Shown here in pieces: positions 1 to 64,000 of a stretch of DNA of 64,000 nt; position 1 is the first letter of the stretch, and every line of letters begins with the position of its first letter. The position numbers and the translations under genes were made by a program. The DNA is taken from assembly GCA_964016885.1 (NCBI GenBank), contig OZ024761.1:23436001-23500000 (forward strand), read 5' to 3'. The notes beneath the pieces were generated by a model. That model had not been told where the DNA came from. It saw only the letters and a program-made list of their open reading frames with translations, and did no database searches. The stretch comes from Eledone cirrhosa. Lineage: Eukaryota.

Positions 1-16
1 GTATTGTAACTTTGGC

Positions 17-64
<48 letters not shown>

Positions 65-87
65 CTATATGTATGTATATATATATT

Positions 88-119
<32 letters not shown>

Positions 120-244
120 TATATATATATATATATATATTTAATTGTAACTCAATTTTATTTACATAAAAACTCAATTATCAATTTCCATTTAAATTCC
201 TTTTGACTTCAAAGGTCATTGCAGAATATTGAGCTGTGATATCA

Positions 245-785
245 TGTTGGTGTGGTGGAGGAGTGGTGTGGTGGTTGCTGTAGTGGTGGTGTGGTGGTGT
301 GGTGGTTTCTGTAGTGGTGGTGTGGTGTTGATAGTGGGGGTGTGGTGTTGATGGTGGTGGTGGTATGGTATTGATGATGGTGGTGGTGGTATGGTATTGA
401 TGATGGTGGTGGTGGTATGGTATTGATGATGGTGGTGGTGGTATGGTGTTGATGGTGGTGGTGGTGGTATGGTGTTCATAGTGGTGGCGTGGTGGTGTGG
501 TGTTGATAGTGGTGGTATGGTGTTGATGGTGGTGCTGGTATGGTGTGGTGTAGTGGTGTGATCGTTGCTGTAGTGGTGGTGTGGTGGTTGCTGTAGTGGT
601 GGTGTGGTGTTGATAGTGGTGGTATGGTGTTGATGGTGGTGCTGGTATGATGTGCTGTAGTGGTGTGGTCGTTGCTGTAGTGGTGGTGGTGTGGTGTCGA
701 TGGTGGTGGTGGCATGATGTGGTGTAGTGGTGGTGTGGTGGTTGCTGTAGTGGTGCTGTGGTGGTTGCTGTTGTTGGTGTAGCAG
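245..785. repeat. (GGT/GTG)n-rich low-complexity tract
   Basis: Degenerate TGG/GTG trinucleotide repeats; the His/Thr/Pro ORFs over it are artefacts. Confidence 0.9.
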
Positions 786-829
786 CATTTCAAAAATTGA
801 GTCATCTCACCATATAAATCAGAATTTCA

Positions 830-1000
830 CATATTCCGGCATGTCATATAATCCGGCGTTCTCTATAATCCGGCATGTCATATAAACCGGCAACCCATAC
901 AATCCGGCATGTCATGTAATCCAGCATGTCATATAACACGGCAACCCATATAATCCGGCGTGTCATGTAATCCGGCAACCTTCCAATTCTGCCATTCCAC
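830..1000. repeat. Short tandem repeat of TATAATCCGGCA-type units (about 17-18 bp), possibly DNA-transposon subterminal repeats
   Basis: About 9 degenerate copies of (T)AATCCGGCA/ATCCGGCG. Confidence 0.6.
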
Positions 1001-1211
1001 CAATATTTTTAAAATAATATTTTAATTTGTATTTCTATTTATCAATAACACTTAAGTATTGATTTTTCTGAAAGTGTATGTGTATGTGTGTGGGTGTGTG
1101 TGTGTTTATGTGTGTGTGTGTATGTGAATATATGTATATGTGCGTGTACATATATACATACATATATATACTCACATACACATATGCATAATACATATAT
1201 GTATATATATA

Positions 1212-1410
1212 AAAGAAATTAAAAGATGGTTAAAAAACTTCCATATATTTTATTATGCGTATTTCAAAGACAGTCACTATTAAAATATATGGAACTTTTT
1301 TAACAATCTTTTAATTTCTTCTATATATACTCCAGTTCTATCAATTGTTGAGTGCTACTTATCTGATATATGCAAAGTTTTATTGTTCTACAATAAAACT
1401 CACCTCCTAC
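1212..1410 (+). mobile_element. Family D Penelope-like fragment: fold-back inverted repeat plus tail
   Basis: 1212-1320 is an imperfect palindrome. Its minus arm reads TTTGAAATACGCATAATAAAATA, matching the ribozyme 3' half at 10547-10566. The tail ends CACCTCCTACA, which occurs inverted at about 10397 and 34712. Confidence 0.7.
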
Positions 1411-1561
1411 ATATGTATATATATGTGTGTATATATGTATATATATGTGTATATATATATATGCATGTGTATATATATGTGTGTATATATATATATGCAT
1501 ATGTATATATATGCATGTGTATATATATATATATACATGCATGTGTATATACATATATGTC

Positions 1562-1612
<51 letters not shown>

Positions 1613-1617
1613 ATGTT

Positions 1618-1724
<107 letters not shown>

Positions 1725-1885
1725 CGGCATTAGGCCATGTTCTGGCAATATACCATGGTAAATTAGATGGAGAAGAAATCGTGTCCAAACTTGAGATAAT
1801 ATGGCCAAGAATCCTTCAAGCTTCTTGGACAGAAAATCATTCGCCCATCCCGGGTAGAATGATACCCAATATTGATTTATCGATC
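1725..1885 (+). CDS. Putative internal coding exon of an unidentified host gene ([53 protein letters not shown])
   Basis: Complex stop-free sequence between an acceptor-like (CA)n-CAG (AG at 1723-24) and a donor GTTAGT at 1886. The protein is not recognised. Confidence 0.5.
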
Positions 1886-1998
1886 GTTAGTTTTTATTCC
1901 ATGTTTTTTTTTCTCTTTCATTCTTCGTCCGTTCTTTTAAAAATTGATATTGATTACCTGTTGTTGTTATTTGTGTTTCATTTTTGTTTTTCGTTCTG

Positions 1999-2351
1999 TC
2001 TATTACATAACTGAAATTCTTTCTCGCTCCACTCTCACGCATGCGCGAGATGTAAAGAGGTGCGCATGGGATGAGATGGAGGACGAGGCGCGCATGCGTG
2101 AGATGCGCAACTCGTCCCGTCACGCGCATGCGCACTTCGTCCCAGTTCGACGCATGCGCACCTTGTCCCAGTTCGACACATGCGCACCTCGTCCCAGTTC
2201 GGCGCATGCGCACCTCGTCCCAGTTCGACGCATGCGCACCTCGTCCCAGTTTGCGCATGCGGGCCTCGTCCCAGTCCGCCCTATACACGCCTCGTCCCAG
2301 TTCGCGCATGCGCGTGAAGGTGACGGGGGGGGGGTCGCCGCAAAATACTAG
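1999..2351 (+). mobile_element. Non-autonomous Helitron-like element with an internal CpG-rich tandem repeat of about 23 bp
   Basis: 5' TCTATTACATAA; 3' hairpin GGTGAC..GTCGCC followed by CTAG|T; internal array of GCGCATGCGCACCTCGTCCCAGTTC units. Confidence 0.55.
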
Positions 2352-2580
2352 TAAGATTAGGTTTTAAGATGTTAAAAATACAAACAGAAATTTGTATGAA
2401 ATTTGCTATATAACTGTCAAAATGACAAACAAGGTTTAGTAACAAGATTTGCAAAAATAGCTCAATCTGTCGACATTGTTAAGAATAGGAGGTGGTTTGT
2501 GAGTTCAGTTTTAATTTTAGCTTATCACGTTGGATGTGTTATTGAATTTTGTGTTTTAAATTTCATAAGAATTTTTATTA

Positions 2581-2958
2581 CAATGGCGTCAGCTCATATT
2601 TAATTCTTCGAAAAAGCGCCGTGAATAACCGCCAGCACTGTGGTTGAGTCTACCTGAACAAAGCTGGTTTGACTAGACACAAACAAAGTCATATCAGTAG
2701 ACCTCATGTAGATTATGATCTGAAAACGGTGTAAGGAATGTAACAAGGAATGTGTTAGCATGGGAGGTCTTAAAAGACACATGAGTACACACCACAGACA
2801 GAACAAAGCAATGGAAAGTCCCGGAGGAGCCGACAGTTGCCATGTATGTGCCAGAGGGTGCAAGTCTTTGGCTGGTTTAAAGAGCCACATTCGTGCTCCA
2901 CATTTTTGAGCATTTTATCGGGCGACGGCAATGCTCGAACACGAGCTTGCAGCCATTA
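2581..2958 (+). mobile_element. RTE-clade LINE 3' remnant with two C2H2-type zinc fingers
   Basis: Translates QWRQLI..., CKECNKECVSMGGLKRHMSTH and CHVCARGCKSLAGLKSHIRA. The tail CTCGAACACGAGCTTGCAGCCAT is shared with about 7045 and 58930 (minus). Confidence 0.7.
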
Positions 2959-2970
2959 TGTATATATATA

Positions 2971-3158
2971 AGGGCGGTGAATTGGCAGTATCGGTAGAGG
3001 GTTGGACGCCATGCTTTCTAGCATAGTTACGTCCCTTTACAGTCTGAGTTCAAATCCCGCCGAGGTTAACTTTGCCTTTCATCCTTACGGGGTCGATAAA
3101 ATAAAGTACCAGTAATGTACTGGGTAATTGCTGGCCTTGTGCCTAAAGTAGAAACAAT

Positions 3159-3160
<2 letters not shown>
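2971..3160 (+). mobile_element. tRNA-derived SINE with Meta-domain-like core
   Basis: A-box-like TGGCAGTATCGG, B-box GAGTTCAAATCC, core GCCTTTCATCCTTACGGGGTCGATAAAATAAAGTACCAG; several copies in the window. Confidence 0.85.
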
Positions 3161-3523
<363 letters not shown>

Positions 3524-3704
3524 AATATAAATTATCGAGATTCGCATTTCGGCCCACGAGATAACGTAAAACAACCTCCGAGATGTGTGGCAAGTGCTCA
3601 ATGATTCAGATGAACCAGAGCTATAACAAACGTTAAAGGCCAAACACACCGAGACGATGGTTAAACAATCATTCGCATAGCCAAAAAAAACGATCAAGAA
3701 GTTT

Positions 3705-3945
3705 ATCCCGAGTTCAATCGGGGGTAACCACAGTAAGTAAGGTACTCAATATTTCTAAATATAGTTTTTAAAGAATCCCTCTTCTTTAAACATATCAACC
3801 AATGACCTCCACCCATCCCAATCACCACCCTTTCCTACCACCATAAAAGATATAAATACCCCCATATTACTCGGACAGCTGCTTTCCTGATGTTTTCTCC
3901 CGAATGAAACAGTTCTAGTCCTGTTGAAGCCTTTCTATATTAAAT
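3705..3945 (+). mobile_element. Family A Penelope-like fragment: inverted tail followed by a pLTR with a degenerate hammerhead
   Basis: Inverted tail CCCGAGTTCAATCGGGGGTAACCACAGTAAGTAAGGTACTCAATA, then CTGATGT..GAATGAAACAGTTCTAGTCCTGT; the body is homologous to 63425-63600 (minus). Confidence 0.75.
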
Positions 3946-3964
3946 ATATATAGAGTGAGAGATA

Positions 3965-4075
3965 GAAATAGCTGTTGAAACGGTAAAAGATCAGCCGTTG
4001 GTATCATGACTCCTTATAATATAACCATACTCTACTACCCCAAGTATTGAGTACTCTGTTTCAAATTGAATCCAT
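3965..4075 (+). mobile_element. Family E-related fragment
   Basis: GAAACGG..CAGCCGT and CTCTACTACCCCAAGTATTGAGTACTCTG match 43965-44047. Confidence 0.6.
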
Positions 4076-4094
4076 CCTAATTTATATATGCATA

Positions 4095-4162
<68 letters not shown>

Positions 4163-4306
4163 GATGTATATCTATGTACATGTATGTATATGTGTATAAT
4201 TATATGTATATGTATATGTGTATATATATATATATATGTGTGTGTGTGTATATATATGTGTATGTGTATATGTATGTGTGTGTGTATATATGTGTGTGTG
4301 TGTATA

Positions 4307-4337
<31 letters not shown>

Positions 4338-4669
4338 GTATGTATATATGTGTGTGTGTATGTAAGTGTGAGTTTGTACCAACTAGTTTTATGACGAATT
4401 GCTAACAACCTTAGACATCACCAATCACCAATAATCGAACATATAATTGTGCTTCAAGCGAAAAGATATCCATTCTTTTGGAACAGTTTCGGTTATAAGC
4501 CAGCAGTCACTATTAAAACAGTATCGATCTTTCTAGAATAGTGTAGAAAGCAGGTCTTGGGTTCTATAGATAATACCAAAATGCTTTAGAGGCTTCGATA
4601 TTCTTTAACACTTTCGTTGCTATATTTCTAATGAAAGGCACAGCCTTTGGTTCTCCGATAATTTCCGAC

Positions 4670-5690
4670 ATAATCAAGGGTTGGAAATGGTTTACTAATG
4701 TAACTAACTTTCTCATTATTAAGCTGGTGTTTGGAACATAACCTAATAAAGGATCTCAAGAATTGAAAATGGTTTAGTAATGTAACTAACTTTCTCATTA
4801 TTAAGCTGGTGTTTGGTACATAACTTAACAAAGGAGCTCAAGAATTAAAAATGGCTTAGTGATATAACTTTCTCCTTATTAAGCTGGGGTTTGGAATATA
4901 ACTTAACAAAGGATCTCAAGAATTGAAAATGGCTTAGTGATATAACTTTCTCATTATTAAGCTGGGGTTTGGTACATAACTTAACAAAGGAGCTCAAGAA
5001 TTAAAAATGGCTTAGTGATATAACTTTCTCCTTATTAAGCTGGGGTTTGGAATATAACTTAACAAAGGATCTCAAGAATTAAAAATGGCTTAGTGATATA
5101 ACTTTCTCATTATTAAGCTGGGTTTGGTACATAACTTAACAAAGGAGCTCAAGAATTAAAAATGGCTTAGTGATATAACTTTCTCATTATTAAGCTGGGG
5201 TTTGGTACATAACTTAACAAAGGAGCTCAAGAATTAAAAATGGCTTAGTGATATAACTTTCTCATTATTAAGCTGGGGTTTGGTACATAACTTAACAAAG
5301 GAGCTCAAGAATTAAAAATGGCTTAGTGATATAACTTTCTCATTATTAAGCTGGGGTTTGGTACATAACTTAACAAAGGAGCTCAAGAATTAAAAATGGC
5401 TTAGTGATATAACTTTCTCATTATTAAGCTGGGGTTTGGTACATAACTTAACAAAGGAGCTCAAGAATTAAAAATGGCTTAGTGATATAACTTTCTCATT
5501 ATTAAGCTGGGGTTTGGTACATAACTTAACAAAGGAGCTCAAGAATTAAAAATGGCTTAGTGATATAACTTTCTCCTTATTAAGCTGGGGTTTGGAATAT
5601 AACTTAACAAAGGATCTCAAGAATTGAAAATGGCTTAGTGATATAACTTTCTCATTATTAAGCTGGGGTTTGGAATATAACTTAACAAAA
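4670..5690. repeat. Minisatellite, 78-bp unit, about 13 copies
   Basis: AGGAGCTC recurs at 5221 and 5299; near-identical units. Confidence 0.95.
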
Positions 5691-5816
5691 CATACATATA
5701 ACAAAACAAATCTTAACAAATAAATATATATATATATATATATATATCAGTGAACTTCAACCGTTAAGGTTGTCTTTTTTCCGGGTATGTTAATATTTAT
5801 TTATAAAACAAATCTG

Positions 5817-5882
5817 TATTTTATCTGATGAAAGCGCACCATAATTTGCCTTGGTTACCCTTGAAATATATATAATAAAATA
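5817..5882 (+). ncRNA. Minimal type I hammerhead ribozyme, family C (element about 5755-5925)
   Basis: TATTTTAT-CTGATGA-stem II-GAAA-TATATA-TA-ATAAAATA: 8-bp stem I and a palindromic loop III. Confidence 0.75.
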
Positions 5883-5920
5883 ATTATGGTTTTATAAATA
5901 TAGTTTCCATTTAATAATAT

Positions 5921-6036
<116 letters not shown>

Positions 6037-6059
6037 GGGAAAGGGTGAGAGACCGATAT

Positions 6060-6280
6060 GTGTATCCCGGGTTCAATCGGGGATAACCCCAGTAAGCAAG
6101 GTACTCAATACATAGTAGAGTATGTAATGTTTAATATACAAATGGCTTCTACAGGACTACAACTGTTTCATTCAAAGGAAATCATTAGGGAAGCTCTGAT
6201 GATTTCCTGGTGATTTCTTTCGATGATTTCTTTCGAATGAAACAGTTATTGTCCTGTAGGGGCCATATGTACATTAAACA
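6060..6280. mobile_element. Family A fold-back element (diverged)
   Basis: Inverted tail plus inverted and forward hammerhead arms; the centre has reiterated TGATTTC(T/C) units. Confidence 0.75.
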
Positions 6281-6317
6281 ATATATATATATATATATAT
6301 GTGTATGTTTGTATATG

Positions 6318-6507
6318 TCGGGTCACTCTTGAGTGTTACTGGTAACATGTAACCCACTACAACCTGTCACATGGTTGGATAGTCAGCGACTAAACCGGCA
6401 ACCCCATCAAGTTTATTTGGTGAGGAGCGTGGTTTTGGATACCCTGCAGGACAAAAAACAAAACCTGACAAGTGCTGGAAAAACTCATAAGAGTCAACGG
6501 ACATCCA
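6318..6507 (+). mobile_element. RTE-like 5' region fragment
   Basis: TAAACCGGCAACCCCATCAAG..CCTGCAGGAC..AAAACCTGACAA is homologous to 12275-12405 and 59385-59505 (both minus). Confidence 0.6.
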
Positions 6508-6532
6508 AATATGTGTAAATATATATATACAC

Positions 6533-6972
6533 TAGGGCGGTTCCTGTTTCTCAAACTTCTGAAAATTTAGCTCCCACCCACCTATCTTATTCCAATTAAT
6601 AAAATACCAATCTATGCAAAATTTCAGCTTAAGGGGACAACTGCAAGGCAACCCTCATTGACCGTGAAAGTTTGAAGTTTTCGCCGGGAAACTCGTTTTT
6701 TCAGATAAAAATTTTTTATATAATTTTCTCTTAAATTAAAAACTTGTTCAGACTTATTCTTGGTATTAGAAGAAGTATACCGCATTTGAACAGAAGTAAT
6801 CGTTGCGTATACTATGTTCCAACTACAAGGCGTTTGAGGGTCGCCTAACCATCGTTCAATTGAGCTGAAATTTTACACACCCCGTTTCTTTGGGGATTGG
6901 AACTGAATTAGCCTGTGGGAGTAGCAAAAGTTTTAACTTTCGGAAAATTACCTATTACTAAGGGCCACCCTA
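6533..6972. mobile_element. Non-autonomous DNA transposon (MITE, hAT-like TAGGG ends)
   Basis: The termini TAGGGCGG and CCACCCTA are inverted, with further imperfect subterminal inverted similarity (CTCCCAC, TTCCAAT, AAAATTTCAGCT). Confidence 0.6.
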
Positions 6973-7460
6973 ATATATGGCTCAGTGCACAGTCTTTTCT
7001 CACTTAAAAAAAAAATCTTCAAGCACAGGCATTGCACGTGGCCATACTCGATAACGAGGGGGCAGCCATCTTCAGGTATGTATGCATGTTTGTGTGTGTA
7101 TGTAGTTCATCCAGCTAGGTAATCACACTTAGAAAAAAATACTCTATAAGTTGGTAGAGTATAGGTATCTTAATTATATAGAGAAATGTCTTCTACAGGA
7201 TTAGAAGTGTTTCATACGAATGTAAGTTATAGTCCCGCAGATGTCATTTATATATATATATATATATATTAATAAATACATATATGTGTATGTGTATACG
7301 TGTGTGTATGTGTATACATAAAGATATATACATATATATATTATTATATTGAAGAGAAAAAATGGTATACATATTTGTGTATATATACATATATATATGT
7401 GTGTGTTTATATATATATATATGTGTGTATGTGTATACGTGTGTGTATGTGTATACATAA

Positions 7461-7495
<35 letters not shown>

Positions 7496-7606
7496 TTGAA
7501 AGAGAAAAAAGGGTATACATATTTGTGTATATATATATATATGTGTGTGTTTATATATATATATATATATATGTATGTGTATACGTGTGTGTATGTTTAT
7601 ACATAA

Positions 7607-7638
<32 letters not shown>

Positions 7639-7691
7639 TGAAAGAGAAAAAGAGGAAAAAGGATATACATATTTGTGTCTATATATATATA

Positions 7692-7722
<31 letters not shown>

Positions 7723-7754
7723 GTGCGTGTGTGTATATATATATATATATGTGC

Positions 7755-7848
<94 letters not shown>

Positions 7849-8153
7849 ATTTCATGGTTTATATTCGTGGATAAATTAGTAGCGATGCAGAATCGTGAAT
7901 ACATTCGCCAGTTTGCAATTCTCTGATGAAATAGAAGTAATTTTCATCTTTCTCTCCTATTCCCCCTCTTCCCCCCCCCCCCCAATCCTCTTTCTCCTCC
8001 TTCTGTTTCTCCTTCTCCTTCTCCTCCCCTTCTCCTTCACTCTCTACTTCTCTAAATACATTTACCAGTGTTGCAGTAAAATACTTCCTACTGCCAACAT
8101 CAAGTGAATCTTGGCTCAAAATAACTGGCGTTCTTCACATAAGATTTAGTGCC

Positions 8154-8186
<33 letters not shown>

Positions 8187-8533
8187 ATGGTGTTTGTATA
8201 TATATATATATGTCTTTGTATGTATGTATATATATAAATATATATAAATATATATATGGGTGTGGGTAGATATATATATATGTATGTACATCGTCTGTTT
8301 GTATATATATATATATATATGTCTTTGTATGTATATATATAAATATATATATAAATATATATATATATGGGTGTGTATATATATATATATATATGTATGT
8401 ACATCGTCTGTTTATATATATATATATATGTCTTTGTATGTATATATATATACATATATATATGGGTGTGTGTGTGTATATATATATATACATCGTCTGT
8501 TTGTATATATATATATGTCTGTGTGTGTGTATT

Positions 8534-8569
<36 letters not shown>

Positions 8570-8620
8570 TGTGTTTGTATATATGTGTGTGTATATATAT
8601 ATGGGTGTGTGTATATATTT

Positions 8621-8659
<39 letters not shown>

Positions 8660-8758
8660 TGGTGTGTTGGTATATCGTGTGTTTGTATATGTGTGTGTAT
8701 ATATGTATATATATATATATATATATGTGTGTGTATTGTGTGCCTGTATATGTATATG

Positions 8759-8803
<45 letters not shown>

Positions 8804-9349
8804 ACTCCTACCTCACAACTACCAGCTCTAAGAACTGCCACCCAAATCTGTCGCCTTTTTGTCGTAATATTTACAATTCTCTGCAGAAGTGATTTCCTTC
8901 CATTTAAAACTCAATCAACTTCTTAACCTTATTTCTACAGCGTATGTATGTATGTATGTGTATGTGTGTGTATGTGTGTGTATGTATGTATGTGTGTGTG
9001 TGTGTGTGTGTGTATGTTGATCCAAGGATCATTCCACTACTTTGAAACAGAACAGAGTTAAAGTGTTCCCGATCTTTCAATTTATCAGCCTCTACAATGC
9101 CATAAACTTCTAGAAATTGTATCATGAATCTTTCTACTTTTAAACCTTGTCCAACCTACCTATCATTCATTCGCCATTTTCTTTCCTTACTCAAGTGTTT
9201 GTTGTTGTTGTTGTGGTGGTGGTGGTGGTTATTTTTAGTCCTCTGAATAGTTACTGAATAGAAGTAAATATATACACACGCACACATGTACATCAGGTTC
9301 GAACTCACAGATGCCGAACTCCCACTGTCATCGCCTCCGTCTATCTCCT

Positions 9350-9760
9350 TCTTATCATCTCTCCTCACTATTAGGCTTTGTTAATCCTATGTGTGACCTA
9401 CCGCTTAGATTATAGGCTGGGCACCTGAAATTGTTTGCTTATCAAGTGACTTTAGTTGATTGGGAATTCCAGATGTAGTTATGAGGATTCGACAGCAATG
9501 AATACATGTTAACATCTTTCTCTCCTATTTCCTCCCTCTCTTTCTTCTCCTCCCCCTCCTTCTTCTCCCCCTTCTGTTTCTCCGTTTATCTTCTACTTAT
9601 CATCTCTCCTCACTTTAGACTTTGTTAATCCTATGTGTGACCTTCCGCTTAGATTACAGGTTGGGCACCTGAAATTGCTTGTTTATCAAGTCACTTGGGT
9701 TGATAAGTGGTTCCAGATTTAAATATGATGGTTCGACAGCAAAGAATACATCTTAACGAC
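9350..9760. repeat. Diverged tandem duplication, period about 246 bp
   Basis: CTTATCATCTCTCCTCACT..TTGTTAATCCTATGTGTGACCT..GGGCACCTGAAATTG occurs twice. Confidence 0.85.
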
Positions 9761-10002
9761 ATCTTTTTTCACGTCTTCCTGTGTGAAAAATTACGTTTTC
9801 CTTCTTTTGATATACAAGGAACAACATTGAAGAGGACAATGTTTTAGCCTCCATTTTTATTCCCTCTACTTTATACATACTTTGCCCTAGCAACACGATT
9901 TGTTGCCAATCTTTCGCAAAACACAGTTTTCTTTCCTATTATCCTCTCAAGTTAGACTTCAAAGAAACCTTCGATTTCTTTCTTGCTTTCTCTTAATGTT
10001 TC

Positions 10003-10262
10003 TTTGATCCGTCAGTTAGTTCTCCATGGAAAGGTTGTTTGTAGTACAAGCAACTTCCAATTGAACTGATCAATAGAACAGTCGTTCGCTTTGATCCGTT
10101 AGTTAGTTCTCCATGGAGAGGTTGTTTGTAGTACAAGCAACTTCCAATTGAACTGATCAATAGAACAGTCGTTCGCTTTGATCCGTCAGTTAGTTCTCCA
10201 TGGAGATGTTGTTTGTAGTACAAGCAACTTCCAATTGAACTGATCAATAGAACAGTCGTTCG
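10003..10262. repeat. Minisatellite, 87-bp unit, 3 copies
   Basis: TTTGATCCG at 10003, 10090 and 10177; the ORF over it is a 29-aa repeat. Confidence 0.9.
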
Positions 10263-10367
10263 TCATGTGATCCTGTCTCTACTTTGTATTCCTGTCTTCT
10301 TTTCAATATAAAGCGTGAAACTTATAAAACATTGTGTTTCTCAGTTTGTTGTCTCCTTGAACTATCC

Positions 10368-10399
<32 letters not shown>

Positions 10400-10495
10400 A
10401 GGAGGTGTATATATATGTATATATATATATGTAAATATGTTGATTTAAAACTTCACTATTCACAAGTGTTTTTTAACCTACATATCATGTATCCC

Positions 10496-10566
10496 TATTT
10501 TATCTGATGAAAACGCAGATATCATCTCATGATGATATTTGTTTTTGAAATGCGCATAATAAAATA
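10496..10566 (+). ncRNA. Minimal type I hammerhead ribozyme, family D
   Basis: TATTTTAT-CTGATGA-long stem II (CAGATATCATC/GATGATATTTG)-GAAA-TGCGCA-TA-ATAAAATA. Confidence 0.85.
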
Positions 10567-10596
10567 CTTGGAACTCTTTTAACCATCTTTTGACCT

Positions 10597-10695
<99 letters not shown>

Positions 10696-10844
10696 TACTA
10701 TATATATCATACTATATATATATATATCATACTATATATATATATATATCATACTATATATATCATACTATATATATATATATATCATACTATATATATA
10801 TCATACTATATATATATATATATATATCATACTATATATATATA

Positions 10845-11051
10845 TTAAAATAACAGATTAAAGTTTGAGCAAAGAATCGCTGCTTTCACCCTTAACAGCA
10901 TCTTCTGAAATTAAGGGTGAAAGCACCGATTCTTTGCTTAAACTTTAATCTGTTACTTTAATAAATATTTGCTCTAGAATTCTTATATATTTGATATATA
11001 TTTATCCTGATCGAGCCCTCTTTGGATTTTTGTCTTCACATTTATTATTAT

Positions 11052-11055
<4 letters not shown>
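10845..11055 (+). mobile_element. Family B fold-back element
   Basis: Inverted repeat about 10845-10965 plus tail; flanked by (TA)n. Confidence 0.75.
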
Positions 11056-11109
<54 letters not shown>

Positions 11110-11111
<2 letters not shown>

Positions 11112-11890
11112 TAAAATGCAATACCATATATGATATAGCTTGTAAGTTCGTTTCTCTCTATAGTGTCAACTTTCATGTCATTCAATTTTTTATTTTTTTT
11201 TGCAAAAAATATTTGGTTTATCTTTGTACGTATTTGAACTGAACTTGATAGAGTTATTAATTGTTTTAAAATATTATAAAATTACATAATAAAAATATTA
11301 AAATGATATTTATATGATATACGATATGTCAGTTCGTTTTTTTTTTATATAGCGTCAACCTTTGTGTCATGCGAATATCATTTTGTGAAAAATATGTATT
11401 CACCCTATATGTTTGAACTTGAATAATTTATGAATGATATTGTGTTAAAATATAAGAAAATGATATAAATGAGGTATCAAAACGAAATAATTGATATGCG
11501 ATATAGTTTGTAAGTTTGATATATTATCGTGTCAAATTTCATGAATGTCATACAAATTTCTGTTTGTCAAAATTTTTTTTCTTTTTACTCAAGTGCTTGA
11601 ACTTGATAAATCTACGAATGCTATTAAAATAATGTTAAAATAGTATAAAACAATAGAAAAAGAATATTTAAATGATAAAAATGGTATTTAAATGATATAC
11701 AATATATTTTATAAGTGCGGTCTTTTATAGAGTGGACGTTTCTGAAAGTCATCCAAATAGCTTTTTTTTTTTTTTGTGAAAAATATGTATTTTTAACTAT
11801 ACGTCTATACATTTCAACTTGAGAAATATATGAATATTAATAAAAAGGTATTAAAATGTTATTAGAAATATTAAAATTATATAAAATTGG
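11110..11890. repeat. Old, degenerate AT-rich tandem repeat, about 190-bp unit x4
   Basis: Recurring GATAT..GTAAGTT..GTCAA..GTCAT..TTTTG..AAAAAT..TTGAACTTGA blocks. Confidence 0.55.
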
Positions 11891-12274
11891 TATTGGGAAA
11901 TGAAGTAAAGGATCTATCTAATCTAATCTGGCCGAGTTTACACTCTCAAATAAGAACATGGGCCGCCCCAAGGAGCATTGGATTTGGTGTACTTCATATT
12001 TGTTTCGGTTGCTGAATACAATCAGGGGTCGCTGCTTCTCCTGAAGGTCAATAGTTCTCTTCTAACTCGAGTGGGAGCGCCTTTCCATTGTCAATTTGCA
12101 TTGATCATCTGCAAAGCCACATTATTCTCAGAACCACTACACCAGTCTTTCGATGCAGCTGGAACTACTGCCACCCATTGATTTGGCAGGATTATTTTTT
12201 TTAAATCAAATATATGCACATACATACACAGACAAACGTGCAATCAATCCTACACCTGCCCACACCCATATTGT

Positions 12275-12405
12275 ATGGAAGGCCGGTGACTCTTATGAGT
12301 TCTTCCGCCCTTTGTCAGGTTTTGATTTTTGTCCTCCAGAGTATCCAAAATCACCCTCCACACCAAGTAAACTTGGTGGGGTTGCCGGTTTAGTCGCCAA
12401 TCAAA
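12275..12405 (-). mobile_element. RTE-like 5' region fragment
   Basis: Reverse-complement homologue of 6385-6507. Confidence 0.6.
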
Positions 12406-12832
12406 CAACAGTTATTAGAAATATTAAGATGTTATAAGAAATAATAAAATTATATAAAATGAAATAAATTATATACGATATTAAAATTTATAAACAACCT
12501 CAAAATGGAATAGGTATCAATGAAAAATGGCGGTTACGTTTATTATTTATTGGTACAAATTAATAGTTATACACTCAAGCAATATATTGTATTTGAACTA
12601 ATTTCTTTCTTCAGTTACTACCCAATAAATCATACAGCGATAAATCATATATCAAACTTAAACATCGATCTTAACAGAAATTTCTAGAAGAGGCTGATTT
12701 TAAAAGTTTCAGTTTTTTTCATGTTTTTTTTTTTCATTTTTAGTTATTATTCCATTTTTTTATTTTTCCTTTTTGTTTAAATACGACAGTTATAATGCAT
12801 ATTATATATCTGACCTGAACTATCGACTGAAC

Positions 12833-12891
<59 letters not shown>

Positions 12892-12903
12892 GTGTATGTG
12901 GGC

Positions 12904-12945
<42 letters not shown>

Positions 12946-12958
12946 ATCTGTGGGCGTG

Positions 12959-12995
<37 letters not shown>

Positions 12996-45399: not shown

Positions 45400-47145
45400 C
45401 CACCAGCGCCACCACCACCACCACTACCATCACCTCCACCACCTCCACCACCACCACCACCACCACAACCACCACCACTACCATCACCTCCACCACCTCC
45501 ACCACCACCATCAGCACCACCACCACTACTACCTCCACCACCTTCACCATCAGCACCACTACCACCACTACCATCACCTCCACCACCTCCACCACCACGA
45601 GCACCATCACCTCCACCACCACCACCACCACCACCACTACCATCACCTCCACCACCTCCACCACCACTACCATCACCTCCACCACCTCCACGACCACGAA
45701 CACCATCACCTCCACCACCACCACCACCACTACCATCACCTCCACCACCTCCACCACCACGAACACCATCACCTCCACCACCACCACTACCATCAGCACC
45801 ATTACCTCCACCACCACCACCACAACCATTAGCACCGTCACCACCACCACTAATACCACCACCATCACTATCAGCACCGCCACTAGCGCCATCAGCACCA
45901 CTACTACCACCAACACTGCCAGAACCACCTCAACTACCTCCATCACCAACAACACACCACCAACACAACCACCACCAATACCAACACAGCCACCACCAAC
46001 ACAACCACCACCAACACAACCACCACCAACACAACCACCACTACCACCAACACAGCCACCACCAACACAACCACCACCAATACCAACACAGCCACCACCA
46101 ACACAACCACCACCAACATAACCACCACCAACACAACCACCACTACCACCAACACAGCCACCACCAACACAACCACCACCAACACAACCACTACAACCAC
46201 CAACACAACCACCAACACAAGCACATCCACCATCACCAACAAAAACACAACCATCATAACCACTAGCAACACCACCACCAACACAACCACCACTACCACC
46301 AACACAACCACCACCAATACCAACACAGCCACCACCAACACAACCACCACCAACACAACCACTACAACCACCAACACAAGCACATCCACCATCACCAACA
46401 AAAACACAACCATCACAACCACCTCCACCACCAGCAACACCACCACCAACACAACCACCACTACCACCACCACCAACGCAACCACCACTACCACCACCAC
46501 CAACACAACCACCACTACCACCAACACAACCACCACAAACACAACCACCACAACCACCACCAACACCAACACAGCTACCACCAACACAACCACTACAACC
46601 ACCAACACAACCACCACCAACACAACCACTACAACCACCAACACAAGCACATCCACCATCACCAACAAAAACACAACCATCACAACCACCTCCACCACCA
46701 GCAACACCACCACCAACACAACCACCACTACCACCACCACCAACGCAACCACCACCACCAACACAACCACCACTACCACCACCACCAACACAACCACCAC
46801 TACCACCACCACCACCAACGCAACCACCACCACCAACACAACCACCACCAACACAACCACCACAAACACAACCACCACAAACACAACCACCACAAACACA
46901 ACCACCACCAACACAACCACCACAACCACCACCAACACCAACACAACCACCACAACCACCACCAACACAACCACCACCACCTCCACCAACACAACCACCA
47001 CCAACACAACCACCACAAACACAACCACCACAAACACAACCACCACAAACACAACCACCACCAACACAACCACCACAACCACCACCAACACCAACACAAC
47101 CACCACAACCACCACCAACACAACCACCACCACCTCCACCAACAG
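45400..47145. repeat. (CAC/CAA) complex repeat with a 15-bp subunit
   Basis: CCAACACAACCACCA units; the Gly/Cys/Val ORFs are probable artefacts. Confidence 0.85.
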
Positions 47146-47371
47146 CGACAGGCCTCTTCAATTGTATTCATCTGTTGTCCTTCTCTTCTCTTCTCTCTCT
47201 CTCTCTATCTCTGTTCTCTCTCCATTCTGCTATGAAATGTAACCATAGGCAACATTTGGTGTCGATTTATAAATAGTAACACCTCACAAGTCTGTGGAGT
47301 TCACACAAAATGCAACACATGTACATTGCAGCGAATATTTATAGAATATGATATACGCGGACATGTCTGCA

Positions 47372-47426
<55 letters not shown>

Positions 47427-47427
<1 letters not shown>

Positions 47428-47617
47428 ACGAAGGAAATATGGTAAGGAACCAGGTGAACCATAACGCACCAAAGTACTCAATACTTAGGGTAGTAGAGTG
47501 GGTAATAGGAACGAGTAGGACCCCGACGGCTGAGCTCAAGCCGTTTCGACGGCTAATTTAGTCCAGAATTAGCCGTCGAAACGGCTTGAGCTCAGCCGTC
47601 TGGGTCCTACTCGTTCC

Positions 47618-47620
<3 letters not shown>
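47427..47620 (-). mobile_element. Family E fold-back element
   Basis: Palindrome 47505-47620 with its loop at about 47559-47567. Confidence 0.85.
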
Positions 47621-47655
<35 letters not shown>

Positions 47656-47660
47656 ATATA

Positions 47661-47963
47661 TGCAGAGGTTATATTTAATTTGTTGGGATTCAACAAGCTT
47701 AAACATTTTATAACTAATATAAAGCACTCAACAGTTTAGTGGAGTAAATATACAATATATTAACAAATGGAAACTATATTTATAAAACCATATTTATTTT
47801 ATTATACATATTTCAAGGGCCACCAAGGCAAATTATGGTGCGCTTTCATCAGATAAAATACAGATTTGTTTTATAAATAAATATTGACATACCCGGAAAA
47901 AAAAGACAACCTTAACGGTTGGAGCTTCCAGGAAGCTCCAACCTTTAAGGTTGTCTTTTTTTC
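47661..47963 (-). mobile_element. Family C element with full tail, hammerhead (47795-47860) and terminal fold-back
   Basis: Reverse complement of 5755-5925; hairpin AAAAAAGACAACCTTAA..GGAGCTTCC-A-GGAAGCTCC..TTAAGGTTGTCTTTTTT at about 47897-47963. Confidence 0.8.
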
Positions 47964-48189
47964 AAGTAACCGAACAGGGATGTGTGGACTACATTATGGT
48001 CTGTCGGTTGCAAAGTAGATGAAAGGAAGGTCCCAACCACCTGTAAAAAGGTACAAGCCGGAGGATTATATATAAAATAATCCGAGCCATATTTATTTGG
48101 TTCAGGTTTATTTAAAATCCGTCATATTTATTTCACTGAGGACAATATATATATATATATATATATTAATATATATATATATATATATA

Positions 48190-48250
<61 letters not shown>

Positions 48251-48342
48251 CGTAACCATATATAACGTAACCATGTCCAACACAAATCACGGACAATTAT
48301 TTTGTATATAAATATATATATATAATATATTTTCTCTTTTTG

Positions 48343-48398
<56 letters not shown>

Positions 48399-48528
48399 CA
48401 TATATATATACAATTGTTACTCCGGCAAACAGTTCGAGGTGCGATCTGTTTGTGGATCGAACCTGACTCTGGAATCGCAAGTTCCTCAGATACGTCTAGT
48501 GATTTCAAAGCAAATCTTCTTTCATGTG

Positions 48529-48621
48529 ACGTATCTGAGGAACTTGCGAATCCAGAGCCAGGTTCGATCCACAAACAGATCGCCCCTCGAACCGTTCGCC
48601 GGCGAAACAATTGTAATACGT
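48529..48621 (+). ncRNA. Hammerhead with an extended stem II inside a fold-back element (48410-48748)
   Basis: ACGTAT-CTGAGGA-about 62 nt-GAAA-CAATTG-TA-ATACGT; imperfect inverted copy at 48410-48496. Confidence 0.75.
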
Positions 48622-48861
48622 AATAAATTGTGTTCCGATGCATCACTGATTCTTCCTTTTCCATACTATCATACTCTTCTCCGAAGGAGCATAGAGTGCT
48701 CAACCAGCATACCGCCTATGGACGCATCCAATCAACCTTACTACAAATATATATATATATATAATGTATCTATATATAGCGAATTGGCTACACACATTGT
48801 GAGTGAGGGTGAAGGAACAAACCAAACAGCATCCAACAAACAAACAAACATCTATTTTTGT

Positions 48862-48901
<40 letters not shown>

Positions 48902-48934
48902 CAATTAGCCGTTTTTTAATTATTATATATATAT

Positions 48935-48976
48935 ATTACAATTAGCCGTCATTTTTGACGGTACGGGACCAGCTAG
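48935..48976 (+). mobile_element. Helitron-like 3' terminus
   Basis: Hairpin CCGTCA-TTTT-TGACGG, then CTAG|T. Confidence 0.45.
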
Positions 48977-49563
48977 TAATCATAATAGAGGGATGTAAAA
49001 TTTAGAAATGGCGTATTTAAATACAGCAAGGTCTTCTTTTTCTTTTCGTTTAGTAACGTCTACGCGCTTGTCACCAAAGGTTTCAGAATGATATATGTAT
49101 AGAATATCCTTTTAATGGGCTACAGCACAGGAAATCGCATAGCTATGGTGAAGGAACTGAAGCGATATATAACATTTCATATCTTCCTGAAAGACAATAT
49201 CATAATATGCTATATCAGTTTCAAGAAATATTACCTGGCATACTGATATTCCTATATAATATCACCTGATATGACGTTGTCTCTTGTGAATTATAAAGGA
49301 GAAACGTTACACGATATTTCGGATTATATGCTGCAATACTTTGGGTCGGCTTTAGTGAGGGTTTGGCATGGTGGAGTGGCGGGGTGGGGGAATTTTGCGG
49401 CATGGGGTTGGGTCTATGGTGAGGATAGTATGTGGTATATTTCTATATAGAAGAAGTAAAATAAAATGGATTAAGCACGTCGCTGAAACATTAGAAGAAA
49501 CGGAAAAACAAGGAATATTTTTTTATATACATAAATGAATATATTATACACACACGCATACAC

Positions 49564-49614
<51 letters not shown>

Positions 49615-49767
49615 TGGTAAGAGGTCAGTCGTAGGGCCCCGAGAAAATGAGAATCTTATACAGGAGATTTAACGAAAGAAACAGTTTCACCTCATAGTAG
49701 TTTTGATAATCCCAAACGGAGAAACCAGGCTTTTATCTATCATCAATTCCGTACGTGTTATTAAGAG

Positions 49768-50843
<1,076 letters not shown>

Positions 50844-50848
<5 letters not shown>

Positions 50849-50896
50849 TTCCTGATGATTTCTCAAGAATGAAACAGTTCTAGACCTGTAGAATCT

Positions 50897-50898
<2 letters not shown>
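50844..50898 (+). ncRNA. Complete type I hammerhead ribozyme, family A, solitary
   Basis: TGAGATTC-CTGATGA-TTTC-TCAA-GAAT-GAA-ACAG..CTGT-A-GAATCTCA; 8-bp stem I and a GUA site. Confidence 0.9.
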
Positions 50899-50971
<73 letters not shown>

Positions 50972-51296
50972 CATTTAATAATACCTTGATGACATTCTCA
51001 ATAATGAATTAAGCCAGAAGTTTCCTCTTATCAATTAGCCCTTCGCTGTATTTCACTTTACATATATTTCAATGAATTACAATAAATTAGTTCAATATTT
51101 TCTAAAACCATTTTCAAGAATGTTTCCATTAAATTGCGGTGCCTTTGTTTTACTTACGTGACTGTCTATCTGGGGACACCTATTTGGATTTCTACTTAGC
51201 TATAATTGTCCTTCTTGTCCGAAGGGAGACACATTGGTAAATATACATAGATGCCAATAGACAAGCTGACATAAATATAGACAAATTGGTAGGTCA

Positions 51297-51347
<51 letters not shown>

Positions 51348-51470
51348 TAGACGGGTATATAGATAGATAGATAGATAGATAGATAGGTAGATAGATATGC
51401 AGGTAGATAAATAGGTAGATAGATAAATAGCTTGATAGATAGATAGAATAGATAGATAGATAGATAGATA

Positions 51471-51832
51471 TGTTTCTTTATTAGCCACAGGGGCACAAAA
51501 GAAGGGGACAAATACAAAGGGGGAAGTTTACATACAATAAAAACGTGTAAAATGTTATCACAAATGCAATTTAAAAAGTTAGTCGATTTTCTCGAATAGG
51601 GGAGACATTACATATGGGTAACGTGCAACCCTCATCTCCAGGAGTACAAAGAGTTTGTACTCCTTTCCTCTCCTCCTCCTTTTCCTCAACCTACAGGCTG
51701 ATATAGAGAGAAGGCCCATTCACTCGGGCCATTCTCGCCACTTTCACCGACCTTTCATAAAACTTGCTGGGGTACAGCACCTCTCTCTCCATCCTGATTC
51801 TTCTTCCAAAGTGGTATTTGAAAAAAAGAATC
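51471..51832 (-). mobile_element. Tx1/L1-like LINE 3' end inserted in (GATA)n
   Basis: Minus FFKYHFGRRIRMEREVLYPSKFYERSVKVARMARVNGPSLYISL*; the 3' UTR ends GTGGCTAATAAAGAAA, with a second tiny copy at about 53460-53495. Confidence 0.65.
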
Positions 51833-52174
51833 AGATAGATAGATAGATAGATAGATATGTAGTTAGACAGGTATATAGATAGGTAGATCGATCTATAGAT
51901 AGAGATAGATGGATGGACGGACGGACGGATTGATAAAAGTAGTTGAGATTTTATACCACAAAGATATCTCTCATCTCCTATACTGACGTATGCCTCTATA
52001 GATATATGTATATATAAACATGGTTAGTTATATCTTATTCTCTTTCTCATGTATGAACCATATATATACGAGATATATATACACTATATACAACGATGTT
52101 GCAGATGTGCAACGAAAGATTTATGTAAACTATATATATGTGTTTGTGTCTATATTGTATCTGTATTATTTTTG

Positions 52175-52325
52175 ACCGTCGGTCAGTCAATGGCAACATT
52201 GAGGACCGAGTAAGTTAGATTACAGATATAAAAGACACAGAAGCGAAAACCAACCAAACAGTGAGTGTGTTCTGTTATTAATTCTGGCAATATTACACAA
52301 ATATGACCCTCCCCAAGTATAACTA
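52175..52325 (+). mobile_element. Family F-related fragment
   Basis: Ends ATGACCCTCCCCAAGTATAAC like 17491-17512; identical segment at 55591-55740. Confidence 0.65.
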
Positions 52326-52340
52326 TATATATATATATAT

Positions 52341-52500
<160 letters not shown>

Positions 52501-52547
52501 ATATATATATATATATATATATACAATATATATATATATATATATAT

Positions 52548-52795
<248 letters not shown>

Positions 52796-52869
52796 TATAT
52801 ATATATATATGCGTCAAAGTAATACGACTTTATCTTAAAGCATCTTCTGGTTTTATTTTTATATATATA

Positions 52870-52927
<58 letters not shown>

Positions 52928-53182
52928 GTGTGTCTGACTGTCTGTCTCTCTCTACATTTGCGTGCCAGGGTGTATTGTATGTGTGCCATGTATGTGTGTG
53001 TATATGTGCATGTATATGTACATTTACGTATTAGTGTGTATTTTGTGTGTGTGTGTGTGTGTGTGGATGTGTGTGGATGTGTGTGTGTGTATGTGCGTAT
53101 GTGTGTGTGTGCGTTTGTGGATGTGTGTATGTATCTGTGTGTGTGTGCGTTTGTGGATGTGTATATGTGTGTGCGTTTGTGG

Positions 53183-53223
<41 letters not shown>

Positions 53224-53507
53224 TGTGAGCCAAAGAAGTTGATCCGTCGAAAATCGTTCAGCAATCAAAATATCAAAACTAACAAAAGAATTTGCCAGAC
53301 GTGATTAACAAACAGATGGAAAAAACAGGATAGCGTGAGTCGACAACAACAACAACAACAGCAGCGACAGTAACAACAACAACAACGACAGTAACAATAA
53401 CAATAATAACAACGACAATAACAACAACAATAACGACAGTAAGAACAATAATAATGATTTCATTTATTAGCCACAAGGGCCAACATGTAGGGGAATAATA
53501 ATAATAA

Positions 53508-53843
53508 TAATTGTTTCTACTTTAGGCACAAGGCCACAAAAACCCAGTACATTACTGGTACTTTATTTTATCGACCCCGTAAGGATGAAAGGCAAAGTTA
53601 ACCTCGGCTGGATTTGATGAAAGGCAAAGTTAACTTCGGCGGGATTTGAACTCAGAATGGCAAGGGTTATAACTCTATACGTCAAAGCATGGCGTCCGAC
53701 CCTCTACCGATTACTGCCAATCCACCAAAAGTAATAATAATAATAATTGTTTCTACTTTAGGCACAAGGCCAGCAATAAATCAGTACATTACTGGTACTT
53801 TATTTTATCGACCCCGTAAGGATGAAAGGCAAAGTCAACCTCG
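53508..53843 (-). mobile_element. Tandem SINE copies (family of 2971) with an internal duplication
   Basis: Two 3' ends, TTGTTTCTACTTTAGGCACAAGGCC; duplicated GATGAAAGGCAAAGTTAAC. Confidence 0.85.
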
Positions 53844-54129
53844 AATGAAAATTAGTACATAACAAGAATGATAAATGAAGCATTAGATTGGAAATTAAAC
53901 AAGAATCTCCACTTATTTCTTCAAATTTGTTTAAATTTTTCTGTTTTTTTTTGTATTTGTGTTTTTATATTTTAGAGCCATTTTCGCGTTTTATCATTTT
54001 TGTGGAGGAAGACAGTCTCGCATTATCTTCGCATATTGAACGTTTATATAAAGATTTAGTACACTTTGGTTTTGGTGGACTAATTGATTTGTGTTTTAGT
54101 TGCTGGTTTGGTCAGGCTCAGGGCCGTGG

Positions 54130-54535
54130 TTAGTGACGGGCTGGGGGTTTGTTGATGAATTGGTACTGGTTTGGTGGTTTGGTTGGGTGTTCTGACGGTG
54201 GTGGGTCGGTGGTGGGTTAATGGTTTGGATGGTGGTTTGGTTGGTAGTAGGCTGGTGGTTTGGATGGGGGTTTTGTTGGTGGTGGGTTGGTGGTTTTGGT
54301 CGGTGATGGTTTGATGGTTTGGATGGTGGTTTGGTTGGCTGTGGGTTGGTGGTGGTTTGGTGGTTTCGTTGGACGTGGGTTGGTGGTGGTTTGGTGGTTT
54401 GGTTGGGGGCTTTGTCGGTGGTGGGTTGGTGGTGGGTTGGTGGTTTGGGTGGTGGTTTTGTTGGTGCTGGGTTGGTGGTTTGGATGGTGGTGTTCAGTGG
54501 TGGGTTGGTAATTTGTTGATGGTGGTTTGTTGTTG
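54130..54535. repeat. (GGTT/GGT) low-complexity tract
   Basis: Direct inspection. Confidence 0.85.
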
Positions 54536-54813
54536 GTCCAACTCTCTTTAACATTACACCAAAACACATTAAAACAGAACAGTCTCCATAAAATTCAAAA
54601 AGCTTTGAATAAATTCCTACAAGACATCTCGAATAAACCTCCTACTCCAGATATATCTCCGTAAACAATAACTCTCTGCTCGAGTGGACCGTTGTGTCCA
54701 AATCTTGATTTAAAAGACTTTGTTGGGTGGTGCTATTAAGTTAGACATGGCCTGGGTCAATACTGCTCGAAACCTATCAAAGTTATATGTGTATATGTAT
54801 AGATATGTATATA

Positions 54814-54859
<46 letters not shown>

Positions 54860-55044
54860 ATTCACAGGAATCAAAGTTATGTTCAAACCATTTATTAGCT
54901 TACAATTGTTTCATCCAAACCGAGGCTTGGAGCCTTCTGAACATTTTTCAATGTTTGTATACATACATGACCTCCTTTAGGGTTTAAAATATATATAACT
55001 ATAAATAGTTTTAGTATATACATAACCATAAATAGTATCCTTAA

Positions 55045-55103
<59 letters not shown>

Positions 55104-55111
55104 CATAGTGC

Positions 55112-55238
55112 GCTTTCCTGTTGATTTCCTTCGAATGAAACAGTTCTAGTCCTGTAGAAGACATTTCTATATTAAATATTTATACTCTGCAATGTATTGA
55201 GTACCTTACTTACTGTGGTTACCCCCGATTGAACCCGG
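55112..55238 (+). mobile_element. Family A pLTR plus tail (core mutated to CTGTTGA)
   Basis: GAATGAAACAGTTCTAGTCCTGTAG..TATTGAGTACCTTACTTACTGTGGTTACCCCCGATTGAACCCGG. Confidence 0.8.
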
Positions 55239-55244
55239 CACACG

Positions 55245-55275
<31 letters not shown>

Positions 55276-55347
55276 TGTATGTGTGTGCGTGTTTATGTAT
55301 GTATATATATATATTGTGTGTGTGTGTTTTATGTATATACATATATA

Positions 55348-55409
<62 letters not shown>

Positions 55410-55514
55410 GTTTATATATACATAGTTTATATATACACACACACACATATATATATATTGTATGTGTGTGCGTGTTTATGTATGTATATATATATATTGT
55501 GTGTGTGTTTTATG

Positions 55515-55587
<73 letters not shown>

Positions 55588-55595
<8 letters not shown>

Positions 55596-55798
55596 ATACT
55601 TGGGGAGGGTCATATTTGTGTAATATTGCCAGAATTAATAACAGAACACACTCACTGTTATTAATCACTTTTATTAAACATCACTTCTGTTATTAATTCT
55701 GACAATATTACACAAATATGACCCTCCCCAAGTATAGCAATATTTGTTTCGACACACGATTTCATATCAAAAACCTCGCATAACTAATTCATCGCCGT
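55588..55798 (+). mobile_element. Family F-related fold-back element plus tail
   Basis: Inverted repeat 55588-55743; tail GTTTCGACACACGATTTCA is homologous to 17519-17537. Confidence 0.8.
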
Positions 55799-55830
<32 letters not shown>

Positions 55831-56024
55831 TATACATAGTTTATATATATATACAGAGTTTATATATTCATATTCATACACACACACAGACACACACACA
55901 CACACATATATATATACATGGTTATATTTATATATCACGTCAATTATTATCATTATTATTGTTATCATTATCATTATCATTATTATTCATACCTGACATT
56001 ATATTACATATTATATATATATAG

Positions 56025-56074
<50 letters not shown>

Positions 56075-56102
56075 TTTTTAAATCCAGAGCAATTCTTCAA
56101 CA

Positions 56103-56172
<70 letters not shown>

Positions 56173-56405
56173 TTGTATAGTGATCCAGCACATGATTCTG
56201 CAAATTTAGTTTTAAAACTTACCATAACACTTCTGATATTTTATGTCCATATTTGATGTGTGTTTTGATAGTTCTATTTCACAGTTATCTGACTTCAATG
56301 GCAGCTGTACTATCTTACACTCATACACAGATTTTAAGAAGAAAAACATTAAAAGAGGTTATATAACTAAGGGAAGATAATTAAATCTCATTTAGTTTTC
56401 TCTTG

Positions 56406-56483
<78 letters not shown>

Positions 56484-56609
56484 TTCTCGGTTTGTCTCTT
56501 TCTTTCTGCATCTCTCTCTCTCTCTCTCTTCCTCCTTCTCTCTCTCTCTCTTCCTCCCCCTCTCTCTCTCTCCCTCCCCCCTCTCTATTTCTCTCTCTCT
56601 CTCTCTAAG

Positions 56610-57210
56610 TGGGCGAAGAAGGAATGTTTGGGGACTCTGCTCCTACGACCCCCTCAGAAATGAGTTTTTATTGCCTCTGCTCCCAAGACGTTTGGGGATC
56701 TAGCCGGATCAGTTGGAGACAATTGCTTCTGACAAGACCCGCTGGAGGGAGGGTTTGAGGACTCAGACCCCACACGACCCTCTCAGGTATAAGTGTACGA
56801 AGAAGAAGGGGTGTTTGAGGACTATTCCCCATACAACCCTCTCAGGTATAAGTGGACGAAGAAGAAGGCGTGTTTGAGGAGTCTTCCCCCACACGACCCT
56901 CTCAGGTATAAGTGGACGAAGAAGAAGAAGTGTTTGAGGACTCTTCCTCCACGACCCTTTCAGGAATAAGTGGAAGAAGGGGTGTTTTAGGACTCTGCAC
57001 TCATACGACCCTCTCAGGAATAAATGAGCGAAGAAGAAGTGTTCGAGGACTCTGCCTCCACGACCCTCTCAGGTATAAGTGGAAGAAGGGGTGTTTTAGG
57101 ACTCTGCACCCACACGACCCTCTCAGGAATAAATGAGCGAAGAAGAAGTGTTCGAGGACTCCGCCTCCACGACCCTCTCAGGTATAAGCGGGCGAACAAG
57201 ACGAAGAAGA
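56610..57210. repeat. Minisatellite of about 60 bp with dimeric higher-order structure and a short RTE ORF fragment (about 56690-56750)
   Basis: ACGACCCTCTCAGGTATAAGTG units; GI*PDQLETIASDKTRWR resembles the RTE C-terminal motif. Confidence 0.75.
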
Positions 57211-58925
57211 CGAAGATTATTTAAAAAGGTGAAGAAGAAGAAGGGGAAAAGGGTGAAGAAGGTGGTGGTGACGAAGGTGGTGGTGGTAGTGGTGAAGGTG
57301 AAGATGGTGGTGGCGAAGGTGGTGGTGGTAAAGATGGTGGTGGCGAAGAAGACATTACCCACTAACATCCATTGTATATATTATATTCTCTATATATCCT
57401 ATATTAATATAATATCTAAAGACATAAATTATAATATGCCACCGGGTGTTTTACCAAAGTCTGTTTGCTTCACTGCTTTCTTCGTTGATTCATATATTTT
57501 ACTGGGTTCAATGTCCGTTTTTTTTTACTTTCCCAAATCTAAACTTCTTATTTTTTTATCGTCAACAACCAAGAAAATATGAAAAATAGGAAAATATTGC
57601 TGTTTCCGTTATTCTTCTTGTGAGTTAATTTTTTTGTTTGTTTGTGGTGGGGTTTATTGGTTCATTTTCTTTATTGTTTTTCCATCAAATACTTTGTATT
57701 GTTGTGGTTGTGGTTGTTGTTGACGTTTTTTTGTGGTTGTGGTTGACGTTTTTTTGTGGTTGTTTTTGTTGTGGTGGTGGTGGTGGTGGTGGTGGTGGTG
57801 GTCGTTGTGGATTTTTGTGGTGGTGGTTGTTGTTGTTGTGGTTGTGGTTGATGTTGTGGTTATTGTTGACGTTTTTTGTGGTTGTTTTTGTTGTGGTGGT
57901 GGTGGTGGTGGTCGTCGTCGTCGTCATTGTGGACGTTTTTGTGGTGGTGGTGGTGGTGGTGGTGGTTGTTGTTGTGGTTGTGGTTGATGTTGTGGTAGTT
58001 GTTGACGTTTATGTGGTTGTTGTTAACGTTTTCCTGGTTGTCATTGTTGCTGTTGTTGACGATGTGGTTGCTGTGGTTACTGGTTTGAACGTTGTTGCGG
58101 CTGTGGTTATTTTTTCTTTTTGTTATTATTGTCGTTGTTGTTGCTTTACCACCTTATTTGGATGTTAATAACGAGTGAGGGTTGGCATAGTTGATGTGCA
58201 ATATGTCAAACTTGTCCTAGTTTTCGCTGTGGTTTACATGGAAGTCAAACGAAATCAATAACAACCCCGCAGGAATTGCTTTAGAACATAGGTTTCAAAC
58301 ACGCACATTCACACGCACACACACACACATATGCACACACACACATGCACACACATATGCACACACACACATGCACACACACACATACACACATGCGGAA
58401 TTGCTTTAGAAAATAGGTTTCAAACACGCACATTCACACGTACACACACACACACACACACACACATATGCACACACACACACATGCACACACACATACA
58501 CACATGCACACACACACACGTACACACATGCACACACACACACATGCGCACACACACATACACACATGCACACACACACACACACATACATACACACACA
58601 CACACATGCACACACACACACATACACGCATGCACATGCACACACACACACACACACACGCGTACACACACATATATACAAATATAAATATACATACATA
58701 CATACATACATAGATACATAGGCCGAGATACGTCACCTAGACACACGTACACACACACACATATATATACATACATACATAGATACATAGGCCCAGGTAG
58801 ACGTCACCTAGACACACGTACACACACACACACATATATATTTATATATATATATATATATATATATAGATACATAGGCCCAGATACACGTCACGTAGAC
58901 ACACGTACACACATATATATATATA

Positions 58926-59505
58926 TATGGTGGCTGCCAACTCGTTTTCGAGTACGGCCACTACTTTATATCCATGTAGGAGAACCCCTACCGATGCGCT
59001 GAACGAGTGTGACTTTTTACTCCAGCCAGCGACTTGAAAACTCTGGTACAAACACTACACTTGTGACAATTATTGACACATGGTGCTGGGCCCATGGTAC
59101 CATGTGACGACAAGTGCAGAGAGATCTCCAGATATAAAGCAATGCCTGTGCCGTGAAGCTTTTATAGTGAGCAAAGGCACTGCACAAAGCCAGTCCCACT
59201 CTGCACAAAGCCAGTCCCACTCTGCACAAAGCCAGTCCCACTCTCTTGACCAAGATGATATTTACCAAAAAGAAGAACAAGTCAACATCATTGGATACCA
59301 TCAGGGTTGCAGGTGTTATATCAGAGTTTCCCTTCTCCTAGAATTCTGCCTTGACAAAGGCTAAGGGGTCATCTCTCCCGGTGATTCTGGATGGCCTTTG
59401 CCCTTTGACAGGTTTTCTTTTTAGTCCTGCAGGATGTCCAAAGTCACCCTCCTCACCAAGAAACCTTGGTGGGGTTGCCAGTTTAATCGTCAACGACTCG
59501 ACCAT
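58926..59505 (-). mobile_element. Non-autonomous RTE-derived element (5' region joined to 3' tail)
   Basis: The 5' part matches 6385-6480; the 3' end ACTCGAAAACGAGTTGGCAGCCACC matches the RTE tail at 2934-2956; internal 21-bp repeat x3. Confidence 0.65.
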
Positions 59506-59754
59506 ACATACATACATACATACATACATAGGGCCCAGATATACGTCACCTAGACACATGTATACTCATACTCATACACATACCCCTACACACACATAAA
59601 CATATATCACACACACACATACATACAGACACACAGATATACAAACACACACTCACGCATACATACATACATATACATATACACATACACACAAACACAC
59701 TCTCTCTCTCATCAATACACATTCACACTACCATTTTCGCTAACACAATCACTG

Positions 59755-60500
59755 ACACAACCACCACTACTACTACTACCACCACCACCACCTCGACTAC
59801 CACCACCACCACCTCAACTACCACCACCACAACTACTAGTAATACTACCACCCACCACTACTAATACAACCATCACCATCACCACCACCACCATCAACAT
59901 TACCTCCACCACCACTACCACTACCACTACTAATACCACCACCACCATCACCACCACTACCACAAACACCAATACCACCACCACCACTACTAATACAACC
60001 ACCACCAACATCACCACCACCACCACTACCACCACCACCACCACCACCACTACCACCACCACCACCACAACCACTACCACCACCACCACCACCACCACCA
60101 CTACTAATACAACCACCACCACCACCACTACTAATACAACCACCACCACCACAACCACCACCACCACCACCACTACCACCACCACCACCACCACCACCAC
60201 CACTACCACCACCACCATGACCACCACTACCACCACCACCACCACCACCAACACCACCACCAACACCACCACCACCATGACCACCACCACCACTACCACC
60301 ACCACTACCACCACCACCACCACCACCACCAACACCACCACCAACACCACCACCACCATGACCACCACCACTACCACCACCACCACTACCACCACCATGA
60401 CCACCACCACTACCACCACCACCACTACCACCACCACCACTACCACCACCACCACTACCACCACCAACACCACCACCACCACTACCACCACCACTAATAC
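59755..60500. repeat. (CAC)n tract
   Basis: Direct inspection. Confidence 0.9.
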
Positions 60501-60754
60501 CTGATCCGTTTATCATCATTGTTCAGATTTGCACTTTAAAATGTAAGAAGGAAAAAACCCACAAAGAGACCAGCTTGGCATTGAACTAATATCACAAAGA
60601 GAACTATAGAGAGGAAACAACAACAACAACAACATCATCATCATCAAGAACAACATCAACAATAACAACAATAATATCATCATCAACAATAACAACAATA
60701 TCAACAACTACAACAGCAACAACTCGATACCACCAACCAGAACACTATTAAAAA

Positions 60755-60940
60755 TAATTGTTTCTAGTTTGGGCGGCACAAGGCCAGCAATTACCCCAGT
60801 GCATTACTGGTACTTTATTTTCTCGACCCTCGTAAAGATGAAAGACAAAGGTAACCTCGGCGGAATTTGAACTCAGACCGTAAAGGGCCGTAATTCTACA
60901 CTGCATAGCATGGCGTCCGACTCTCAACCGATACTGCCAA
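60755..60940 (-). mobile_element. SINE (family of 2971)
   Basis: Reverse-complement match. Confidence 0.85.
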
Positions 60941-61529
60941 ACAGCAACAATAGCATTGACACCACCACCAACAACAACAACAACAACAAGCCACACAAAC
61001 ACCACCACTATCACCAAAACCACCACCACCACCACCACCACTATCACCAAAACCACAACCACCACCACCACCAACATTGACACCACCACCACTATCACCA
61101 AAACCACAACCACCATCACCACCAACACCAAGCCACACCACCACCACCACCGCCACCACTAACACCACCACCACCGCCACCACCACCACCACCGCCACCA
61201 CAAACACCACCACCACCACCACCACCATCACCACCACAACCACCATCACCGCCACCATTCCACTAAACCTCTCTTTTACCATTTTTAAAGATTACATTAG
61301 TTTTTTCCTATCTTCATTGTTTACAATTCTTTCAATCTTTAATTCTGTAAATCTCTACATTATCTTTAAGACATCTATTTTTTCTTTATTCCTTTAATCT
61401 CTTTCTTCCTTATATCTTCTTCTTCTTCTTTCCAACACCCTTCTTAGAGATGTTGTTCTTCCTAGAAAGGCTGTTTTCTACAACAATCCTGTCCTGATGG
61501 TAATGCCATCGGTTGATACTTAACCCATT

Positions 61530-62990
61530 AGCATTTACATTACTCTATATATACTATTGTATTGTCACAGTAAAGGCTTTACCTCACATAATACCTCACA
61601 TAATACCTCACATAATACCTCACGTAACATTCACATTACTCTATATATACTATTGTATTTTCACAGTAAAGGCTTTACCTCACATAATATCTCACATAAC
61701 ATTTACATTACACTATATATACTATTGTATTTTCACAGTAAAGGCTTTACCTCACATAATACCTCACATAACATTCACATTACTCTATATATACTATTGT
61801 ATTTTCACAGTAAAGACTTTACCTCACATAATATCTCACATAACATTCACATTACTCTATATATACTATTGTATTGTCACAGTAAAGGCTTTATCTCACA
61901 TAATATCTCACATAACATTTACATTACTCTATATATACTATTGTATTTTCACAGTAAAGGCTTTACCTCACATAATATCTCACATAACATTTACATTACT
62001 CTATATATACTATTGTATTTTCACAGTAAAGGCTTTACCTCACATAATACCTCACATAACATTTACATTACTCTATATATACTATTGTATTTTCACAGTA
62101 AAGGCTTTACCGCACATAATATCTCACATAACATTTACATTACTCTATATACACTATTGTATTGTCACAGTAAAGACTTTACCTCACATAATATCTCACA
62201 TAACATTTACATTACTCTATATATACTATTGTATTTTCACAGTAAAGGCTTTACCTCACATAATATCTCACATAACATTTACATTACTCTATATATACTA
62301 TTGTATTTTCACAGTAAAGGCTTTACCTCACATAATATCTCACATAACATTTACATTACTCTATATATACTATTGTATTTTCATAGTAAAGGCTTTACCT
62401 CACATAATATCTCACATAGCATTTACATTACTCTATATATACTATTGTATTTTCACAGTAAAGGCTTTACCTCACATAATATCTCACATAACATTTACAT
62501 TACTCTATATATACTATTGTATTTTCACCGTAAAGGCTTTACCTCACATAATATCTCACATAACATTCACATTACTCTATATATACTATTGTATTTTCAC
62601 AGTAAAGGCTTTACCTCACATAATATCTCACATAACATTTACATTACTCTATATATACTATTGTATTTTCACAGTAAAGGCTTTACCTCACATAATATCT
62701 CACATAACATTTACATTACTCTATATATACTATTGTATTTTCACAGTAAAGGCTTTACCTCACATAATATCTCACATAGCATTTACATTACTCTATATAT
62801 ACTATTGTATTTTCACAGTAAAGGCTTTACCTCACATAATATCTCACATAACATTTACATTACTCTATATATACTATTGTATTTTCACAGTAAAGGCTTT
62901 ACCTCACATAATACCTCACATAACATTCACACTACGCTACATATATACTATTGTATTTTCATGGTAAAGGCTTTACCTCACATAATATCG
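61530..62990. repeat. Minisatellite, 72-bp unit, about 20 copies
   Basis: Identical phase at 61981, 62341 and 62701 (5x72); 24-aa repeat ORFs in two frames. Confidence 0.95.
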
Positions 62991-63359
62991 AATCTATGAA
63001 ATTTTGAAAGTATTTATTTTGAGAACAATACCTTAACATCAGTTTGAGCGACCAGTTACAGCCAGTTTCAACAGAAAGCGGTAGAGAATTCTGGCCGGTT
63101 TTGGCCGGTTTGAACATTAAACGGACGTAGAAGGATTTTTAGTCCTGTTAAGAGCTTGCCCGTGGCCAGCAATGCCATGCATTGCAAAAAAAGTCACATA
63201 TCAAGCAATGCCTGTACTTGAAGCTTTGTTAAGTGAGGAATGGGTTTACACGGGACCAATCCCACGCTCTGAACATCGAATGCATTTACCCAAAAAGTGG
63301 GACTGGTCTACACCATTGGATGCAAACGAAGTCGCAGGTTTTATATCAGAGTGACCTTC

Positions 63360-63421
<62 letters not shown>

Positions 63422-63424
63422 TTA

Positions 63425-63605
63425 ATACAGGACTAGAACTGTTTCATTCGGGAGAAATCATCAGGAATCCGACTGTCCAAGTAATATGGTGGTATTTATA
63501 CCTTTTCTGGTGGTAGGAGAGGGTGGTGATTGGGATGGGTGGAGGTCATTGGTTGATGGATTTAAAGAAAAAGGAATACTTTTATAACTGTATTTACAGT
63601 AACAG
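63425..63605 (-). mobile_element. Family A pLTR with hammerhead core
   Basis: Minus GGATTC-CTGATGA-TTTCTCCCGAAT-GAAACAG..CTGTA, truncated right after the GUA site; body homologous to 3770-3925. Confidence 0.8.
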
Positions 63606-63654
63606 TAGAGTATATATATATATAGATATATATTTATATATAGATATATATATA

Positions 63655-63914
63655 TATCGTATTGAAAAACAAGATGACGTAGGACAGAACAAAGGAGATG
63701 CACAAAAACAAAGAAAAGAATCCCAGTCACTGAAGAGGTCACAGAATGTGTGACGAAAGAACTTTGACAATATATAAACAATCACCTGGTTGTGGAACCA
63801 ACCAACCAACCGGAAATTTATAAATTCCTAAATTTATAAATTTATTATAATAAATTGAAGTGAAAGCAACTGGTGCGTGTGTTTCTTATTGGCAACATGA
63901 CCCTCCCAAAGTAT

Positions 63915-63921
<7 letters not shown>
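63655..63921 (+). mobile_element. Family F single arm with hammerhead (63725-63768)
   Basis: Homologous to 17262-17516 and ends at the same GTATAACAATAT boundary. Confidence 0.85.
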
Positions 63922-63991
<70 letters not shown>

Positions 63992-64000
63992 TAAACGGAA

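Follow-up and report, generated by a model that had tools for sequence, protein, structure and literature searches.

Short inverted insertions of a Penelope-like element in Eledone cirrhosa share a fixed 5' wall at a predicted transcription start within loop II of a predicted hammerhead

Penelope-like elements (PLEs) often carry inverted terminal structures, the origin of which is called undefined in the available text of PMC8557442. Very short PLE insertions have been ascribed to 5' truncation (PMC9977147, in the text available), and a transcription start inside the pLTR has been reported for Penelope and Chlamys-3 (PMC2377424, PMC8557442). The Poseidon PLE of Anolis (PAc) has been studied in vitro, where both target strands are cut and extended from two internal start sites and ribozyme cleavage is not needed (PMC11167929). 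A hammerhead with a U3-A8 core has been published for the PLEs of Schistosoma (PMC4209133), and the description of the Hydra clade, as far as it is accessible, also gives the absence of CCHH (PMC8557442).

The window, a stretch of 64,000 nucleotides from Eledone cirrhosa, is part of a 3.0 Gb genome rich in (TA)n. It holds three palindromic copies of a repeat that we call family E, each a head-to-head pair of arms inside a TA run (Table 1). Positions in the element are counted from the A of AGTCCAG (+1), which in the reference parent, locus L152, is L152:2949. The arms are unequal in all three copies, one ending at +61 and the other at +140. An earlier note on this DNA had described GAAAC and stem III with a GTC triplet in each of the two arms of all three copies and the absence of CTGANGA from each of them, and both observations were confirmed; what the arms hold of a type I hammerhead is its 3' half. 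The note also had the palindromes centred exactly on one hairpin. The centre region is indeed shared, but the hairpin as written occurs only in the 47.4 kb copy, and its left half is the reverse complement of the 3' strand of native stem II, not the 5' strand as had been thought. Similarly, the copy near 3965 starts at the same place (+6), as claimed, but it is non-inverted and only 75% identical. TA runs flank both sides of all 30 top matches in the genome, and of most copies in a sample of 100 that is described below.

Table 1. Coordinates in the window of the family E copies, their parts and their flanks
Feature	Position	Strand	Remarks
Long arm, 47.4 kb copy	47426..47558	-	element +8 to +140; hammerhead 3' half, first RT start site, then a 79-nt tail up to the second RT start site
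Short (tailless) arm, 47.4 kb copy	47556..47620	+	element -4 to +61, inverted relative to long arm
Junction, 47.4 kb copy	47556..47558	.	3-nt microhomology (overlap) common to both arms
Predicted transcription start (+1)	47560	+	initiator-like TTAGTCC within the parent's hammerhead loop II
Type I hammerhead 3' half, short arm	47570..47605	+	stem II 3' strand 47570-47577; GAAA 47578-47581; stem III to 47599; GTC 47598-47600; stem I 3' strand with one substitution at 47601
Same half-hammerhead, long arm	47522..47555	-	GTC at 47527-47525
(TA)n target microsatellite, left flank of 47.4 kb copy	47387..47425	.	
(TA)n target microsatellite, right flank of 47.4 kb copy	47621..47661	.	
Second copy (17.7 kb)	17694..17881	-	long arm +13..+140 = 17694-17821 (-); short arm +2..+61 = 17822-17881 (+)
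Third copy (43.9 kb), other subfamily	43901..44090	+	short arm +1..+61 = 43901-43961 (-); long arm +11..+140 = 43961-44090 (+); 2-nt overlap
Diverged single non-inverted relative	3964..4083	+	starts at +6; 75% identity over 93 nt

The family is large. A core word of family E had 25,928 exact matches in the genome against none for the reversed control, so the copies are not due to chance; a tail word had 33,439 matches, again against none. Family E copies that extend upstream of +1 have a common native 5' half. L152 contains two repeats at a distance of 3.1 kb and between them a frame of 786 codons, the first ATG of which is L152:3180 (+232), with a predicted protein of 719 aa; the family E unit measures 3.1-3.5 kb. 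YRDD and VIY..YIG motifs were read by eye in this frame, and its Atlas protein-cluster neighbours, at 0.96-0.99, carry HTH_animal, GIY-YIG or RVT_1, while Pfam and PDB searches with the L152 protein gave no matches. RWR, DKT, a CxCx5C linker, CxxC and CxH were likewise read by eye in protein P0001. Judged from these sequence features, the family E parent is an EN+ PLE, with a predicted reverse transcriptase (RT) and GIY-YIG endonuclease in a single ORF between pLTRs; its motifs and (TA)n preference would place it with the Hydra clade, an assignment made by eye against the published description. All 10 long loci, which were picked as inverted pairs, have inverted structures, and L151 and L152 also contain tandems. 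The tail sits on one arm of a pair, and two tails were found in 1 of 77 insertions. A non-LTR retrozyme was also considered. Such elements are described, in the text available, as tandem repeats in which every unit has a complete hammerhead (10.64898/2026.07.22.740005); the family E stubs are dispersed, inverted and without the core, and this identity was rejected.

The earlier note had predicted an upstream parent with ACCCC, a CTGANGA core and CGGCTA. A parent with ACCCC, a core and CGGCTA does exist, but its core is TTGANAA rather than CTGANGA and its loop II is 37-39 nt long; the literal pattern gave a single match genome-wide, which is unrelated to family E. With the TTGANAA core the parent pattern had 4,466 genome matches, as against 9 with CTGANGA (C3-G8), and among the first 100 of the 4,466, read by eye, 81 have U3-A8, 17 a C3-A8 mismatch, 2 U3-G8 and none C3-G8. 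The C3-A8 subfamily (L122, L137, L143 and others), at 17 of the first 100 parents, has thus multiplied with a ribozyme that is probably impaired. A CTGANGA no more than 30 nt from the 3' half was tried as a mark of parents and rejected: there were 37 matches, and all 30 inspected are junction or two-family chimeras. L040 and L046 are head-to-tail chimeras in which a half-hammerhead of another family is joined to family E at +1..+8, and these joins create an artificial CTGAAGA..GAAA arrangement.

For L152:2885-3012, the fold of minimum energy is a type I hammerhead with stems I, II and III around an unpaired core. Stem I pairs -48..-44 with +42..+46, the core spans -43..-37, and stem II pairs -36..-28 with +11..+18 across a 37-nt loop II, after which come GAAA, stem III and GTC at +39..+41. 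Stem II has a pair probability of 0.6-0.76 when 128 nt are folded and of 0.4-0.5 when 290 nt are folded. The parent has the 3-8 core pair, the GAAA and the NUH triplet of a hammerhead, and departs from the canonical CUGANGA. On the other hand, the fold energies of the parent (z = -0.21) and of the stub are no better than those of shuffles, and the same holds for stem covariation among 19 aligned parents of 39 distinct ones, with 91% of cells paired; the only two-sided change in the alignment is the 3-8 pair, in three rows that were selected for that core. Rfam gave no hammerhead match for the parent, and for the window only below-threshold microsatellite and hairpin miRNA matches among the best 150 of 497. 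The parent of family E thus has a predicted type I hammerhead with putative self-cleavage activity.

The arm ends were read in the first 100 exact tail matches on one contig (C1), a sample with a bias towards young copies in which a few loci are neighbours or duplicates. An adjacent inverted arm is present in 77 of them and absent from 18, and 5 run more than 290 nt upstream. The long arms start in -5..+7 in 54 of the 100 copies and the inverted arms in 57 of the 77, whereas no arm of either kind (0/100 and 0/77) starts in -49..-28, the core and stem II 5' strand. Few start in between, at -27..-6 (4/100 long, 4/77 inverted), or in the stem II 3' strand at +11..+18 (4/100 long, 9/77 inverted). 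Beyond this wall, 34 of the 100 long arms begin downstream of +10 (30 of them past the stem II 3' strand) and 8 upstream of -49. The 3' ends are fixed too, with the inverted arm ending at +61 in 68 of 77. The earlier note had proposed clustered inversion centres as its check, and in these 100 copies the centres do cluster within stem-loop II.

The wall sits on TTAGTCC or TCAGTCC within loop II. Both words fit the initiator consensus YYANWYY, and a TATA-like TATTTAAA lies at -29 in the main family E subfamily, varying between subfamilies and absent in L076. The wall is likely to be a transcription start. Ribozyme cleavage, which would fall at +42, was rejected as the source of the 5' ends: the starts at +41..+43 number only about 4 of 100, and some of these are deletions between AGCCGTC repeats. 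Internal deletions between these repeats (+12..+18 and +35..+41) recur in L107, L196, L221 and L222 and are possibly RT template slips.

Other families in the same genome served as controls. Family B has 12,082 tail matches. Among 70 loci examined, the start falls in -5..+7 of CCAGATT for 28 of 70 long arms and for 30 of 50 inverted ones, +1 having been placed after inspection of the data; 7 of 70 and 5 of 50, respectively, start inside stem II. A TATA box, TATAAATA or TATATATA, stands at -30, -30, -32 and -24 in four reference parents. The wall of family B lies upstream of the whole ribozyme, and for this reason its stubs mostly keep CTGATGA. In the window, stubs of family B with an intact CTGATGA hammerhead are found at 3850-3950, 24607-25102, 30474-30602, 50852-50900, 55133 and 63449, and its palindromes have their turning point shortly before the ribozyme, some 30 nt past TATAAATA in the parents. 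Two motifs are common to families E and B, GTATTGAGTAC in the tail, which separates the two RT start sites (window 47470-47490 and 3740-3755), and AAATACCA at about -25; they are candidate protein-binding and promoter elements.

The evidence for a wall in families D and G comes from few copies. Thirty family D loci were read by eye: about 10 start at +1..+7, some 80 nt before the core, 6 are long parents and 14 start downstream. A family D insertion adjoins the 47.4 kb copy (window 47660-47962), with a palindrome centre at about 47930, some 80 nt upstream of CTGATGA, and arms whose likeness ends after about 32 nt, at a splice-donor-like motif; others lie at 5825, 10504 and 30843. Head-to-head insertions of two families, E:G, were found at L031, L047 and L053 through a junction-dependent pattern, with the junction near 1510-1530, and in all three the family G arm has its start at one shared site, CAGTT, some 110 nt ahead of its core. 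No TATA at -30 was found in families D and G. A pyrimidine tract with YAG is at or near the wall in all four families. Across E, B, D and G the turning point is thus specific to the family, and it does not follow stem II. Family C forms a 513-nt palindrome of 99% identity (window 17004-17516; also at 63730), with a CTGAAGA hammerhead in each arm and its centre about 55 nt upstream of the core.

The junctions vary from copy to copy, in agreement with the independence that had been claimed for the copies. A genome search found 4,141 loci in which both arms carry +1..+9 with a spacer of 0-10 nt, and zero-loop junctions are not simple fold-backs. The arm that extends further 5' is the tailless one in 44 of 77 insertions and the tailed one in 24, and in 9 the two are equal; this speaks against a simple fold-back, since the tail could not be copied from a tailless first strand. 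At 11 variable sites, 28 of 35 scorable arm pairs are identical, 5 differ at one site and 2 at three, while of random pairs between insertions only 1,169 of 5,000 (23%) are identical. The matching arms fit one RNA read twice, a fold-back predicts them equally, and they speak against a general two-RNA model. The commonest junctions use 3-4 nt over which -4..-1 and +7..+10 are complementary. Of 17 untemplated ends at +1/+2, 10 have a non-parental G in front of them, compared with 11 of 68 bases further up; before the TA-joined ends, the first 100 of 420 read by eye had 6 G, 0 A, 8 C and 86 T. A cap-derived or terminal-transferase base would give an extra G at cDNA ends. The excess of G is small, and could reflect terminal transferase activity or chance.

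Taken together, we consider it probable that these insertions arise from two target-strand-primed cDNAs, each reaching the RNA 5' end inside loop II, that are joined by microhomology. The insertion is a pair of head-to-head short copies of a Penelope-like terminal repeat in (TA)n. Both nicked target strands would prime reverse transcription at two sites, +61 and +140, in cis on the RNA's own 5' UTR; each cDNA would run to the RNA 5' end, at the predicted transcription start in loop II, and the two cDNA ends would join through 0-4 nt of microhomology. The stubs would lack the catalytic core because the copied RNA would not contain it: the core precedes the predicted start by 37-49 nt. Post-insertion central deletions could also reshape junctions, and 24 of the 77 insertions show a geometry compatible with fold-back.

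The earlier note had explained the palindromes by native stem II, which would stop the RT, after which the cDNA would fold back on the hairpin and self-prime. The ends do lie inside stem-loop II, stem II is predicted to pair with the probabilities given above, the 9 inverted arms that start in its 3' strand would suit such a stop, and self-priming has been proposed for PLE junction palindromes in the available text of PMC3846280. However, for an RT going 3' to 5' the first base of stem II is +18, and a hairpin stop would put the ends there and not 4-23 nt later. Of the 100 long arms, just 4 have their start in +11..+18, as opposed to 54 in -5..+7: the ends lie past a fully copied 3' strand rather than at its base. 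The 5' strand required for the fold-back is never copied, both arms are complete in the 4,141 loci, the tail could not come from a tailless first cDNA, and the tailless arm is the longer-reaching one in 44 of 77, and the wall of family B is upstream of its own stem II, as it is in families D and G on few copies. We therefore hold a stop at stem II to be very improbable; the observation behind the earlier note was largely real and its parent half right, but its hairpin-stop mechanism is not supported. An alternative that keeps the wall as the RNA 5' end has the second arm made by fold-back on -4..-1/+7..+10, or by self-priming on antisense RNA, with the tail trimmed later from either side. Self-priming on antisense RNA has been proposed for PLEs (PMC3846280, in the text available), the arms match within insertions, the commonest junctions use exactly this microhomology, and the tailed arm is further-reaching in 24 of 77. 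An extra step is needed, though, for the zero-loop and both-complete junctions, for the two-family E:G pairs, for the one or two discordant arm pairs of 35 and for the opposite asymmetry in 44 of 77, and we think this explanation unlikely.

The wall could also be an RNA processing site, either a 3' splice site or a nuclease cut, with no transcription start. The pyrimidine-rich tract and YAG at the wall in families E, B and G would fit, as would the D. virilis Penelope intron, which ends at the ribozyme according to the available text of PMC4209133. But many arms still contain the AG and as many as 4-5 nt in front of it, the junctions examined show no recurrent upstream exon or leader, and the ends of family D begin about 6 nt before its CAG, which makes processing improbable. 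Nor does it seem at all probable that a ready-made palindromic mini-element has spread as a unit with an inherited centre: the 40 of 40 scored top matches that cover the whole 192 nt at 96-100% were selected for likeness, while the tail-anchored sample contains many different junctions and both arms change together across subfamilies.

Beyond family E, we give about an even chance to the proposal that most short PLE insertions are complete copies of the mRNA 5' tip, primed twice in cis on the 5' UTR, rather than random truncations, that the inverted pair records the transcription start within a few bases, and that the family E promoter lies inside loop II. If so, the 5' copy in the family E mRNA would be a half-ribozyme unable to cleave and the 3' copy would be whole, the commonness of half-ribozymes in this genome would be explained, as would the failure of CUGANGA-based searches to find family E, and stub ends would map PLE promoters from genomes alone. 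With tens of thousands of young insertions and measurable arm ends, family E can discriminate self-priming from two-strand priming. The literature searched, with subscription papers outside its scope, yielded no report that maps PLE stub ends to the transcription start. What appears new is the fixed wall at a predicted promoter within loop II; the class of element itself is already known.

In LINE-1 twin priming, a single RNA is the template for two cDNAs, one primed by each target strand, and their joining by microhomology results in an inversion. The LINE-1 arms come from different parts of the RNA, whereas in family E both arms span one 5' segment and stop at a fixed wall. Among PLEs, and within the text available for each source, the inverted-pLTR EN+ insertions likewise have partial tandems, a 5'-truncated inverted copy at the 5' end, a one-ended tail, junction palindromes, TATA/Inr-like motifs in a pLTR and microsatellite targets (PMC3846280, PMC8557442). 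The stubs there have been read as 5' truncation or self-priming, while the family E ends map to a family-specific wall, and the tail is 79 nt in family E against 30-40 in those PLEs. The Hydra clade likewise has a C-terminal GIY-YIG, DKT, CxCx5C, CxxC and CxH near the C-terminus, and (TA)n targets, and differs in RWK (RWR in family E), in a unit below 3 kb (3.1-3.5 kb) and in a canonical hammerhead where family E has the U3-A8 core and a 37-39 nt loop II (PMC8557442). The 13-nt core word of family E is absent from one text supplement of that paper, and other supplements may describe the family. PAc likewise has two tail-defining RT start sites, priming on both strands, an AT-rich target and an uncleaved RNA template, while in family E both start sites are in the predicted 5' UTR, with the first ATG at +232; inverted pairs and 5' ends are not a subject of the available PAc text (PMC11167929). 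Finally, the Cercyon PLEs of Schistosoma likewise have a type I hammerhead in the pLTR with a U3-A8 core and a palindromic loop III, and opposite-strand pairs nearby; unlike those minimal hammerheads, that of family E has a stem III of 5-6 bp and a long loop II that holds the predicted transcription start (PMC4209133).

Follow-up and report, generated by a model that had tools for sequence, protein, structure and literature searches.

The window analysed here, a stretch of 64,000 nucleotides from Eledone cirrhosa (contig OZ024761.1), carries a type I hammerhead ribozyme motif on the forward strand at positions 50844–50898, enclosed by microsatellites. Its parts, read from the sequence with the cut site placed by the hammerhead consensus, are given below; element positions are numbered from the base that opens stem I in the parent element (+1).

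49770–50844, no strand: left flank and likely insertion target, a (TA)n-type microsatellite of about 1.07 kb with scattered CA/TG units
50844–50845, +: two bases absent from the parent pLTR and apparently derived from the insertion junction, lengthening stem I from 6 to 8 bp
50846–50898, +: pLTR positions +1 to +53 of a probable Hydra-clade Penelope-like element, forming a type I hammerhead
50844–50851 with 50891–50898, +: stem I, 8 bp
50846–50851, +: 5' arm of stem I as in the parent (6 bp), beginning at the putative transcription start
50852–50858, +: catalytic core C3–A9, intact
50859–50870, +: U10.1-U11.1 mismatch (U10.1 at 50859, U11.1 at 50870), stem II and variable loop II
50860–50862 with 50867–50869, +: stem II, 3 bp, with a 4-nt loop
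50871–50873, +: core G12-A13-A14
50874–50889, +: stem III, 4 bp (50874–50877 with 50886–50889), and a near-palindromic 8-nt loop III
50888–50890, +: GUA triplet, with the predicted cut 3' of A17 (50890), at element +45/+46
50891–50898, +: 3' arm of stem I, the 3' limit of the copy being element +53
50899–50969, no strand: right flank, (CA)n and then (TA)n

Three helices surround the core, with stem I open, and the conserved positions C3–A9, G12–A14 and A15.1–U16.1 are all present together with an NUH cleavage site. The pair 10.1-11.1 is not Watson-Crick, a U-U standing there instead; this is a published natural variant and does not exclude the motif from the hammerhead class. It is the best-tolerated mismatch at that pair according to PMC3088659, and in File S2 of PMC8557442, as compared by eye, T stands opposite T in 14 of the 25 Hydra families. 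The original prediction had described a hammerhead with an intact core, a 4-bp stem III, a GUA cleavage site and an 8-bp stem I, lying between (TA)n on the left and (CA)n on the right, and the sequence bears out all of these points. Conservation of the T-T at the base of stem II throughout the family, also predicted, agrees with 252 of 266 and 114 of 116 copies, in sets that were selected partly by matching on the T-T positions themselves. No Rfam hammerhead match was obtained with the whole window at the gathering score or with 50500–51300 at E≤10, and the Rfam miRNA matches in the window were rejected as microsatellite noise.

The motif had been regarded as stand-alone; it proved to be a fragment of a repeat. 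The window contains ten matching hammerheads, the contiguous stretch of 214 kb contains 19, and the nearest family sibling is 4.3 kb away. Family copies in the window include the following, the ends of the first six being approximate.

3706–3945, +: older subfamily, preceded by CCAAT- and TATA-like boxes and bearing an inverted piece of tail
6066–6272, no strand: head-to-head pair, older and decayed
24719–24914, no strand: head-to-head pair, long arm on the minus strand and short arm on the plus strand
30403–30601, no strand: head-to-head pair
55112–55245, +: older subfamily, hammerhead and tail, with a core change at A6
63426–63600, −: promoter-bearing copy, truncated shortly after the cleavage site
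40330–40352, −: 5' half of the hammerhead only, joined to an (AAC)n-type repeat

A genome of 3.0 Gb in 1,796 contigs was searched. With 50844–50898 as query there were 1,894 first-look candidates, 40 of which were scored. Exact matches to a 31-base piece of the family hammerhead, from which 50844–50898 departs by one base, numbered 16,398 genome-wide (9,189 and 7,209 by strand), and those to a 37-base piece downstream of the hammerhead 7,723 (3,859 and 3,864); reversed controls of the two pieces gave 0 matches each. The hammerhead count is thus skewed between strands, and the tail count is not. The excess over the control, together with the double-sided changes in stem I described below, argues that the hammerhead at 50844–50898 is not a chance occurrence. 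This genome may contain a tandem array in which about 2,000 units consist of the hammerhead only. On contig C306 (about 26,490–26,800), L004/L005 hold tandem 168-bp units of hammerhead plus tail with (TA)n between them, a retrozyme-like arrangement, and in L006, L009, L176, L177 and L212 the segment between short hammerhead inverted repeats appears flipped relative to the tail.

The window is rich in other repeats. Further hammerhead-core repeat families occur at 5825, 30843 (+) and 47852 (−); at 17318 (+)/17202 (−) and 63730 (+); at 40562 (+); and at 30167 (−); several have a short palindromic stem III and one forms a head-to-head pair. A weak Rfam tRNA match (31.1 bits) at 21879–21936 (−) is probably the head of a tRNA-derived SINE, and similar heads seem present at 2980–3100 and 7020 (−). 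A 78-bp tandem array of 12.6 copies at 95% identity occupies 4705–5689, with no hammerhead core inside it.

Most relatives of 50844–50898 run about 85 nt beyond the hammerhead and end in (TA)n, and some have CCAAT- and TATA-like boxes upstream. Two extend past the usual end, one of them into a reading frame, and tracing that frame led to full elements. Among eight loci examined at 10 kb, six hold an intact 713-aa ORF and the other two carry a stop at 369 aa. In seven of the eight the hammerhead lies 175 nt upstream of the ATG, and in seven a second hammerhead follows 4.6–5.5 kb downstream; the downstream pLTR repeat terminates at about +136, in (TA)n. The span from hammerhead to hammerhead is about 4.8–5.7 kb, owing to a microsatellite-like spacer. 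This spacer, (TA/TG)n-like and roughly 2–3 kb long, lies between the ORF stop and the 3' pLTR in L094–L097, L100 and L101, and intact elements may themselves disperse simple repeats in this repeat-rich genome. Against the pLTR of the intact copy L096 (+1 to +53), 50 of the 53 bases of 50846–50898 are identical. Two of the differences are in loop II and represent a common variant (20 of 266 copies), while the third, T>A at 50884 in loop III, is rare (3 of 266).

The single ORF combines RT with a GIY-YIG endonuclease at the C terminus. By eye it contains RWR (K to R), DKT, the RT core, CxCX5C, a GIY-YIG-like stretch, CxxC and CxH, with CCHH absent, and it resembles Hydra-1_Obim at motif level in the PMC8557442 supplement. 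Pfam gave a weak GIY-YIG match (E 0.067), among Atlas neighbours a share of the members has HTH_animal, GIY-YIG or RVT_1, and a PDB sequence search returned nothing below E 0.13. The marks of the Hydra clade given in PMC8557442 are RWK, DKT in place of DKG, a CxCX5C linker, CxxC, CxH and no CCHH; a size below 3 kb is a general tendency there, not diagnostic, and the parent element exceeds it. Like members of that clade, the element has a pLTR with hammerhead at both ends, an inverted 5'-truncated copy and an optional tail, and it inserts into (TA)n. From its ORF motifs the family is probably a young member of the Hydra-clade Penelope-like elements (PLEs), a judgement made jointly with the origin proposed below for 50844–50898. 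An RT frame on the minus strand of L040 was rejected as the parent, its RT and linker belonging to a second Hydra-like PLE family; that family has its own hammerhead and adjoins a pLTR of the family studied here.

The ends of family copies proved regular. Among 100 mapped hammerhead places, those listed first for contig C1, the 3' end fell at +60 to +67 in 52 and at +131 to +141 in 40, with three inside the ORF, three at or before +58 and two elsewhere; 92 of the 97 ends outside the ORF meet (TA)n. On the 5' side the upstream pLTR is kept in 41, a partner copy is present in 54, and five are partnerless, three of these (three of the 100 places sampled) being hammerhead-only copies. Head-to-head pairs consist of a long and a short arm in 22 of 24 cases. 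Folding alone, without a control, gives a weak hairpin behind each of the two 3' ends (−3.6 and −5.1 kcal/mol).

For 5' ends, 70 of 100 listed tail places were surveyed, 25 from hammerhead-selected sequence having been set aside and 5 others left out. Between −1 and +10 lie 29 of the 70, or 26 once three alignment breaks in promoter-bearing older copies are subtracted. Five others lie at −40 to −2, nine at +11 to +40, two at +41 to +50 and five beyond +50, and the remaining 20 are further upstream, many of them alignment breaks. This is a marked hot spot, with 26 of 47 ends within 12 of 124 positions (p 7e-15). A start at the cut site, +46, was seen once in 70, with stem I microhomology to the partner; the scarcity of such starts could alternatively mean that cut RNA is degraded or unused as template. 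In 45 of 48 promoter copies, from both subfamilies, the first T of the TATA box stands 35–36 nt before C3, which places +1 29–30 nt downstream of that T. Such a distance behind the TATA box is the usual spacing to a transcription start.

From these 5' and 3' ends and the TATA spacing we infer an RNA that starts at stem I, reverse transcription that starts internally, and a template that is uncut. Transcription would begin with stem I's first base, about 30 nt downstream of the TATA box in the pLTR, and the endonuclease would nick a (TA)n target. Reverse transcription would then begin inside the RNA at about +60 to +67 or +136 and run to the 5' end of the uncut transcript. The usual product would be two arms, one long and one short, joined head to head, and a single short arm would yield copies like 50844–50898, its two extra stem I pairs having been added at the insertion junction. 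The start in the parent is deduced from DNA ends only, and the internal, TATA-less promoter of D. virilis Penelope (PMC2377424) counts against a start at +1. Published in vitro results on Poseidon_Ac agree with the scheme: that element has two internal RT starts that define the tail and uses uncut RNA as its main template, its hammerhead cutting only with protein (PMC11167929). Inverted pLTRs with a one-sided tail have long been known (PMC8557442; PMC3846280), and the latter source explains head-to-head pairs by antisense self-priming, an alternative route here.

The two extra pairs of stem I bear on the same question. The parent stem I has 6 bp, and all three bases upstream of +1 differ from those at 50844–50898; the 8-bp stem I of the original prediction therefore holds for this copy and fails as a feature of the family. 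Among copies ending at 0/+1 (n = 21, the first listed places of contig C1, two rows sharing one junction), position 0 holds G in 8 and the native C in another 8, while T occurs in 3 and A in the other 2. G thus makes up 8 of the 13 non-native bases (p 0.035), and 50844–50898 is one of these eight. T precedes the extra G in seven of the eight; one of the extra-G copies has a 10-nt snap-back and one has G alone. Snap-back junctions are also found in L006, L008 and L009, in a set biased to the 50844–50898 query. An extra G at the 5' junctions of full-length L1 has been attributed to the cap (PMC11702581). Bases 50844–50845 could accordingly be either a T of the target followed by a G copied from the cap, or a 1–3 nt snap-back of the cDNA on stem I; by either route, as far as the sequence allows, the two pairs come from the junction.

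We consider it likely that 50844–50898 is a doubly clipped pLTR copy, made by reverse transcription of the first few dozen RNA bases into (TA)n and probably inert. Its 3' end at +53, running into (CA)n, is atypical, and later erosion or trimming is thus possible. A minority reading, improbable though still worth some weight, gives the copy the same origin by another route, a longer pLTR insertion having been trimmed later by microsatellite slippage or deletion; besides the unusual +53 end, the continuation of the last two element bases by the (CA)n run and the unstable 1-kb array on the left suit it. Random trimming would not leave a 5' end exactly at the family hot spot with G, the commonest non-native base (8 of 13), and L012 ends likewise, at about +54.

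Predicted folding gives the ribozyme little prominence. The 55-mer folds no better than shuffled sequences (z-score −0.67; 44 of 200 shuffles fold as well), and its hammerhead fold has −8.7 kcal/mol against −11.1 for the best fold. The hammerhead share of its ensemble is about 0.001 at 37°C, falling to 0.0002 at 20°C, compared with 0.007 for the parent 55-mer, values that are weak evidence in a model that omits the non-canonical core and was used without an active-ribozyme control. The stem III hairpin is predicted at −1.4 kcal/mol and the homodimer at −15.6 (−12.8 in the parent), and the change at 50884 is predicted to favour a competing hairpin and also to strengthen the loop III homodimer. 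Among 116 copies matched without either loop, which are kin and include 15 from the older subfamily, non-majority letters make up 1.6% of loop III and 22.6% of loop II; by this comparison loop III looks constrained, like a dimer palindrome. At the stem I pair +3/+49, 42 of 83 promoter copies have A-T and 32 have C-G, a double-sided change between the subfamilies; no such change was seen among copies in stem II or stem III. The changes in stem I suggest that the fold is selected in source elements, not in inserted copies.

According to published work, hammerheads of fungal PLEs that possess a large helix III cleave as monomers (PMC4209133), and minimal animal ones cut poorly, as dimers (PMC4209133; PMC6765202). 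The 4-bp stem III with its 8-nt loop can fold within one molecule, and its length exceeds that of stem III in published relatives, which speaks for the monomer. The parent ribozyme is probably a weak, conditional cutter assisted by dimer formation or by protein. The copy at 50844–50898 has neither promoter nor partner, so that its RNA would arise solely through read-through, and we propose that its cutting is slow, if it occurs at all. Its designation as the best candidate for an active monomer finds little favour in the predicted fold, which is rare (about 0.1% against 0.7% in the parent), or in the palindromic loop III, weak as this evidence is.

Two further readings would give the copy a function or a separate means of spread. 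In the one, an active monomeric ribozyme in a plus-strand intron would cut a host pre-mRNA. The intact core and the 8-bp stem I would be present in any read-through RNA, stem III has 4 bp and a loop big enough for a monomer, the U-U mismatch is the one best tolerated (PMC3088659), and a related copy, L010, lies near an apparent coding exon. The fold share and shuffle score just given, the former below the parent's, argue against it, as does the sole rare change, at 50884, which favours misfolding or dimer pairing; moreover, the copy is one of thousands of near-identical ones with no sign of a special role. Nor did 146 repeat-masked frames of at least 45 aa in the window yield a convincing host exon, a scan that shorter exons would escape. 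That scan produced two C2H2-like fragments and two sub-threshold matches, and the RNA evidence, three contig runs over the right flank, gave no information on start, end or strand. We regard a host-intron ribozyme at this position as very unlikely. The zinc-finger-like fragments lie at 2724–2906 (+) and 58991–59161 (−), and the frame of the latter recurs in L063, which suggests a repeat, not a host gene. In L010 (+, about 130–520) a membrane-transporter-like frame precedes a same-strand family hammerhead by about 1 kb, making that hammerhead a candidate for a true sense-intronic copy.

The other reading makes 50844–50898 a monomer belonging to a non-autonomous family, retrozyme- or SINE-like, which spreads through its own small or circular RNA with PLE protein. 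ORF-bearing copies (3 of 100 reach the ORF) are far fewer than the short ones of 136 nt, the tandem 168-bp units of L004/L005 would fit, and animal retrozymes have been described as PLE-derived (bioRxiv 10.64898/2026.07.22.740005). According to the same source, however, an active retrozyme needs two tandem hammerheads, and the copy has one hammerhead and no tail; the short copies lack a promoter, are mostly head-to-head, and share their ends with the autonomous pLTR. This, too, is a slim prospect, scarcely better than the last. The doubly clipped insertion is the reading we retain.

On a wider view, which we offer tentatively and think rather less probable than its negation, the hammerhead would be the first structure of a capped transcript, its long palindromic loop III would switch it between monomer and dimer, and the long-plus-short head-to-head insertions meeting at the start, thousands in number, would record two-ended priming on uncut RNA. 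If so, the family would be a natural read-out for completion of PLE integration and for ribozyme firing, with the 713-aa protein as a bench substrate. The single copy at 50844–50898 has little weight, being one of thousands of fragments from a known clade, and the family is the more useful object. Its youth, intact ORFs and very regular insertion ends allow a direct test of two open points about Penelope: the role of the hammerhead, and the origin of the inverted pLTR with a one-sided tail. If cutting of read-through RNA occurred in only a small fraction of the >16,000 copies, a depletion of sense copies within introns would be expected.

Much of what is seen here is already published: the clade and the hammerheads it carries, the targeting of (TA)n, the inverted pairs, the single motifs left by truncated elements, and the T-T pair. 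The family itself was not found in the literature searched or in the portion of the PMC8557442 supplement covered; two short family strings had 0 matches in that supplement, a weak negative, since long sequences there are cut and line-wrapped.

Non-LTR retrozymes (bioRxiv 10.64898/2026.07.22.740005) are likewise short, non-coding and PLE-derived, with type I hammerheads and dispersed monomers, but they are defined by tandem units with at least two complete hammerheads; here there is a single 53-nt piece from a mostly head-to-head family in which tandem units were seen only in L004/L005. Minimal dimeric PLE hammerheads (PMC4209133; PMC6765202) share the widespread single motifs from truncated PLEs, the opposite-strand pairs and a palindromic helix III/loop 3, but their helix III is absent or very short and they keep G10.1-C11.1, in contrast to the 4 bp, 8-nt loop and U-U found here. 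Poseidon_Ac (PAc) of Anolis (PMC11167929) resembles our family in vitro in its two RT starts with an optional tail, its AT-rich target and its uncut template. It belongs to another clade, and its hammerhead overlaps the start codon and RT starts inside the ORF, whereas here both 3' ends precede the ATG, with a tail of about 70 nt.

The closest likeness is to the Hydra clade (PMC8557442), including Hydra-1_Obim of Octopus bimaculoides: a single ORF with RT and C-terminal GIY-YIG, RW(K/R), DKT and CxCX5C, insertion into (TA)n, a type I pLTR hammerhead, and an inverted 5'-truncated copy with a one-sided tail. The unit here is about 5 kb, with its long microsatellite-like spacer, against generally <3 kb in that clade, and the hammerhead differs from that of Hydra-1_Obim, which makes this another family. 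Stem II, only 3 bp and AU-rich, is also unlike published Hydra hammerheads. The one real difference from these, judged on sequence, is loop III, which has 8 nt here and 1–3 nt in all 25 Hydra families of File S2.
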